A DNA stretch of 64,000 nucleotides from the sequence record NC_070956.1; one strand, 5' to 3'. Shown here piece by piece: positions 1 through 64,000 of this stretch (positions are counted from its first letter, which is position 1; each line of letters starts with the position of its first letter). Below the pieces are notes generated by a model. That model worked only from the letters and a program-made list of their open reading frames with translations, was not told the origin of the DNA and ran no database searches. Both the position numbers and the translations under genes were made by a program.

Positions 1-6
1 AAGAAC

Positions 7-39
7 TAGACTCTCAGGACTATGGGTCCTGAGAGTCTA
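7..39. terminator. Inverted-repeat hairpin, probable terminator
   Basis: TAGACTCTCAGGAC-TATGG-GTCCTGAGAGTCTA, perfect 14-bp stem, intergenic. Confidence 0.6.
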
Positions 40-55
40 TCTATTTGGAGTTGGC

Positions 56-598
56 ATGATTCTGCAAAATTCCGGTAAGGGGAATTACTTTACCTTTTCA
101 TTTATTTTAACTGGTCGTTATGAACATCCCGTATCAAATGCGATAGGGTATGGACTGACAACAATGATCAGTATGTACACAATGGACGAGACAGGCGAAG
201 AAGTCACCTTGTCAAATCCATTCAATCGTGACGCAGCCAGATACATCATGGAAGATTATCTTCTCAACTATTACACTGCCAACAGTACGCTATCGGCTGC
301 TCTTGATAGCGCCTGTAGCGAGTTGTTAGCGATAGTTGAAAGTCCCCAAGGTGATGAACTGGAAAACTTTTTGTGCCACTCATATGGAGTTACAGAGTGT
401 TTTACCAGAGGTGAGGAACGGATCGTCAAACTGTTTATTAAGGAAGGTGGTATAGCATCTTCACTTGATGAGCTGGAATCTATCCAGGACAGCATGTTCC
501 GGTATGATGAGTACGCTTCTGTCGTAGGTGGAGTAAGTTCTCCCTATTACTTCCTGGATAAAGGCCCTCCTGTTAATCTTGATGATATACCATTTTAA
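56..598 (+). CDS. Hypothetical acidic protein (180 aa)
   Basis: ORF with GGAG upstream; no recognisable motif. Confidence 0.75.
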   Translation: MILQNSGKGNYFTFSFILTGRYEHPVSNAIGYGLTTMISMYTMDETGEEVTLSNPFNRDAARYIMEDYLLNYYTANSTLSAALDSACSELLAIVESPQGDELENFLCHSYGVTECFTRGEERIVKLFIKEGGIASSLDELESIQDSMFRYDEYASVVGGVSSPYYFLDKGPPVNLDDIPF

Positions 599-621
599 AC
601 AAAACTAAATAAGGAGTCGTG

Positions 622-1128
622 ATGACTTTAGCTCAAGCATTCGCTGAGTTCAACCAGGTAGTTAATCCTATCCAGTTGTCACTCAACGTTCGTATACCGG
701 ATCTCCCCGAATATGTAGAGGGAATGAACTATCAGCAGATACTGATAGCACTGGAAGGTGCATTTAACACTGTAGTGTCAGCAGCAGTTAATAACCAAGC
801 TATTAACCCTGATTACGAAATGTTTGAAGAAGAAATCAGGGCCAACACGCTTGAACAATTGATGTCGAACGTGGACGCTGATACTGTTGATGTGGGACTG
901 GGGTACGAATCCCAATATGATTCCCTGGTCAATAAACTGGCTATGGACATCACCGATGATTACGATAATCCGGATGTCCAGGTGATGTACAACGAGATGT
1001 ACAATGCAAGTTGGATGAGGATCAATCTGTACCACTACATGGACCGTGTCCAAGAACTCAGGTTGGTTGTATCGTTCCATTACGATCAAGGACCTGGAAC
1101 ATTGAACGGTGTGCCAGAAGTAGCATAA
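622..1128 (+). CDS. Hypothetical acidic protein (168 aa)
   Basis: AAGGAG at 611-616; ATG 622 is better spaced than GTG 619; followed by hairpin. Confidence 0.75.
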   Translation: MTLAQAFAEFNQVVNPIQLSLNVRIPDLPEYVEGMNYQQILIALEGAFNTVVSAAVNNQAINPDYEMFEEEIRANTLEQLMSNVDADTVDVGLGYESQYDSLVNKLAMDITDDYDNPDVQVMYNEMYNASWMRINLYHYMDRVQELRLVVSFHYDQGPGTLNGVPEVA

Positions 1129-1131
1129 TGT

Positions 1132-1165
1132 AATTCACCCTCTCCCTGGTGGGAGAGGGTGAATT
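1132..1165. terminator. Bidirectional terminator between convergent genes
   Basis: AATTCACCCTCTCCC-TGGT-GGGAGAGGGTGAATT, 15-bp stem followed by T run. Confidence 0.85.
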
Positions 1166-1182
1166 GTTCTTATTTTTTTTTG

Positions 1183-2496
1183 TTACAAACTGATTGTGTC
1201 GAGGTCCAGCGTAATAGTCTTCAACGTGGATACGTGCATACCCTTCATGCGCGTCAGCATGAACTGGGTGAAGATGTAGACAACTTCAGCTGAAACACGA
1301 GTCTCTATAGACCCCAACTTCTCACCACAACAGGTCCGGCAGAGGTTATCATCAGGCTGGACACAGAACTGCGGAACACGCATCTTGATGGGTTTACCGA
1401 TGAGTGCCTTATCACCGCTCTCGATGAGAACAGGTTTCCCATCAACCATGTGATAACCACCAACCCAGCCCTTGAATGTGTCCTTGGAAATCACCACATC
1501 CTCAGTACGAGTAGTGCCGCAATCTACAGAACCTACAGAGATACGGTTAGTAAGGAGGATTGCTACCTTAACTTCCGCACCACCTTCACCAGTAGCGTTA
1601 CCCCGGTCGAACGACGCAGAGATAGCAGTGTTGATGTACTTGGGGAAGTGGTCATGATCCCAACCTTCATTCAGGGATTTCCGTAGCAGGGTATATTTAC
1701 CGGTATTGAAATCAGGAACCATGTCAAAGATGAGGAACATCTTCTTACGGGCGTTATCGATAAACTTGCCATTGATAAAGAAGTCTTTGGAAGGACCGCT
1801 ATACTGGATCTTGGCATCCATAGCGACTACTTCATCGATCATCTTAGCAACGGCGACAGGGTCACCCAGTTTACCTTCCTTTTCCAACTCAGCAAGCAAC
1901 TTATCCCGATGCGCAATAACATCAGGATGTACTGTGAGCACGTCGATGGAAGAAGCCTTAACGAATACATCGTTCATCCCTTCCAGGAAGTCGAGATTCT
2001 TGGTGATGTCCAGGCATTGGTTTACAGAAGCTTTACCAGCGGGGACCGTTCCCTCGGGACCAGGGTTGTCAACCATGATGGAGTCAATCAGACCCTTGAT
2101 AGTTCCACCACCTATCTTACCGTTGATGTAAGAACCAGCATCACCCACGGCTTCTTTGATCACAACCATGTTGACCAAGAAGATTCCTACCGTGGTTTCG
2201 TACTTTTGATTCAACCAACCATTGGTAGTTTGATCTACTGTAAACTTCTCGTTCTTATGGAAGAGAGGTGCTTCGAAAGGAGTGTGCTCAATAAACACTT
2301 TCTCTCCATCCGGACGGAAGAAATAGATCTTCTTCTCTTCCTCATCCCGGTAGACGGAATACGGAGCTGTCTTCAGTTTGGCCACGTTGTTTGGTGTTGA
2401 CTTAACCAAAGAAAAGATAGAGAGCAGAAAGGTCTTTCGGGTATACGCCCTGGCATTGAACGCTTCTACCAGGAATTCGAATTTGTTCATTGACAC
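1183..2496 (-). CDS. Virion RNA polymerase beta' subunit, C-terminal piece (phiKZ gp80-like)
   Basis: RVPQFC-x6-CRTCCG resembles the beta' zinc site (RSP-x-C...C-x-x-CYG); RISVGSVDCGT resembles the beta' 'DCGT' segment; split RNAP subunits are typical of phiKZ-like phages. Confidence 0.75.
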   Translation of the reverse strand: MSMNKFEFLVEAFNARAYTRKTFLLSIFSLVKSTPNNVAKLKTAPYSVYRDEEEKKIYFFRPDGEKVFIEHTPFEAPLFHKNEKFTVDQTTNGWLNQKYETTVGIFLVNMVVIKEAVGDAGSYINGKIGGGTIKGLIDSIMVDNPGPEGTVPAGKASVNQCLDITKNLDFLEGMNDVFVKASSIDVLTVHPDVIAHRDKLLAELEKEGKLGDPVAVAKMIDEVVAMDAKIQYSGPSKDFFINGKFIDNARKKMFLIFDMVPDFNTGKYTLLRKSLNEGWDHDHFPKYINTAISASFDRGNATGEGGAEVKVAILLTNRISVGSVDCGTTRTEDVVISKDTFKGWVGGYHMVDGKPVLIESGDKALIGKPIKMRVPQFCVQPDDNLCRTCCGEKLGSIETRVSAEVVYIFTQFMLTRMKGMHVSTLKTITLDLDTISL

Positions 2497-3383
2497 AAGT
2501 TCACCTCTTTCAATACTGCTTGGGCACGGTACATAATTTCCGTAGTTTCAGAAACGTCATTGATGAGGGACATCACTGCCCCTTCAATCTCCGCACCGGT
2601 CATCGGGGTCAGCAACATAATGCTGATCATGTTCTTGATGTATTCCACCGGATTGTTCAGCATCATCTCGCCTACTTCAGCAGCAAACAAGTTCATGTAG
2701 ATATCCAGTTGTTGTTGGACACCACCGCCATCAACTATGTGACGTTCACCAATGGTTCCTTTAAGAAACGCTTTGTTGGCTACCAGACGTTTCTTAAAGA
2801 AGGGTTCCATGTACTGGTCATCATCCGTACTCAGAATGTTCAAACCAATCAACATACCTTTGGTAACATCGACGGAAACATCCTTGATAACGTACGGTAG
2901 TTTTTCTTGGTCCATCAACGGATCAACCAAAGCCATAACTTGGATGAAACGTTCCTTCGGATCGATACCCTCGTCTTCCAGCACATCTGATAAACCCAGG
3001 ATGTCTTCTATACCGTCGACGGTATAGATGGTATCGAGGATCTTTGTCAGGATAACCAACTCGTCAGGACCAATGTAGTCCATGTCGATCATGATCCCCA
3101 TTGCTTGGAGGCAATCTACCAAAGCGTAAATGAGTATCTTACGTACTGCCTGAATGGTATCAGGAGTATCGTATCCTTCATCGATCAAAACGGTCGTGAT
3201 GTTAGTGTCCAGGAAACCATTATTTCCACCCGGAACACATTCCAGGGATAGCGTAATTAAGTTGTACGCATCCTGTAATTGTATAGCCGCTTCAGGTGTA
3301 CACCTGACCGCGAAGTCATCCCACATTTCGCCAAGATTATCACTGGCAAGGTTAGCGTTAGTGAGATCAATCATATCTGACAT
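2487..3383 (-). CDS. Putative virion protein (phiKZ gp79-like by synteny)
   Basis: 298-aa acidic ORF overlapping the RNAP gene start; AAAGGA RBS. Confidence 0.65.
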   Translation of the reverse strand: MSDMIDLTNANLASDNLGEMWDDFAVRCTPEAAIQLQDAYNLITLSLECVPGGNNGFLDTNITTVLIDEGYDTPDTIQAVRKILIYALVDCLQAMGIMIDMDYIGPDELVILTKILDTIYTVDGIEDILGLSDVLEDEGIDPKERFIQVMALVDPLMDQEKLPYVIKDVSVDVTKGMLIGLNILSTDDDQYMEPFFKKRLVANKAFLKGTIGERHIVDGGGVQQQLDIYMNLFAAEVGEMMLNNPVEYIKNMISIMLLTPMTGAEIEGAVMSLINDVSETTEIMYRAQAVLKEVNLCQ

Positions 3384-3425
3384 AATCTTGTCCTTTCAAC
3401 TGTAAGTTCATAATGGAGTCATAAC

Positions 3426-4094
3426 ATGTCTAATAAGGTTCAACTTAAAGCAGCACGGAAGCGTGCCGAACGTAAAGTAGCCTCCAGCCGTAAAAACGGT
3501 CGTCGTCGTCTCGCTATCCATCAGAGTGTTCCTCAACTCATGGAAGCCGCCAAGAGCCAGATCGAACTCGCCCTGGAACGTCACCAGCTGGAGAGTCCTT
3601 TCGACATCGCCCGTCGAAGCGATGGTAGTGAAGTCCCTGCCATGGATAAGGGTGCTATGATTCAAGGTTGCCGCAAGTCCACCACCGAAGTTTTCCGGAT
3701 GTTCAGCTACCTGGCCGCAGCCAAGTCCCTGGTCGATCAGGGTCGCATCGAATTCGAATTCAAACTGGACCTGGATCAGTGCGCTGCTGATATCGCTGCT
3801 CTGGATCGTCGCGTTATCCGTCTGAACGTTCTGGTAGAAGGTGAAGATGACGTCTTCGGTTACGAACTCATGGATATCGGTTCTACTCTGGAGAACCTGG
3901 GTTCTGTCATCTATGATGAAGTCTCTCGTCTTGAGCCGCAAGCTCTGGTCCTCGACAGCTACATCAATCATGCCGCCCAACAAGTCGTCGCCGATCCTGA
4001 AAATGAGATCGCTGACCTCAAGCAGGCCAACCAAACCGTACTCCAATCTCTGGCGTACACTCTGATCAAACCCCACATGGTAAATAAAGCTTAA
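3426..4094 (+). CDS. Hypothetical protein with strongly basic N-terminus
   Basis: 222-aa ORF, GGAG RBS, phage-like codon bias; 12 K/R in first 28 aa. Confidence 0.8.
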   Translation: MSNKVQLKAARKRAERKVASSRKNGRRRLAIHQSVPQLMEAAKSQIELALERHQLESPFDIARRSDGSEVPAMDKGAMIQGCRKSTTEVFRMFSYLAAAKSLVDQGRIEFEFKLDLDQCAADIAALDRRVIRLNVLVEGEDDVFGYELMDIGSTLENLGSVIYDEVSRLEPQALVLDSYINHAAQQVVADPENEIADLKQANQTVLQSLAYTLIKPHMVNKA

Positions 4095-4105
4095 GGAGCT
4101 TTTGA

Positions 4106-5701
4106 ATGTCTGATCAAGAAAAACCCATCGACGTACTGCGTGCGGCAGTTCTTCTCGGTAAGCCGGACACTATTGGGTTCGGCATCCCCATCTTTACTGG
4201 CGGACTCAAAGAGCAGCACCGTGTGATCCTGGAAGCAGCTCAACTCTTCTATGCCATCCGTGAGCTCGAAAGCGAGATGGAAAAGAATGGTCGCACCGAC
4301 CAGACCACACTGAACTCCCTCCGTGTTCGTTACACCGAACACACTGAGGAACACTTCCAGGGTGTAAGTGAGAAACAACTGGCAGAGATGCTGGTGAACT
4401 ATTTCACTTTCTACCGACGGACTCTCGATCGCATCCAGATGCGCGATGATGTCACCACCGAGCGCCAACACAAACCCAATGCTAACGTGGTGACTACTCA
4501 ACGTGGTCCTATCGGGATCATTAACAGCATCAAACCCGGTAAGCTCGGGAATCTGTCCATGAAGGACAGGATGCGGAAGAACTTCGCCAAATCCTCCGGT
4601 AGTGTGGACGGCTTCTCGATCATGCTGATGAACAGCCGGGTCTTCCTGAAGATCAAACTCCCCACTCCCATGGACCTTCTGTTGTTGATGAACAAGATCG
4701 CCAACAAACTCTCTGGGTTTGGTAAGCGTGTTCGCGCATCATCCCTGGAGCTGGAGCGTGCACTGATCGTTCGTGAAGTTGTCGAGTTCGTTATCGAGAT
4801 GGCGACCTACTGGAGTGTCTCTGACATCCTGGATGCTCGCGAACTGCTCAACGTGATCAAGGAAAGCGATGCCAACCACCTGGCTGTAGCAATCCTTGCA
4901 GCTTCTGCACCCAAAGGTCTGAACTACCGTATGAGCTGCCTGGCTCACAAGTGTAACTTCAGCGATGACGTTCTGATCGACGCGGCCAACATGGTTCACT
5001 TCGACAACGAACGTTACCCGGCGAAGTACATGGAACAGGTCCAGATGATCTTGAACACCGGTCACAAGTTCTCCATCCAGGAACTGCATGATTCCGATGT
5101 TCCCTTCATCGATACCGACGGGACCGAGATCGAGACACGGTTCACCATGAACGATGGTTCCGTGAGCATCGAGCTCAAAGAACCGTACCTCGCAGATTAC
5201 TTCGAGTGTTTCGATAACGCCGCCGCTCGTATCAACCCTCAACTCCGTCAACTGGCTGTCCAGTTCTCTGAACCTGAGCGCTACAAGCGCGAGTACCAGA
5301 GCTACATGGGCAGTATCCGGACCAACAACTACACGCAGTGGGTAGATAAGATCATCTTCCACGTAGCTGCCGGTGAAGAAGGTGAAGACGAAGTAATGTC
5401 CCGCGGGGATAACCCGAAAGAGTTCGACGAAGGTCTGATCGACTGTCTGGGTAGTCAAGAAGAACTCGCCGGTATCTTGCTGGAGCGTGTCATCAAAGTC
5501 ATTCCCCGCCTGTCCTACACCAGCGTAGGGATTCTGTCAACAGAGTGCCCTCAGTGCAAACAAACCACTGACGAAGAAGTTACCAAGGTCCATGGTGGTT
5601 ACACCCCCATCGATCCGTTCCTGACTTTTTTCGACCACACCCAAATGTTGATAGAACTGCGGAGGGAGCTGGCGATTACACAAGAGGAGCTTCTTTCCTA
5701 G
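4106..5701 (+). CDS. Conserved phiKZ-like protein (gp77-like), candidate tail/baseplate assembly chaperone, unshifted product
   Basis: 531 aa, AAGGAG RBS, two Cys pairs (CLAHKC, CPQCK), slippery T-TTT-TTC at 5626-5632 near the C-terminus. Confidence 0.7.
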   Translation: MSDQEKPIDVLRAAVLLGKPDTIGFGIPIFTGGLKEQHRVILEAAQLFYAIRELESEMEKNGRTDQTTLNSLRVRYTEHTEEHFQGVSEKQLAEMLVNYFTFYRRTLDRIQMRDDVTTERQHKPNANVVTTQRGPIGIINSIKPGKLGNLSMKDRMRKNFAKSSGSVDGFSIMLMNSRVFLKIKLPTPMDLLLLMNKIANKLSGFGKRVRASSLELERALIVREVVEFVIEMATYWSVSDILDARELLNVIKESDANHLAVAILAASAPKGLNYRMSCLAHKCNFSDDVLIDAANMVHFDNERYPAKYMEQVQMILNTGHKFSIQELHDSDVPFIDTDGTEIETRFTMNDGSVSIELKEPYLADYFECFDNAAARINPQLRQLAVQFSEPERYKREYQSYMGSIRTNNYTQWVDKIIFHVAAGEEGEDEVMSRGDNPKEFDEGLIDCLGSQEELAGILLERVIKVIPRLSYTSVGILSTECPQCKQTTDEEVTKVHGGYTPIDPFLTFFDHTQMLIELRRELAITQEELLS

Positions 5702-6147
5702 AACTGCCGGGTTCACTCTCTCAATTCCAGAAGGCAGAGGAAGTAGCCATCCGTGAGTTCATAGCACTACAAGAATTAGAAGGGCTCGAAACAAGAGCCC
5801 TTTATAAGAAAGAGTTGAAGATATTCATGAAATCCAGAGGTTGGATAAGTGAACGCGATTCTTTCTCTATTCTGTTGTGTTATAACCGTTCTCTAAGAGA
5901 GTACACACACAGATGGTCACCCGGCTCTTTTGGTGAAATGTTTGGGTATCGTGAGTACTCTGAGATCATACCGCTTAAAGAGTTTCTTACAACCCCAATG
6001 GCGGTGGTCGAGGATATTTTGGAAGGTGTCGGTAAAGGCCGCACCGATATTAAGAAGGCGAAGGACGCAGCACGGTCTGCCGACGAAAAACGTAAGGAAG
6101 ATCCTGCAAGCATTCTTCAACGAGAACTTAATAAACTCAAGGGGTAA
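5629..6147 (+). CDS. -1 frame extension of the 4106 gene (predicted programmed frameshift; fused product 680 aa)
   Basis: -1 frame open 5572-6147; first TTG at 5815 and first ATG at 5827, neither with a good SD; reads FRPHPNVDRT...ELNKLKG. Confidence 0.7.
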   Translation, partial: FRPHPNVDRTAEGAGDYTRGASFLELPGSLSQFQKAEEVAIREFIALQELEGLETRALYKKELKIFMKSRGWISERDSFSILLCYNRSLREYTHRWSPGSFGEMFGYREYSEIIPLKEFLTTPMAVVEDILEGVGKGRTDIKKAKDAARSADEKRKEDPASILQRELNKLKG

Positions 6148-6152
6148 TTTAA

Positions 6153-6698
6153 ATGGGTAAGTATATTCCGCCTGTTACCGAGCAACGCGACTCCGCTGTT
6201 GTTCTCCAGGGCGAGAAAGAAAAGAACATGGACACCTCCGTTGGTGTCCCTACCGAAGTTCGTCCGACCACACCGGTCGAAATCTACAAAGATAAGATCG
6301 ACGAATTTGTCGGTTTCCTCAAACACGAGAACAACGCCGGTCAGCCCGAAATCCGTGCTAAGTATCAGGTTGGTGTTATCACCATGTTCGATCTGATCCT
6401 GGGAATGGATTACAACGAGATGGAAGAAGTGATCGACCACCTGGTCATTACTATTGGTAAGCACCCGCACGTCTTCACCAACAGTAACACCCTGGCGCCG
6501 CTCTACGCAGTCGAGAACCGCAAGTTGCTCGTAGCAGCGTCCATCCAGCGCTACAAGTGGTTCATGACCTTCTTCATCGGTCTGTCGAACAACATTCGTC
6601 AGCGTGCGCAGTATGTCGAAGGTTACGACATTACTCGGTTCATTTCTATGTTCCCTGTTAAGGCTCGTGAGAACCTCCACAACTACATCTATCGTTAA
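6153..6698 (+). CDS. Hypothetical protein (181 aa)
   Basis: ORF with AAGGGG RBS, strong codon bias, followed by hairpin. Confidence 0.8.
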   Translation: MGKYIPPVTEQRDSAVVLQGEKEKNMDTSVGVPTEVRPTTPVEIYKDKIDEFVGFLKHENNAGQPEIRAKYQVGVITMFDLILGMDYNEMEEVIDHLVITIGKHPHVFTNSNTLAPLYAVENRKLLVAASIQRYKWFMTFFIGLSNNIRQRAQYVEGYDITRFISMFPVKARENLHNYIYR

Positions 6699-6712
6699 TT
6701 CGATGTAAAGAT

Positions 6713-6741
6713 CCCTCTCCCTCCGAAAGGATGGGAGAGGG
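6713..6741 (+). terminator. GAAA-loop terminator hairpin
   Basis: CCCTCTCCCTCC-GAAA-GGATGGGAGAGGG followed by GTTTATATT. Confidence 0.75.
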
Positions 6742-6760
6742 GTTTATATTGTCTATAACT

Positions 6761-6785
6761 TTTCAAACCTACATTATTAAGGTGA
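6761..6785 (+). promoter_or_regulatory. Putative early (virion RNAP) promoter
   Basis: TTTCAAACCTACATTATTAAGGTGA matches three other intergenic copies; resembles the phiKZ early TATATTAC core. Confidence 0.6.
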
Positions 6786-6842
6786 TGGAAACATCAACGT
6801 TATCAATGGTGATAACGCACTAACGCTGCTAAGGAGCACACA

Positions 6843-7676
6843 ATGTTTAAATCAACTTTGATCAACACCACCCCGGTAGTCTCTGTTATTTCCGAGCAAG
6901 AAAACGAATTCAACTTTCTACTCGTTTACGGACGGACATCAGGTGGAAGAGATATTCCATTGGTGATAATGGATACTGAAGCGAAAGACATCAGGACCCA
7001 AGCTGAAGTGTTCCTGAGAATGATGGACGACAAGTCCATTGACAATCACAATGCGTCCCACTTTATATGGCGGGGCCCGTATCTGATTCTCCGTACTTTC
7101 GGCCACCGTTCTTTTGAAGCAACCATCAGCGATTCCAGAACTGAAAAGTTCGGGTCGAGAGAAGGGCACAAGAACGTACTGAAACGTTTGATCGGGGTGA
7201 TCACCGAGTTCCTTGCCGGACAACACGATTACTCCAAGTACAGTGTGGAGACTGATACAATCAAACACGTCTTCTACAATGAGAGCGTGATTGTTGACGG
7301 GACCGCCAGTATCTCTCGGGTTCAATCTTTCAATGCTGTTTGTAAAACACTGGAAGAACCCAACAAGAAGATGTTGACGTTGACGAGTATTAAGGGCGCT
7401 ATCAACATCGTGGTCACCGAAGAAATGGATCTCTCTGGTCTGCTCAAATCCATTGAGCGTGGCGTGGGTGGTGAGAGTTTTGTCTCCACGGAAACCGGTG
7501 CGAATAACTTCGGACACTCCAGTTTGATCTACCACGTTATGGAACCCAACAAAGGTTGTAACGAACCACACATCCGGATTATCCATAGTACCAAATCCAA
7601 AGGAGCGTCGTTGGCCTTTATAGCGACCCCTTTGTTTATTGAACGGATAACAGAAGTTGTAATGTCTGCACGGTAA
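6843..7676 (+). CDS. Hypothetical putative early protein (277 aa)
   Basis: AAGGAG RBS; downstream of promoter motif; followed by its own terminator. Confidence 0.8.
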   Translation: MFKSTLINTTPVVSVISEQENEFNFLLVYGRTSGGRDIPLVIMDTEAKDIRTQAEVFLRMMDDKSIDNHNASHFIWRGPYLILRTFGHRSFEATISDSRTEKFGSREGHKNVLKRLIGVITEFLAGQHDYSKYSVETDTIKHVFYNESVIVDGTASISRVQSFNAVCKTLEEPNKKMLTLTSIKGAINIVVTEEMDLSGLLKSIERGVGGESFVSTETGANNFGHSSLIYHVMEPNKGCNEPHIRIIHSTKSKGASLAFIATPLFIERITEVVMSAR

Positions 7677-7681
7677 CGATA

Positions 7682-7714
7682 AACCCTCCTCAACCATAAT
7701 GGTTGAGGAGGGTT
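7682..7714 (+). terminator. Terminator hairpin
   Basis: AACCCTCCTCAACCA-TAA-TGGTTGAGGAGGGTT followed by T-rich tract. Confidence 0.8.
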
Positions 7715-7766
7715 ACCTTTCTTATATTTCTTTTTGATTATATGCCATCTATAGAAGGAATATAAC

Positions 7767-8777
7767 GTGAACGTAGACATTAATGATATCGACCATGTGC
7801 TCAGTTGCATGAGTGGTTTTGAAGCATTTTCCAATCAGCAGGATAATAGCGATGCAGAGTACGCCAAGTCCTGTCTCAAACTCAATGGGGTGAACCTGGT
7901 CGCCATCGCCGGTAATGAGAGTTTCTTTGAAGCCATCAAACAGGGCGGAAAGAAGATGTACGAGATGATCGTCAATCTTCTCAGGGGAATCAAGAACTTC
8001 TTCTTTGGTTCCGGTGGAACCGGGAAAGATAAAGCAGTTTCCCAAGCGAAGACCGAAGTGAACAATGCCAAGAAAAGCATTGTCATTACGGTGAAGACTT
8101 TGGAGAAAGGGGATCTCCCTAGTGGGTCACCCGGTGTTTCCAACACCAACCTGAACCGCGCCAAAGAAATGCTGGAAGAAGGTAAAGCCGCCGCTGAACA
8201 GATCAACAAACTGATGAGTGGTGAGAACTTTGCGCAAGGTGCCGAAAAATGGACCAAGTTCGTAGAGAACTATACCAGTGTCATGTGGACTGCTGAAAGC
8301 CGTGCCCACTTTGTACGCAACATTCCTCAGGTTAAGGTGAGCGACCTTGCCGCCCAAACCACCAAGCTCGAAAAGAGTCTCCGGGAAGTTGTTGCTGCTA
8401 TTAAAGACGGTAACAAATACAACCACAATAATGCCCAGTATATCGTAACTACGGTGGAAGGCGGTAGCAAGGTTATCGATGCGATGGACAAGGCACGGAG
8501 CGCAGCCAAAGAAATGCTCGCAAAAGTCACCATCGATTTGGAACACAACAACAAAGAGTACAAGAAACTCTTGGAGTTTACCGACGAAGTTCTTGTTAAC
8601 CGTGGTAAGGAAATGCAGAAGCTCAGTAGCGATCTCGTCCGCGTTACTAACAATCTCACCGCACTGATCAAGGACCTGGAAGAAAGCATCAGCTCGCTCT
8701 GTTATGGTGTTGGGCGCATCGCCAAGAAATTGGGTGTGGAGTTTAATAACCCACTTACCTCCATTTTGGCCAAATAA
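7767..8777 (+). CDS. Putative internal head protein, paralog of 27358..28299
   Basis: GTG start with AGAAGGA; YAKSCLKLNG...AGNESF shared with the 27358 protein; helical K/E-rich body. Confidence 0.65.
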   Translation: MNVDINDIDHVLSCMSGFEAFSNQQDNSDAEYAKSCLKLNGVNLVAIAGNESFFEAIKQGGKKMYEMIVNLLRGIKNFFFGSGGTGKDKAVSQAKTEVNNAKKSIVITVKTLEKGDLPSGSPGVSNTNLNRAKEMLEEGKAAAEQINKLMSGENFAQGAEKWTKFVENYTSVMWTAESRAHFVRNIPQVKVSDLAAQTTKLEKSLREVVAAIKDGNKYNHNNAQYIVTTVEGGSKVIDAMDKARSAAKEMLAKVTIDLEHNNKEYKKLLEFTDEVLVNRGKEMQKLSSDLVRVTNNLTALIKDLEESISSLCYGVGRIAKKLGVEFNNPLTSILAK

Positions 8778-8786
8778 CAAATAAAG

Positions 8787-8820
8787 AACTCCTACCTCCC
8801 TTAACGGGGAGGTAGGAGTT
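8787..8820 (+). terminator. Terminator hairpin
   Basis: AACTCCTACCTCCC-TTAACG-GGGAGGTAGGAGTT, perfect 14-bp stem. Confidence 0.8.
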
Positions 8821-8834
8821 AATTTTCTATTTTA

Positions 8835-8859
8835 TTTCAAACCGATATTACTTAGTTGA
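8835..8859 (+). promoter_or_regulatory. Putative early promoter
   Basis: TTTCAAACCGATATTACTTAGTTGA contains ATATTAC. Confidence 0.65.
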
Positions 8860-8937
8860 TAAACAAATGGTTTATCGAATCAGCGTGTAAGTTGCACAAC
8901 CAACTTACACATCTTTCAACTACACGGGAGGTGACAT

Positions 8938-9069
8938 ATGTCTCTTTCAGGTTTGGTGAAGTTTAATTCGAATCGCGCTAATAGCGGTGAGAAACAACAG
9001 GCGCCTAATCAAGGTAACGGATTTGTGGTGACAGCCACGAAACGCATGCCGGACTACCTTAACAAATAA
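8938..9069 (+). CDS. Small protein, 43 aa (MSLSGLVKFNSNRANSGEKQQAPNQGNGFVVTATKRMPDYLNK)
   Basis: Below the ORF-track cutoff; strong GGGAGGTG SD; promoter upstream and terminator downstream. Confidence 0.65.
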   Translation: MSLSGLVKFNSNRANSGEKQQAPNQGNGFVVTATKRMPDYLNK

Positions 9070-9089
9070 TAGGTGGTCAACGTAATAAA

Positions 9090-9114
9090 GTACCTCTCCC
9101 ATTGGGAGAGGTAC
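9090..9114. terminator. Bidirectional terminator hairpin
   Basis: GTACCTCTCCC-ATT-GGGAGAGGTAC between convergent genes, T run downstream. Confidence 0.75.
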
Positions 9115-9137
9115 TACACCCATAACTTATTTTTTTT

Positions 9138-10880
9138 TTATGCCGCTTCTTTCTGTTTCTGCTCTTCAATGAATGGCATCACTCGGCTTGCATAGAAGTC
9201 GTTTGCTTCAACCAAACTAGGCATGCCGAAGATTGTTGTGCACAGGGTGTTCGCATTAGCTATCGGACTACTGGCATAGTTAACACCGAGTCGTCTGTAA
9301 TCCAAGCGATCAAGACCTTGTACTTCGCAAACCTCCAGCTTAGTGGTCTTGTTAGACACGTTAAGCGCAACGGTAACGTGAGGGTACGCACCAGTTACGT
9401 CAATGTCGTCCGTGGAACCACGCCCCATTGATTTCCAGTCCTGGAGACCGGTATACAACGCTCTGCCATTGGCTTCGTTGAGTTCAGCATGAAGCAACGC
9501 AATCCAGTCACGAAGATCTGGCTTAAGTTCTTTGAACGGATCCTCTTTACGACGACCAACAGTTCCCCAAACATAACCATTTTGTTTTGCAATGAATGAC
9601 AGTTTGTCAGAGATCATTGACGGTTGGGATTGATAGGAACGAAGCTCAGAAGAAGTAACCAGAGACGGTAACGACAGTGAGTAATCGTTAGTTGCTCGGT
9701 TAAGATCTTCGATAGTCCAGTTATCTCGGATGTTGTACATCGCGTACAGATACGGTTCATGTTTGAGCATCCATTTGTGCCACTCAGCAGAACCAGCCTG
9801 GAGATGCGAACCTTTCTCCGTATACAACTTACCTTCGATGCCTTCTGATTCAGCTGTGAACTGAAGGCTGTACGATTCACGTTTACCACCAGGGGCACGT
9901 TTAATAGCATAGAACGACATGCCATCGAACCACTGCCACTTAGCAGGTGCTTGAACCACAGGGAACTTCTCGTGGTTATCCAACGGTGACTTAGAACCAT
10001 CTACCTTCGTCTTAAACTGCCGACCAGGATAATAAAGATAATCTTGGTAAGCACGTGGACAATCAGGGTCAGAGTAAGTCATCGCCAGGTCGTAACCTTC
10101 ATTCAACAAAGCTTCCTGGTTCGCTTCCATATCAAAGTTAGCGTTCCATGAAACAATGAAGTCAGGCCCTACCTTGTGCCACCACTGAATGTTGTTGTAA
10201 ACAATCACCCCAGGACGATCGGCCAACTCATAAACGATTTCAACGTTATGTTTGTCGATATACTCTTGGAGATATTGCTTCTCGTACAACTTCAAATTCT
10301 TCATGATGGTTTCGTCATCATGACCGTGGAATATCTCACGGAGACCACACCAGTAAACCTTATTCTTGATGGTGGTAGATGCCATGTTGATTGGACCGGT
10401 ACTACCGTCATCCAGAATGAAGGTCTCCACGTCATACGCGGCTACTGAGTACGCTTCTTGCGGTTGGTGATCTGGGTACTTATCGAAGAACTTCTGCTTG
10501 AAGATAACCGGAACAGTTTCCTGACATCCAAATACGAATGGGTTATTCTTCAACATGGTGATGTCAGCTTTACGGTCAGGACGACCATGCAACACTTTAC
10601 TGATGTTGACATGAAGTCGTGCTGCGTTAGAACTGAACTTGTCACACTTCTTGATTTCGATGTAGTCTCGGTTATCCTTGAAGGTCCGATAGTTGGGTTT
10701 CACCACATAGAAATCAGTTTTGTAATCTTCCAAGAAGACGAGACGATCAGTACGTCCACCCTCTTCGTCGATCTCAGTAATCTTGGCTGTCAGAAGGTCA
10801 TGGTCCGGGTCATTCTTGTGATAGCTCAAATACGCGTGTTTGCAAACACGAGCAATTACTTTTGGTTTCGTGGTTAGCAT
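9138..10880 (-). CDS. Split family-B DNA polymerase, 3'-5' exonuclease-containing subunit (phiKZ gp82-like)
   Basis: ExoI YDVET, ExoII SWNANFD, ExoIII YNIRD, plus motif-A-like DIDVTGAYP; no further polymerase motifs recognised. Confidence 0.75.
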   Translation of the reverse strand: MLTTKPKVIARVCKHAYLSYHKNDPDHDLLTAKITEIDEEGGRTDRLVFLEDYKTDFYVVKPNYRTFKDNRDYIEIKKCDKFSSNAARLHVNISKVLHGRPDRKADITMLKNNPFVFGCQETVPVIFKQKFFDKYPDHQPQEAYSVAAYDVETFILDDGSTGPINMASTTIKNKVYWCGLREIFHGHDDETIMKNLKLYEKQYLQEYIDKHNVEIVYELADRPGVIVYNNIQWWHKVGPDFIVSWNANFDMEANQEALLNEGYDLAMTYSDPDCPRAYQDYLYYPGRQFKTKVDGSKSPLDNHEKFPVVQAPAKWQWFDGMSFYAIKRAPGGKRESYSLQFTAESEGIEGKLYTEKGSHLQAGSAEWHKWMLKHEPYLYAMYNIRDNWTIEDLNRATNDYSLSLPSLVTSSELRSYQSQPSMISDKLSFIAKQNGYVWGTVGRRKEDPFKELKPDLRDWIALLHAELNEANGRALYTGLQDWKSMGRGSTDDIDVTGAYPHVTVALNVSNKTTKLEVCEVQGLDRLDYRRLGVNYASSPIANANTLCTTIFGMPSLVEANDFYASRVMPFIEEQKQKEAA

Positions 10881-10996
10881 TGTTACACTCTCTACTTAAT
10901 CTAATTATAAGACCTCGAATGTTATGACGTCTTAAGAAATGGGGTTCGCTAAACTATAGCTTCCTCACTGTTTATTTACTCCGGAGCAAAACAGTT

Positions 10997-12352
10997 ATGA
11001 TTGGTATTGACTTCATCAGACCCCGGGCCGATTTCGGACCCATGGGGTTTAGTGGTTTGGAATTTTTGGACAAACAAACTGACACAGTATTTCGTCAGCT
11101 CGTTACCATGTTCCAGACCATGATCAAACAAGATCAGCACGGTCAAAACGTCCTGGATTGGGACAACGCAGACCGTCAGGAAATCAGCGATTATCTTCTC
11201 GACGCAACCGGGATGAAGATCATTATGATGGATGGTACCAACACCGTTGGTAACGCCGCTATCGAAGCAGGGTACTTCTCTCCCAACAACCTGATCAACA
11301 GCACCGAGGTTGACAAGTGGTTGGATGTGAAACACACCAACGTTGCACAGGCACTCCGTACACTCAAGGTTGACGTGATGTCCGGTTGGATCGACACTTC
11401 TACTGGTAAGGTCGGCGGTGACCTCAGTAAGATCGAATTCAAACTCTACATCCAGTCCTACCTGGACATGTTCCTCGTTCAAAAGCGTTTCGCTAAATGG
11501 GGTGCCAACTTCCCCGAACTGCTGGCTTCCATTGTTCTCCATGAAATGGGTCATGCTTGGACGGCGATGGTCTACGCTTTCCAAACCTGTTTCGACTCTT
11601 TGTTCCCGATTGCTGCGGTTCGACTGGCGATGAACGCTAAGGGTGAACGCGAGAAAGTAACGATCATCAAAGAAGCAAAGGCAGCTCTGGAGATCCCTGA
11701 GAACCTCACGGACAAAGATCTCGAAGTAATGGCCGATCCCGAAGGTCTGACACTCTACTTCAAGAAAGCCATCGAAACCCGCAACCTCCGTCGTACACTG
11801 TCTCTGGGTGTCAGTGCTCGTAATGCTGAAAGCTTCGCTGACATTTACGCTGTTCGGATGGGCGCCAGTAAAGAACTGGTGATCGCACTCGCTTCTCTTC
11901 CAAACGCTGTCCCGATGTGGGTCCCGACTTGGTTCATGGTAGCTGCCGTGCTTGGTTCCATGGTGGGGTCTCCTTTCATTGTCGGTTACGCCGGCACCAT
12001 GGCTGTGTTGATGACCCTGGTCTCCTTGGCGGAATCTCTTCGCCCTGGTGAGACTTACGACACTCCGTATCGTCGTATAAAGGCAATCCTTCGTGAGATG
12101 GTTGCTGAATTCCAGAATTCCAAGCACCTCTCCAACAATGACAAACGTCGTCTGTTGAATCAGTGCAAAGACATGGCCAAACTGATCGAAGATCAGAAAC
12201 CCATGCTGGAAGGTACTGCCGTTCAACGCATGGTAGGTTGGATCTTCTCTGGTTCTGACTTCAAGGCTCAGGACTTCGAACACTACACCCACGAAATCAT
12301 GTCCCACAATCTCAGTCTCTACGAAGACTTCTTCAAATCCGATAAGGAGTAA
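10997..12352 (+). CDS. Putative virion head protein with zincin HExxH motif and TM segment (gp84-like)
   Basis: VLHEMGHAW, AESFADIYAVRMG, hydrophobic WFMVAAVLGSMVGSPFIVGYAGTMAVLMTLV, N-terminal SGLE site. Confidence 0.65.
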   Translation: MIGIDFIRPRADFGPMGFSGLEFLDKQTDTVFRQLVTMFQTMIKQDQHGQNVLDWDNADRQEISDYLLDATGMKIIMMDGTNTVGNAAIEAGYFSPNNLINSTEVDKWLDVKHTNVAQALRTLKVDVMSGWIDTSTGKVGGDLSKIEFKLYIQSYLDMFLVQKRFAKWGANFPELLASIVLHEMGHAWTAMVYAFQTCFDSLFPIAAVRLAMNAKGEREKVTIIKEAKAALEIPENLTDKDLEVMADPEGLTLYFKKAIETRNLRRTLSLGVSARNAESFADIYAVRMGASKELVIALASLPNAVPMWVPTWFMVAAVLGSMVGSPFIVGYAGTMAVLMTLVSLAESLRPGETYDTPYRRIKAILREMVAEFQNSKHLSNNDKRRLLNQCKDMAKLIEDQKPMLEGTAVQRMVGWIFSGSDFKAQDFEHYTHEIMSHNLSLYEDFFKSDKE

Positions 12353-12354
12353 CT

Positions 12355-12804
12355 ATGTCTCATCTCGCTCACCTGGTCGAAGTACAACAAGACCTGATCG
12401 CCAAAGGCGTTACATCCCCCAAGGTTCACATGGACGTGGGTCGTGGCGCCTATGTACGTGCCCTGGCCGTGTTCCAACAGCGCCGCCGTCTTCCCGAAAA
12501 GGATCTCGGTCATTTCAATGACATGATTCTGGGTTACTGGAACGAAACCTCTCCCATCCAGGGTAACCTGATCATCGCTGAACTGCGTGCATTCAATGCC
12601 GCTCTCCGTAACCAACTGGAATCACTGGGTGGTCTGGACCAAGTTTGTGTCGAATTCGTACGACCCGCTGACCTGGACGCATCCATTCAAGTTTCCAGCC
12701 TGAATGGTTTCAAAGCCATGGTTGAGTCCTTGGTATCTGATACCGAGAAGAAACTCAAGGAATGGTTGGAGTGTGATTACTTCAGTGTTAACGAGGCGGC
12801 ATAA
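12355..12804 (+). CDS. Putative virion protein (gp85-like by synteny)
   Basis: 149 aa, translationally coupled, AAGGAG RBS. Confidence 0.65.
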   Translation: MSHLAHLVEVQQDLIAKGVTSPKVHMDVGRGAYVRALAVFQQRRRLPEKDLGHFNDMILGYWNETSPIQGNLIIAELRAFNAALRNQLESLGGLDQVCVEFVRPADLDASIQVSSLNGFKAMVESLVSDTEKKLKEWLECDYFSVNEAA

Positions 12805-12806
12805 CT

Positions 12807-14354
12807 ATGGAAGTTACTGGCACTGAAGAAAAGAAGCTGGGTAGTGTTATCCAGCTTTCTCCGCACGGTCAATCCGAGAATGTTCGGATGATCTCCCAAC
12901 CCGAAGATGGTGAACCACTGGTCTCTTTGGACGACATGTACGAAGTGACTGGCCAAGAAGCTATCACCAAACTGGTTCGTAGCTGTAACGAGTACTTCAA
13001 GAAAGGTCGTCTTGCCAAAGAGTCGATGACCTGTCTCAACCTGGTTGGCGCTGAAAGCTTTGTTCCGATGTACGACAAGTACAACGCCCGTCTGGGTGGC
13101 GAAAGTTTTGTCAAAGGTCTGAAAGACGGTTTCGTGGCAGTCATCAAGGCGATCATCAAGTGGATCAAAGCACTGACAGCTTGGATCATCAATGGCGTTA
13201 AAACTCTGTTGGGGTTCAACAAAACCGAACATGAGTGCGCCATCGCTTCCGAGAACGCTGACAGCATCACCAAGAACGTTTCGGCACTCCTCGGCTCTGT
13301 ATTCGAAACCGGTAAGGATGAATACACCGCTTGGGTGAACGACACCGCAATGGTGGAAGGTATCCCCAATAACCTGGGTAACCGGAACACGGTGAAGGTG
13401 ATCCACGCTAAGACTCTTAGCGCTGAGGAATCTCTCGCCAAGATGGTGGCGAATACAGAAGTCATCAACCAAGTGGACAAGCTGATCGCTGATTCCCGGG
13501 CTCGTGAACAGAAGGCTGCTTCTGATTACAAGGTTGCTATCGCAAGACTTCGTCGTAAATCGAAAGAAGAGAAAGTAACTGAATCAGATGTTGCTGAGTT
13601 CGTTGAAGAACTCGAACGGATCGTATTCCAGGATATCAAGTTCCGTGAACTGGCCAAAACTTCCAAGGACCTGATTTCGTCTCTGTTCGATATCGAAATT
13701 AAGGACCTGGGTTATGACGCCAACTTCAAGGAATTGAAAGAGCTCACTCGGAACCAGATCATCACCACACAGGTGAAGACATTCGATCGCCAGGAAGCTG
13801 TTTTCGCCAAAGCACTGGCTGGTATTAAGAAACGCACTGCTGACGCATCCACTCGCTTCCTCGATACCAAAGCAATGACTGCGTTCAGTGAAATCGCCGA
13901 CGAAGATGATGCTGTCTTCATTCGTGGTGTTTCCGAGATCACTGGTAACGGTATCATGGGTGACTTCGCGACCTTCAAGACACGTCAACGTGGTTATCTG
14001 GAACTGATCGAAACAGTTACTCGTGTTCTGGCATCCACCAAGGCTACCATGAACAGCATGGTCGATTACAACTCTCGTTTGAAGGCGATCACCGCCGCTT
14101 ACGTTGTTCGTGATCTGGAAGCCATTGCCGATTACAACAAGAAGATCAGTAAAGAGAATGCCGACATTCTGACTCAGGGTGGTGGTTCTCTCTTCTTCGA
14201 TATGGATGACACTTCCGTACTGAAGTCGTACTATCCTGGTCTCCATGTAACTGACGATCTGGTACTCGCCATCCGCAACGCACGGGAACTCCCCAAGGTG
14301 AAAGGTGCTATCAACAACCTGCTGGGTTCTCTCGGTGTTGGTATGAGGGTTTAA
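12807..14354 (+). CDS. Putative internal head/ejection protein (gp86-like)
   Basis: 515 aa; several G-x-E sites followed by the amphipathic helix ESFVKGLKDGFVAVIKAIIKWI. Confidence 0.6.
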   Translation: MEVTGTEEKKLGSVIQLSPHGQSENVRMISQPEDGEPLVSLDDMYEVTGQEAITKLVRSCNEYFKKGRLAKESMTCLNLVGAESFVPMYDKYNARLGGESFVKGLKDGFVAVIKAIIKWIKALTAWIINGVKTLLGFNKTEHECAIASENADSITKNVSALLGSVFETGKDEYTAWVNDTAMVEGIPNNLGNRNTVKVIHAKTLSAEESLAKMVANTEVINQVDKLIADSRAREQKAASDYKVAIARLRRKSKEEKVTESDVAEFVEELERIVFQDIKFRELAKTSKDLISSLFDIEIKDLGYDANFKELKELTRNQIITTQVKTFDRQEAVFAKALAGIKKRTADASTRFLDTKAMTAFSEIADEDDAVFIRGVSEITGNGIMGDFATFKTRQRGYLELIETVTRVLASTKATMNSMVDYNSRLKAITAAYVVRDLEAIADYNKKISKENADILTQGGGSLFFDMDDTSVLKSYYPGLHVTDDLVLAIRNARELPKVKGAINNLLGSLGVGMRV

Positions 14355-14355
14355 C

Positions 14356-15036
14356 ATGGTTATCAAAGAAGAAATCCGCAAAACAGCGGAAGAGATCATT
14401 GCTGGTCAGCAACAACTGAACCGGTACAATGAGTACTACGAAACGTTCCTCTCAGAGGCGCGGTGTAAGAAGGGGATCATGGATTTCCTTAGCACCCTCT
14501 TCGACAAAGAGACTACTGACGAATTCGTTCAGTATCCCTATGGTCGAGCCAGAGAAGAAATGGTTCTCAAACTCACCACTGGTAAGTCGGCAGCTAACTC
14601 TATGCTCTGTCGTCGACTGATCATGGACGTGGGTGTGGAATCCAGAGGTTTCCAAGCTTTGGAAGAAGCACGCAAGACACTTCTCAATCAAGTAGCCGAT
14701 TATATCGTGCAGACCTTTGAGAAGCTGAACAAGTCAGAACTGACGGATGTGCATGAGCGCCATGTGTATTTGCGCCGTGCAATCGCTAAGCTGGTTCGGT
14801 TGTTCTACACCGCTCCCCTGGCAGCTATCACCATGGACCAATGGTCCGAGGTTGAGCCTTCCGAACACACCAAATATCTCACTACCACTATCGAGGAAAT
14901 GGTTGATCGGATTCGACCGACTCGTACTGATGGTTGGTGCTCTGTTTGGTTCGCTGAAAATGGTTTGGATAACACGAACGTTATTCGTTCCATTATCAGT
15001 TATCTGGACTATCTGGATACATTCGACCAGTATTAA
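14356..15036 (+). CDS. Hypothetical protein (226 aa)
   Basis: Coupled ORF, GAGG RBS. Confidence 0.75.
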   Translation: MVIKEEIRKTAEEIIAGQQQLNRYNEYYETFLSEARCKKGIMDFLSTLFDKETTDEFVQYPYGRAREEMVLKLTTGKSAANSMLCRRLIMDVGVESRGFQALEEARKTLLNQVADYIVQTFEKLNKSELTDVHERHVYLRRAIAKLVRLFYTAPLAAITMDQWSEVEPSEHTKYLTTTIEEMVDRIRPTRTDGWCSVWFAENGLDNTNVIRSIISYLDYLDTFDQY

Positions 15037-15044
15037 GACATAAG

Positions 15045-15077
15045 ACCCCTACCCCACCGAAAGGATGGGGTAGGGGT
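15045..15077. terminator. Bidirectional GAAA-loop terminator
   Basis: ACCCCTACCCCACC-GAAA-GGATGGGGTAGGGGT between convergent genes. Confidence 0.8.
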
Positions 15078-15088
15078 TTATTATGTTG

Positions 15089-18007
15089 TTATGATCTTGG
15101 CATGTGGCGCTTGAACATGATCTCGATGGACTCTTTGATTGTCAGGAGTTGGTCAGAGGTCTGATCCAGTTCCTTACGTACAGAGAAACCATTCGTGTCA
15201 TCGATGTTGGTGATAACGTCAACCGATTCGTTACCGGCAGTTGCGATTATCTTAACGTCGAGCACGTCACTGGATTTAAGGACACGAGTGAGCTCAGAAA
15301 CACTGAAGGTCTTGCTACGAAGGTGTTCGTTGGTTACCTGGTGAGTGTTCTTAATCAAACTGTTCTTCAGGTCATTGTCAGCCATACCCTCGTCATTGAG
15401 GTAGTAAGTGACAGTAAACCCGATGTCGGTACGAATGGTTTTCTCGATACCCTCGTTGAGGATAACCTGAGTAAAGCCCATCGTGGACCGAGGTTTAAAC
15501 AGTATCGTGGTTTCATCCAGAGTGGACTTGTTCAGATCAGTCAACCAGTCGTTAACTTCGTTAGCGAAGAAGTCTTCTACCAACCCGACGTAAGTGGCGT
15601 CGTACTCATCCTGACTGAGCAGGTAGTTGAAGTCAAACCCGATGAAGTCCCAATGGTACTTCAGGAGTCTCGGATGAAGAAGTACTGGTTTATCATCCTG
15701 ATCGTAAACAGTAGTGCCTTTCTCATGTTCCCAAACCGGAGAACCATCGGCGTTATACCGAGTTTCACCAGCCTTGTGTTCAAGGACAGCTTTCCCGTCT
15801 ACAATGACCAGTTTCCCGTTTTCGTACTTGTACACATCTTCCTTGTAAACAGCAGGAACGTTGTCAGTGTACTTCGCATACTGAGCTGGCCCGATAATCG
15901 GTCTGATCCGTGCATAGAGCGAACTGAGTCGTTTACCAAATTGAACACGGTATTCCGTTTCAATAATGGCAACACTCAATTGCTCAAACAGAGACTGATC
16001 GATTTTACCGTCAGAGGGAGAACGGAGAACTTGTCCATCACCAGCATAGGTAAAGATAAACGTAGCGATCTCTTCCAGTTTGACACGGACTTCATCTTGA
16101 GGACGTCCAAACTGTTGGAAACCACGAAGGTCTATCTCGTCACGATCTGTGATGTCGAAACGACTAGGGATCTTGAATTCCCATACACGTTCCTTATCCT
16201 TGTTCAGACCTTTCAATTTACCACGGATAGAAGCCAGTGCGTTGGAACCTTCAGTGTTCAAAGACATCTGAATCCCAACAGATGTGTCTGCGAGCTTCTT
16301 ATATGCTTCGGAGGACTTGGTGACTATACCAATCGTGTAACCTTCCTCATCCACAGTGATGTTGATCTGACCGATCCCGGCCTGGATACCCAGAGATGCG
16401 TTTTCGTACCGGAAAGTCTGGTAACGAATCTGAGGACGATCGGTTCTGTACGTTCTGATGGACGCACGGTTGTCAGATGTATCGATCACATACATGAACG
16501 GAGTGTAGACCAATGAACGCTCACCAGACACATCAATCTTGGTTTGGTTCCCAGCCCGCTTCAACTGCTCGATTTCATACTTGGGTACGAACCGAGCCGT
16601 TTGTTCAGTAATGTCGAATACAGCACCACGAGGGATAGTGATGCGACGTCCATTGTCGATAGCATTGGCTGTACTGATCAGTTCTTCCAGCGATGCCAGA
16701 TGGGTACCAGTGTAGGTACCAATAGAACTGTTGAAACGAGCCAGAGATTCATCTTCGAACAACTTGGTTTCCTGGATAGGAAGATCCTTAGTGGTTCGGT
16801 AAAGACGGTTAGTTACAAAGTCAATGGACTTAACCGAGTCGTAACCATTCCGCAACAGGGTTTGGGTGAGGTCGCTGTTACTAACCGGTACCTGGCGTCG
16901 ACGATGGCGGTAGACGACCATATTCTTGAGCTCTTGGAAACTAGCGCTATCCAGACCACCCACCACAGGTTCGATTGTGTCCAGTGTCACTGTACTCGCG
17001 GAACGAAGCGGGACACTATAACCAGACAACTTACCTTGGGGATTGCTGTAGTCATAGTAAGCGTACGTGTGCTCCTTCGTCCTCAGCGTCGAGAGATCCT
17101 GATTCATTTTACCACGGGTGGTATAGGTGAGAATCGTGATGCGACCGAGTGCCATTCCGTTCTGAAGATAAACAGAAGGAATAGACGCCTCATAGACACC
17201 ATCCCGGATCATATCGATAGTCAGGGTCGGCATTGCCGGATCGAAGACGTCATTGTTGAACACAACAGCCATCTCGCTACGACGGGTACTCCCATCAGGA
17301 GTGATGAACGCCCTAACGGCATAAAGCTTGTCGTTGTAATCGATACGATCCCGGAAACCCACCGCCATGTTAACAGCCGTAGCCGGTTTCTCTTTCACCT
17401 CCAATTGACGTACAGGAAGATGAATAGAGAGATAACGCTGATCATCGATGTTCAGCTCTTCGTAACGAGGTGAGTTGGAGGAGAGAGGATACAGCGGGGA
17501 CTGTTTTTCAGAGTTGTAAACAATCTGAAGTCCACCGTGTTCCATCAGCCGGATCTCGACAGGATTTTCCAGCAGGAAGGGAATACCCGCGACCGTGAAA
17601 ATGGTGTCGGACGGGAGTTCCAGCTTACGGTAGTTGTTAACAGCAGTCCCGACTACCTCAGTGAAGGGGAGAGCACGCTTCTCCAATTCATCCATGGCGA
17701 TCATCCAACGGAATGTGGTGCCGCTGGGTTCTGCAAACACACCGTACCAATCTTCGTCACTCATGTTAGCAGCCAGATCAGCGATAGTTCTTGCATGAGT
17801 GGGGAAACGTTTGGCAATGCCGTCACCATTGCGCACGGCAAAGTTGTACTGGGTTGCCACGATCATATCGAGAGCATAAGAGAACGGATGCCCGGCTGCG
17901 TTGATCGAACCAGGTCCTGTTCCCAAGGCATCTTCGATTTCTTGGAAGCAGCGGTTGATAGCACGTGCCGGGTTATTCCGATATCGCTCTAAATCATCAT
18001 AAGTCAT
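15089..18007 (-). CDS. Large virion structural protein, probable baseplate component (gp87-like)
   Basis: 972 aa, beta-rich composition, position in the conserved structural block. Confidence 0.6.
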   Translation of the reverse strand: MTYDDLERYRNNPARAINRCFQEIEDALGTGPGSINAAGHPFSYALDMIVATQYNFAVRNGDGIAKRFPTHARTIADLAANMSDEDWYGVFAEPSGTTFRWMIAMDELEKRALPFTEVVGTAVNNYRKLELPSDTIFTVAGIPFLLENPVEIRLMEHGGLQIVYNSEKQSPLYPLSSNSPRYEELNIDDQRYLSIHLPVRQLEVKEKPATAVNMAVGFRDRIDYNDKLYAVRAFITPDGSTRRSEMAVVFNNDVFDPAMPTLTIDMIRDGVYEASIPSVYLQNGMALGRITILTYTTRGKMNQDLSTLRTKEHTYAYYDYSNPQGKLSGYSVPLRSASTVTLDTIEPVVGGLDSASFQELKNMVVYRHRRRQVPVSNSDLTQTLLRNGYDSVKSIDFVTNRLYRTTKDLPIQETKLFEDESLARFNSSIGTYTGTHLASLEELISTANAIDNGRRITIPRGAVFDITEQTARFVPKYEIEQLKRAGNQTKIDVSGERSLVYTPFMYVIDTSDNRASIRTYRTDRPQIRYQTFRYENASLGIQAGIGQINITVDEEGYTIGIVTKSSEAYKKLADTSVGIQMSLNTEGSNALASIRGKLKGLNKDKERVWEFKIPSRFDITDRDEIDLRGFQQFGRPQDEVRVKLEEIATFIFTYAGDGQVLRSPSDGKIDQSLFEQLSVAIIETEYRVQFGKRLSSLYARIRPIIGPAQYAKYTDNVPAVYKEDVYKYENGKLVIVDGKAVLEHKAGETRYNADGSPVWEHEKGTTVYDQDDKPVLLHPRLLKYHWDFIGFDFNYLLSQDEYDATYVGLVEDFFANEVNDWLTDLNKSTLDETTILFKPRSTMGFTQVILNEGIEKTIRTDIGFTVTYYLNDEGMADNDLKNSLIKNTHQVTNEHLRSKTFSVSELTRVLKSSDVLDVKIIATAGNESVDVITNIDDTNGFSVRKELDQTSDQLLTIKESIEIMFKRHMPRS

Positions 18008-18016
18008 TTCTTTTCC

Positions 18017-19093
18017 TTATTTACGCACCCACCAGGTGAGTTTGATACCATCACGCCCCACAGCACCATCTTGCCTACGGTCATTACGAACCGGCAGCAA
18101 AAGAGGATACGCACCAGAGTAACCGTATTCAAGATACTCATCAGCAGAGAGTCTCCTGAAATACTGATCACGGGTCTTTGGTCGGATGTTGGGGTTGTAC
18201 ATGTAACTGTGTTCGTTAAAGGCTTGGATCAATCCAGGTTCGTTGAACCGCATCGCTGTGGAACTGAACTGAACCGAGAAGTCATCCTGCCCTTCCCCAC
18301 GCAGTGAGTTTTGGGTGTTATCGATATTAGCCTGGGACCCTGATGGGAACGTCACAGGTATAGATTGAACTGTGGCGAATATTTGTTCCAGGAATTCACC
18401 GTCCTTATTCATGATAAGGTGGTAAATGCGTGTATCGTAATCGATACGGTTCCCAAACAAATATTTAGCCCTTGGATAACAGCCCCGGTCACCACTTGTT
18501 ACTTCAGAAATATAGGTCATCCAGTATTGGAACAGAGCCGGGATAACACTGGGTTTGGGGTTGAAGTAAGTCTGGTTCATAGAGTAAAGACCGTTCTCTT
18601 CCAGCTTACTCGCAACTCGTTGATAAACCTGTTCCCGCATACCAGGATCAGTGGTCTGGATTTGCATACTCAAGTCACCGAAACCATTACTGGTTTTGAG
18701 GTAAGTTGTTAATGCAACGATGAATGGATTGGCATTATCAAGAGCCGGACACGGATTGGCGGCAGCCCACCGTTCATCCAGAGTCCCTCTTATATATGCA
18801 CCGATAGAGTTACCAGATACGTCCTTCAAAACTTTCAAACGCTCTGAACGTGCAATGACATCATCGATCAGATTCAGCTGGGGTCTGGTCACGAAGCTTA
18901 ATCCTATGGTGTCATCAGCCAGCGGCATCATGGCCGGGCCTTTACCAAAGATCCTGAATGACCTTAAACTGTTCATCAACGGGGCATTTGTCCCCGGTGT
19001 TCCAGAGTCCAGTAAAGCTGCGTTGAATATGTCTTTGCTGTGTTCCAGGGTTTCCCCTGAATAGTTTGTAAAATCTTCCTTATTATCTTCCAT
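18017..19093 (-). CDS. Virion structural protein, possibly baseplate/tube-related (gp88-like)
   Basis: 358 aa; SFVTRPQLNL motif; co-oriented with the 972-aa gene. Confidence 0.55.
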   Translation of the reverse strand: MEDNKEDFTNYSGETLEHSKDIFNAALLDSGTPGTNAPLMNSLRSFRIFGKGPAMMPLADDTIGLSFVTRPQLNLIDDVIARSERLKVLKDVSGNSIGAYIRGTLDERWAAANPCPALDNANPFIVALTTYLKTSNGFGDLSMQIQTTDPGMREQVYQRVASKLEENGLYSMNQTYFNPKPSVIPALFQYWMTYISEVTSGDRGCYPRAKYLFGNRIDYDTRIYHLIMNKDGEFLEQIFATVQSIPVTFPSGSQANIDNTQNSLRGEGQDDFSVQFSSTAMRFNEPGLIQAFNEHSYMYNPNIRPKTRDQYFRRLSADEYLEYGYSGAYPLLLPVRNDRRQDGAVGRDGIKLTWWVRK

Positions 19094-19121
19094 ACAAAAT
19101 GTCTCTTCTAGGAGTTTCTAA

Positions 19122-20234
19122 ATGATACTTGAAGCCGTTTCGTTTGGTCAGATGCTCAGTACCGTAGCCAAGATCTTTGGTAAGGGTAAGGATCTGACTG
19201 ACGCCATCGATCCCGTGCTGGATACCGCCGCTAAAGCGATGAACCTGATGAACACACGCAGTGTTTCACAGTCTGCATCACGCACGCTCATCTCCCCTAT
19301 GGTTGCGATCGAACGCGATCTGATCCACCAGGAGTACATGACCGACGTCGTTACAGTCGTCAACATCCGTGACATCAAAGACGCCCTCTCCCACCTTGCT
19401 TTGCAGGGTGAAGTAGACGGTATCAAAATCAGTCACTTGATCGATCAGATCAACCCCCGTCGTGCCGGTCTTCTGGCACTGTCCGGTCTGGAAGCTTTCT
19501 CCGGTAATGAGTCGGCAGCTCCTGTTCAGAATAAGGGAACGAAGATCCCTGCGACAGGTAAAGAGTCTCCTCGTGTCAGCATTGGTGGCAAGGAATACTC
19601 CGACCTGACTACCTTCCAACCGCTCGCTGTAGGCCGGACAGTTATCGCTTCTGTACGGATCGGTAGTGGCAACCCGGTAGAGTTTCCGCTCAATTTCCGT
19701 CAGGTTCCAATTCCTGTCTCTTCAAATGATCTGGAAGCTATCTTCTCGGCGGCTCGTTCTACCGATGGTTTCTTCGGTCGTATCAGCATGTTGCAGGGTG
19801 GTGAAATCACTCTTCCCGAGTTCCTCACTGGTACTGATGAGATCAAACGTGAATTCAATATTCGCATGAACGATCTCTCCGGCTATTACAGTGAAGCAAT
19901 GGCTCGTGATAGCAACAACAAGAAAGCGGCACTGCGGACTGGTCTGGTTTCCATGAACACCATGGCTAACACCATCATCATGTCCAAGGCCACTGCCAAT
20001 CAGATCGAGCTGGAACACGGTCTCCGTTTCGATCGTAACGGTATCACCAAGATCCGTCAGAAAGTGATGGCCAACACTATCGTTATCATCGATGACGACT
20101 CCGGACTGTTCACATTCTGGAACGCCGGCCAACCTCTGCCGGAACAGTACACTCGTCGCGAGATCCAGGTAACCGCTAAGAAGGATACCTCCATGGATCT
20201 GGCATCCCTCATGAAAATGTTCAACGGGCGGTAA
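19122..20234 (+). CDS. Internal head protein (gp89-like)
   Basis: 370 aa; SGLEAFSGNES double G-x-E site; TAGGAG RBS. Confidence 0.6.
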   Translation: MILEAVSFGQMLSTVAKIFGKGKDLTDAIDPVLDTAAKAMNLMNTRSVSQSASRTLISPMVAIERDLIHQEYMTDVVTVVNIRDIKDALSHLALQGEVDGIKISHLIDQINPRRAGLLALSGLEAFSGNESAAPVQNKGTKIPATGKESPRVSIGGKEYSDLTTFQPLAVGRTVIASVRIGSGNPVEFPLNFRQVPIPVSSNDLEAIFSAARSTDGFFGRISMLQGGEITLPEFLTGTDEIKREFNIRMNDLSGYYSEAMARDSNNKKAALRTGLVSMNTMANTIIMSKATANQIELEHGLRFDRNGITKIRQKVMANTIVIIDDDSGLFTFWNAGQPLPEQYTRREIQVTAKKDTSMDLASLMKMFNGR

Positions 20235-20237
20235 TAA

Positions 20238-21113
20238 ATGATCCTGATCAAAAACACCAAGAAGGAAGATGTTTCTCTCCGTCTTGAAAACGAAATCAAC
20301 TATGTCGGCGGTCTGCTCGATACCATTCGTCTTCTGAACAAGGTAAGCCCCGATCAGTGGAACAAGATGGCTGACTACGCCAACAGCAATGCTGTTATGA
20401 AATCCATCGAAGCCGGTGTCAAGAAAGGGATCCATCCCAAACTGTCCACTGTCGATGCGATCTCCGCTGCACTGTCCAACCTGGCCATCTGGATGCCGAA
20501 GCTGAAGGATCGTCTCAAGAAGTCCAGTACCAAGATCTTCGATACCGAAACGATCACTTTCCGTGAACGCGGTATCCTGGACGCTATTTCCGCGGTGAAC
20601 TTCTTCAACCGCTACGCTTCCATGTATCTGGACATCCTGCTGGAGCAAGGTTACAAGAAGTCCGACATTTCCAAGTTGCTGACCCGTCACGACCTGACCT
20701 TCTTCAACGACACCGCCAAGCACTTCGTGACCATCCTGGTTCGTTTCAACCAATCCGTTAAGGATCTGGAAGGGATGCTCGATGCACTGTCCGAAGAGCT
20801 GGCTGATGAAATGTCTGAACAGATCCTCGGTGAGACCACCGGTGCCGCTTCTGTCAGCATTCGTCATGGTCTGGCTCCGCACCAACTGAACCCGGTCTAC
20901 TGGTATCGCCTGTGGCGGATGGAGCGTGACGTCAAGTCCATCGAAGTCAACCAGAAGCGTATCGAGATCCTCGCTATGAAGATCGCGCGCCTGAATAACC
21001 AGCGCACTGGTCAGGATGATCCGGCACTGGATAACACCATCAACATCTATCAAGACAAAATCATCAAGATGGATGCCGAGATCCGTGAAATCGTGGAGAA
21101 ACACCGTGGCTAA
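20238..21113 (+). CDS. Head protein (gp90-like)
   Basis: 291 aa, C-terminal coiled coil, strong codon bias. Confidence 0.6.
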   Translation: MILIKNTKKEDVSLRLENEINYVGGLLDTIRLLNKVSPDQWNKMADYANSNAVMKSIEAGVKKGIHPKLSTVDAISAALSNLAIWMPKLKDRLKKSSTKIFDTETITFRERGILDAISAVNFFNRYASMYLDILLEQGYKKSDISKLLTRHDLTFFNDTAKHFVTILVRFNQSVKDLEGMLDALSEELADEMSEQILGETTGAASVSIRHGLAPHQLNPVYWYRLWRMERDVKSIEVNQKRIEILAMKIARLNNQRTGQDDPALDNTINIYQDKIIKMDAEIREIVEKHRG

Positions 21114-21630
21114 AGAGTTCCGTCATGCTCGGTTCGGTATGATCCCCAGTGATCTGTCCCAACCTATGATGGACATGAATGAACAGGTGTTCAAGAGCTT
21201 CCTCCGTAATTGTGGGACGGGAGCTCTCATGTCCAGCCTCGACAGCCATGTGGAGATCTTCTCCCTTGGCTCTCATTACATCGGCGATAACTTCCGTAAC
21301 TGGCTGATCGCCAACTACTACAACGGTAAGGGTGTACGCTCTGAACTGGTTAGCAAAATTGTTGCCTACATTCAGGGTGAAGTGACTGGCAATGCGGTGA
21401 CCAATCAACTGAAGATTGATAACACCAAACTGACTTACGCTCCTCCCGGTAAGCAGATCGCTCAACCTATGTTGTTCAAGGTGGACGATTTCCGTTCCAA
21501 GAAAGATCCCGTGGAGCATGTCAACTTCAATGTGGTCAAGAACGAGCATATGTACGACTTCTTTGCTCTGATTGGTCCTGAAGGTTTGGCGCGTCTCTGC
21601 CTCAGCCTGGATGGTACTGCAAATGGATAA
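21106..21630 (+). CDS. Hypothetical protein (about 174 aa; GTG start at 21106)
   Basis: GGAG at 21095-21098 then GTG overlapping the previous gene end; the longer track start is unlikely. Confidence 0.7.
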   Translation: MAKEFRHARFGMIPSDLSQPMMDMNEQVFKSFLRNCGTGALMSSLDSHVEIFSLGSHYIGDNFRNWLIANYYNGKGVRSELVSKIVAYIQGEVTGNAVTNQLKIDNTKLTYAPPGKQIAQPMLFKVDDFRSKKDPVEHVNFNVVKNEHMYDFFALIGPEGLARLCLSLDGTANG

Positions 21631-22891
21631 AGATCTCGAAACCAAACTGTTAATGAGTGAGGTTTCTCTGGCCAAGATCGACGACGTGGAGAAGATGACC
21701 AAAGAAGCGAAAGCTGCTGTTCATAATCTCCGTACCGACGTTCGTGTCAAAGACCGGGTTGAAGAGATCCTCAAAGAAGTGGAATCTCGTCAGGACTATG
21801 AGCTGACAACTTCCTTTATCCAACAAGTGGATTCCGAAATCAATGAATATGGCCGGTCCAAGATTGGTCGTAATGGAATGATCAGTGTGGCTGGTACCGA
21901 AGCGTTCGGTCTCACCATCATGCCGCGTGATTGGCGTTCCAGTCGTCTGGAAGCACTGCGTGATCTCCTCGCCGATACTTATAAGAACATCAAGCGTTGG
22001 GCAAACCAACTCGAAGATTCCTTTAAGGATCGTTGGACTGAGATCTCCACCACTCTGGAAGTGATCAGAACGCGCGTAGACAACGTTGAAGAACACCTGG
22101 ATATGGTTCAGGGTCTTCGGGACGAATGTCGCACTGTGACGATCCCAGGCATCGTGGTGAAGGCACTGACCAAGGGTAGCGAACCTGTACCCAAGGATAT
22201 CTCCAGTTCTGTCATCAAAGACATCAACTACTTTGCTTCAGTAATGAAGTTTGTTGAAGCCGAAGAAGTGCGTGTCAAGAACGCGATCACCAAGTATTTC
22301 GGTAACCCTAAGCTCAAAGACATGTCCAGCATAGTGTTTGGGACCCCCCGTATCCTGGATGTTCGAGTTAAGAGTGAAGACCAGTCTGACGTTGGTAAAT
22401 ACGTTGAAATGGCCAGCCGTCCGTTCCTGGAAGGTTTCCGTATCAACTGCAAGGCGATCGATCCTCGTTTCCTCAAGAACGGTTACGAGCCGGGTGCTGG
22501 TAACACCGACCTGGTGTCCATGATGGTTGAATGTGGAATCGACTTGCAGCGTGTTGAGCGCCGTGAAAGCAAGGAAGAGACAATCAAAACTCTTACTCTT
22601 TCCGATCTCTTCACTCTGACTAGCGCTGTCAAGGATATGGTTCTTTACATTGAACGTGCCAATGACAAAGACAGTCCGCTCAACATGAACCCGTCTGAAG
22701 TCAAGGATAACCTGGCGACCCTGAAGAGTAACGAAGACGAGAAGGAGCGAGCCGATCACTATGTCGCTCTCGCCACCGATTACCAATTCCGTCTGAATGC
22801 ACTCCGGGCTGACATTGCCAGTTATCTTACTGTTCTGACAAGTCATCTGCTCACGTTCATCACACTCAACCTGGAGTGTTACGATGCCTAA
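21623..22891 (+). CDS. Internal head protein family member (MDKDLETK start)
   Basis: About 422 aa; VAGTEAF site; ATG overlaps the previous gene end. Confidence 0.6.
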   Translation: MDKDLETKLLMSEVSLAKIDDVEKMTKEAKAAVHNLRTDVRVKDRVEEILKEVESRQDYELTTSFIQQVDSEINEYGRSKIGRNGMISVAGTEAFGLTIMPRDWRSSRLEALRDLLADTYKNIKRWANQLEDSFKDRWTEISTTLEVIRTRVDNVEEHLDMVQGLRDECRTVTIPGIVVKALTKGSEPVPKDISSSVIKDINYFASVMKFVEAEEVRVKNAITKYFGNPKLKDMSSIVFGTPRILDVRVKSEDQSDVGKYVEMASRPFLEGFRINCKAIDPRFLKNGYEPGAGNTDLVSMMVECGIDLQRVERRESKEETIKTLTLSDLFTLTSAVKDMVLYIERANDKDSPLNMNPSEVKDNLATLKSNEDEKERADHYVALATDYQFRLNALRADIASYLTVLTSHLLTFITLNLECYDA

Positions 22892-23846
22892 CATCAATGC
22901 AACCTTGGAAATCGCAATGCGTGAAATGCACTGTGGTTTCGTTGTGGATGGTAATGAGTCGTATCTCACCGATATGTTCTCGACCACCAAGACCGCTATT
23001 TTCAGTGCGGTTAAACAAGGTGCGGGTAAGGCCAGCGAAAGTCTTGTAAGAGCGTTGCGTAATGCTGATCAAGCTCTGCTCAAAGCAATCGGTGCACGCC
23101 GATTGCTTCTTTCCACAATGGTCAACCGTGCCAACCGTGACGGCGTTAAAGAGGAAATCACTTTCCCGGCAGGTTTGCTGAGCCGGACAACTGTGAAAGG
23201 TTATCCCGGAGACATCGTCAAATCGATTGAAGTGTTGATGGAAGCTATCAAACAGGTAGCTGACTACGAACAAGACCTGGAAGGATTCTACGAGAAGCAA
23301 CTCGCTCTCCTCAAATCTATCACCAAGATCAAGGACACCAAGGAAGCCGCCGAACTCATCACCAAACTGGATGATATGAAGCGGCCCGCTCCCAAGTTCC
23401 CTGACAGTGTTAATTCTATGTCGAAGAGAACCAAGCTTTTGCCGGGTGGTCGTGACTTCGCTTATAACTCCGAGACCGATCGTTTCTCGATTGGTAACTC
23501 TGATGTTGACGCCAAGGATGAAACTACATCCTTTGCTAAGGAAGACATGATCCGTATTCTCGCTATGTTGAACAAACTTATCGAGACGTACACTTCCATC
23601 AGTAAGGCTAACGAGCGTTATGCAAAGCACGTTTCCGAATTCAATACTGTGGTAGGTAAGAGCTTTTCTCACCTTGAAGGTCTCAAGGGTTCTGTTAGCG
23701 CCACTTTGCTGAACGATCTCTCCGGTCGTCTCAATGGTGATGCTAGCACCTTTGCTTTCTATACCGGCTTCCTCCCCAAGGTAGTTTTGGTTGTAGACAA
23801 TCATGTGGAAGAACTCACGTCCTTCTTAAGTAAACACTTTAATTAA
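22884..23846 (+). CDS. Internal head protein family member
   Basis: 320 aa; DGNESY site followed by an amphipathic helix. Confidence 0.6.
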   Translation: MPNINATLEIAMREMHCGFVVDGNESYLTDMFSTTKTAIFSAVKQGAGKASESLVRALRNADQALLKAIGARRLLLSTMVNRANRDGVKEEITFPAGLLSRTTVKGYPGDIVKSIEVLMEAIKQVADYEQDLEGFYEKQLALLKSITKIKDTKEAAELITKLDDMKRPAPKFPDSVNSMSKRTKLLPGGRDFAYNSETDRFSIGNSDVDAKDETTSFAKEDMIRILAMLNKLIETYTSISKANERYAKHVSEFNTVVGKSFSHLEGLKGSVSATLLNDLSGRLNGDASTFAFYTGFLPKVVLVVDNHVEELTSFLSKHFN

Positions 23847-23898
23847 ACTGTTTCTCACTAAGTTCTGTTTTGAACGTTCATAACTGAAAGGAATAAAT

Positions 23899-25065
23899 AT
23901 GTCTCTGCATACTGTATTCGCTAGCGTTGCTGGCCAAGAAGACTCCAGCGTAGCTGTCGTTACCGAAGCTACCGTCGAGCAACTGGTTGAAGCCCAGGTT
24001 GAGGCCGAAGTAGCCGAAGCGACTGCCGAAGTAGCCGAAATCGAGAAGGACATGGACAAGATCGAACTGTCCATGGACGCGATCGAAGACAAGGTTGAAG
24101 AGCTGGAAGAAGCCATCGAAGGCATGGAATCCATGCTGGCTGGTTCCGTCGAGTTCAACGCCGGTCTGTTCGCCCACCAGTTCGCCCAGGCTACCAAGAT
24201 CGCCAACCGTTTCGGTGGTGAGCAAGTTGCCGTTCTGGGTGCCGAGTCCCTGGCCGATGCCGGTACTGCTCAGCTGAACGCTGTTGCCGGTATCGAATCC
24301 TTCAAGGAAAAGCTGTCCGCCGGTGCTAGCGCCGTCAAGGGCTTCTTCGTTGAGCTGTACAACAGCTTCATCAACTTCGTCACCGGTATCTTCAACAAGT
24401 ACAAGGCCCTGGGTAACAAGGCTACCGCTCTGAAGACCAAGGTCGAAGCCAAGAAGGAATTCGAAGGCGAAGTCAAGCGTCCGAAGGCTGCTGGCTGGGT
24501 TGCCGCTGATGGTAAGGGTCCGGATGTTGCCGCTCTGATGAGCAAGGTCCTGTCCGACGCCGACGCTGTTGCCACCGGTAAGTGGATGAAGGCTGCCGAC
24601 GCAGTCAACTCCGTCAAGGCCATCGGTCAGTCCAGCCCGTCTGGTTCCACCGAAAACACTGCTACCTTCAAGGTACAGGTTGGTACCGGCGTTGTGACCT
24701 GCGTGGTTCCGAAGACTGAAGCCGGTCTGGGTTCCGCTGACATCGCTGTTGGTTCCGCCTCCACCGATCTGACCGCCATCAAGTCCATGAGCAAAGAAGG
24801 CCTGGTTGGCCTGTGCAACAGCGTCTCCGCTGAAATCGGCAAGATCCAGAGCCAGAAGCTGGACGGTAAAGCCCTGGCCGCCAAGCGCGACAAGGTCATC
24901 GCCGAACTCGAGAAGTACCAGAAAGAGAACGGTGCCAAGAACCAGTCCTACATCGCTGCTGCCCGTGCTGGGCACAAAGCCATCCTGCGCATCCAACGTG
25001 GTGTACTGAAGCTGGGTGAACAGATCCTGGGTGCCAAGCTGGCCCTGGTTGCTGCTCACGTCTAA
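23899..25065 (+). CDS. Abundant inner-body/internal head protein (phiKZ gp93/95/97 type)
   Basis: 388 aa; acidic N-terminal propeptide-like segment, G-x-E sites (GQE, GME, GAE, GIE), Ala/Lys-rich body, extreme codon bias. Confidence 0.65.
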   Translation: MSLHTVFASVAGQEDSSVAVVTEATVEQLVEAQVEAEVAEATAEVAEIEKDMDKIELSMDAIEDKVEELEEAIEGMESMLAGSVEFNAGLFAHQFAQATKIANRFGGEQVAVLGAESLADAGTAQLNAVAGIESFKEKLSAGASAVKGFFVELYNSFINFVTGIFNKYKALGNKATALKTKVEAKKEFEGEVKRPKAAGWVAADGKGPDVAALMSKVLSDADAVATGKWMKAADAVNSVKAIGQSSPSGSTENTATFKVQVGTGVVTCVVPKTEAGLGSADIAVGSASTDLTAIKSMSKEGLVGLCNSVSAEIGKIQSQKLDGKALAAKRDKVIAELEKYQKENGAKNQSYIAAARAGHKAILRIQRGVLKLGEQILGAKLALVAAHV

Positions 25066-25094
25066 GCTGACCTGGGAATAAAGCAATAAGTATT

Positions 25095-25126
25095 GGGGAG
25101 GAGAGAGCTTCGGCTCTCTCCTCCTC
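25095..25126 (+). terminator. UUCG-loop terminator
   Basis: GGGGAGGAGAGAGC-TTCG-GCTCTCTCCTCCTC followed by TTTA. Confidence 0.85.
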
Positions 25127-25182
25127 TTTACCGTCCTTTGTTTATTTTTCAAGAATGCTATGGCTTCTTATAGGAGGACATC

Positions 25183-26286
25183 ATGTCTTTAAGCTTATCC
25201 AATAAAGGTGCCAGTGGAACGACCTCTGATAAAACAGTTGGTGAGACACTTGGTCCCTACGAAGAGAGTATGGCTTTCTTCGAAAAGAAAGAAATTAAGG
25301 TTGATAAGGAGAGTGTTACTTTCCCTAACAAACTTTATGTCGATGGTATTGAATCCATCGTAACCAGTTTCGGTTCTGTTCAGGTTCCTCTTCGTCAATA
25401 CCTGGGTTCCGAGAATGAACAAACGCTGGCTGACGACTATAGTGGTAATGAATCTCTCGGTGAAACACTGAAGAACATCATGAAAGCTATCATCCAGCTG
25501 GCCAAAGACGCAGTTGAGTTTGTGATGAACCTGATCAACAATAAACTCACACGTCTGGATAACGCACTATTCCGTCTGAAGGGTCGTAGGAAGCGTCAGG
25601 GTCTCGCTGATAAGGAAGTTTCTTATCCCATTGGGGTAAGACGTCTGATGATCCCTGGTAAGGTTTCCACTGGTCCTGAATGGATTCCTGCCTCTCTCAC
25701 CGAAGTGAAGAAGTTCTATCAGAGCTACATCAAGACCTATCGTGATCTTACCAAGCTGATCTACATCAGTCCCGATCACTTTAGTCCTGAAGCTCACAAC
25801 GAAAAGATCAACGCCATCATGCGTACTGATATGGGGATGAACATCGCCCAGTCAAACAGCGATGGTTCTGATGCGTATCGTTGTGGTCCGATCCCGGGTA
25901 ACCGTTATTTCTGCTTTGATAGCCGAAGCGACATAAAGGCAGAACGGTCTAGCATCTACTTCACTGACACCACCATGGAAGTGAAGTTGCTGTCCAAGAC
26001 CTTCATGGCCACAGGTCACGTTATCGATAAGACTATTGACGGTATTCAGGAGTTGATTGATGAAGTGCGAAAGAACCAGAAAACTGTTGGCGAGCTCCAC
26101 CGCGAGTTCGAGAAGGCGGTTGTGGGTTTTGAGAAGAGAGAAGGACGAGCAGTCACAGCAGACCAGCGACACTTCCTCAGGTACCTCATCAATCATTCCA
26201 AACGTCAGTCCCAACTGACAGTCCAGTACGTCACCTCTGTATGTGACATCGCCATGGACTTCTGTGACGCAGGTATCCGTAAATGA
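25183..26286 (+). CDS. Internal head protein family member
   Basis: 367 aa; DGIES and SGNES sites followed by the helix LGETLKNIMKAIIQL. Confidence 0.6.
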   Translation: MSLSLSNKGASGTTSDKTVGETLGPYEESMAFFEKKEIKVDKESVTFPNKLYVDGIESIVTSFGSVQVPLRQYLGSENEQTLADDYSGNESLGETLKNIMKAIIQLAKDAVEFVMNLINNKLTRLDNALFRLKGRRKRQGLADKEVSYPIGVRRLMIPGKVSTGPEWIPASLTEVKKFYQSYIKTYRDLTKLIYISPDHFSPEAHNEKINAIMRTDMGMNIAQSNSDGSDAYRCGPIPGNRYFCFDSRSDIKAERSSIYFTDTTMEVKLLSKTFMATGHVIDKTIDGIQELIDEVRKNQKTVGELHREFEKAVVGFEKREGRAVTADQRHFLRYLINHSKRQSQLTVQYVTSVCDIAMDFCDAGIRK

Positions 26287-26819
26287 ACATAGAGATCTCT
26301 ACGATTTGTCGTAAGCGATTGAAGCGTTCAGTGATTTGTCTGTACAACGACCTTACCGACGATACACTCGATGTCGCTGTCGATCCACTTACACTGCACA
26401 ACCATAATGACTCGTGCATTCTGGTTAAGGACGGATTAAGTCACGGTGGGTTGTTGGTTGATAAGATCGACCTGAAAGATTTGTTCCCCGGTACGTTGGA
26501 TATACGACACTACAAGGGTCAAAACAAAGATCATCACCAAGTAGTGATGGACACGTCACAAGAGGGCCTGAATCGCTTTATAAACGATTTCTCCGCCAAA
26601 CACGACTGTGACATGGTGGGTCTCAATCATCCTCTCCTGAACGATCCTGTAAGCTATAGCAAAGAGTTGCTACGAAACTTTGTTCTGTTCTGTCGGTTGC
26701 ATGGGTTCTGGGAACTCGATGCTGTTGATTTGAGCCTGCACATGGATGAGGAGAAACTCTACATGACCGTTGTCAAAACTCATCCGGTCTACACTGGTTC
26801 AATCGAGGTGCTGATATGA
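26283..26819 (+). CDS. Hypothetical protein, possibly tail/baseplate accessory
   Basis: 178 aa, ATGA overlap; C-terminal HPVYTGSIEV. Confidence 0.65.
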   Translation: MNIEISTICRKRLKRSVICLYNDLTDDTLDVAVDPLTLHNHNDSCILVKDGLSHGGLLVDKIDLKDLFPGTLDIRHYKGQNKDHHQVVMDTSQEGLNRFINDFSAKHDCDMVGLNHPLLNDPVSYSKELLRNFVLFCRLHGFWELDAVDLSLHMDEEKLYMTVVKTHPVYTGSIEVLI

Positions 26820-27355
26820 ACGAAACCCTGAATCACGATTTGTTCCTTCTCTTGAAGCAACAGCTTGTGATTGCCGAACTTGTCTCTCTCAATGCTGCTG
26901 TAAAAATCGACGGTATTGAAGTTGACATTAACGAATTGGAGAAGAGCATTGTTAAACTGGTTACTCAGATTGACCAGGACATGACTCCTCCCATTGCACT
27001 CTTGGCTGGACGCAAAGTGAAGGTCGATGTTCGTGGGCTGGCTAACGAGCTCTCTGATAGCCTTTCACGGTACTACGGGGGTCAAGGTGCATGCAATCCT
27101 GAACGTATCGCTTTCCTGGTCCACAAGTGTCCACGCAACGATGAAGTGATCGATCTGTGTAACCTCGAAGAGTACTCTAACTACGACAAGGAAGATGTGA
27201 CCACACTTCTTGTCCAAGTGACTCGCATCACTGATGCTGTTCGAGGTTTCCGCAAAGCCAATGAACGCTCACTGGGTGGTCTGTTGGTATTGGTCAACTT
27301 CATGCAGATTGTCGATATGGTGTTTGAAACCACCAATGAACGTTATGGAGCCTAA
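26816..27355 (+). CDS. Hypothetical protein (179 aa)
   Basis: ATGA overlap, GAGG RBS. Confidence 0.7.
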   Translation: MNETLNHDLFLLLKQQLVIAELVSLNAAVKIDGIEVDINELEKSIVKLVTQIDQDMTPPIALLAGRKVKVDVRGLANELSDSLSRYYGGQGACNPERIAFLVHKCPRNDEVIDLCNLEEYSNYDKEDVTTLLVQVTRITDAVRGFRKANERSLGGLLVLVNFMQIVDMVFETTNERYGA

Positions 27356-27357
27356 CT

Positions 27358-28299
27358 ATGGGTACAGTAACAGATTTACCACAACACAGTTGGGATGAGG
27401 ACGATTATCCCGACGCAGCACTGGCCGTTTCCGATGACATGCCCACGGTATATCCTACTGAGGAACAGCGCGCCAGGGAAGAACAGCAAGAGAGCGATCT
27501 CAAACACGCAGAACTCATCCTGGACGGTTACGGTGAGATGCTGGGCGATAAAGAACCTGGAATGGATATCTCCGGTAATGAAGCCTATGCCAGAACTTGT
27601 CTGGAGCTGAATGGCTACAGTGGGAATGAAGGGTTTGGTGAAGACCTCATGGCGTCTGGCAAAGCCGCGTACGACTCTCTCAAAGAAGTACTCAGTAACA
27701 TCATGAAGTATTTCAAGGGTGACGGTAAGGCACGCGCTGAAGCCGCTGAAGAAGGTAGTAAAACCGCCATCAAAAACCTGGCTGAAAACGAGGATCGTTC
27801 AGCACCGATCAAGAAAGAGTCCGTACTCGCTAAGTCCGCAACCTACGTCGCTAGCCTTCGTGAGACTCAGGTCATCGCTGCTATTCTCAGTAAGCACCCC
27901 GATCTCAAGAAGTCATTCGATGATGTAGTTGCGGCAACTAGCCGGATTGACAACGCGCAAACCGTAGGTCAGTTCGGGGCTTGCTTGGAACTCATGTCCG
28001 GTAAAGCGGCTGCCTGTCTCGATAAGGTTCTCGCACTCGCGGAAGAACAGCTCCGAAATGCAGACACAACTGTTTCTAAACTTCGTTCTCCTAAACGGGT
28101 TGGGGATGCCGAACCCTCCGAGGTAAAGGTCGCAGCTAAAGCCGAACAAAAGGGTGTTGTTGATCAAGGCAAAGAAGCGGTAGCCGATGCTCGTAAGTTC
28201 ACCTCTATTCAGAACACCCTTATCGGGTACCTGAACAAGATTGCCGGTGCCGCCAACTCTGTTGCCAAGGTAAAAGCACCTTCCAAATTCAAGGGGTGA
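27358..28299 (+). CDS. Putative internal head protein, paralog of 7767..8777
   Basis: 313 aa; SGNEAYARTCLELNGYSGNEGF. Confidence 0.65.
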   Translation: MGTVTDLPQHSWDEDDYPDAALAVSDDMPTVYPTEEQRAREEQQESDLKHAELILDGYGEMLGDKEPGMDISGNEAYARTCLELNGYSGNEGFGEDLMASGKAAYDSLKEVLSNIMKYFKGDGKARAEAAEEGSKTAIKNLAENEDRSAPIKKESVLAKSATYVASLRETQVIAAILSKHPDLKKSFDDVVAATSRIDNAQTVGQFGACLELMSGKAAACLDKVLALAEEQLRNADTTVSKLRSPKRVGDAEPSEVKVAAKAEQKGVVDQGKEAVADARKFTSIQNTLIGYLNKIAGAANSVAKVKAPSKFKG

Positions 28300-29222
28300 T
28301 GATTGTGACCTTTACAGAACTGGTTGAACAGAATCTCCCTGAAGGTCACTCCCTTTCGAGAATCTATTCCGTGAGTAAGACCCATTCCGTATTGGAAACA
28401 CACCAAGACGGAATCCCACATGAATACATGATGGAAAAGCTCGACATCTCCGAGTTGTTCATTATACCTCCAGTGGTAGGTCTTCCTCATGCAATAAGTC
28501 GAGACTCTCTTTATAACCTGATGTCAGAACGTTTTGACCTCGGGCTGGTAAAGGGGATTGATTACTTAGACGGGACCATGCAACAAGTAACTGATGACCC
28601 GATGTATGTCACGCTGCCAATACATGAAGACAGCCACGGATATACCGGTGAACTTCGGTTCTACGTTGTTAACGAGAAACGGTCCCTTTCAGGTAATCTG
28701 AAGCGTCGCGATCTCACTGGCTGTGATCACACCATCGTTCTCAATGACTTCAAACTCCGGACCCTCCTTGTGTCCAAGACTTGGGGTTATGGATCTGAAA
28801 AACGGATGTTCTCTTTTGAGACACTCTCGGGTTACTTTGTTTCCCTGTTGATGACTGCCATCAAAGAAACATTCGGTGAAGAACAGGATGTAGTAGAAGA
28901 AGGTCAATTCACTCGTGGTGTAGTGACGGGTTTGTTTAATGACGGTCTTTCCGACATTGCAATCTTCAAGCTCTATAACGGTGTTGAATACCTGATTCGT
29001 TTCTCTTCTCCTAAAGGGGATTTACCACTTCACTTAAAAGAAACTGAAGACGCAAACTTATTGGATGAGAACTCGAAAGAGATCTTAGCCGGGAGTGTGG
29101 AAAGAATCGGGAAAAGTGAGGGGGAAGAAACTATTACTACAGAGGAGGAAGAGATAGCGATAGCTATTGATGACGACTTCCTTATTCCTTCTTTAACTCC
29201 GAAGGAGAATACTCCTAGCTAG
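28296..29222 (+). CDS. Hypothetical protein (308 aa), acidic C-terminus
   Basis: ATGA overlap, AAGGGG RBS. Confidence 0.7.
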   Translation: MMIVTFTELVEQNLPEGHSLSRIYSVSKTHSVLETHQDGIPHEYMMEKLDISELFIIPPVVGLPHAISRDSLYNLMSERFDLGLVKGIDYLDGTMQQVTDDPMYVTLPIHEDSHGYTGELRFYVVNEKRSLSGNLKRRDLTGCDHTIVLNDFKLRTLLVSKTWGYGSEKRMFSFETLSGYFVSLLMTAIKETFGEEQDVVEEGQFTRGVVTGLFNDGLSDIAIFKLYNGVEYLIRFSSPKGDLPLHLKETEDANLLDENSKEILAGSVERIGKSEGEETITTEEEEIAIAIDDDFLIPSLTPKENTPS

Positions 29223-29253
29223 AGAAAGAAGTAAAAGAAAGATAATACAATAT

Positions 29254-29285
29254 CTCTCCTCACTCCCGAAAAGGGGTGAGGAGGG
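29254..29285 (+). terminator. Terminator hairpin
   Basis: CTCTCCTCACTCCC-GAAAA-GGGGTGAGGAGGG followed by TTATGTTTG. Confidence 0.7.
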
Positions 29286-29331
29286 TTATGTTTGTTAAGA
29301 TCTTATGGACTTGTTATAAAGAGGAAAGGAT

Positions 29332-30882
29332 ATGATCAAAGTACGTATTCCCTCTGCTGAGTCATACAAGATTTCAACCAGACCTGCTGCATTCGCTTCT
29401 TTGAAGCAAGCACTGGACTATTTCCATTTGTTGAAGCAGGGTCAGAAAATCTACTTCAATGGAGAGGCTGAAGTCTCTAAGCTCATCGGTGGTGAGTTCG
29501 ATAATAATCGAGGATCTGATATTCAAACAGACATTGGTTATGACGACAAAATCTTTATCGAGTTTGAAGTAGGAGAGAGTGAATACAACGATGGATTGGA
29601 CAGTGCTGATTTTGACGCACAAACCGTTCCAACAATGTGGACTGATCCCCAGACTGGTTCTTGGATTCGTCCTGTATTCAGTGGACGGAAATGCGAAGTA
29701 ACCGTGAACAAGTTCTTTAAGGACCGCGTTCAAGCGCAACGTTATCAGCATGAAATCCGTGACAAGCTGAACCAAAAGGTATTCAACACACTCTTCGATG
29801 TTCAGACTCATTACCCATTAACTGTAGATGTTCTGGAGTGTTTCCAGGAAATCTATAACCGGTTGAACAACGCTGGTCAAGTTCAACCAGAACACAGTAA
29901 TTTTATCAAATGGTTCTGTGCCAAATCAGAAGTTCCTTACGACTTCATTTCCAATATCATCGGGAACAACACTGTATTTGCCTTTAAACAAGAGTCTTCT
30001 GAAAATGGACTCAATTACGGTGTAGTGAATATCGCTGCCGTGAATAAAGGTGCGTACATTGGAAAATACGAAGTGAGTTGGAGTTATTCCTTCTATTGGA
30101 ACATTCATACTCACTGGGATCTTTGTTTCCCTATTCAGGTATGGCAACAACCCATGCCGCACGAATATCTTCCCGATCTGTTTGTTAATACCAAGTACGA
30201 GTACGCAAGCAGAATGTTCATGGAATCCAAACTGGCTAGCCAGATCTTTGATTACCGGAAGAGCTCTCCAATCCAGTATCACGCACTTCCATCACAGGAC
30301 AACTGGCGCCCACCCGTTACGTCTTGGGTCTCTCCCCAACTCCAGGTATTGGTGTGTATGGAAGATGTTCCTGGGGAACAAGTCATACTGAATATCAAAG
30401 AGATCCATGGTTTCACTTGGAACCAGGAAATACTCGATTGGATCATGAAGTTTAGAACCAAGGTGACACGGCGACATGCCAACCCACTCCAGTTCAAACT
30501 GTACTCTAACGAAGTGGAGGTCAAGAATGACCAACTCGAACTCAGAGAAAATGGAGACCTCGTTCTCCTACGACCAGCTACTCTTGGAAACATCTATCGG
30601 CTTACTTTCAACCTCGATTACGCCCTTCGTCTTTATGATGACGAGTGTCGTGACGATCTTGTAAACAATCCTGATTGGTGTGAGTGGATCATCGGAATCC
30701 TGTTTCCCAACTACAAACCTCAACCTGGCTTCGGTGATGACGGCGTTTGGGATTGGTGGGAGATACACAACGACATCGATGTGGGTGACGGTGAAGAGGT
30801 AGATTTCTTCGAAAGAGGAACTATTGGTGCACTCATCATTGCACATAACCGGGATGAGACCGACACCCGCATTTGGTATTAA
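29332..30882 (+). CDS. Virion structural protein (gp98-like by synteny)
   Basis: 516 aa, GAGGAAAGG RBS. Confidence 0.55.
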   Translation: MIKVRIPSAESYKISTRPAAFASLKQALDYFHLLKQGQKIYFNGEAEVSKLIGGEFDNNRGSDIQTDIGYDDKIFIEFEVGESEYNDGLDSADFDAQTVPTMWTDPQTGSWIRPVFSGRKCEVTVNKFFKDRVQAQRYQHEIRDKLNQKVFNTLFDVQTHYPLTVDVLECFQEIYNRLNNAGQVQPEHSNFIKWFCAKSEVPYDFISNIIGNNTVFAFKQESSENGLNYGVVNIAAVNKGAYIGKYEVSWSYSFYWNIHTHWDLCFPIQVWQQPMPHEYLPDLFVNTKYEYASRMFMESKLASQIFDYRKSSPIQYHALPSQDNWRPPVTSWVSPQLQVLVCMEDVPGEQVILNIKEIHGFTWNQEILDWIMKFRTKVTRRHANPLQFKLYSNEVEVKNDQLELRENGDLVLLRPATLGNIYRLTFNLDYALRLYDDECRDDLVNNPDWCEWIIGILFPNYKPQPGFGDDGVWDWWEIHNDIDVGDGEEVDFFERGTIGALIIAHNRDETDTRIWY

Positions 30883-30891
30883 GGATACGAA

Positions 30892-32187
30892 ATGGCACAG
30901 ACGATCATTGGGGCTACTCCGGCCCCAAAGCGCGAAGAACGCGCAATGGATCCTGCCTACAAGCACAGCTTGGTGGAATCCAGTTATACCCCGCATACTA
31001 GTATGCTCTCTTTTGTTTCTGGGGAGCCGACTCTCACCGAATATTACCGTGGGAGTTATGCACAGGACGAAGAACAACATAGTTTCGAGCCGCAGTCCAT
31101 ACAGACCTACGCTTCCTATAAACGGATTAATCATCTCATCATGAAACTGAACGTGGGTGAAAACTTCATGTTCGATCAGGTGACTGGTCAAAGTTCCGTA
31201 ACAATCACCGGATACGTTCTTTTCGACCTCACCCCTAACAAGGGCGATTTGTTCATTAAAGACGTGGGTGATGGCCGAGCCGGTTTGTTTACCCTAGTAG
31301 AGCAGCCCGAGATCTACACTGTTACCGCTGACAAGTGTTACGGTATCGAAGCCAGAATGATCGGGTTTGTTACCCAAGCTATCATGGACAACCTCAACAG
31401 TAAAGTGATTGAGGAACTGTGGTATCAAAAGGACATGGCTGTTGCTGGTGGGAATGCTATTCTCTCCACGATGGATCACGATTTGAACAAAGAGCTTTAC
31501 TCTGCGCAAATCGCTATTGTGGAAGACGTGCTCGCTAATCACTACTATTGGGATGAGGACACCATCGCAATTCCCAATGACGAAGAAGACCTCCTCTACG
31601 ATCCCTACCTTGCTAAATTCCTGAGTTACGTCATTCCGACGAGTCTCATGGGTCAACGCAAGAAGATCTGTTTGCTCAGTGTCAACTACTGGGTAGATAA
31701 CAGGAAGATGCAAGAACCGCTCACTATCTGGGATATGTTCTACCGGAACGATTTCAGTAACCCTGCCAGGTTCAAGCAGGACTTCTTTGTTCATCCGCGT
31801 AACAGTCTGTTGAATGCGAGAACGTATGGTTCAGTATTCTTCTCGAAGTTTGACAGAGCGATTGTCATTCATGAAAAGGCGGCACGGCGTGACGCTTACA
31901 AAATGAATGGTGCCATGTTCGCAATCGGCCCGTCCCCGACCTACTCCACCACACCGGGTGAACCGTACAGCTATTACTTTAGCGATGAGTTCTACGAGGG
32001 CAAATCCACCAATGACAATGAGAAATTTGTCTGGGATATGTTCAAAGACAAAACGGTGGATAAGAAGAAACTGTTGGAAGTACTCAAGGGTTTCTGGTCT
32101 ATGGACGAGAAAGACAAGCTTTACATGAGCGGGATCTATCTATTAGCCATCAGAATGGCTCTGGTGAAATCTTCTGCTTATGTATAA
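30892..32187 (+). CDS. Virion structural protein, possibly neck (gp99-like)
   Basis: 431 aa; LTPNKGDLFIKDVGDGRAGLF; synteny. Confidence 0.55.
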   Translation: MAQTIIGATPAPKREERAMDPAYKHSLVESSYTPHTSMLSFVSGEPTLTEYYRGSYAQDEEQHSFEPQSIQTYASYKRINHLIMKLNVGENFMFDQVTGQSSVTITGYVLFDLTPNKGDLFIKDVGDGRAGLFTLVEQPEIYTVTADKCYGIEARMIGFVTQAIMDNLNSKVIEELWYQKDMAVAGGNAILSTMDHDLNKELYSAQIAIVEDVLANHYYWDEDTIAIPNDEEDLLYDPYLAKFLSYVIPTSLMGQRKKICLLSVNYWVDNRKMQEPLTIWDMFYRNDFSNPARFKQDFFVHPRNSLLNARTYGSVFFSKFDRAIVIHEKAARRDAYKMNGAMFAIGPSPTYSTTPGEPYSYYFSDEFYEGKSTNDNEKFVWDMFKDKTVDKKKLLEVLKGFWSMDEKDKLYMSGIYLLAIRMALVKSSAYV

Positions 32188-32202
32188 CAGAAGGTATTAA
32201 GA

Positions 32203-32871
32203 ATGATCTACGAGCGCTACAACGCCGTTAGGAAGCGTTTAATCGAACTCCATAAAGCAATGACCAAATACACCTATGACGTCGTTGCTCCCCCATCTGC
32301 TTTTATGCAGATGGAAGAGTTGAAAGATACGGTTGAACGTGAACGGTACAAAATCGGATTGGACCGATTAGGTGATTTGGTTGAACGACCAATGACTATC
32401 ATGAAAATGGCGTCTGCAATCTCCATTAATGGGGATGACAGCCAAATCCATTTCAGATGGCCCAGGAGAGACATACCGGATATTTACGAAAACATCCAGG
32501 AGTACATCAAGCTGTGGTTGGAAATCAAAACTGACTACGCTTGGTTGAAAGCTGCAAGCCTGGAAGAACTCGAATATCTGGAAGCAGTTGCAAAGTTTGT
32601 CTTCGGTCCCTATAAAGAGTATCGCGCAGGAAAGATCAACAAAGAGATCAATCGTGGCGGTACTGGTTCTGACCTCCTGGATGCGTTGACAGGCGTTTGG
32701 ATGCTCGGTGAGGAAGGTATGCAAGAGATCTCCTTTGTTAGTCACATAGCGCTTTACAGAGAGGCTAATGGGATCAGCAAGGGCGTCAGTACCAACCTCG
32801 GTCATTCTGAGACCCTGGAATCCCTGCTTCGCGGAAGTTCGTTTGGCGGTGGTATGGGCGGACTGGTTTAA
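32203..32871 (+). CDS. Conserved hypothetical protein (gp100-like)
   Basis: 222 aa, between two structural genes. Confidence 0.6.
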   Translation: MIYERYNAVRKRLIELHKAMTKYTYDVVAPPSAFMQMEELKDTVERERYKIGLDRLGDLVERPMTIMKMASAISINGDDSQIHFRWPRRDIPDIYENIQEYIKLWLEIKTDYAWLKAASLEELEYLEAVAKFVFGPYKEYRAGKINKEINRGGTGSDLLDALTGVWMLGEEGMQEISFVSHIALYREANGISKGVSTNLGHSETLESLLRGSSFGGGMGGLV

Positions 32872-32881
32872 GGGGATTTAA

Positions 32882-34234
32882 ATGTCAATGAACGTTCTGG
32901 TAAGTAGCTTGTTACAACAGGCTAAGATTACCGCCAAAATCTCCGGTAAGATAGCCGATAGCACGACACTCCGTGCTATCTTTATCACGCCAGTTGCACA
33001 GCACACCGCTATAAAGGTACTTCAGCATACCAGACAAGCCGATTTCATTTCCAACAGAGCTGAATGGGTTGGGCTCACAGTCCAACTCCAACCTGGTGTT
33101 TACCAGGATAAGATACTCCCATACAGAGACGATCTCCGTGTCCAGGTTATCTCCTCAACAGAAACAGATGTGAAAATATCTGAGTACGTTGCGGTCCCTC
33201 TCAATAGTGACGATCCCAGAGTGATGAGCAATACAACTGTCAATGCTGATTTTTCAGCGCAGGACTCCGTTGCATTGCAAGAATTCCAATTTCAACTTAT
33301 CGATCCTGGTTTTGCTAAGTTGAAGAACTTGGAAGTAAGTGATAACTTCCCAATGAGCAACGTTGCGGATGTGATCAGAATCACGATGGAGGAGAATACA
33401 CAAAAGGTCGGTCTGGAAGGGAAGGAAAAGTATCGTGGACTCTACATGGTAGAGCCTGTGGACAATGTGAACAAGTACCGACAGATCTTGATTCCTAGTG
33501 GAACAAGACTGATCAACCTTCCATTGTTTATTCAGAACCACCCTGAGTTTGGAGTTTACAGTCGTGGGTTAGGTTGCTTCTACAAACAGAACTATTGGTG
33601 GGTTTATCCCCTCTTCAATACAAGTCTTGTGGACGTACACCACCGACCTATTGACCTCATCAGGATGCCAAGGGACAAAGCCCCTACACTTGATGAAACC
33701 TTTTATGTTTCTGATGTGGCACTCACTATCATCTCAACTGGTGATGGTGGACATAGTGACACGGCCGACATTACGAAACAGAATAAAGGTGTTGGTTCAA
33801 GGATCGTGATGGGTGATGCGATCTCAGGTGATGCCGGGTATCATTACTCTAAAGGACAAGCGATTACTACACGTCAAGAGACGATACAAGAGTATAAGCT
33901 TTCTGACAGAAAGGATGGGTCCGAGTATACTCCTTTGGATCTTAACCCAACCGGTAACGTTTGTCGAGCAATGACGAATAACTCCATCAACGAAGGTGAA
34001 GTTGTTACTGTTGAGTGGCATAATGGAGACATTGGGTATCTCGAACCAGGTCACCCATTGCGTTACCAGTACATATCTTCAGAAGGTGGACTCACCACTC
34101 GTAAGGGTGTGCTTCTCGGATATCGTTGTGATTACGTTCCTATCACTGGTGGTCCATTACCCAAGATGAAGAGGACGTGTGTGCTCACAGTCTTCCTCAA
34201 GCGTCAAGAACGGTATAAAGCTCCACAGGAATAA
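32882..34234 (+). CDS. Virion structural protein, possibly baseplate hub (gp101-like)
   Basis: 450 aa; YSRGLGCFYKQNYWWVYPLF; C-terminal W-x-N-x-D...L-x-PG. Confidence 0.55.
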   Translation: MSMNVLVSSLLQQAKITAKISGKIADSTTLRAIFITPVAQHTAIKVLQHTRQADFISNRAEWVGLTVQLQPGVYQDKILPYRDDLRVQVISSTETDVKISEYVAVPLNSDDPRVMSNTTVNADFSAQDSVALQEFQFQLIDPGFAKLKNLEVSDNFPMSNVADVIRITMEENTQKVGLEGKEKYRGLYMVEPVDNVNKYRQILIPSGTRLINLPLFIQNHPEFGVYSRGLGCFYKQNYWWVYPLFNTSLVDVHHRPIDLIRMPRDKAPTLDETFYVSDVALTIISTGDGGHSDTADITKQNKGVGSRIVMGDAISGDAGYHYSKGQAITTRQETIQEYKLSDRKDGSEYTPLDLNPTGNVCRAMTNNSINEGEVVTVEWHNGDIGYLEPGHPLRYQYISSEGGLTTRKGVLLGYRCDYVPITGGPLPKMKRTCVLTVFLKRQERYKAPQE

Positions 34235-34240
34235 CATACT

Positions 34241-34276
34241 AGCTAGAGCTACCCCGCGCGCGGGGTAGCTCTAGCT
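34241..34276. terminator. 36-bp perfect palindrome, bidirectional terminator
   Basis: AGCTAGAGCTACCCCGCG|CGCGGGGTAGCTCTAGCT between convergent genes. Confidence 0.75.
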
Positions 34277-34285
34277 TTATCTTAG

Positions 34286-35821
34286 TTACATTGCATCGAA
34301 ATCGTCACCACCACCCATTGCTTCACTACGGTGTTGCAAACTCTTACGGAACATTTTCTTTTCCATGTTCACATCATGAACAAGACCATTGACCGGGTCG
34401 AGCGGATAGATAAAGAACCTGGCTGATTCAGGAGAACCCTCACCACGTTGTTTACCTACATATGCTGTAAAGAAACATTCATCGTTACTCATTTTAGCAA
34501 CGTGGAATGTCAACTCTACGTCAACCTCGTTAGTAAGCTTGGTTGAACCTTCGGTCATTGATTTACCACCAACTTCCCGAGCGAAGTAAATTTCAGAGTC
34601 ATCATCAGACTCACGAATGAACTTCTTGGCGTCAGGGTTCAACTGGTGAGGTGTGAAGAACGCAGCACCACGAGAAGTAAAGAAGTTACGAGCACGGCGA
34701 TACAAATCCTGGAGTTTATCAGAACGGGATTCACCCTGTGTACCTTCCAAGTCGGCCATGGCCAGATAGTCGTACGCAGCAACGATGATTTCATGACCTT
34801 TCATCTCGAGGTCACGAGTACGCTGCATGATTTCGTAAATGTTGTCATGACTGGGGTTGACGCGATAGAACACAAAGTTCCAACCGTTTTCCTTGAAACC
34901 ATCAATGATAGCTTCTACCACTTCATCGGTAGTTGCCGAGAAGAAGTCGGGTTTAGTCCCTGTCTTAGCGGTACCAAACAACTCGTACATACGTTTGAAG
35001 ATCAAACCAAGCGAATCCTCAGCCGACATCAACAGAACAGTCGGAATACGAGTCTTATCGCGAAGCATCGGTCGGTTGTACAAAGGAACAGATGCTAACA
35101 GGTGAGCCAAACCAAAAGACTTACCGCGGTTAGTCAGTGCGTTGATGAGATACATCAGACCACGACGAATACCACAGTCCGGATAGAGAGCTTCGTTCAA
35201 ACCAGCAAGACCGGTTTTCATGATACCTTCCGGAGAAGTTTCAACCTTCAACTGGTTGATAACATCTGCGATAGCAGTAGGATCTGTGTTACTTGCTTTC
35301 TCAACCACAGCCCTATCGAATTGAGAACCAGAATCAGCAATCCGTGCCGAGATCAATTCACTGGCTTTTATCCAGTCCTCTTTGCTTACATCCATTTCAC
35401 CTTCGAACATGAATGGACGGAGGAGTTTCTTGAGTTCAGTCTGAAACTTACTCTTTACATCGAGTTCCCTCAACTCCTTAATAATTTGAAAGATGAGCTT
35501 ACGTGCTACATCTTCCACCATTTCGTTGTCACACGCTTGGTTTAAGAGTTTACCAAGAGATTCGTCAAGGAAAACAATTTCCGCGATCTTGGTTGGGAGC
35601 AGGGATGTTATGACATCCGAATCTTTTGGCTGTTCAAGCATCCATTGCAGGAGTTTGCGCAGCAGAGCTTCAACTTTCTTATCCTGGACCACCATGCTTT
35701 CTTTACTGTGTGGTACCGCTTCCGCCATGATCATCAGCTCGTTCATCATATCGCGGTCTTGAAGACGATATGCTTGATACATCGCTGTAAAAATCTTGGC
35801 AAGGCGAATCAGGTTATTCAT
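34286..35821 (-). CDS. dnaB: DnaB-like (SF4) replicative helicase (gp118-like)
   Basis: Walker A ALTNRGKS, LMSAED, YDYL, TPHQLN, EGS...EVD, GKQRG arginine finger. Confidence 0.85.
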   Translation of the reverse strand: MNNLIRLAKIFTAMYQAYRLQDRDMMNELMIMAEAVPHSKESMVVQDKKVEALLRKLLQWMLEQPKDSDVITSLLPTKIAEIVFLDESLGKLLNQACDNEMVEDVARKLIFQIIKELRELDVKSKFQTELKKLLRPFMFEGEMDVSKEDWIKASELISARIADSGSQFDRAVVEKASNTDPTAIADVINQLKVETSPEGIMKTGLAGLNEALYPDCGIRRGLMYLINALTNRGKSFGLAHLLASVPLYNRPMLRDKTRIPTVLLMSAEDSLGLIFKRMYELFGTAKTGTKPDFFSATTDEVVEAIIDGFKENGWNFVFYRVNPSHDNIYEIMQRTRDLEMKGHEIIVAAYDYLAMADLEGTQGESRSDKLQDLYRRARNFFTSRGAAFFTPHQLNPDAKKFIRESDDDSEIYFAREVGGKSMTEGSTKLTNEVDVELTFHVAKMSNDECFFTAYVGKQRGEGSPESARFFIYPLDPVNGLVHDVNMEKKMFRKSLQHRSEAMGGGDDFDAM

Positions 35822-35853
35822 CGAGTAAACTCCTTAAACTGTATAGGTACGCT

Positions 35854-36408
35854 ATGATCATTAAATTAGGAGATAGCGAGCAGAAGATCGTATTCCTTCG
35901 GGAACAAGATCTCAAGCTCTTGAAGATGTTCAATCTCCAGCCTACTGATCTTCCTACGCTTCCGGCGATTCGGGAAGTCAGTGATGAAGATTGTTTGAGT
36001 TGGCTTGAATTCCAACGTGCTGCTGAGAAGACACTGTTCGGATTTTCAAGTACAACTTATACCAATGCTGGTAACATTAAAAATCTGATGGGTGAACGGA
36101 CCAACTCCGCACTCTTCAAAGCCAAGATGGACAAGGTCCTCGAAGCAACCCCTGGTAAAGTAAAATATAATCATCTGTACGGGTATAACCTTAACGGAAT
36201 GATGTTTGTACTGCTCACCAGTAATACTGTGGAGAGTACATGGTTCCGTGAATTGCCAGGTTCCCTGGCTAATGCAGTAATGCGTGTTTGCCTGGATACT
36301 GTGGGCAGCTTCGGATTTTACTTTAAATCTGAACGCAATCTTTCTCAAACCACAGAACAGAAAGGCTACGTTACTGCGGGCACTATTCTGTCCAAAGTAC
36401 TTGCGTGA
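35854..36408 (+). CDS. Putative virion protein preceding the capsid gene (gp119-like)
   Basis: 184 aa; synteny between helicase and capsid gene. Confidence 0.6.
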   Translation: MIIKLGDSEQKIVFLREQDLKLLKMFNLQPTDLPTLPAIREVSDEDCLSWLEFQRAAEKTLFGFSSTTYTNAGNIKNLMGERTNSALFKAKMDKVLEATPGKVKYNHLYGYNLNGMMFVLLTSNTVESTWFRELPGSLANAVMRVCLDTVGSFGFYFKSERNLSQTTEQKGYVTAGTILSKVLA

Positions 36409-36530
36409 TACTTTGTACAGTACGTGTGCATTAACTTCCATGCTATATGTATGTTAATGTTATGCGTAGAAACCTTAACGCAAACAAATATATTTGTTTT
36501 CGCTTCCAATGATCAAGGAATATTTGAACT

Positions 36531-38699
36531 ATGAGTATTGCATTCACCACTCGTGGCGGCCAATCCGGTGCCGCACTGAAGGCCATCATCAACAACGTGT
36601 CCGGTATGACCATGGGTCAGGATGACGTCTGGGCCGGCATCGCTGGTACCGAATCCCTGAGCACTGCCGTCAAAGCCCAACTGCCCGAAGTCGGTTTCAA
36701 CCAGAAATCCGCCATGGGCTCCGTTGTTGACTCCATCAATGATGGTTCCTTCAACCAGCGTCTGAGCCAGATGGCTCAGGAAGTTCGGAACATGAACGGT
36801 TTCGAAACCTTCTCCCATTCCCTGGAACAAGGCGATGCTGCTCGTCAGAAAGCTGCAACCATCGACCTGAACGCCCGTGCCAACCGTCAGTGGGCCGGTG
36901 CCGAAGCTCTGTACAAGACCGTCGTGGTTGGTTACAAAGAAGAAGGTATCTCCCTGCCGATCGACGTTGCCGGTGTTGGCGCTTACAACACTTCCGGTAA
37001 CATGAACGAGTCCTGGGAAGATCTGCGTCCGATCGCTTCCGTTCTGGCTGACTCCAAGTTCAACCCGGGCGACGACCTGAAGCTGGTTCCGGTACTGCCG
37101 GAAGATCCGAAGAACGCCAACGCTGCTGCCTTCGTCGATCCGACCGTGTGGACTCCGTGGGACGTCGTGTACGACACCAACGATCTGCTGCGCCGTGAAG
37201 CGCACAAGACCAACTACCTGAAGCCCAGCAAGATTCAGAACCTCCTGAACCTGTGCCGTGCCCCGGGTGCTACTCCGTTCGAGCAGAACGACGAGATCGA
37301 ATCCAACTCCATCCGTCTGGAAGACGTCCTGGTCACCCTGAAGACCGCCGGCGGCGAAGACGTGCTGAACCTGCACACCGGTAACATGAGTGGCAACACC
37401 ATGCGTCCGAGCAACAGCACCACCTCCGACGAGAAGCGTCAGATGTCCTTCATCATCACCGGTGAGAACATCAAGAACTTCCTCGACAAGGACGAGAAAC
37501 CGACCGAACTGTTCAAGGGCCTGACCGATCTGGGTTACAGCGTACACCTGGGCTTCGACATCGTCGCCACCTATCAGCGTGCTACCAAAGCCTGGACCCC
37601 GACCATCAGCGGCGTGAGCATCGCTTACCTGATCAGCAAAGACGGCGAGAAAGTCATCCCGGGCACTCCTGGTATGCCGGAAGCCACCCAAGCTCTGATC
37701 GACGCTCTGAAGTTCGAAGGTGACATCACCGGTCTGCACATGACCATGAACCACAACAACGTCAACCGTAGCCGTTACGGTACCACCGTTGTTTACGGTA
37801 CTGTCAACAAGTTCTACAACGTTCAACGCCGTACTCCGATTTCCGTCAAGTACCCGATGAACGATCAGGACAACAACGCTGACATCCTGGCCCGCCTGGT
37901 CAAAGACATGAACACCATGGTCACCCGCAACATGACCCATGATGCGTTCAAGGCTGCCAACAAGCACTTCGACTACGTCTACGCCAACCACGGTGCCAAG
38001 ATCGTCAACATCAACGACGATTCCAGCGCTGTTATGCCGGGTCAGCACTTCCTGACCACTACCGGTATCAAGGGTAGCATGGACCTGATCAAGGAAGTTT
38101 CCACTCTGGACTCCAAAGACACTCGCGAGAACATCTCCGAAGCTCTGGTATCCAAGCTGTGGGACGTCATCACCGCGATGCGCGTTTCTTCCAACACCGC
38201 AGCCCTGAAAGAGCTGGACGGCCGTGACGAGAGCTACACCGTTGTTGCTCACTCCTCCCTGGCTCCGTTCCTGCTGACCCAAGGTGACTACCGTACCTTC
38301 GGTGCGAACATCAAGTTCAACATCGTAGAAACCAACGTCGACTCCGAAATCGGTCGTATGTGGGTGGTTCCGACCTCCCTGACTACCGACAACGAAATCG
38401 ACCTGTTCGGTGGTATCGGCATCTGTGTCGCCAAGGACCTGCTGGTTGTTGAAGGTCAGGTACAACAGTCCGACCGTCAGTACCGCATGATCATCACCCA
38501 GCCTGCCTACCAGCACCACAGCCTGTGCCCGGTCATCGGTCTGGTTGAAGTTGCCGACATGGACAAGCTCCTGGGCGACGAAGGTCTGATCACTGCCGTG
38601 AACAAGCACCTGGCCAAGATCAGTGGTTCCATCGAAACCACCGGCACTGGCACTGGTACTACTACCGGTAAAGAACTGCCGATCGTTAAAGTACCGTAA
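36531..38699 (+). CDS. Major capsid protein (phiKZ gp120-like)
   Basis: 722 aa, strongest codon bias in the window, G-x-E sites at E41 and E92, strong UUCG terminator after it, helicase-MCP-RNAP synteny. Confidence 0.85.
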   Translation: MSIAFTTRGGQSGAALKAIINNVSGMTMGQDDVWAGIAGTESLSTAVKAQLPEVGFNQKSAMGSVVDSINDGSFNQRLSQMAQEVRNMNGFETFSHSLEQGDAARQKAATIDLNARANRQWAGAEALYKTVVVGYKEEGISLPIDVAGVGAYNTSGNMNESWEDLRPIASVLADSKFNPGDDLKLVPVLPEDPKNANAAAFVDPTVWTPWDVVYDTNDLLRREAHKTNYLKPSKIQNLLNLCRAPGATPFEQNDEIESNSIRLEDVLVTLKTAGGEDVLNLHTGNMSGNTMRPSNSTTSDEKRQMSFIITGENIKNFLDKDEKPTELFKGLTDLGYSVHLGFDIVATYQRATKAWTPTISGVSIAYLISKDGEKVIPGTPGMPEATQALIDALKFEGDITGLHMTMNHNNVNRSRYGTTVVYGTVNKFYNVQRRTPISVKYPMNDQDNNADILARLVKDMNTMVTRNMTHDAFKAANKHFDYVYANHGAKIVNINDDSSAVMPGQHFLTTTGIKGSMDLIKEVSTLDSKDTRENISEALVSKLWDVITAMRVSSNTAALKELDGRDESYTVVAHSSLAPFLLTQGDYRTFGANIKFNIVETNVDSEIGRMWVVPTSLTTDNEIDLFGGIGICVAKDLLVVEGQVQQSDRQYRMIITQPAYQHHSLCPVIGLVEVADMDKLLGDEGLITAVNKHLAKISGSIETTGTGTGTTTGKELPIVKVP

Positions 38700-38721
38700 T
38701 AGGTACTAAGCTAAACGAACT

Positions 38722-38753
38722 AACCTCAGGAGTCCTTCGGGGCTCCTGAGGTT
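38722..38753 (+). terminator. UUCG-loop terminator after the capsid gene
   Basis: AACCTCAGGAGTCC-TTCG-GGGCTCCTGAGGTT followed by T tract. Confidence 0.9.
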
Positions 38754-38792
38754 TTTCTTTTGTTCTGTCTTCATTTATTTACCTCCATACTT

Positions 38793-38817
38793 TTTGAAAC
38801 AGATATTATCACTGTGT
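38793..38817 (+). promoter_or_regulatory. Putative early promoter
   Basis: TTTGAAACAGATATTATCACTGTGT aligns with the 6761 and 8835 copies. Confidence 0.6.
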
Positions 38818-38859
38818 ATTGTATCTGGAAAATCCCTTTCAGATAAGGAGGTAATAATA

Positions 38860-40038
38860 ATGGCACCGACTATGGCGCTACCCCAATATGAGGGTGAGCG
38901 TTACTATAAGTCGGGAATCAATGTATCAATGAGATGCCATAAACCTGGCTTCCTCGTTGATTGTTTTGGAGCGCTGGTTGAATTGCCGGCATCGACAGAT
39001 AGCGCTTTTGGTAACCGACCCGGTAACGAGTACGGTATTGCCATAGAGAGCTACTCTCTTTCCAGGTTCCCTGACTTGACGTTTTATCGTTCAGTTGAAC
39101 GAGAAGGCGATCATGGCTTGACCAATGAATTGAGAAAGATGAATGAGAACCGTAAACTGGAAGGTCATCCTTTCGGAGGGGTACGAGTTCCTAACTCTCA
39201 CTTCACAGTCGAGAACGGCATAAAACAACAAGGTATGACCGACGTATTAATGACGGCCAGACCTAAAGAGATGGAAGTCTACTTCCACAAGTACGATCCT
39301 GACACTGTCAAGGAAGTACACCATAACCGAACAGGACACTACGTTGTAGGGTTCGATCGTGATGCAGTTATAACTGCGGCTATCAATGCAGGATATATCC
39401 AGCAGGCACCCGGGACAGTTGACGCTTCCCTCATGCCAACCGAAGGCCGAATGATTATTACGGATGATCTGCCAGGGTCTCCGATGACAGTTACTCTGTT
39501 CATGAAAGATACTACAGGTAGGTTCTCGAACCTGTGGCACACTGCTGCCGGACGTTCGGTTATTGTTCCTAATCTGAAAGACTACAATGGGGCCGACGGG
39601 CTCTACGTAGTTATTAATAGCAATCGTAAACAAGTCATTAACGACTTTGTACCATTCACCATTGGAGTGGACACGGTTGATATTGAAAAAGACCTTATGA
39701 AGTTTGAAGTCTATTCTTCAGAGGCTGCTATGTCTAGCACCATGACTCCTAAGCAGGTTGCCGATCTTGAAAAAGCTCGTGAACAACTTAAAGCTGAGTT
39801 GGAAAAGACAAAGAAAGAGTTGGACAAAAAGGAAGAAGAAGTCAGGAGGCTCACTGATGAGCTGAATGAGGTCAAACGTTTACGTGTTCGCGACCGTGAA
39901 GGGTTTGATGACGTGAAATCCGACTTGAAGAAGAATACTAAGCTCGACTGGTTCAAGACTGGGATGTCTACCTTCGGGATGGAAATAAAGAAAACGCTAT
40001 ACTGGATGGCGAAGCTGGCCATGACAGTCTTTATCTAA
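38860..40038 (+). CDS. Hypothetical protein with C-terminal coiled coil (392 aa; MAPTMAL start)
   Basis: AAGGAGGT at 38845-38852 supports ATG 38860 over the track start 38794. Confidence 0.8.
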   Translation: MAPTMALPQYEGERYYKSGINVSMRCHKPGFLVDCFGALVELPASTDSAFGNRPGNEYGIAIESYSLSRFPDLTFYRSVEREGDHGLTNELRKMNENRKLEGHPFGGVRVPNSHFTVENGIKQQGMTDVLMTARPKEMEVYFHKYDPDTVKEVHHNRTGHYVVGFDRDAVITAAINAGYIQQAPGTVDASLMPTEGRMIITDDLPGSPMTVTLFMKDTTGRFSNLWHTAAGRSVIVPNLKDYNGADGLYVVINSNRKQVINDFVPFTIGVDTVDIEKDLMKFEVYSSEAAMSSTMTPKQVADLEKAREQLKAELEKTKKELDKKEEEVRRLTDELNEVKRLRVRDREGFDDVKSDLKKNTKLDWFKTGMSTFGMEIKKTLYWMAKLAMTVFI

Positions 40039-40060
40039 AACAAACCTGTAGGAGGGTTTA

Positions 40061-41788
40061 ATGGATCCGCAATTGCTGAAACTTTCGCGTAATGCCTTTA
40101 ACCAAGATCTGGTTGACGGGATTCACATGAAACAACTGAACGGTAGTGGTTTGAATTACCTGGAAGATTGTTTCAGAACGATCTTGAAACCACTTGCTGC
40201 AAAAGGCTACGTATTTGAAGGACTCGAGCGGGTCGACCCAATAGACTTCTACAACGCTATCACCCGTCCTGGTTCTGCGACCGGTGGCGGTAGTAGCGGT
40301 ACAAAGGAGTTTGAGATCGCTAAGAACTCGTTCATTGGTGTCAGGATGAAGAACCACTTCATCGATCCCAAGACAGGTCAGCGTGAAGCACTTAAAGAGC
40401 CTTTGTTCTTTATTGCGTACACCAACCGTCATGGTGATGTCTACACACGGAACAGTTTGTACGGGATGCAGTATGTCCTGGCCGAACGTGGACCGTCAGT
40501 GGATGGCGCCAGAGAAAAACGAGTCTTTGTACGGGTAACTGGTTATAAGTTCAACGTTACTCGTGAGCTCCATACGTTCTCAAGACTTCATCTGACAGAA
40601 CGTGGACTTCACAGTAGCTCCACCAACGTAACACTTCCTGCAAACCGGTTCTATGCTGCAAAGCAAGATCGTAGTCTGAAGAACCGTAAGAAAGTTCCGA
40701 TTCCGCTGTTGTCCTGGTACCTGTTCGGTAAGTACGGGTTCAGTCACTGCATGTCGGAATTTGCAGAGTGTGAATACATTCTCGATACCACCGACTCCCT
40801 GGTAGAACGTTGCCGAGGGGAAGATGGTTGGGAGATCTATGAAAACAACGGAACAGTCAATCCGAAGGTAATGCCGCGTCCACGCGGTGCAGAACGTCAA
40901 GAATATGAACCGGCAATCGCTATTCGCAATAAGCGTGGTGGTGAGGTGAGTAACCTGGCGTTGCAATATGTCGGCGGACTGCTGTTCATGTTGAGTGTGT
41001 TCCCGTACGAATCGGACATCGGTGCAATTGATGAAATCGATTACTGGCGTTACATTGTAGGTCGTTGTTCAATCAACCTCCCTGCAAACGCCAAGAAAGA
41101 TGACTACCTCTGCCAGATGGACGAGCACTTCACTTCGGTGGAGGAGTACTTCGATGACCACACGCTCAACCGTTACGCAAGCGTCGGTATCCAGGTGAAG
41201 GACACTTACGAGTTCCTGAACTATTTGATGACCGATTACTCCAACCTGATCAAAACCTATGATCCGGCAAACATGCTCCACAAGGAGTTGTCGTCCATGG
41301 AATTCCTCATGGATAACATGATTGAGGTTGCCAACAACTTCAAGTACCGGATTAAGAACAAGGCGAACATTGCCCCGCGTTACATCAACCGAGAACTGGA
41401 CACCCATTTCAGGCTGTTCAATATCGACAAGAGTATTCGCGAGAATAACGTTTGCTTAGAACAAACCGGGACCGACAACCCGTTCATCGATTATGGCCTG
41501 GGTATCATACTCCAGACCAGAGCATCCGTAGGCCGTGCCGCCGGACGCAAAGGTGACGATTTCGATCCCAACCACCCCGGAAGTGTTATACACGAAAGTC
41601 AACCTTTTGTGTGCAGTTATCAGTGTGCTTCCAAGCCGTCACCAGACGCGAGGGGTATGCTGCATCCGCGAGTCTTCCTGCAAGGTGGAAAGTATACAGC
41701 CCTTCGACCCGAACATCGTGAACTCTATGAGCACGTTCGTCGGCGTCTGAATCAACGACAGCATACAAACGAGGCACACAATGAATAA
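40061..41788 (+). CDS. Non-virion RNA polymerase beta subunit, N-terminal piece (gp123-like)
   Basis: QYVLAERG resembles the beta Q-L-x-R-x-P-G region; IHESQPFVCSY...RGMLHP resembles beta vHpShyGriC...GLi; position after the capsid gene. Confidence 0.7.
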   Translation: MDPQLLKLSRNAFNQDLVDGIHMKQLNGSGLNYLEDCFRTILKPLAAKGYVFEGLERVDPIDFYNAITRPGSATGGGSSGTKEFEIAKNSFIGVRMKNHFIDPKTGQREALKEPLFFIAYTNRHGDVYTRNSLYGMQYVLAERGPSVDGAREKRVFVRVTGYKFNVTRELHTFSRLHLTERGLHSSSTNVTLPANRFYAAKQDRSLKNRKKVPIPLLSWYLFGKYGFSHCMSEFAECEYILDTTDSLVERCRGEDGWEIYENNGTVNPKVMPRPRGAERQEYEPAIAIRNKRGGEVSNLALQYVGGLLFMLSVFPYESDIGAIDEIDYWRYIVGRCSINLPANAKKDDYLCQMDEHFTSVEEYFDDHTLNRYASVGIQVKDTYEFLNYLMTDYSNLIKTYDPANMLHKELSSMEFLMDNMIEVANNFKYRIKNKANIAPRYINRELDTHFRLFNIDKSIRENNVCLEQTGTDNPFIDYGLGIILQTRASVGRAAGRKGDDFDPNHPGSVIHESQPFVCSYQCASKPSPDARGMLHPRVFLQGGKYTALRPEHRELYEHVRRRLNQRQHTNEAHNE

Positions 41789-44450
41789 CCAACGTCCTGG
41801 TAGCGCAATGAACGACTGGAACACCCCACGCCCTCAAGGCGGCGGTGGTCAGCAACCAATGCAAGGTCAACGTCCGATGATGGGCGGTCGCACCAACCCC
41901 AATGCTCCTGCAATGCAAGGTAACACTATGCAAGGCGGTCAGCCCATGCAATCGCAGCAACCGATGCAACGCACTCCGCTCACCATGCTTTCCGGTATGT
42001 TGAGCAACTTTGGTGCAGGTCGGAACCAAACCAACCTGTACGCACCCGCTGGTGCTTCCCAACAACCAACTCAAATCAGTCCCGGGATGGACGCCACAAT
42101 TAACGGAACTGAGGAGCAGCAGCGCTTTGATGCACACTGCCTGCAAAACACTTCCGTTGTTGTCGGTAACCTTCTCCAGGTCTTCGCTCGTCGGTCAACC
42201 CAGACTGACGGTGGGATGGCGTTCAAACGCGCTATAGATCTCTTTGGTGTTAGTAAAAGTGGTGCCGGTATCAACACCGTTAACCATAGCTACATCGATG
42301 AGTTCAAAGGCGTTGTCCAGGGTACACAAAACACTTACTTTTCATTCGTAGGTCGTGCGTGTACCCTTATCGCAATTCGTCTCTATGTCTACAAGCGCGA
42401 GCACCAAGGCATGGATCCGGATAACAACACTATGGGTGCACTGATCATTCGTGCAACCACAGATGCGATGGCATTCGACTTCTTGGCTTGGCTTGAACAA
42501 TCCAAGAAAGCAATGTATGTTGTTGAACAACTGGATCACGAACTTCGTAACCAGATCCGTGAACTCCCCAATGTTTGGGATATCTATATCTCTAACGGCG
42601 GGGCGTTCCTCCAAGCTAACAATGGCGATATGCCATGGCGACGTGATCCCATCACTGAGTACATGAACAATAACACCGCTCCTAACCCGATGTTTGAAAA
42701 CCTGCTGTTTGACAGCATGTCTGATAACGTCAAGACTCGTCTCCAGGGGTTGAATCCTTCTGATCTTTGTTTCGGTCAAGGCAACCCTATGGATGCGGCT
42801 TTGTGGGAACAGATGACTGGTACTCCGTATCATGATCATCTTCCGGTGCAGTTCCAACACTACACTCCACCTAGCGCAGAACAACGCGCCAGGGCTGCCG
42901 CTCAACAGCCGCAGCAAACCCAACAACCTCAGCAACAACAACGCGCATGGCCACCCGCTATGACTCAGTCTGATCCGGATGAGTACATGCCGTATTCCGC
43001 TGTGCTGATGTACGACACCCCGAAACCCACCGAGTCCCAACAACCTGAAGCTCCTCAGCAACAGGCAGAATCGGCTCCTCAACAATCCGTCCAAACCAAA
43101 CGTGCTTTTAGTGAGTATACTTACGAAACACGTAATGAGTTCCGGATGGAAGATTATTTCATCGTTTTGAAAGATGGTTGGATGTCAGGCCAAGTAGAAG
43201 ATGTAATGCATCTGCTTGGGACAACCCCGTCTAACGAAACCAACGGTACAATCCCTACCCCAGATATGTTCGAGTCTGCTAACGGTGCAATGTTCACTGC
43301 GTTCCGGCTCGATGAGAAGGGGCATACCAATTGGAGGCGAGTAGTCCCAACCATGTTCAGTACAGCTGATGTGCACCGTATGGTGCTGACCGACCCCGAG
43401 AAGTATCTCCCTGAACTCTGGGAGAAAGACGGCGTGACCCATTCCAGCTTTGAAGCTCGGATGGAAACCGTTGTTCAACGTCTCCGTGACGGTGTTGTAA
43501 TTCCGATGGGGGAAATGAAACCCCTGGAAGAAGAACCGAACATGATGGCCAGCGACGCCCCTATGTTCGACCACGACCTCAATAACGTTTGTAAGCGTAT
43601 CGAGGTTGTCACTAATGCAGTTGACCCGGAAAGTAAATTGGATGCGTTCGTTGCACCTGTTGTGATGAATGACCAGTTTGTTCTGGAAGATGACTGCCCT
43701 GCTCAAGAAGTGTATGAAAAGTTCGGTGCGATCATCAAAGGTTCTGACATCAGTCGGTTTGAGTCCAGTATCGATTTCTTGAATGAGATCGCTCTGGCGG
43801 TTGCTGACTGCAATGACAGTACCTTTGCCAGCGTGGTTCGTGATAACGTAACGAACGTGATCAACCGTTGGTTGGTAGAAGAGCGTGGTTATTCAGCGGT
43901 TCCGGTTCCGGAAGGTTCCGGTCGTTCCCACCTGGTCCTGACAGACTACATCAATGACTCCCAGAAACTGGCAGACATGATGAAGAATGACCCTGACACC
44001 GGTCGTGCTCTCCTTCAGCTTGATCGTAACGGGTTCATGGTGAACAACATCCAAAACCTTCTCCCGCTCGCCGAGGCTAAAAAGCACTTTGCCCGTGGTA
44101 AGGACATGGATAACTTTGAATCTGTTCTTGAAGTAGAGAACGCTCTCAAAACAACTATTGTCTTTAGCCGTGACTACGTTATGGTTAAAATGGACAATGA
44201 CATCGGTCCCCGTATTAACGGAGTGGTCGTTTCTAAGGTATCTGAAGATCCTCGGTTCCACGAAATCATCAAGACTGCCATAGAACAAGGTAAGAAGCAT
44301 TTCAAAACTGTTCCCGTGATCGTAGTACATTACGGAAACCCGAAAGACTGCGCACCTCGCGTGGTGACCGCTTCTGCTTTCGATCAGAGCGTGATGCGAA
44401 CCCGTGCTATGCTCGGTGGGCATTTCTCGTTCTGTAATGTCGCTTCTTAA
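41781..44450 (+). CDS. Large hypothetical protein with Q/P/G/M-rich low-complexity regions (889 aa)
   Basis: GAGG RBS, overlaps the RNAP gene stop; QPMQ repeats. Confidence 0.8.
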   Translation: MNNQRPGSAMNDWNTPRPQGGGGQQPMQGQRPMMGGRTNPNAPAMQGNTMQGGQPMQSQQPMQRTPLTMLSGMLSNFGAGRNQTNLYAPAGASQQPTQISPGMDATINGTEEQQRFDAHCLQNTSVVVGNLLQVFARRSTQTDGGMAFKRAIDLFGVSKSGAGINTVNHSYIDEFKGVVQGTQNTYFSFVGRACTLIAIRLYVYKREHQGMDPDNNTMGALIIRATTDAMAFDFLAWLEQSKKAMYVVEQLDHELRNQIRELPNVWDIYISNGGAFLQANNGDMPWRRDPITEYMNNNTAPNPMFENLLFDSMSDNVKTRLQGLNPSDLCFGQGNPMDAALWEQMTGTPYHDHLPVQFQHYTPPSAEQRARAAAQQPQQTQQPQQQQRAWPPAMTQSDPDEYMPYSAVLMYDTPKPTESQQPEAPQQQAESAPQQSVQTKRAFSEYTYETRNEFRMEDYFIVLKDGWMSGQVEDVMHLLGTTPSNETNGTIPTPDMFESANGAMFTAFRLDEKGHTNWRRVVPTMFSTADVHRMVLTDPEKYLPELWEKDGVTHSSFEARMETVVQRLRDGVVIPMGEMKPLEEEPNMMASDAPMFDHDLNNVCKRIEVVTNAVDPESKLDAFVAPVVMNDQFVLEDDCPAQEVYEKFGAIIKGSDISRFESSIDFLNEIALAVADCNDSTFASVVRDNVTNVINRWLVEERGYSAVPVPEGSGRSHLVLTDYINDSQKLADMMKNDPDTGRALLQLDRNGFMVNNIQNLLPLAEAKKHFARGKDMDNFESVLEVENALKTTIVFSRDYVMVKMDNDIGPRINGVVVSKVSEDPRFHEIIKTAIEQGKKHFKTVPVIVVHYGNPKDCAPRVVTASAFDQSVMRTRAMLGGHFSFCNVAS

Positions 44451-44476
44451 CGACATGTAATAACCTGGCTTATATA

Positions 44477-44506
44477 AGGTCGCTCTGGGGAAACCCGGGG
44501 CGGTCT
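44477..44506 (+). terminator. GAAA-loop hairpin, probable terminator
   Basis: CGCTCTGGG-GAAA-CCCGGGGCG with G-U pairs; weak U tract. Confidence 0.5.
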
Positions 44507-44618
44507 ATAAGCTTGTGTGCGCTTATTAGAGCGCTTTCTATATGTAATGTGACACATTGTTTACGTTATCTATAGAAAACGTTTTAACGTTGATACAGTA
44601 AGTTTAAGATACATAGAA

Positions 44619-44643
44619 AGTTAGACATATATTATTTACGTGT
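44619..44643 (+). promoter_or_regulatory. Putative early promoter
   Basis: AGTTAGACATATATTATTTACGTGT shares the A-x-AC-x-x-AYATTAY-x5-TG core. Confidence 0.55.
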
Positions 44644-44694
44644 ACACATATCAATGTGTTCTTTAATTTAACCACACTCCACAAGGTAACAATC

Positions 44695-45546
44695 ATGAAA
44701 AACGTAATCGCCCTCCTGAAGTTCGCTCCTAACACCGCCGTCCGTACTCAGCCTGCTATCACCCTGCCCAACTGCATGGACTACTATGGTCAGCTCGAGC
44801 TCAAAGACGTCGACTTCACCAACCCCGTCTCGGTCAAGGTAGTTCTCCCGGAGATCATCAAACTCCTGAAGAACGCTGACTGTAAAGAAGAAAGCCTGGT
44901 TTCCTTCGAAGTCTATCTGGTAGAGGTAGACAAAGAAGGTGCGTTCGATGCCGAAGCCCTGGTAGAAGAAAACCGGATCAAGTTGGTCCATCAACAGGAA
45001 GATGAAGAAATGTCCAAAGAAGAACAAGCCCTGGCCGAAAAGACCGAAGTCGTGAAAGGTGCGCCGGTCAACCAAGGTACCAACGTCTACCATCAGCCGA
45101 CCAACGAGTTCGGTAAGAAGTACAAAGACGTGAAGACTGCTCGCCTCACTCCGCGTGGTAGCGTCATCACTGCCGGCTTCGGTGCCCTGGTTGCCAACCT
45201 GGGTGATCAGCTCCTGAACGACAACTGGGAAAGTGCACGCTGCATCTCTACCGGTCTGGCTACTGTGGTCGTTGGTATGGGTGCGCACGCACTCCACAAC
45301 ACCACCAAGAAGATGACCAACGAAAGTGGTGCTGGTATACACGCCGGTCTCAACCTGGTAGCTGGTGGCGTTACTGGTCTGGTGATCGGTCGCGGTTTCG
45401 AAGCCATCTTCGAAGCCCAAGAGATGTTCTCTTTTGGCAAGAAAGAAGAAGCAACTCACGAGAACCCCAACGAAGAAGCCATGATCGTTCCGGTCAGTGA
45501 TCCCGAAGTAAAGGCGATCATCAACGAGTACGAACAGGAAATGTAA
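44695..45546 (+). CDS. Putative early membrane-associated protein with glycine-rich hydrophobic helices (283 aa; MKNVIALL start)
   Basis: AAGG RBS before ATG 44695; three Gly-rich hydrophobic segments in the C-terminal half. Confidence 0.75.
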   Translation: MKNVIALLKFAPNTAVRTQPAITLPNCMDYYGQLELKDVDFTNPVSVKVVLPEIIKLLKNADCKEESLVSFEVYLVEVDKEGAFDAEALVEENRIKLVHQQEDEEMSKEEQALAEKTEVVKGAPVNQGTNVYHQPTNEFGKKYKDVKTARLTPRGSVITAGFGALVANLGDQLLNDNWESARCISTGLATVVVGMGAHALHNTTKKMTNESGAGIHAGLNLVAGGVTGLVIGRGFEAIFEAQEMFSFGKKEEATHENPNEEAMIVPVSDPEVKAIINEYEQEM

Positions 45547-45552
45547 GAGTTA

Positions 45553-45586
45553 AACCTCCACCTCCCCGTTAAGGGAGGTGGAGGTT
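45553..45586. terminator. Bidirectional terminator
   Basis: AACCTCCACCTCCC-CGTTAA-GGGAGGTGGAGGTT, perfect 14-bp stem between convergent genes. Confidence 0.85.
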
Positions 45587-45595
45587 ATTTACTTA

Positions 45596-48500
45596 TTACT
45601 TTTTCTTTTTGTCTTCACCTTCTGGAGGAAGGTCAGACTCATCGAAAGCACTCATTTCTGGTGCTATCTCTTCCTCCTCTGTAACTACATCTTCTTCAAG
45701 TTTCTTTTCATCATCCTCAATTACTTCAGGATCAGAACCTTGTTCAGTGTCGTTATCGAGTTGGTCTTGATCTTCGATCACTGCCTCATCATCCGCAGGC
45801 GGGAGATCATCAGCACCGAACGATTGAAGTTCGATTTCATCTTCAGACCCTGGTTCGCCACCAAGTTCGTCATCAGAATCTAACACCGCCTCGTCATCAG
45901 GAGTTAAGCCAGCTTCACTATCATCGGGAGGAAGGTCGAGTTCAGCTGATTGTGCCATTGGTTCAGCACCAGGCTCAGCTCCACTTTCATCCCCTGCTCC
46001 TTCACCACCTGTATCAGGTCCGGCAGGGAGATCGTCCATTGAGAACGCACTCATGTCAGAACCGTCCGTACCAGTAGCGCCTGTGTCCTCAGCACCGAAA
46101 TCGGAACCACCGCCGAAATCTCCACCACCACCATCGAATCCACCGCCAGGTTGTTCTTCCAGCATACCAGGGTTAGATGGGTCAGTGGTTTCGTCCGGTT
46201 TCTCACCGTTGATCTCGTCGGACTTGGCCTTCAGTTTTTCCAGGAGCTTATTGGTCTTCTTATTACCGTTGACATAAGCTTCCAGGAACTTAATGGTATT
46301 GGTCTCGAGGTTGGTGATACTATCTACCATCGAGAAGATACCACCACCGTCACCGTCGTTGAGGACCTCTTCGAACGGCATCGGGATATTGAAACGCTGG
46401 AACGCATCAGCCAACATCGCTCCCTTAACCTGACTAATAATCAGATCAGGCTCAACGTTGATTTCAGCAGCCAGTCGTTCAATAGCCTTAGCACCACCCA
46501 TCAGCTGTGTCCAACGCTCAACGAGTTTATCGATTGCCTCGATTTTGTCATCGATCTTGTTGAGGGTATCAGTGATAGCCGGTTTAGGAAGCTCCACATA
46601 GAAAGATTTGAGGAAGTCCAGGAAGACCATCTCAACCTTTTCTTCTTCAGTGAGTTTACCTTCCAGTTCGAGACCTTCTGCCTCAGCGATTTCTTCCAAG
46701 CTGTATTGAGAAGAAGTCTTCTCGTAAAGTTTGGCGTTTTCCTTAATAGTCTTGAGGAGATCAGTGACCAAAGGCTCGTTACACATGATGTGCTTGCGCA
46801 TGAAGTCGGAGAAGTACCGAGAGAACTTGTCAGACAGTTCGGCGGTTTGGTTACGAAGCATTTCCTGCTCAGCCAAAGCCTCTACCTGGAAATCGTTACC
46901 TTCACCACTGTCATCCAACCAACTACGTTTCAGGTTGAAGTAACCAGAAATAACGTTGAGCAGTTGCTCACGAGTAGCAGGATCGATTGTCTTGAGTGGT
47001 TCACGCTCCATTTGCTGAGCGTTGATCTCAGGAGCGATTACCGAACGGTTTTCACCGGCATCGACACGAATAGTCAACGACTGTTCTTTGAACCGATCCA
47101 ACACCGCATCAATAGATACGTTGTTAAAGCCGATAATGTCATGCAGAGTCGGGTTGTTGGCAAACCACTCGTCACGAACCATCGCAACAAGGTTACGAGC
47201 ATCAGGGTTCTGTTTCTCCAGAACAATAGAAAGTTCTGTGTGAGAGATAGAGTTCTCGATGTTGGCCAGGGCATCAGCAGTTTCCAAAACCGCAAGGCGG
47301 GTGATGTGGAGCTTAGCTTCTTCTACCAAAGAACGACCAGTACCAAGAGCGTTAAACTCAGTGGCAATGTAGGTCATGTATTCGGCAGGGACAAAGACGC
47401 AACGAACACCTTGTTGACGGAACGCACGACCCAAGAACAGTTTCTTGTTATGCTCGGTCAGTGAGATGGTAACTGATTTACGGAGATCACCGTTGATGAA
47501 ACCTTCAGCCAGCTCCTTCTCAAGTGTTGCAGATGCAAACTCAACCATCCAGGACATGTCAACCGCACAATCTCTGCCCTGAGCAACAGCCTTGATATGG
47601 GACGCCATTTCGTTGATGGAGCCGACACCGTTCTTCAACACGGTTCCGCTTTGAGAACCTTGATAGAACTTCATATCCCCGACAGTACGGAGAAACTCAC
47701 CAGTGTCCGGGTCAGTCAACAGAATGTAACCGAATGGGTTACCGATGTCACCATTGGCGTGAACAGGGATACATGCTTCACTGGGAACGTGGTAAGTGAT
47801 ACCGATACCTTTCCCGCTACCAGTGTAGAAACGACTCCTACGAACGCTCAGGGACTCAGAATAACGATAGTTGCGCTTGGGATACAACTCAGCAATGATT
47901 TTGTTGCTATCCTCGATGCTGGCGATACCCACCTTGTTGTTATTCTGGTTCTTCTCTTTCTTGGCCTTAGCCAGCTGTTTCTTGCCAGTCTCAAAAACCT
48001 GACCCATTACAGTTCGTAATGTCTCGTTACCAGTGACAGAACGGAGACGTCTGGAAACCATTGACTGACGAAGTTCAGCTGCACGCATCACAATCGGGTT
48101 ATCAGTAAAGGTCCAGTTCAGTCCTTCTTCAACCAGGTTATATTCACTACCAGCACTGGCGTTCCCCGAAACACCCCAGAGACTTTCCATGCCACCGGCA
48201 TCAGCAAGTGCGTTGTTCGGCGTTTTACGAATGTATCCCAGGTTCTTGGCTTTCTTAAAGCTACCATCGAAATGCTTTTCAAATATAGCTTTGCCCCGTT
48301 CAAAACCCTCGTTACCAGAAGTCTCGAGTGACATCTCGTAACCATTTATGAGGTGGTCCAAAACGCTGTGGGACATATTCAAAAGAGCGTAAGAACCTGA
48401 TCGGAACATTACGTCTTTAATGATTTGAGCCAGGTCTTTCTCAAAGGGGTATTGTGTTGTGAAATACTTCTTTACTGACGAGATCAAGTTGTCGTGGAGT

Positions 48501-48859
48501 TCCACGTTCTTCATGTCGGTATTTTCAGTAAGGAAGTTCAATATGTTACGCTGATCCCCATTAGGTTTCAGCAGCAGAGTAACCCAGAGATCCTCGGCAC
48601 GTTTTATCAACTGTGTGACTGAACGAAGATCGGTACTCGCTTGTGTGTTGTTAGAGATGATATCGGAAAGTTTACGTACCTTGCGATAATCTGCCTTGGA
48701 CTTCTCATCACGATCCCGATTACCACGAATATCGCGATCGGCAACCATGAGAGATTGCATCCCCTTCTCCACCGGAGTGAGGTTTTCCATACGGGCCTTC
48801 ATCACTGTCTTATCGACAGGAGCAAACCCCTTTGGAACACCCTTCTGTTTAGTGCTCAT
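45596..48859 (-). CDS. Portal protein (gp129-like) with long acidic C-terminal tail
   Basis: 1087 aa; G-x-E sites at E184, E225, E279; IPAEY-like VPAEYMTYIA, GRSLVE...RL, L-x-R-x-WLD; divergent from a gp128-like gene. Confidence 0.7.
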   Translation of the reverse strand: MSTKQKGVPKGFAPVDKTVMKARMENLTPVEKGMQSLMVADRDIRGNRDRDEKSKADYRKVRKLSDIISNNTQASTDLRSVTQLIKRAEDLWVTLLLKPNGDQRNILNFLTENTDMKNVELHDNLISSVKKYFTTQYPFEKDLAQIIKDVMFRSGSYALLNMSHSVLDHLINGYEMSLETSGNEGFERGKAIFEKHFDGSFKKAKNLGYIRKTPNNALADAGGMESLWGVSGNASAGSEYNLVEEGLNWTFTDNPIVMRAAELRQSMVSRRLRSVTGNETLRTVMGQVFETGKKQLAKAKKEKNQNNNKVGIASIEDSNKIIAELYPKRNYRYSESLSVRRSRFYTGSGKGIGITYHVPSEACIPVHANGDIGNPFGYILLTDPDTGEFLRTVGDMKFYQGSQSGTVLKNGVGSINEMASHIKAVAQGRDCAVDMSWMVEFASATLEKELAEGFINGDLRKSVTISLTEHNKKLFLGRAFRQQGVRCVFVPAEYMTYIATEFNALGTGRSLVEEAKLHITRLAVLETADALANIENSISHTELSIVLEKQNPDARNLVAMVRDEWFANNPTLHDIIGFNNVSIDAVLDRFKEQSLTIRVDAGENRSVIAPEINAQQMEREPLKTIDPATREQLLNVISGYFNLKRSWLDDSGEGNDFQVEALAEQEMLRNQTAELSDKFSRYFSDFMRKHIMCNEPLVTDLLKTIKENAKLYEKTSSQYSLEEIAEAEGLELEGKLTEEEKVEMVFLDFLKSFYVELPKPAITDTLNKIDDKIEAIDKLVERWTQLMGGAKAIERLAAEINVEPDLIISQVKGAMLADAFQRFNIPMPFEEVLNDGDGGGIFSMVDSITNLETNTIKFLEAYVNGNKKTNKLLEKLKAKSDEINGEKPDETTDPSNPGMLEEQPGGGFDGGGGDFGGGSDFGAEDTGATGTDGSDMSAFSMDDLPAGPDTGGEGAGDESGAEPGAEPMAQSAELDLPPDDSEAGLTPDDEAVLDSDDELGGEPGSEDEIELQSFGADDLPPADDEAVIEDQDQLDNDTEQGSDPEVIEDDEKKLEEDVVTEEEEIAPEMSAFDESDLPPEGEDKKKK

Positions 48860-48879
48860 ATTTCTCCCTAGGAAAGATT

Positions 48880-51012
48880 ATGTTGAACAATATTGAATAC
48901 AACGCTTATTTAATGAAGAATCTGGCATTGGCCAGAACGATCGTCATTAAGTGCGAAGACATCGCATTACTGGATAACCAGGCGATGGAAGATCACTATG
49001 GAATCGAAATAGGTTCGGACCGCACACAATGGCGTTACTATCTCAACCTGAATGGCGAGTATCACCAGACTGACGAAATGATGCGCGTCCAATCCCTGGA
49101 TAATGGTGAGATGATTGATTTCACCAAACAGAACCTGGACCTGCACCTCGCCACAAAACGTGCATACCGTGAAGGTAGTTATTACTTCTCTAGACTAACC
49201 GAAAAATACCAAGGTCAGTCGGAATTGATTAAGGGCATCATAAACCCTATTCCACCGTCAGAATCGATCCCAGCAAAGAATTACCAGATACTCAGGTATA
49301 ACACAGATCAGGTTCTTTGGAATGAGTACCAGTTGATCCCTGCCCTGCAAAGGCACGTCTACAACCTTGTAGAAACATTCTTCAAAACAGAATACATCTA
49401 CACTGACGACCTGATGCTCACTATATTGCTGACGCATCTCCATGCGTCCCTCTTCTCAGCTATTCTCCAGATACGCGAAGATGCTGATGGAACACGTTAT
49501 GCGCATGAGTTCCACATTTGGTCCAGACTCACCTCGTTGGGGATGTCCCCGATCTACAAACAGGTGCTCGATCGTAAACAGACCATGTGGTTCTACCGTA
49601 ACCTGGATTACGTGCTTAGGAAACAAGGTCGTCGTCAAACCTTCGACGAACTGACAGACATCATACTGACTCATCGCCGCATTCCGTTGTCTCGACACAT
49701 CACGTTGCAGAACACTGAAAACATGTTGGAGTCGATCACACCGGAACCGATGTTCCAAAGTCAACCGGTTAACAAGATCACTGGTCTGGGTTCCAACTTC
49801 CAGTTGTGGAGTGTACAGGATGTAATAAGGAAAGAGATTCCCCTGGCACTCGACAACGAAGAGAACAGAGACACCAACCAACTGTTGACAGAACACCGCA
49901 TCAAGTACGGACTCCACTCTGATATTCCAACCAAGGTTCTGGAATCCACAATGGTGGACGTAACCGATCGAAACCCCAATTCGATAATGCGGGTTCTGAA
50001 TAATCAGTGGCTCTATATGGCTAAGAACAATCTCTACGTCATAAACCACGATTTCACTGATCTGAGAACAGGGAAACATTTCCGTCTGAACACCAAGGAA
50101 GCGTATATCCTTTGGGCTTACCTGGTGAACCGTTATACCGGTAACACCACAGAGCGTATTGGTTATTACACCTACTATCGAGCTGCCAAACAGACTGTAC
50201 CCACTTATAAGGAACTCATGCTTTTAGGGTACGATAAGATCCTGTCTGAGAAGCTCTGTAAGGACATTGTGGCGAGTTGCCCTGACATTGTTAAGGTTAT
50301 CTCACCCTCAACGTTTTATAACACATGTCGTGACATCATGGACGCTGATTGGAATCAGTCTAAAATGAGAACTGTCGTCATGAACATGTTCTGGGAAGCG
50401 CAAACCGGCAACGCTATTGAGGCTTGTTACGAGACAGGAACTGTTTCCTTCGCGGATGGTAACAAAACCTATCACCAATGGTTAACCGAACACGACCTTT
50501 CATTCGAAGATTACTCTCAAGATGAACTGTTGGATCTTGCTTGGGCGGTATGGCAAAAGGTTACTGGTTGGGATAACGCGGTCATTCTCTCTTTGGGAGA
50601 TCAGCAGCGTGCACTCATCAACCTGATGAAAGACCTGACTAGCTACACCGTTCAATACATCGGTTCTACCGAGAATGATCTTGGTTGGGTACGGATTGGC
50701 TTCCAACCCATGATGGAATCTGATTTCTTCAAACAAGTAGGTCCTGACGATCCCGGTACTGGGTTGGTCAATGAGATGGAACAGATACTCCCTGGCATTT
50801 ATAAGGGTGTTCCTGAGATGTCTCTTGAAACCAAGAGTAAACCTATGTCGGTGGAAGGTGACATGATAGAATCTATTTACATGGAGTCTATTGCTCATGC
50901 TTACCTCAAGGATGGTTCCCACCTTAAACCTGTACCTCTAGATGTGAGTCAGTCGGTAAGAGCTAATCTGTTTATGGCTCTCACTCTGAGACCCGTTCCA
51001 ATAGAGGGATAG
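48880..51012 (+). CDS. Virion structural protein, probable baseplate wedge (gp128-like)
   Basis: 710 aa; WRYYLNLNGEYH, FHIWSRLTSLG, WFYRNLDY; synteny with portal. Confidence 0.6.
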   Translation: MLNNIEYNAYLMKNLALARTIVIKCEDIALLDNQAMEDHYGIEIGSDRTQWRYYLNLNGEYHQTDEMMRVQSLDNGEMIDFTKQNLDLHLATKRAYREGSYYFSRLTEKYQGQSELIKGIINPIPPSESIPAKNYQILRYNTDQVLWNEYQLIPALQRHVYNLVETFFKTEYIYTDDLMLTILLTHLHASLFSAILQIREDADGTRYAHEFHIWSRLTSLGMSPIYKQVLDRKQTMWFYRNLDYVLRKQGRRQTFDELTDIILTHRRIPLSRHITLQNTENMLESITPEPMFQSQPVNKITGLGSNFQLWSVQDVIRKEIPLALDNEENRDTNQLLTEHRIKYGLHSDIPTKVLESTMVDVTDRNPNSIMRVLNNQWLYMAKNNLYVINHDFTDLRTGKHFRLNTKEAYILWAYLVNRYTGNTTERIGYYTYYRAAKQTVPTYKELMLLGYDKILSEKLCKDIVASCPDIVKVISPSTFYNTCRDIMDADWNQSKMRTVVMNMFWEAQTGNAIEACYETGTVSFADGNKTYHQWLTEHDLSFEDYSQDELLDLAWAVWQKVTGWDNAVILSLGDQQRALINLMKDLTSYTVQYIGSTENDLGWVRIGFQPMMESDFFKQVGPDDPGTGLVNEMEQILPGIYKGVPEMSLETKSKPMSVEGDMIESIYMESIAHAYLKDGSHLKPVPLDVSQSVRANLFMALTLRPVPIEG

Positions 51013-51014
51013 AT

Positions 51015-51344
51015 ATGAATCGATTAACACGATACTATCCAGGGGATTGTATAGTTCGTGTAGTTGCGCATGGAGAGTACGTTTTGACTCTCCTTGTCGA
51101 CGATAGTCATGTCAAACACGATAAAATCAACCTGGCTTGTCTCAATGCTTACAAGCTTGAAACAAGTTCAAAAACAGAACTCACTGGGAGAATGATCAGT
51201 CGAATCGTTTTCCCTTATTACGACGATCTCTATGCTGAAGATATTGACCGCATAGAAGATAACGGTGGATTCTACACAATCTACATTCGTAAAGGAGTTC
51301 TTGTTCATTTCGGTCATTTCAACATATATAAGAGGGATAAGTAA
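51015..51344 (+). CDS. Small hypothetical protein (109 aa)
   Basis: Coupled ORF, GAGGG RBS. Confidence 0.65.
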   Translation: MNRLTRYYPGDCIVRVVAHGEYVLTLLVDDSHVKHDKINLACLNAYKLETSSKTELTGRMISRIVFPYYDDLYAEDIDRIEDNGGFYTIYIRKGVLVHFGHFNIYKRDK

Positions 51345-52264
51345 TGGCTCAACAAATCGACAACAACCGTCAGAAGAGTATTCTTCCCAATCAGCTGGTT
51401 TCCCCCACTGGTATCGGTGTCGTTGTATCCGCCGCAATCAACTGTAACCGCCCTGTGGACATTCCCAAGTACACCACACTGAATGAACACTTCAACGTTC
51501 TGGCTGATGAGTCCATCGGTAAGAAGAACGGGAAAGATTTCCAACTGGCTTACTTCGGTATCGGTATCGGTGGTTCCCGCTCCATTGGCGAGGACAGCTT
51601 TGGCCTGGAAGACCGCAAGGTAAACCAGCACAAGGCCACCGACTTTAACGCTTTCCACGGCATTCCGTTTATCGCCCGTGAACTCAGCAATGACCTCGAC
51701 CCGGTTCTGCGGGACCAGTATCGCCTCCGCGTTGTACGGAAGATCGGTGAAAAGATCTACGTTCTCTATTTCCTGAAGCTGATCAACTTCGATAGCTTCG
51801 CACCGAGCATGAAAGTCGGGACTCGTGATCCGGCTACTGGTAATGAAACCAGTTATCCTTACGAGCCCAAGAAAGAAGATCTTCAGCCGACCCCGTTCCA
51901 ACTGACGGTGCAGGATTCCATTCCGTTGTCCAACACCTATGTTCACGGGACTGGGACACTGGATCTCACCCTGAACGTGGACGATCTCCACGAGATTCGT
52001 AACGCCTGTCGTATCCTCTACGGTAACGCCAACAAAGCAGCGATCAATGAATGGTACGTGTGCCATGGTATTGAGACCCGCAACGACGGTGAAATCGGTG
52101 AAGGTGGTACGGTGGTTTATAAGGAACTGCAATCCGCAGTTGTCTCCTTTAACATCACTGAAGCTTGGGCGCGTGACGCGAACGCGAATACCAAGATGCC
52201 GTGCTTCTTCGAATACGGCAACTCCCTCCCCCTGTTGGTTGGTAGCGACGAACTGGCTGGTTAA
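51344..52264 (+). CDS. Virion structural protein (gp130-like)
   Basis: 306 aa; YFGIGIGG, HKATDFNAFHGIPF. Confidence 0.6.
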   Translation: MAQQIDNNRQKSILPNQLVSPTGIGVVVSAAINCNRPVDIPKYTTLNEHFNVLADESIGKKNGKDFQLAYFGIGIGGSRSIGEDSFGLEDRKVNQHKATDFNAFHGIPFIARELSNDLDPVLRDQYRLRVVRKIGEKIYVLYFLKLINFDSFAPSMKVGTRDPATGNETSYPYEPKKEDLQPTPFQLTVQDSIPLSNTYVHGTGTLDLTLNVDDLHEIRNACRILYGNANKAAINEWYVCHGIETRNDGEIGEGGTVVYKELQSAVVSFNITEAWARDANANTKMPCFFEYGNSLPLLVGSDELAG

Positions 52265-52279
52265 TAAAGAGGTTCTGTC

Positions 52280-52900
52280 ATGTCTCAAAAACAACAGAAC
52301 CTGTATCTCTCCCTGAAAGCCGGGGAGAGTGTTCTTTCTCTTATTCCTGCCCTGAACAAACGGTATGGTTTGTCATTGGACCCTAACAAGTATCATGACG
52401 ATACTGTTGAACATGACGAACTTACTCGCTTGTCAGGTGGGTTGGTGAGTAAAGAAACAGGTGAACTGGATTGGATAGTTATCGATTCTTCCGATGGCTC
52501 AGGTAAGAATACTGTCCTCCCAATGGCTCAATTCAAGAATCCCAAAAAGCTGCTGCAAACAGAGATAAGCCGATATTCGTGCATTCAGATCAACACTTAT
52601 AAGGAGATCGAATTCCTTGAACAAGTAAGTGTTGGTGTTTCTAACAATGTCGGCTTTAACGGTTCCGACGCACCCAGACTTCTTATGGAGTTGATGAATC
52701 GATACTGTATCGGTTCTGGGTGGAGTTGTAACCATGGTCGTGGAAACACTACCGCCGGTTTCACGCTTCTCCATTTCGGTAAGCCTGAGACCATTCCCAG
52801 TGAATATCTCGCCAACAGTAATGTGGATTATGTTGCCGTCGTCGAATTGGAAACCTACACTGGGAAAGCGGTATACAGCTTGACAGTGGGTAAATTATGA
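52280..52900 (+). CDS. Hypothetical protein, probably tail-associated (206 aa)
   Basis: GAGG RBS; LIPALNKRYGLSLD. Confidence 0.65.
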   Translation: MSQKQQNLYLSLKAGESVLSLIPALNKRYGLSLDPNKYHDDTVEHDELTRLSGGLVSKETGELDWIVIDSSDGSGKNTVLPMAQFKNPKKLLQTEISRYSCIQINTYKEIEFLEQVSVGVSNNVGFNGSDAPRLLMELMNRYCIGSGWSCNHGRGNTTAGFTLLHFGKPETIPSEYLANSNVDYVAVVELETYTGKAVYSLTVGKL

Positions 52901-53484
52901 CAGTACGTATCTTGGGGATTGACCCTGGCATCTCTAGCCTTGGTTTGAGCTGCATCGAACTCGATCCCTACGAGAAGAAACCTTTCAAACTCATCTATGC
53001 CGAAACAGCGAACGGTGAGTACAACGAGTTTGGCATAAGAGCGGATAACCCTCACCAGGTCAGAGCTAAAGGTTTGACCCGGGTTTACTCTTATGTTTTT
53101 GATAAGTTCGAACCTCACGTGGTTGCTTGCGAAGATAACTTCCTCGGAATCAACCCTGCTTCCTTTAAGCGACTCATCGAAGTAGTCTCCTACTTCAACA
53201 TCCACACTGTTACCAATAAGAAGGACGCTGCATTCCGTCTCGTTCTCCCCCGATTGGCTAAACAAATTGTGGATGCTGACTTCCGTGGTGCTACCAAAGA
53301 TGATGTTAAAATCGGATTGGCTGGGTGTGAGTTCTTGGACTTGAATGGGTTTGATCTCGATCTTTTGACTGAGCACGCTCATGACGCCATCCTCTTGGCG
53401 GTTTATTTGGGTGTCCAGTACTATAAGGACCTCGGATGGGATTTGATCCATGATAAAAAGAGTAAAGCCTCAGCCAAGACCTGA
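52897..53484 (+). CDS. ruvC: RuvC-like Holliday junction resolvase
   Basis: ILGIDPG, VACED, TKDDVK, EHAHDAI form the RuvC acidic catalytic set. Confidence 0.9.
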   Translation: MTVRILGIDPGISSLGLSCIELDPYEKKPFKLIYAETANGEYNEFGIRADNPHQVRAKGLTRVYSYVFDKFEPHVVACEDNFLGINPASFKRLIEVVSYFNIHTVTNKKDAAFRLVLPRLAKQIVDADFRGATKDDVKIGLAGCEFLDLNGFDLDLLTEHAHDAILLAVYLGVQYYKDLGWDLIHDKKSKASAKT

Positions 53485-54160
53485 TCGCTGGGATTGGATA
53501 CCGCTGACTCTCCGGTCAGTCTCCGGTTTCAACTCGTGCATCACGGTTGCTCTTACATCCGTTATCTTTATGGTCACCATTCGTGACGCTGTGTTAGCAT
53601 CTACGATAGGGTGGTTCAATGGAGTCACTATCACCATCATGACGGTGGCTCCCATTGTCATTGCCTGGCATTTTACTAATGCTCGTGGTATGCTGGAAAA
53701 AGTTCTCAAGATGCCTCCATCCGAAGACGGTCTGGTAGAATCGGTTAAGTCCGAAGTTCAATCAGCACATAACTCGCTTGGTAATCTCGAGACTTGCACA
53801 ACTGAAGAATGTGATCAACACACCATCCCGCAAGGACTTGGTGTAATCACTGAGAGGGACGTCGGTATCGAACGTGAGATCTTTGGTTTCACAACGGTAC
53901 TCCTTAGGGCCATCGCTGGTTTCATCGCCTCCCATGCTATCTGTATGGGGAGTATCATTTATACCTTCACTATTCGTAGTGCTGTTATAACTGGTAAAGG
54001 GATGCCAGGGGATGTGGAAGTCTTTCTTGCAATCATCGGTCCTGTGATTACTAGCTGGAGCTTTATGCGCGCAGCTAATACGATCAGTGCATTGATGACC
54101 GGGACAACCGCAGTGATTAAGATGCGGAAACGTATAGCGGAGTTAATTTCTCCAAAGTAA
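53450..54160 (+). CDS. Multi-pass membrane protein, candidate holin/antiholin with internal duplication
   Basis: Two hydrophobic blocks (aa 19-78 and 150-208) that align to each other; adjacent to spanins. Confidence 0.5.
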   Translation: MIKRVKPQPRPDRWDWIPLTLRSVSGFNSCITVALTSVIFMVTIRDAVLASTIGWFNGVTITIMTVAPIVIAWHFTNARGMLEKVLKMPPSEDGLVESVKSEVQSAHNSLGNLETCTTEECDQHTIPQGLGVITERDVGIEREIFGFTTVLLRAIAGFIASHAICMGSIIYTFTIRSAVITGKGMPGDVEVFLAIIGPVITSWSFMRAANTISALMTGTTAVIKMRKRIAELISPK

Positions 54161-54165
54161 TAAAG

Positions 54166-54203
54166 ACCCCCTACCCCATCCGAAAGGACGGGGTAGGGGT
54201 TTT
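54166..54203. terminator. Bidirectional GAAA-loop terminator
   Basis: CCCCTACCCCATCC-GAAA-GGACGGGGTAGGGG between convergent genes. Confidence 0.8.
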
Positions 54204-54213
54204 GTCAGTACAC

Positions 54214-54666
54214 TTATTTTTTCTTGACGTAGTCCTTGTTAAACTCGTCGATGATCTTATTAATGTTAATAATGAGCTGATCAATGGTACTCCTGAGGGC
54301 ATTGATCGTTTCTGCGTCATTATCCAACTCTTTGGTTGTGGCAATAAGTATCAGTCGGGTCGAATTGTAACAAGCGTCTTTGGCAACAGTTTTGGTGCAG
54401 TCGTTTTGACTCAAGAATTGACCGAGCTGCTCCATCCTTGCTTGTTTAGGTTTCCATCCAGGGGAGTAAACCTCAGCAGGAATGAGAGTCAGGTCATCCT
54501 TCATTAACTGCAACTGATCTTTATAAAGCTGGAGCTTTGCCAGTTCCGTCTTCATCTCCACGTACGTGCCCGCTGCGGTTACTTTGGGCTGTGAGACGCA
54601 ACTGGTCATTATAAAGATCATCGAGAGGACTATTGCCATCCGACTCACTATATCCGTAAGTTTCAT
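54214..54666 (-). CDS. o-spanin (outer-membrane lipoprotein), 150 aa
   Basis: AAGGA RBS then MKLTDIVSRMAIVLSMIFIMTS-C signal peptide with lipobox-like Cys; start lies inside the upstream gene. Confidence 0.7.
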   Translation of the reverse strand: MKLTDIVSRMAIVLSMIFIMTSCVSQPKVTAAGTYVEMKTELAKLQLYKDQLQLMKDDLTLIPAEVYSPGWKPKQARMEQLGQFLSQNDCTKTVAKDACYNSTRLILIATTKELDNDAETINALRSTIDQLIININKIIDEFNKDYVKKK

Positions 54667-54958
54667 AGATATCCTTGTATCCACGTTTAAGCAACTGATT
54701 GTTGACAATGAGTTGACGTTCCAACCCAGCTGCCCACTCGCGCTGCGCAACTGCCGCCTTGGCTATTTCATCAGAGACCTTGGCGAAGTTATCGACAGCA
54801 CTTACCAGTTGATTGACCGTGGCCGTATTCAGTTTATTCGGATCTTCCCGGAAGAATGTACTGTACATAAATCCGAGTACCAAAATCCAGATACCTATCA
54901 CAGCAAAGAGTTTCGTCTTCGCTCCTTCAGTACCCGGGATAGATGGGAGTCCTAACAT
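54521..54958 (-). CDS. i-spanin (inner-membrane anchored), 145 aa
   Basis: Single N-terminal TM (LFAVIGIWILVLGFMY) then Ala-rich coiled coil; overlaps the lipoprotein gene by 146 nt. Confidence 0.7.
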   Translation of the reverse strand: MLGLPSIPGTEGAKTKLFAVIGIWILVLGFMYSTFFREDPNKLNTATVNQLVSAVDNFAKVSDEIAKAAVAQREWAAGLERQLIVNNQLLKRGYKDIYETYGYSESDGNSPLDDLYNDQLRLTAQSNRSGHVRGDEDGTGKAPAL

Positions 54959-54959
54959 C

Positions 54960-56192
54960 TTATTTCACCTTGAAATTGATGCCATGGATCTTAAAGAAGA
55001 ACCCTTTCACCAGAGTGCAGGGATTTCCTTGGTTGACATACATGGAGTTAACCTTATGACCACCAAGTGTACCCGTCGTCTGGATCGGGTAAATCCTGTT
55101 GATCCTGAGGTCCACGTTTAAGATACGCTGCTTCATCCCGTAAGAACGCATATACGGAACAGGGAACAGCCCGTTGTCGAGCACAATAGGATGCTGGAAG
55201 CGTTCCTCGGTGTGCATCGCACTGGGGTAGAGGAAAGTAGTCAAAGGGACCAAATCCACTGCCAGTGTTGGGTTATCAATCAGCACGAGGAAGGAGTTGT
55301 GCATAGTCAGTGCTTCTTCCTTATACTGATCAAGTTTCGTCATATCCTTAAGTTCCGGAGTGACGGTGTAATTACTGAATACCTGGTGATGACGCATCGC
55401 ATCAAAACCATGAAGTCTTACTGAAAGATGATCAGAACTCACTCGGTCCAACATGTCTTGGTCAACAAGCAGTTGACCATTCACAACAATCCAAACGGTC
55501 CTGTTGTCAAGCTTGTTTGCACCGACCTTGATCTTCCAACGTCGTTCACCATTACTAGGCACGGTGGTCAACATATCCTTGGTGATCGGCAGTGTGGTGA
55601 CTTTACCGAGCTTCTCAAAGGACATAGCGCCGATACGAAGATCCTGTTTCTTCTTGATGTAGTCATTCCCGGCACCAAGGAGATAGATCCCATCTTGACG
55701 TCCGATAGACCTGTAGAAGACGCCGTTACATGTGAACAAAGCGTGATCAGATTGCTTGTTGTAATTGATCCCTGACTTGTACATGTAGTGCTTTACCAGG
55801 AGGTCAGGAGCCCCGTCCGACAAGAGGTCTGACTGTCTATCCTTTGTAAGGTTTATATCACCTGGGAAGTGGAAATAGCCGTGAGTGAACAATCGTTCCA
55901 GTTTCACGTACTCGGCTTTATCTTCCGGGATGACATTGCTGGTTTTCAAAATGGTTGTTTTCTGAAGATCCAACCACTCTTGGATGACAAGATCAGAGTT
56001 AGCGATGAAGCTAGCGTGATGGTCTTCCAGAGTGATACAAATCTTCTCTTTGTACATTTCATCATTGACGACTATGTAGAGCATGGAGAACAGTTTATCC
56101 AGGTCACCTAGCCGGTAATTAGAAATGTCCGCAAAGTGGTAACCAGGAATGTATCCCTTATACCGCCCAACCGCATATAAGTATTTGTACAT
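54960..56192 (-). CDS. Conserved putative virion protein (410 aa)
   Basis: AGGAAAG RBS; repeated 'hxhNGxh' beta motifs (TCNGVF, VVNGQL, LDNGLF). Confidence 0.6.
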   Translation of the reverse strand: MYKYLYAVGRYKGYIPGYHFADISNYRLGDLDKLFSMLYIVVNDEMYKEKICITLEDHHASFIANSDLVIQEWLDLQKTTILKTSNVIPEDKAEYVKLERLFTHGYFHFPGDINLTKDRQSDLLSDGAPDLLVKHYMYKSGINYNKQSDHALFTCNGVFYRSIGRQDGIYLLGAGNDYIKKKQDLRIGAMSFEKLGKVTTLPITKDMLTTVPSNGERRWKIKVGANKLDNRTVWIVVNGQLLVDQDMLDRVSSDHLSVRLHGFDAMRHHQVFSNYTVTPELKDMTKLDQYKEEALTMHNSFLVLIDNPTLAVDLVPLTTFLYPSAMHTEERFQHPIVLDNGLFPVPYMRSYGMKQRILNVDLRINRIYPIQTTGTLGGHKVNSMYVNQGNPCTLVKGFFFKIHGINFKVK

Positions 56193-56222
56193 ATTCTTTC
56201 CTAATTGTTTACGAGGTTCTGC

Positions 56223-56978
56223 ATGGCAAACAATTCAATTAAGGGGCTTCCGGTCTATCCCTGGAACCCTTTCAATGACATGACGATTAACGAGATCAAA
56301 GGTGAAATCGTTAACGTGCAGCCGACTCCTGGTGGCTCTATCATCATCCCACGATGTGCTCCTTTCTTTGCGAGAGGGCTCAAAGTCATACACCGTGCAT
56401 CGGGACGGGAATTGGAATTGAAGAAGGGTGAATTCTCACTTCTTTATCCTTTCGGCTCTTTTATTTCCAGGTACAGCCAACTGGTGTATAGTGGGATACT
56501 GATCAACGGTGTCACAGAGTCCACTAACTTTGAGCTTGAGTACAACACCATAGGTGGTGATTTCGTACTGGATGATGTTGCTTACGCTCAGGCTGTGGCC
56601 AACACACTCACCAGCCCACGACGCGCTGATTGGAGCGAACTTGTTAACCTTCCGCCTGCCTGGCCGGCAGATCCCCATGATCATCCCGCATCGGATACCT
56701 TTAACTACTCCGATATGATCATCGCCCTCCAAAGTTACATCGACGCTATGACTGGCGGCGGCAACCCGGAATCTATCAAGTCCTTACTGGATGATCACTT
56801 GAAAGCTGACCTCCAGGACGCTCACAAAGCCACACTGGGCGATCTCGGGATTAAGAATCTCCAAGACTGGGCCATGGCAAAACAAGAAGATATTGGCGGT
56901 AATTCAGAAGAGTTGCTCGTTAATATCAACGTGCTGAAAGCTGCGATCAGGCAACATGCCGCAGGGCAATGGCAATAA
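56223..56978 (+). CDS. Virion protein carrying the N-terminal module shared with the two tail-fibre-like genes
   Basis: GAGG RBS supports ATG 56223; IIPRCAPFF, EYNTIG, WSELVNLP. Confidence 0.65.
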   Translation: MANNSIKGLPVYPWNPFNDMTINEIKGEIVNVQPTPGGSIIIPRCAPFFARGLKVIHRASGRELELKKGEFSLLYPFGSFISRYSQLVYSGILINGVTESTNFELEYNTIGGDFVLDDVAYAQAVANTLTSPRRADWSELVNLPPAWPADPHDHPASDTFNYSDMIIALQSYIDAMTGGGNPESIKSLLDDHLKADLQDAHKATLGDLGIKNLQDWAMAKQEDIGGNSEELLVNINVLKAAIRQHAAGQWQ

Positions 56979-56989
56979 CCCTAATACAT

Positions 56990-57017
56990 AAGGAGGGGGT
57001 CTGATGACTCCCTCCTT
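56990..57017 (+). terminator. Terminator hairpin
   Basis: AAGGAGGGGGTC-TGAT-GACTCCCTCCTT followed by TTATT. Confidence 0.7.
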
Positions 57018-57037
57018 TTATTCCGCAGGAAATTAAC

Positions 57038-60000
57038 ATGAATAGAATTGATGTTCCTTTATATTCCTTGGATCTCACAGGAGAGTCTCCTTTCAATAGG
57101 GTAACCAGGGAAGAAGGTGTTCGCTCAAGTAACCAACTGGTTATACCTAATGCGGCACCTTTCTACATTGATTCCGTAACCATAACCCATATGGACGGAA
57201 CACCAATGGACCTCGGAAAGGATTATGACTTCTATGGGATCTTGGCGAATCTCACAGAGTACACGGCAAAGTCAGTCGGACTTTACATTCGTTTCCTGAA
57301 TGACGATATCAAGGAATGGATAGTTAGTTACAACACCGTAGGTAACTTCAACAAGATTACCACGGAAATTCTGAACATGCTCAAAGCGATCACGGAGGAC
57401 GATCGACCAGTACACTGGGATAACATAGACAACAAACCACTCTGGTTTGTTCCCGAGCTCCACCAGCACGATTATACGTTCCATTTCTTCGGGTTTAGTG
57501 ACCTGGCGAGAGAGCTGCTCCGTGTTCAGCAATACAGTGCCCTTTTCAATGACGGTGTTCAGACCGATCTGGACATGTTCAACATGCGCCTGGAGAGCTA
57601 CATATCCGAATACCAGGGGGTGTTGAATCGGCTTATAACACGCCACGACACCAGTAAGGCCGACCCTCACGGCGTCTGGAAGACGGACATCGGTCTTGAC
57701 AACGTGGACAACTTTAAGACCGCAACCCTCCAGGAAACCCTGGAAGGACTTCGTGACGATCTCCACATCACTGTCAATAACGCAGCACAGGCAATAGAAA
57801 TCACCAAAGTTAGTAACGAGAGACTTTTCCCTGCCGGGACGCTCCCTTTACTCCGTTATGGTAACGATAGTTTCATTCCCCCGAAAATAGACGGTTCTTT
57901 CGAGGGAATGGGTGGTTACAACTTTAGACTCGGTGTTGTACGTGAGAGTAGTGGGGAGATGGTCGCACTCCAACATCGTAATGATGGTGTGGTCCGCGGA
58001 CTTTACTTCCTGAAGTGTGATGACCCTTATGCCAAAAATCCCAACTGGTCGTATACCAGTTATCGGTACATTCACCCGACGGCTGTTGCCGACGGTGCCA
58101 ACATTGACTCTGTGATCAATGGTAGTGGGCAGTATGTGTTGGTGATTGGGGACTCGGTTAAAGGAATTTGGTACTGGTGTGAAACCAACGGGACTCTGGA
58201 CCCCTCTAAACACGTGCTCAAACGCATCTCTGGTGATTTCATCAATGTCAATCACGGGATGGGTCAATCACTCACCCTACTGGTTGATAGTGATTACGCT
58301 GACCAGTGGTTTATCATGGGGTCCATGACTAATTCCGAAGTTAAGGCAGCTAGACCTGACTATCCCACATCAGTTGAAACAGGTGGTGGTGACCGTAGTG
58401 TAGAAGCAATGAGATTCTTCTCTTGTATTGCGTCATCTACAGCCGTGAATCTCTGCACTGTGGATTTCAAGGAGCAAGATGGTAGGACCCCTAAGGACAA
58501 AATCTGGATGCCTTATACCAGAACGGTGGTTTCTCCGAACACGATTACTGGTTATGAGGCAGAGTATGAAACTCCGGCAATAACGGTGTGGAATTACCGT
58601 GGCATTCAGGGCATGTGTAAAAGAACAGCGGTTCAGAGAGAATACGCATTCCGTTTGTACAACTATATCTATCGGATAGAGAAAACTACTGGTCTGGCTT
58701 CTGGTTCACGGCCTGTCTGGAAGGGAACATTGAAACTAGACCCAGTGACCAACACCGTAAAAGTACTTCCCGGTCCCGGTGAGAAACGATATCGGATCTC
58801 CATTAAACCGAATGACGATACCGGTGTTGAAAATGATCTCTTTGTAAACTGGAAGACAAGTTCTCTAGCCACGATCACCGATGATGTTTCAAGAGGATAT
58901 GCCGAATTCGACCATAACGGTAATGCGATATACGTATCTCCCGTTGTATCCGGATCGTTACCTGGGCAAGTGACCCTTTATAAAACAGACGCCCCACTCA
59001 CTCCGGAAAGATTGATTGGTGCCAGGTCTGACTTTGACCATGTTGAAGTCAGTAAAACACCCATGCCGGAGGTTAACCCTGCTGGGTTGGCTGTTGGGCT
59101 CGCGGAACCAATGTCGATTCTCGGAGACACAAATCGCCCTGAAACAGCCATCGTTCTCGGTACTCAACTCTCTATGGAAAATGGAGAGACAAAAATAGAA
59201 TGGATTGGTCGCCCCACCCCATTTATGAACCCTGACTGGACTGGCAACACTTCGTTACTCCAACCCATTACAATCGGTGGTGTTCAGGTTAAGGGATACC
59301 CTCTGACACCGGAGACATACACGTGTTCTATGGGACCGTACAAGTTCTGGTCTCTACACGGGTTCTCCGTGATACCAGAAGTTAGTAGTTCTGTAAGAGA
59401 ACGCTGGACGAGGAGCTGCGGTGCCGATGGTATGGCGAACATCAATGGAACACCAACCTCCCAAACCGATTTCTTGTTCCCGAAGATTTGCAGGCACGAG
59501 ATTGTTGGTAGGGAAGTCAGGATTATTCCCGTTGAAGTTTACAATGTCGAGAGTATGTTGTCCGGCCAGATCAAGACTTATTTGGATGGAGAGGGGATAA
59601 ATACAGAAACCATCAAAATGACTTGGACGATGAGCCCTGTTTACAACCGGAAAGGAGAAGAGCGCGTGCTTCTCATGGTTTCCAGTCGTAAGCCAGGCGA
59701 CGGACTTCGCGATGTAGAAGCTATCATTATGGTGGGTCAATTGAAAGGTGTTGGTAATCCGATTACCAAAGATGGTTATAAATACTACGAACACTCTACA
59801 TTTGACTTCGGTGATAAGCACCACGTCGGACCTGCTTTGGCCGCACAGTCCACAGGACTCGCTCCTGGCGGTCCAATCCATGCGTGGCGAGCAGGGTTCT
59901 GTGTGGCTGATATTAACACCGGAACCACACCCGGGTCCGCCGATCAAACTTGTATTTATCTCCGGACGATACATAGGTACACTATTGTCGGGGACACGGT

Positions 60001-60664
60001 TCCCATAAACCTGCTTATTGAAATGGAGAACGATTTCTCAATAACCAGGTCGGCGGTAAAACCAACAGGTTCGTCACCTTACTCGGCCAGTATTTGTGCT
60101 TCTCCTGGGAACACCATGGGATACATATCGTCTAACGACGTCAACTTGGCTCGTGGGGCATGTGTGGTGGCGGGTGGACTCCGTTGGGGGACCAGTCGGT
60201 TTGATATCTTGGCCTCAGCCGATCCAGGTGCTGGCGTGGAGAAACGGTTGTTGATTAGTAACTTACTCGTTTCAGCATTCACTGTTTATTTCCAGGCGGC
60301 TGATAACGTTCTGTTGGGCGGTAGAGCGTATGATGTAAAAGCAACCTATATCGATATTCGGGATTTTGATAGCAACCCAGCTAACAAAACCTTCTATATT
60401 TATCTTAGGTTTGCTGGTGGTCAACCGACTTACCAGATCGAACGAGCACCTACTCCGGAAACAGCAACAAGTGCTTGCGTTGCCGTTGTAAAGACTGGTG
60501 CTACCAGAATAGAGACGGTAGTTCCCTATAATCGATTCTTGATGAACGGAGTGGAGATCAGTAGTAAACGGCGAGGAGCGGCAATACTTTCCCCGGCCGG
60601 CAGTATCTTCGATAAGGGTTCTTTAGCGCCCATCATCAGTGAATCTGATTTCTTGCCAGGGTAA
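57038..60664 (+). CDS. Tail fibre/tail-associated protein (phiKZ gp145/146-like), 1208 aa
   Basis: DPHGV...IGLDNVDNFKTAT repeat typical of phage fibres; PPKIDGSFEG; beta-rich body. Confidence 0.65.
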   Translation: MNRIDVPLYSLDLTGESPFNRVTREEGVRSSNQLVIPNAAPFYIDSVTITHMDGTPMDLGKDYDFYGILANLTEYTAKSVGLYIRFLNDDIKEWIVSYNTVGNFNKITTEILNMLKAITEDDRPVHWDNIDNKPLWFVPELHQHDYTFHFFGFSDLARELLRVQQYSALFNDGVQTDLDMFNMRLESYISEYQGVLNRLITRHDTSKADPHGVWKTDIGLDNVDNFKTATLQETLEGLRDDLHITVNNAAQAIEITKVSNERLFPAGTLPLLRYGNDSFIPPKIDGSFEGMGGYNFRLGVVRESSGEMVALQHRNDGVVRGLYFLKCDDPYAKNPNWSYTSYRYIHPTAVADGANIDSVINGSGQYVLVIGDSVKGIWYWCETNGTLDPSKHVLKRISGDFINVNHGMGQSLTLLVDSDYADQWFIMGSMTNSEVKAARPDYPTSVETGGGDRSVEAMRFFSCIASSTAVNLCTVDFKEQDGRTPKDKIWMPYTRTVVSPNTITGYEAEYETPAITVWNYRGIQGMCKRTAVQREYAFRLYNYIYRIEKTTGLASGSRPVWKGTLKLDPVTNTVKVLPGPGEKRYRISIKPNDDTGVENDLFVNWKTSSLATITDDVSRGYAEFDHNGNAIYVSPVVSGSLPGQVTLYKTDAPLTPERLIGARSDFDHVEVSKTPMPEVNPAGLAVGLAEPMSILGDTNRPETAIVLGTQLSMENGETKIEWIGRPTPFMNPDWTGNTSLLQPITIGGVQVKGYPLTPETYTCSMGPYKFWSLHGFSVIPEVSSSVRERWTRSCGADGMANINGTPTSQTDFLFPKICRHEIVGREVRIIPVEVYNVESMLSGQIKTYLDGEGINTETIKMTWTMSPVYNRKGEERVLLMVSSRKPGDGLRDVEAIIMVGQLKGVGNPITKDGYKYYEHSTFDFGDKHHVGPALAAQSTGLAPGGPIHAWRAGFCVADINTGTTPGSADQTCIYLRTIHRYTIVGDTVPINLLIEMENDFSITRSAVKPTGSSPYSASICASPGNTMGYISSNDVNLARGACVVAGGLRWGTSRFDILASADPGAGVEKRLLISNLLVSAFTVYFQAADNVLLGGRAYDVKATYIDIRDFDSNPANKTFYIYLRFAGGQPTYQIERAPTPETATSACVAVVKTGATRIETVVPYNRFLMNGVEISSKRRGAAILSPAGSIFDKGSLAPIISESDFLPG

Positions 60665-60677
60665 TAAATAACAAGAC

Positions 60678-60705
60678 GAGAGTGCGATCTTTTGATCGCA
60701 CTCTC
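60678..60705 (+). terminator. Terminator hairpin
   Basis: GAGAGTGCGATC-TTTT-GATCGCACTCTC followed by TCTTTT. Confidence 0.75.
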
Positions 60706-60736
60706 TCTTTACTCCTATTTGTTCTAAGAGGAAAAC

Positions 60737-63700
60737 ATGAAAGATATCGAGATTGTCAAAATTGACTACTCGGCGGCGGATCCGGCATACAAGGTAAAAG
60801 AGAAACATGTCATAAAAGACATTTCCGTGCCATGGCTGGTACCCGACCAAGGGCCGTATTACACAACGGGGTTGCGTTTGTACAATGCAGGAACACCCCT
60901 CACTTATGAAAAGGACTACATCTACGACACCCCGGCTAGTGAACTCACTGACCGGTTGGGTCGAGATGTTTATCACTTTATCATCCTCCGTGATCACATT
61001 GTGTCCACTGCAACAGCAATTGATATTGAATATCAAAAGGTTGGAAACCCCATGTTGGGGAGGAATCAACTGTTACAGATGCTGGACGACCTGATCATCT
61101 CCGGTAAACCTATTGACATAACAACCAGTGTCATAGGGATGCCGGAAACATTTCCTAGCGCTAAGCATTCCATGGATGTCACCAAGCCAGAGGAAGTTGT
61201 GGGGTTTGGTAACTTGATGATGTTGTTTAGTATTCTGTCAGGGCGTGTCGCCGGCAATGGCGATTACGTTAAGGAATTACTGGACAAGCTCAAAACTGAC
61301 AACTTCAAGAGACTGGACTATATCCAGAACCTGCAATGGAATGCAATTATCAACCACACCAGTCGGGTAAGAAACCCCCACGGGGTTAAAGCCGATAATG
61401 TCGAGTTGGGTAAACTGGAAAACTACAAAACAGCCACCCCGGCACAGGAGATAGAAGGGACGCGCTCTGATCTCTACTCTACTCCACATGGACTGGGAGA
61501 GATAATCCGTGAAACAGAACCAGATTCAGAAGAATTCGTTTTCCAGAACGAACTTCCCTTCAGTTATTATGGTTCTGGTCTTTATCTTCCTCCCCCAATA
61601 TCTGGGTCTTTCGAAGGTCTGGGAGCCGATATAGAAAACGGTACCTTTGTACAAGAAGGTAACGGGTGGGTGGTAGGTCTTTCACGAATGTTCGATGGTC
61701 GGTTGCGGAACCTCTATTACATTTATGATCAGGGATTGGACGATATCCCTAACGTGGGAAATTTCAGGAACAGTTATGTACAATACAGGCACCCTACCAT
61801 AGACGCAGCGGGTTGTTCAGCAACCATGACGATGTCTGGGTCCGGTGCCGATGTACTGGTGGTGGGTGACCAGGAGAAAAACCGGTACTGGATAACAGAT
61901 CCTAATTCCACTTTGGATCCTACGGCTCACGTGTTCAAGGAAATGGACCTTAGTGTCTATTCTAACCGTAAAGATTGGCAGTACTGGGTGAACGCATCCT
62001 CTAACATTTTCAAAGTTGGTGGGTACTTCTACCTGATGGTCTATAACGACGAAAATATAGAAGGCATCGACAGCACCGGATACGTGTTAGCAAATGCGGC
62101 GGGTTGGTTGTGCCGTTGTCCCGTGGCGGATCTAACCAACCCGAACAAACCGACGATGGTTTTCCAGGCTGTTAATCTTACCTACGACAACTTGCGTCGG
62201 GAAAGACGTGTCAACCAGTCTGCATTTAGCATTGATCGTTGGGAGCGCAACGCTAACGGATTTACGTCAGGTCTCGGATGCCGATTTGGATCCAATACCG
62301 TGGAACTGATGTCACACCGTCGACGAGCAATGATTTTCTGCCCCAACCCCAACAATGAAAACGTCATCGCGGTGAAAATACTCTTCATTGTTAGGACGGT
62401 AAGAAGGACGCAGTTTGGTAACGTGGCAAGACAAGTTACAATGGCAGCGGATTACACCTTTGACGCGACAACCAACACTCTGGCGCTCAGTCCCAAATGG
62501 AAATACGTGACCTTAGACGAAGCAAACGAGATTCCCACCAACCTTGATCAAGAATCCCTTAATCGCCAATGGCTGACGGCAGGTATGGTGACCGGCAATA
62601 CTGGTAGAAAGGGTATCTATACGTACGGTGGGACACGTATAAACGTTTCGTTCATACCGGGATACGGCTATATCGGGCAATATAGTGGTGCAGATGGAGG
62701 TCTACCACACGCGATCTGTAAGACCTTGGTAAACCCGTCCAGGGATCCGTCTAGGGATTGGGAGTATTTCCAGCAACCCACAACTTACATCATGCCTAAT
62801 GGAGAAAGTAACGACGGTACCAATGGTATTAGTTATGAGACACCATTCGGTTTCATGGCGTATCCGGTCTGGAACGTTGACGTTTTCAATATCAACGGCG
62901 TGAATAGTCCCACACCTGTAGAATTATTCATGGGGTTCAGCCACGATAAAGCCGAAACATTTTTCTATCGTGAATGTGAACCAGGTGACGGAACCAAGTA
63001 CCTCCAGCGACCGGAGTTGAAACTTTTGTCCGGTATCACCCCCTATTCCAGGCAAATGAATAGCCGGTACGGAATTGTCAAAGGTATGCACTCTTACATG
63101 GGAAGGGTGAACAATCCCAGATCCAGGGATAAGTACAGTGCGGAGTACGGGTGCTTCTCAGTCCATTGGAATGGAGTCCCGGCAAAGCCGCCCAGGTTCA
63201 CCATCGTTCCAGGTCGTAACGCCAACCCCAGTGCGCCTGTTTATGGTCCCGACAGAGGTATCTACATCCCTCTGATATGTGAACATGAATTAGCTAATGG
63301 GGTCATGACGGTTCGCTCTACTCCAGCTGGATCGGTTTATCTTCCCGTTTATATATGGAGTGAATGGAAAGATCGCATCACAAATGCCGAACCATGGCCG
63401 TCAATAGACATGTCTGTCGACTTTTACCTCTGTGCTAAAAAGGATGGTACACCCCTTGGTCGCAGACACTCGTATGCAGTATTCACGTACCATACGACGG
63501 ATAATCCCTTGGATATTAAACAGGTGATCTCTAAGTTCACTTGGGATACTAACGGCCAAATGCCGGATGGAACACCCATTATGAGGGTTAGTTCCGAACA
63601 GTATCCGTTCACTTCTGGCATCACAGGAAACCCTCTTAAACCCAAGAGAGACCTGGCTCCAGGAGAGACTAACATCCACATCCCTGCCGCCAGTAATGAC

Positions 63701-64000
63701 GTGACACACCAACCTAATGGTCAGTGGAGTTACATTGATCCTAGCGCGCTTTCTAGGATGTCATTGCAGGTCTTGGAATATCCCGAGTTGGGCCCTGACC
63801 AATTCACTATCTGGGGTTATTCGGGATGGAGATTATCCACTGTTTCTTATTCACGGATCTTCACGTTTAACGACACCAACGTTCCGTCGCACACAGCCAA
63901 CAACATCAAAGCTTACTCTCCATGGACTGGTGCTTATGTTGGGTATGGTGCGTTCCAAATCGCTCATCCCGATTACGACATGTGTGCTGGTCTGAACTTT
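60737..64000 (+). CDS. Second tail fibre/tail-associated paralog, truncated by the window end (at least 1088 aa)
   Basis: Not in the ORF track; AAGAGG RBS; translated by hand without a stop to 64000; NPHGV...LENYKTAT and PPPISGSFEG shared with the 57038 protein. Confidence 0.8.
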   Translation, partial: MKDIEIVKIDYSAADPAYKVKEKHVIKDISVPWLVPDQGPYYTTGLRLYNAGTPLTYEKDYIYDTPASELTDRLGRDVYHFIILRDHIVSTATAIDIEYQKVGNPMLGRNQLLQMLDDLIISGKPIDITTSVIGMPETFPSAKHSMDVTKPEEVVGFGNLMMLFSILSGRVAGNGDYVKELLDKLKTDNFKRLDYIQNLQWNAIINHTSRVRNPHGVKADNVELGKLENYKTATPAQEIEGTRSDLYSTPHGLGEIIRETEPDSEEFVFQNELPFSYYGSGLYLPPPISGSFEGLGADIENGTFVQEGNGWVVGLSRMFDGRLRNLYYIYDQGLDDIPNVGNFRNSYVQYRHPTIDAAGCSATMTMSGSGADVLVVGDQEKNRYWITDPNSTLDPTAHVFKEMDLSVYSNRKDWQYWVNASSNIFKVGGYFYLMVYNDENIEGIDSTGYVLANAAGWLCRCPVADLTNPNKPTMVFQAVNLTYDNLRRERRVNQSAFSIDRWERNANGFTSGLGCRFGSNTVELMSHRRRAMIFCPNPNNENVIAVKILFIVRTVRRTQFGNVARQVTMAADYTFDATTNTLALSPKWKYVTLDEANEIPTNLDQESLNRQWLTAGMVTGNTGRKGIYTYGGTRINVSFIPGYGYIGQYSGADGGLPHAICKTLVNPSRDPSRDWEYFQQPTTYIMPNGESNDGTNGISYETPFGFMAYPVWNVDVFNINGVNSPTPVELFMGFSHDKAETFFYRECEPGDGTKYLQRPELKLLSGITPYSRQMNSRYGIVKGMHSYMGRVNNPRSRDKYSAEYGCFSVHWNGVPAKPPRFTIVPGRNANPSAPVYGPDRGIYIPLICEHELANGVMTVRSTPAGSVYLPVYIWSEWKDRITNAEPWPSIDMSVDFYLCAKKDGTPLGRRHSYAVFTYHTTDNPLDIKQVISKFTWDTNGQMPDGTPIMRVSSEQYPFTSGITGNPLKPKRDLAPGETNIHIPAASNDVTHQPNGQWSYIDPSALSRMSLQVLEYPELGPDQFTIWGYSGWRLSTVSYSRIFTFNDTNVPSHTANNIKAYSPWTGAYVGYGAFQIAHPDYDMCAGLNF

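Follow-up and report, generated by a model that had tools for sequence, protein, structure and literature searches.

A conserved slippery heptamer in core gene cg18 of nucleus-forming jumbo phages points to a −1 frameshift joining two annotated reading frames

In phage lambda, a −1 shift at an X_XXY_YYZ heptamer near the 3′ end of the first open reading frame (ORF) yields an abundant short form, G, and a rare long form, GT, with a new C-terminal domain, an arrangement that persists despite sequence divergence and that automatic annotation misses. According to Xu, Hendrix and Duda, who reportedly described it in 2004, this tail-assembly-chaperone frameshift is conserved in tailed phages. The Escherichia coli dnaX gene, essential and non-structural, similarly uses a −1 shift on a homopolymeric heptamer to make two C-termini in a set ratio (tau and gamma), although its shifted frame stops at once and thus encodes the shorter product. 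The HIV-1 gag-pol heptamer, U_UUU_UUA, belongs to the same class of sites and works on eukaryotic ribosomes. Baseplate hub assembly in T4 involves two chaperones, gp26 and gp51 (Leiman et al. 2010, PMC3004832).

Here we describe a locus of Aeromonas phage LAh10 (Ludhianavirus, 260 kb), contained in a window of 64,000 nucleotides (nt) from record NC_070956.1; the window is the whole stretch of DNA analysed, and all coordinates refer to it. A first-pass annotation, made from the sequence, had proposed that a −1 shift at this locus gives rise to isoforms of 531 and 680 residues, and comparison with relatives supports such recoding strongly. We estimate a probability of about 0.75 that the ORF at 4106–5701 and the ORF annotated at 5827–6147 form one recoded gene with these two products. 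The locus comprises the following parts:

4106–5701, + strand: 0-frame ORF LAh10_4, read as the 531-aa short isoform (orthology; PHROG 4585, function unknown, E = 4e-74)
4937–4954, + strand: codons of Cys278 and Cys283, the first half of an invariant four-Cys site (family alignments A2, with 22 sequences, and A4)
5546–5557, + strand: codons of Cys481 and Cys484 (CPxC), the second half of that site (alignments A2 and A4)
5626–5632, + strand: slippery heptamer T_TTT_TTC, with P-site TTT as codon 508 and A-site TTC as codon 509 (sequence, relatives)
5632–5701, + strand: dual-coding overlap, holding the last 22 sense codons and stop of the 0 frame and the first 23 codons of the −1 frame
5661–5697, + strand: 10-bp stem, 5661–5670 with 5688–5697 (present; neither conserved nor more stable than chance)
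5702–5826, + strand: annotated 'intergenic gap', coding in the −1 frame, with two predicted helices of the C-terminal domain (substitutions, pS/pN, structure model)
5827–6147, + strand: LAh10_5, annotated as a separate gene (106 aa) and read here as the C-terminal part of the long isoform (PHROG 19747)
5632–6147, + strand: the whole −1 segment after the shift, 171 codons and a stop (tblastn, alignments, model)

In the mechanism that we propose, the majority of ribosomes would end in the 0 frame at 5701 and release the 531-aa protein. A minority would slip one base back, by tandem slippage of two Phe-tRNAs on TTT TTC (5627–5632) within T_TTT_TTC, and would go on to read the −1 frame over 5632–6147. 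The last 22 residues would thereby be exchanged for a 171-residue extension, presumably a flexible linker followed by a helical domain and a charged tail, and the long isoform would have a computed length of 509 + 171 = 680 aa.

The orthologs of LAh10_4 are phiKZ gp077, 201phi2-1 gp136, EL gp47, PhiPA3 gp074 and Goslar gp081; the orthology with phiKZ gp077 was traced by tblastn along the chain LAh10, OBP, EL, Miami, PhiPA3 and phiKZ, and the notes in the PhiPA3 record agree. The gp077 family is the Chimalliviridae core gene cg18, of unknown function (core-genome table, Prichard et al. 2023). Synteny with homologs of phiKZ gp078–gp080 (gp080 is a virion RNA polymerase subunit) is conserved, and the remaining neighbours are a 181-aa ORF and a DNA polymerase. 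We found a frameshift in cg18 described neither in the 33 GenBank records read nor among the papers retrieved on frameshifting in phiKZ, Chimalliviridae or nucleus-forming phages; recoding itself is of a known kind, and we judge the cg18 case to be new and unannotated.

The slip site and its surroundings

LAh10_4 reads CTG ACT TTT TTC GAC close to its end, with TTC as codon 509 of 531, so that the heptamer stands in the phase that the first-pass annotation had assigned to it. We compared 32 genomes or contigs spanning the Chimalliviridae (OBP, EL, RisingSun, phiKZ, 201phi2-1, PhiPA3, Goslar, SPN3US-like phages, RSL2 and others). An in-phase N_TTT_TTY occurs 28–76 nt upstream of the 0-frame stop in all 32, in the form T_TTT_TTY/A in 30 and G_TTT_TTY in 2 (PhiPA3 and Noxifer), and the downstream ORF lies throughout in the −1 frame, which is free of stops from upstream of the site until that ORF ends. 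The joint conservation of the slippery site and the open −1 frame, which had been proposed as a check, is thus borne out among relatives including phiKZ (32/32). As in lambda, the arrangement survives sequence divergence, with identity of the upstream protein to LAh10 down to 17–25% among the relatives that keep it. The Kc263 site is T_TTT_TTA, exactly the heptamer of HIV-1 gag-pol.

The synonymous positions of the heptamer are kept beyond what the protein requires and against codon bias. The codon preceding the T run encodes T, N, S, A, I, L or V, and its third base is T in 27 of 29 genomes; the P-site codon is TTT in 29 of 29, whereas elsewhere in these genes only 30% of Phe codons are TTT (2/22 in LAh10 and 0/18 in RSL2). 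With the genomes taken as independent, the products of these expectations are 1e-16 and 1e-13.5; because the genomes are related, these products overstate significance, and a conservative estimate over 10 lineages is 5.5e-6. Entropy at wobble positions is 0 bits in the heptamer as against 1.6–1.9 bits at flanking wobble positions. Within the window, TTTTTTY is depleted (4 loci with 9 overlapping matches, against about 28 expected), and 5626 is its sole occurrence in a + strand ORF. The G_TTT_TTY of PhiPA3 and Noxifer allows less perfect re-pairing in the P site.

A search for stimulatory elements gave little. The first-pass annotation had pointed to the 10-bp stem and doubted that it acts as a stimulator, and the doubt was well placed: the stem, which includes four G–U pairs, is part of the minimum-free-energy structure predicted for the 70 nt downstream of the heptamer, but it is not conserved, and shuffled sequences fold as well as the LAh10 stretch (z = +0.35). 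The stem is therefore probably not a stimulator. Across 28 genomes no conserved RNA structure was found after the site (consensus energy −1.2 kcal/mol, mean z 0.02), a strong downstream fold being present in Goslar only (z −3.4), and no upstream Shine–Dalgarno (SD)-like stimulatory element was seen. Since conserved RNA structure is lacking downstream, the slip seems to depend on the heptamer alone, whereas dnaX uses an SD-like element upstream together with a hairpin downstream and the HIV-1 site is followed by a stimulatory stem-loop.

A run of T could also act at the level of transcription: the same long protein would result if the phage RNA polymerase added one U in the T run (5626–5631) in some transcripts. 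Chimalliviruses are transcribed by their own unusual multisubunit RNA polymerases, and the site contains a homopolymer of 5–8 T in every relative, lengthened by the conserved preceding T; the missing RNA stimulator and the depletion of T runs in the window, to be expected if such runs are hazardous, also fit this explanation. However, 5–6 T are short for efficient polymerase slippage, which in known bacterial polymerases usually needs 8–9 T or more. Moreover, TTT and TTY are always whole 0-frame codons (32/32), which is the canonical ribosomal geometry, and Kc263 keeps T_TTT_TTA. The argument from phase is not decisive, because the Phe-Phe dipeptide is itself conserved. On balance we consider polymerase slippage unlikely and favour slippage on the ribosome.

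Coding in the −1 frame across the annotated gap

From the slip site to the end of the locus, the −1 frame contains 0 stops in 5241 codons from 31 genomes, whereas the 0 frame contains 275 and the +1 frame 517; stops in the −1 frame of homologs, which the first-pass annotation had named as evidence against itself, are thus absent. The −1 piece spans 154–180 codons in every relative. In LAh10, this frame is open over 5572–6147, and its first TTG (5815) and first ATG (5827) lie where they had been reported; we likewise found no good SD before ATG 5827. The open stretch after the site runs for 61 codons without a start in LAh10 and for 85 in phiKZ, and among relatives the first NTG comes 24 to 255 nt after the site. 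In phages D3 and D9, TTA replaces TTG 5815, which is therefore not a conserved start.

The annotated 'intergenic gap' evolves as −1 frame coding sequence. Relative to D3 and D9, 5 of 5 gap substitutions are third-position synonymous changes in the −1 frame. In 8 of 11 pairs of relatives, pS far exceeds pN in this frame (dN/dS 0.07–0.61 where computable), and the values for four pairs (pS/pN of 0.60/0.08, 0.70/0.20, 0.35/0.13 and 0.56/0.20) resemble those of the annotated ORF. With the −1 peptide beginning at 5632 as query, tblastn produced a one-piece alignment from residue 1 in 33 of 34 matching records. The segment is predicted to consist of a disordered linker of about 28 residues, an all-helical domain and a charged tail, and the gap-encoded helices H29–49 and H54–68 are predicted to be the first two of that single helical domain (model m0293b1e2bd9f).

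Two ORFs are annotated here in 33 of 33 GenBank records, as the first-pass annotation had anticipated and as happens with G/GT. Taken at face value, the records describe two separate genes, in which case the downstream ORF would start at a non-canonical or lineage-specific site in the gap or overlap and the T run would be a conserved Phe-Phe. The detection of the phiKZ downstream product, PHIKZ076.4, as a protein accords with this, and in some relatives (OBP, AH04, SXP01, pTD1 and RSL2) an ATG or GTG 8–48 nt past the upstream stop makes separate initiation possible. Two genes would nevertheless leave unexplained why the start position is not conserved, why LAh10 and phiKZ have long start-less stretches, why conservation of the −1 peptide reaches back as far as the heptamer, its motifs lying on −1 codon boundaries, and why the heptamer keeps its wobble bases despite codon bias. 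ATG 5827 also lacks a good SD, and the conserved AGAGGA has no start after it. We hold two genes to be very improbable.

The conserved AGAGGA (5683–5688) was considered as an internal ribosome-binding site and rejected: no start codon follows it in any clade member, and the variable columns follow −1 codons.

A homolog fused into a single ORF was not found among 26 representative matches, all of 74–172 aa. Among predicted structures in BFVD, two matches of 686–687 aa exist, one of them a 686-aa phiEaH2 protein. Like the 655-aa SPFM17 protein, it probably belongs to the SPN3US-like clade, in which the N-terminus is longer.

Two C-termini and their ratio

The overlap is constrained in both frames. 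Its conservation is equal in the two (mean pairwise identity 0.52 and 0.50), synonymous change in the −1 frame is depressed, and conserved motifs track −1 codon boundaries. The 0-frame tail varies in length by clade, from 8 to 24 sense codons, and its stop is fixed at 70 nt from the site throughout the OBP/Ludhianavirus clade. Selection acts on each C-terminus, so that the two isoforms are probably both functional and required in a set ratio, by analogy with lambda G/GT or dnaX tau/gamma. The likeness to dnaX extends to the homopolymeric heptamer and to a non-structural gene, whereas the shifted product in LAh10 would be the longer one.

As to the ratio, published Grad-seq data of phiKZ (PMC10914614) include the downstream ORF product PHIKZ076.4 (annotated as 80 aa), whose mass spectrometry (MS) abundance is 2.4% of that of PHIKZ077 (Suppl. 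Table 1). Its peak lies in fractions 4–6, at a depth like that of RNA polymerase subunits (PMC10914614). A free 9-kDa protein would not sediment so deep, and we counted this toward the long isoform. A ratio of about 2% in phiKZ falls in the known GT range, and cg18 would thus resemble lambda in its abundant short and rare long form, although the minority ratio is here suggested only.

Conversely, the shift could be near-obligatory, with the long protein as the main or sole functional product and the 0-frame tail as a by-product. The −1 extension is the longer of the two alternatives and is predicted to be a folded domain, and the 0-frame tail differs in length between clades. Yet that tail is conserved as well as the −1 reading, its stop is fixed in the OBP/Ludhianavirus clade, the frames are fused in no lineage among the representative matches, and the PHIKZ076.4 signal is only about 2% of that of PHIKZ077. 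High efficiency is furthermore not expected of T_TTT_TTY acting without a stimulator. A near-obligatory shift seems to us the least probable of the explanations considered, and we retain two isoforms, with a shift efficiency that may be low.

Candidate function and significance

Beyond the frameshift, the first-pass annotation had taken the gene for the jumbo-phage equivalent of a G/GT-like tail assembly chaperone, which size, neighbours, timing and family searches do not back. The upstream protein has 531 aa and a four-Cys site, probably a zinc site, whereas G has about 100–150 aa. Neither does cg18 occupy the position of G/GT, as its neighbours are not the tube and tape-measure genes. The Churi homolog, listed among the non-structural proteins, was detected at 15 min of infection (PMC11849849). 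Tail-assembly-chaperone families gave no Pfam, NCBIfam or PHROG match, and a BFVD match named 'tail assembly chaperone' had an E value of 1.3.

Single proteins, 22 family members and 10 core domains were compared with Pfam, NCBIfam and PHROGs, and only two PHROGs, both without an assigned function, were matched. No PDB sequence was matched by single proteins or by profiles, and a word-indexed protein search with the family alignment recovered the same 9 proteins and added nothing. The label 'ZipA-like cell division protein' in the record's annotation finds no backing, with zero Pfam or NCBIfam matches and zero PDB sequence matches. Foldseek comparison of both models with the PDB gave nothing significant, only scattered weak matches to CMG/replisome and human GINS chains (E about 2–5, TM about 0.2), which we dropped as noise.

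The only functional lead comes from a predicted fold, and suggests that the cg18 protein may resemble a T4 gp26-type baseplate hub assembly protein. The upstream-protein model (mean pLDDT 66, without a PDB match) matches several BFVD models (E 7e-5 to 4e-3, probability at least 0.98, TM to target 0.33–0.55) that bear the name 'Baseplate hub assembly protein, bacteriophage T4-like' or are labelled baseplate hub subunits. The mention of T4 gp26/gp51 in the first-pass annotation accordingly finds a counterpart in structure prediction and none in sequence. Presumably the Pfam family T4_baseplate represents the gp26-type family, and it was matched neither at E ≤ 0.1 by the 22 members nor at E ≤ 10 by the 10 core domains; the PHROG baseplate families were not matched either. 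201phi2-1 gp136 carries no flag for presence in virions, and the text of the Goslar virion-structure preprint does not name Goslar gp81/82; both observations would fit a chaperone that leaves the particle. On the other hand, the cg18 protein is twice the size of gp26, and the available evidence points toward early expression. The top-hit table of an antisense oligonucleotide (ASO) screen does not include 077.

The phiKZ-like phages are a main model of phage cell biology, with the phage nucleus, the PhuZ spindle and protein import, and are candidates for therapy; they share about 70 core genes, most of them without known function. On somewhat better than even odds, we suggest that every nucleus-forming jumbo phage makes an obligatory two-isoform cg18 protein by −1 frameshifting, missed in more than 200 annotations, and that the fixed ratio is part of a conserved step of the life cycle. 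The annotation of a core gene would then be corrected in every member: in phiKZ, the 219-nt 'gap' and the 80-aa PHIKZ076.4 would belong to one protein of about 690 aa. Interaction, localisation and knock-down studies would gain a protein species not seen before, with reagents against gp077 affecting both isoforms and those against the downstream ORF the long one only. The site would also be a natural probe of frameshifting on host ribosomes, whose modification by these phages is known. If the fold lead is true, cg18 would be a hub or tail assembly factor that follows G/GT logic with unrelated ancestry; if it is false, cg18 would be a non-structural factor acting early, with a new helical domain supplied by its second isoform. 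Another protein family would follow the G/GT principle, in which slippage fixes the ratio of the isoforms.

The T_TTT_TTC heptamer and its locus

Bases 4000–6700 match Aeromonas phage LAh10 (MK838116.1, genus Ludhianavirus, 260,310 bp) at 100% identity, with equal coordinates, and phages D3, D6 and D9 at 98%. Two genes are annotated here:

4106–5701, + strand: LAh10_4, "putative ZipA-like cell division protein", annotated as its own gene
5827–6147, + strand: LAh10_5, hypothetical, annotated as its own gene after a 125-nt gap following LAh10_4

We analysed the 0 and −1 frames separately throughout. The 0 frame of LAh10_4 reads CTG ACT TTT TTC GAC, which places the heptamer T_TTT_TTC (5626–5632) in X_XXY_YYZ phase with TTC as codon 509 of 531, and the −1 frame runs without a stop from 5572 to 6147, with its earliest TTG at 5815 and its earliest ATG at 5827. 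These features are as the first-pass annotation described them, and a tandem slip would yield the long isoform of 680 residues (509 + 171) that it proposed; we put the probability that recoding at the T run (5626–5631) produces this isoform at about 0.87. Its view that annotation would split one recoded gene is also supported; a joined CDS is present in 0 of the 33 GenBank records read (LAh10 included).

The motif TTTTTTY is depleted in the 64-kb window (4 loci with 9 overlapping matches versus ~28 expected), and the match at 5626 is the only one within a + strand ORF. Other runs of at least six T followed by a pyrimidine occur only at 1173–1181, 9130–9139 and 54217–54223, such runs being about three-fold depleted overall; the first two (9–10 T) are intergenic and adjoin the 5′ ends of the minus-strand ORFs 1183–2496 and 9138–10880. 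Many genes in the window have antisense ORFs of near-equal length (3408–4076(−) and 3426–4094(+); 10976–12307(−) and 10997–12352(+); 36513–38609(−) and 36531–38699(+)), which are probably not real genes but a consequence of codon usage.

Conservation and coding in the −1 frame

In tblastn searches, the upstream protein matched 128 phage records and its PhiPA3 ortholog 211. When the −1 frame peptide was trimmed to start exactly at 5632, 33 of 34 matching records aligned from residue 1, unbroken (30–38% identity in the distant ones), and the match began 67 nt before the upstream match ended in every case checked. We then compared 32 further loci, drawn from 33 GenBank records (one of them LAh10) and three metagenomic contigs and covering Ludhianavirus, Ferozepurvirus, Chaoshanvirus, Petsuvirus/OBP, N1M2, Kc263, AH04, EL, RisingSun, Miami, pTD1, FishSpeaker, PhiPA3, Noxifer, LucasX, phiKZ, 201phi2-1, Goslar, an SPN3US-like phage, Ea35-70 and RSL2. 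The conservation implied by the first-pass proposal was found at every locus: N_TTT_TTY lies in phase 28–76 nt upstream of the 0-frame stop (32/32), and no stop codon interrupts the −1 frame from upstream of the T run through the end of the downstream ORF (32/32), which itself lies in the −1 frame throughout and gives a −1 piece of 154–180 codons. The heptamer is T_TTT_TTY at 30 of the 32 loci, counting Kc263 (T_TTT_TTA), and G_TTT_TTY in PhiPA3 and Noxifer. In phiKZ, PHIKZ077 is followed by a 218-nt gap and the 80-aa PHIKZ076.4, and 85 start-less open codons follow the site. When the −1 piece was run through a full HMMER search against 1.84 billion representative proteins, it returned 26 matches (74–172 aa) and no fused single-ORF homolog; one match, P0021, is a gene call beginning at the T run itself, its sequence implying a TGT-type codon before the run.

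Annotated starts of the downstream ORF vary widely by record (for example, 3439–3648 in D3 and D9, loci L002 and L003, and 3321–3563 for PHIKZ076.4, locus L028, in locus coordinates), with products of 69–153 aa and gaps ranging from overlap with the upstream stop to 236 nt, over the same conserved 154–180-codon segment. In one phage only, an HNH homing endonuclease gene (AerS_266, L006 4109–4497) lies just 3′ of the conserved block.

The heptamer is constrained at the nucleotide level. Among 29 non-redundant genomes, the codon preceding the run specifies T, N, S, A, I, L or V, with T as its third base in 27, and the P-site codon is TTT in all 29; other Phe codons of these genes are TTT in 183 of 614 cases (30%), including 2/22 in LAh10 and 0/18 in RSL2. 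With genomes treated as independent, the products of expectations are 1e-16.4 and 1e-13.5; counting only ten lineages, a deliberately cautious choice, gives 5.5e-6. Within the 17-genome OBP/Ludhianavirus clade, entropy at the wobble columns of the heptamer is 0 bits, versus 1.6–1.9 bits at wobble columns just 5′.

From the site to the end, 5,241 codons from 31 genomes contain 0 stops in the −1 frame, compared with 275 and 517 in the remaining frames. All five gap substitutions in the LAh10/D3/D9 alignment (5715, 5730, 5739, 5781 and 5817) are synonymous changes at −1 third positions; one makes the TTG at 5815 read TTA, so this codon is not a conserved start, in line with the earlier remark that it lacks a good SD. 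Nei–Gojobori counts in the −1 frame, for the gap between the 0-frame stop and the earliest ATG, gave pS/pN of 0.60/0.08, 0.70/0.20, 0.35/0.13 and 0.56/0.20 in four pairs, similar to the annotated ORF. Within the overlap of the two frames (5632–5701 in LAh10), −1 synonymous change is lowered (pS 0–0.27), 0-frame periodicity is lost and both readings are equally conserved (mean pairwise identity, 0.50 and 0.52). Conserved blocks there are interleaved with fully variable triplets, which are −1 codons; in these, 0-frame position 3 is invariant and positions 1–2 vary. The earliest possible start codon lies 24–255 nt from the site across relatives, at no conserved position. Taken together, the lack of stops, the gap pS/pN, the overlap constraint and the unconserved starts indicate, at the level of sequence, that translation passes into the −1 frame at the heptamer or very close to it and that each C-terminus is important.

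Just 5′ of the 0-frame stop, AGAGGA-NNN-TCTTTCYTAR (5683–5700) is nearly invariant in 17 genomes, which we explain by protein constraint in both frames; it may also act as an SD-like pause element for ribosomes. The −1-coding gap contains a perfect 8-bp hairpin with a 7-nt loop (5780–5802), in which the D9 change at 5781 preserves pairing (A-U to G-U); no T run follows it on the + strand.

Probable mode of slippage

The 10-bp stem noted earlier (5661–5670 with 5688–5697) is present, but as a stimulator it fared poorly, folding no better than shuffles (z = +0.35 to +0.36). We found no conserved RNA structure 3′ of the site (consensus energy −1.2 kcal/mol, no covariation; mean z 0.02 across 28 genomes). 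Only Goslar stands out: the 70 nt right after its T_TTT_TTT (L030 3159–3228) are strongly structured (−25.1 kcal/mol, z −3.4) and may form a lineage-specific stimulator. Since neither a conserved structure nor an SD-like element upstream of the site was seen, the slip seems to depend on nothing but the heptamer and may therefore be inefficient.

The main rival, transcriptional slippage on the T run, would yield an identical protein, and conservation of the FF dipeptide itself weakens the argument from phase. However, the phase is canonical and the runs are short (5–6 T in most genomes), and we regard transcriptional slippage as improbable and ribosomal −1 frameshifting as the probable form of recoding.

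Protein products and possible role

Grad-seq proteomics of phiKZ-infected PAO1, pooled from 10, 20 and 30 min, lists PHIKZ077 at a log10 abundance of 10.7 (peak fractions 3–5) and PHIKZ076.4 at 9.08, or 2.4% of PHIKZ077, with peak fractions 4–6 shared with RNA polymerase subunits (PMC10914614, Supplementary Table 1). PHIKZ076.4 thus sediments deeper than a free 9-kDa protein would; its abundance and sedimentation fit a minor long isoform, short of proof. In a source-data table of that paper, values for the two genes are similarly low in two six-column series (PMC10914614).

LAh10_4 corresponds to phiKZ gp077, 201phi2-1 gp136, EL gp47, PhiPA3 gp074 and Goslar gp081, and within the nucleus-forming phages its family is core gene cg18, entered as hypothetical, with Cys 278, 283, 481 and 484 invariant. 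Searches of Pfam, NCBIfam and PDB with the family protein gave no match, leaving the ZipA-like identity, a label also copied in RisingSun, Joad and ZPAH34, unsupported by family or structure. AlphaFold predicts an alpha/beta core with a low-confidence C-terminal tail for the upstream protein (mean pLDDT 66, pTM 0.61) and, for the −1 piece (mean pLDDT 76), ~28 disordered residues and then an all-helical domain, the gap encoding its first two helices; neither model matched a PDB structure. Against BFVD, the upstream model matched family members first and then several entries named "Baseplate hub assembly protein, bacteriophage T4-like", "Baseplate hub subunit" and "Baseplate protein" (E 7e-5 to 4e-3).

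T4 gp26 and gp51 act as chaperones in hub assembly (PMC3004832); the first-pass link to them gains a lead from the predicted fold of the upstream protein, but no Pfam or NCBIfam match. A hub assembly role would fit 201phi2-1 gp136, which lacks the "identified using mass spectrometry" note carried by its neighbours, and the absence of Goslar gp81/82 from the text of the Goslar virion-structure preprint. The Churi homolog, seen at 15 min and listed as non-structural, and the location of LAh10_4 among polymerase genes speak against such a role. A hub-chaperone function therefore appears doubtful and is kept as a lead rather than a finding. The G/GT tail chaperone label was not adopted, given the same polymerase neighbours and the lack of tail-chaperone matches in Pfam and NCBIfam.

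We found no description of this site in the literature on frameshifting in phiKZ-like, nucleus-forming phages (Chimalliviridae). The mechanism itself is canonical. Three things are new: the gene family concerned, the revision of its annotation, and a conservation that is family-wide and affects a core gene of intensively studied phages.
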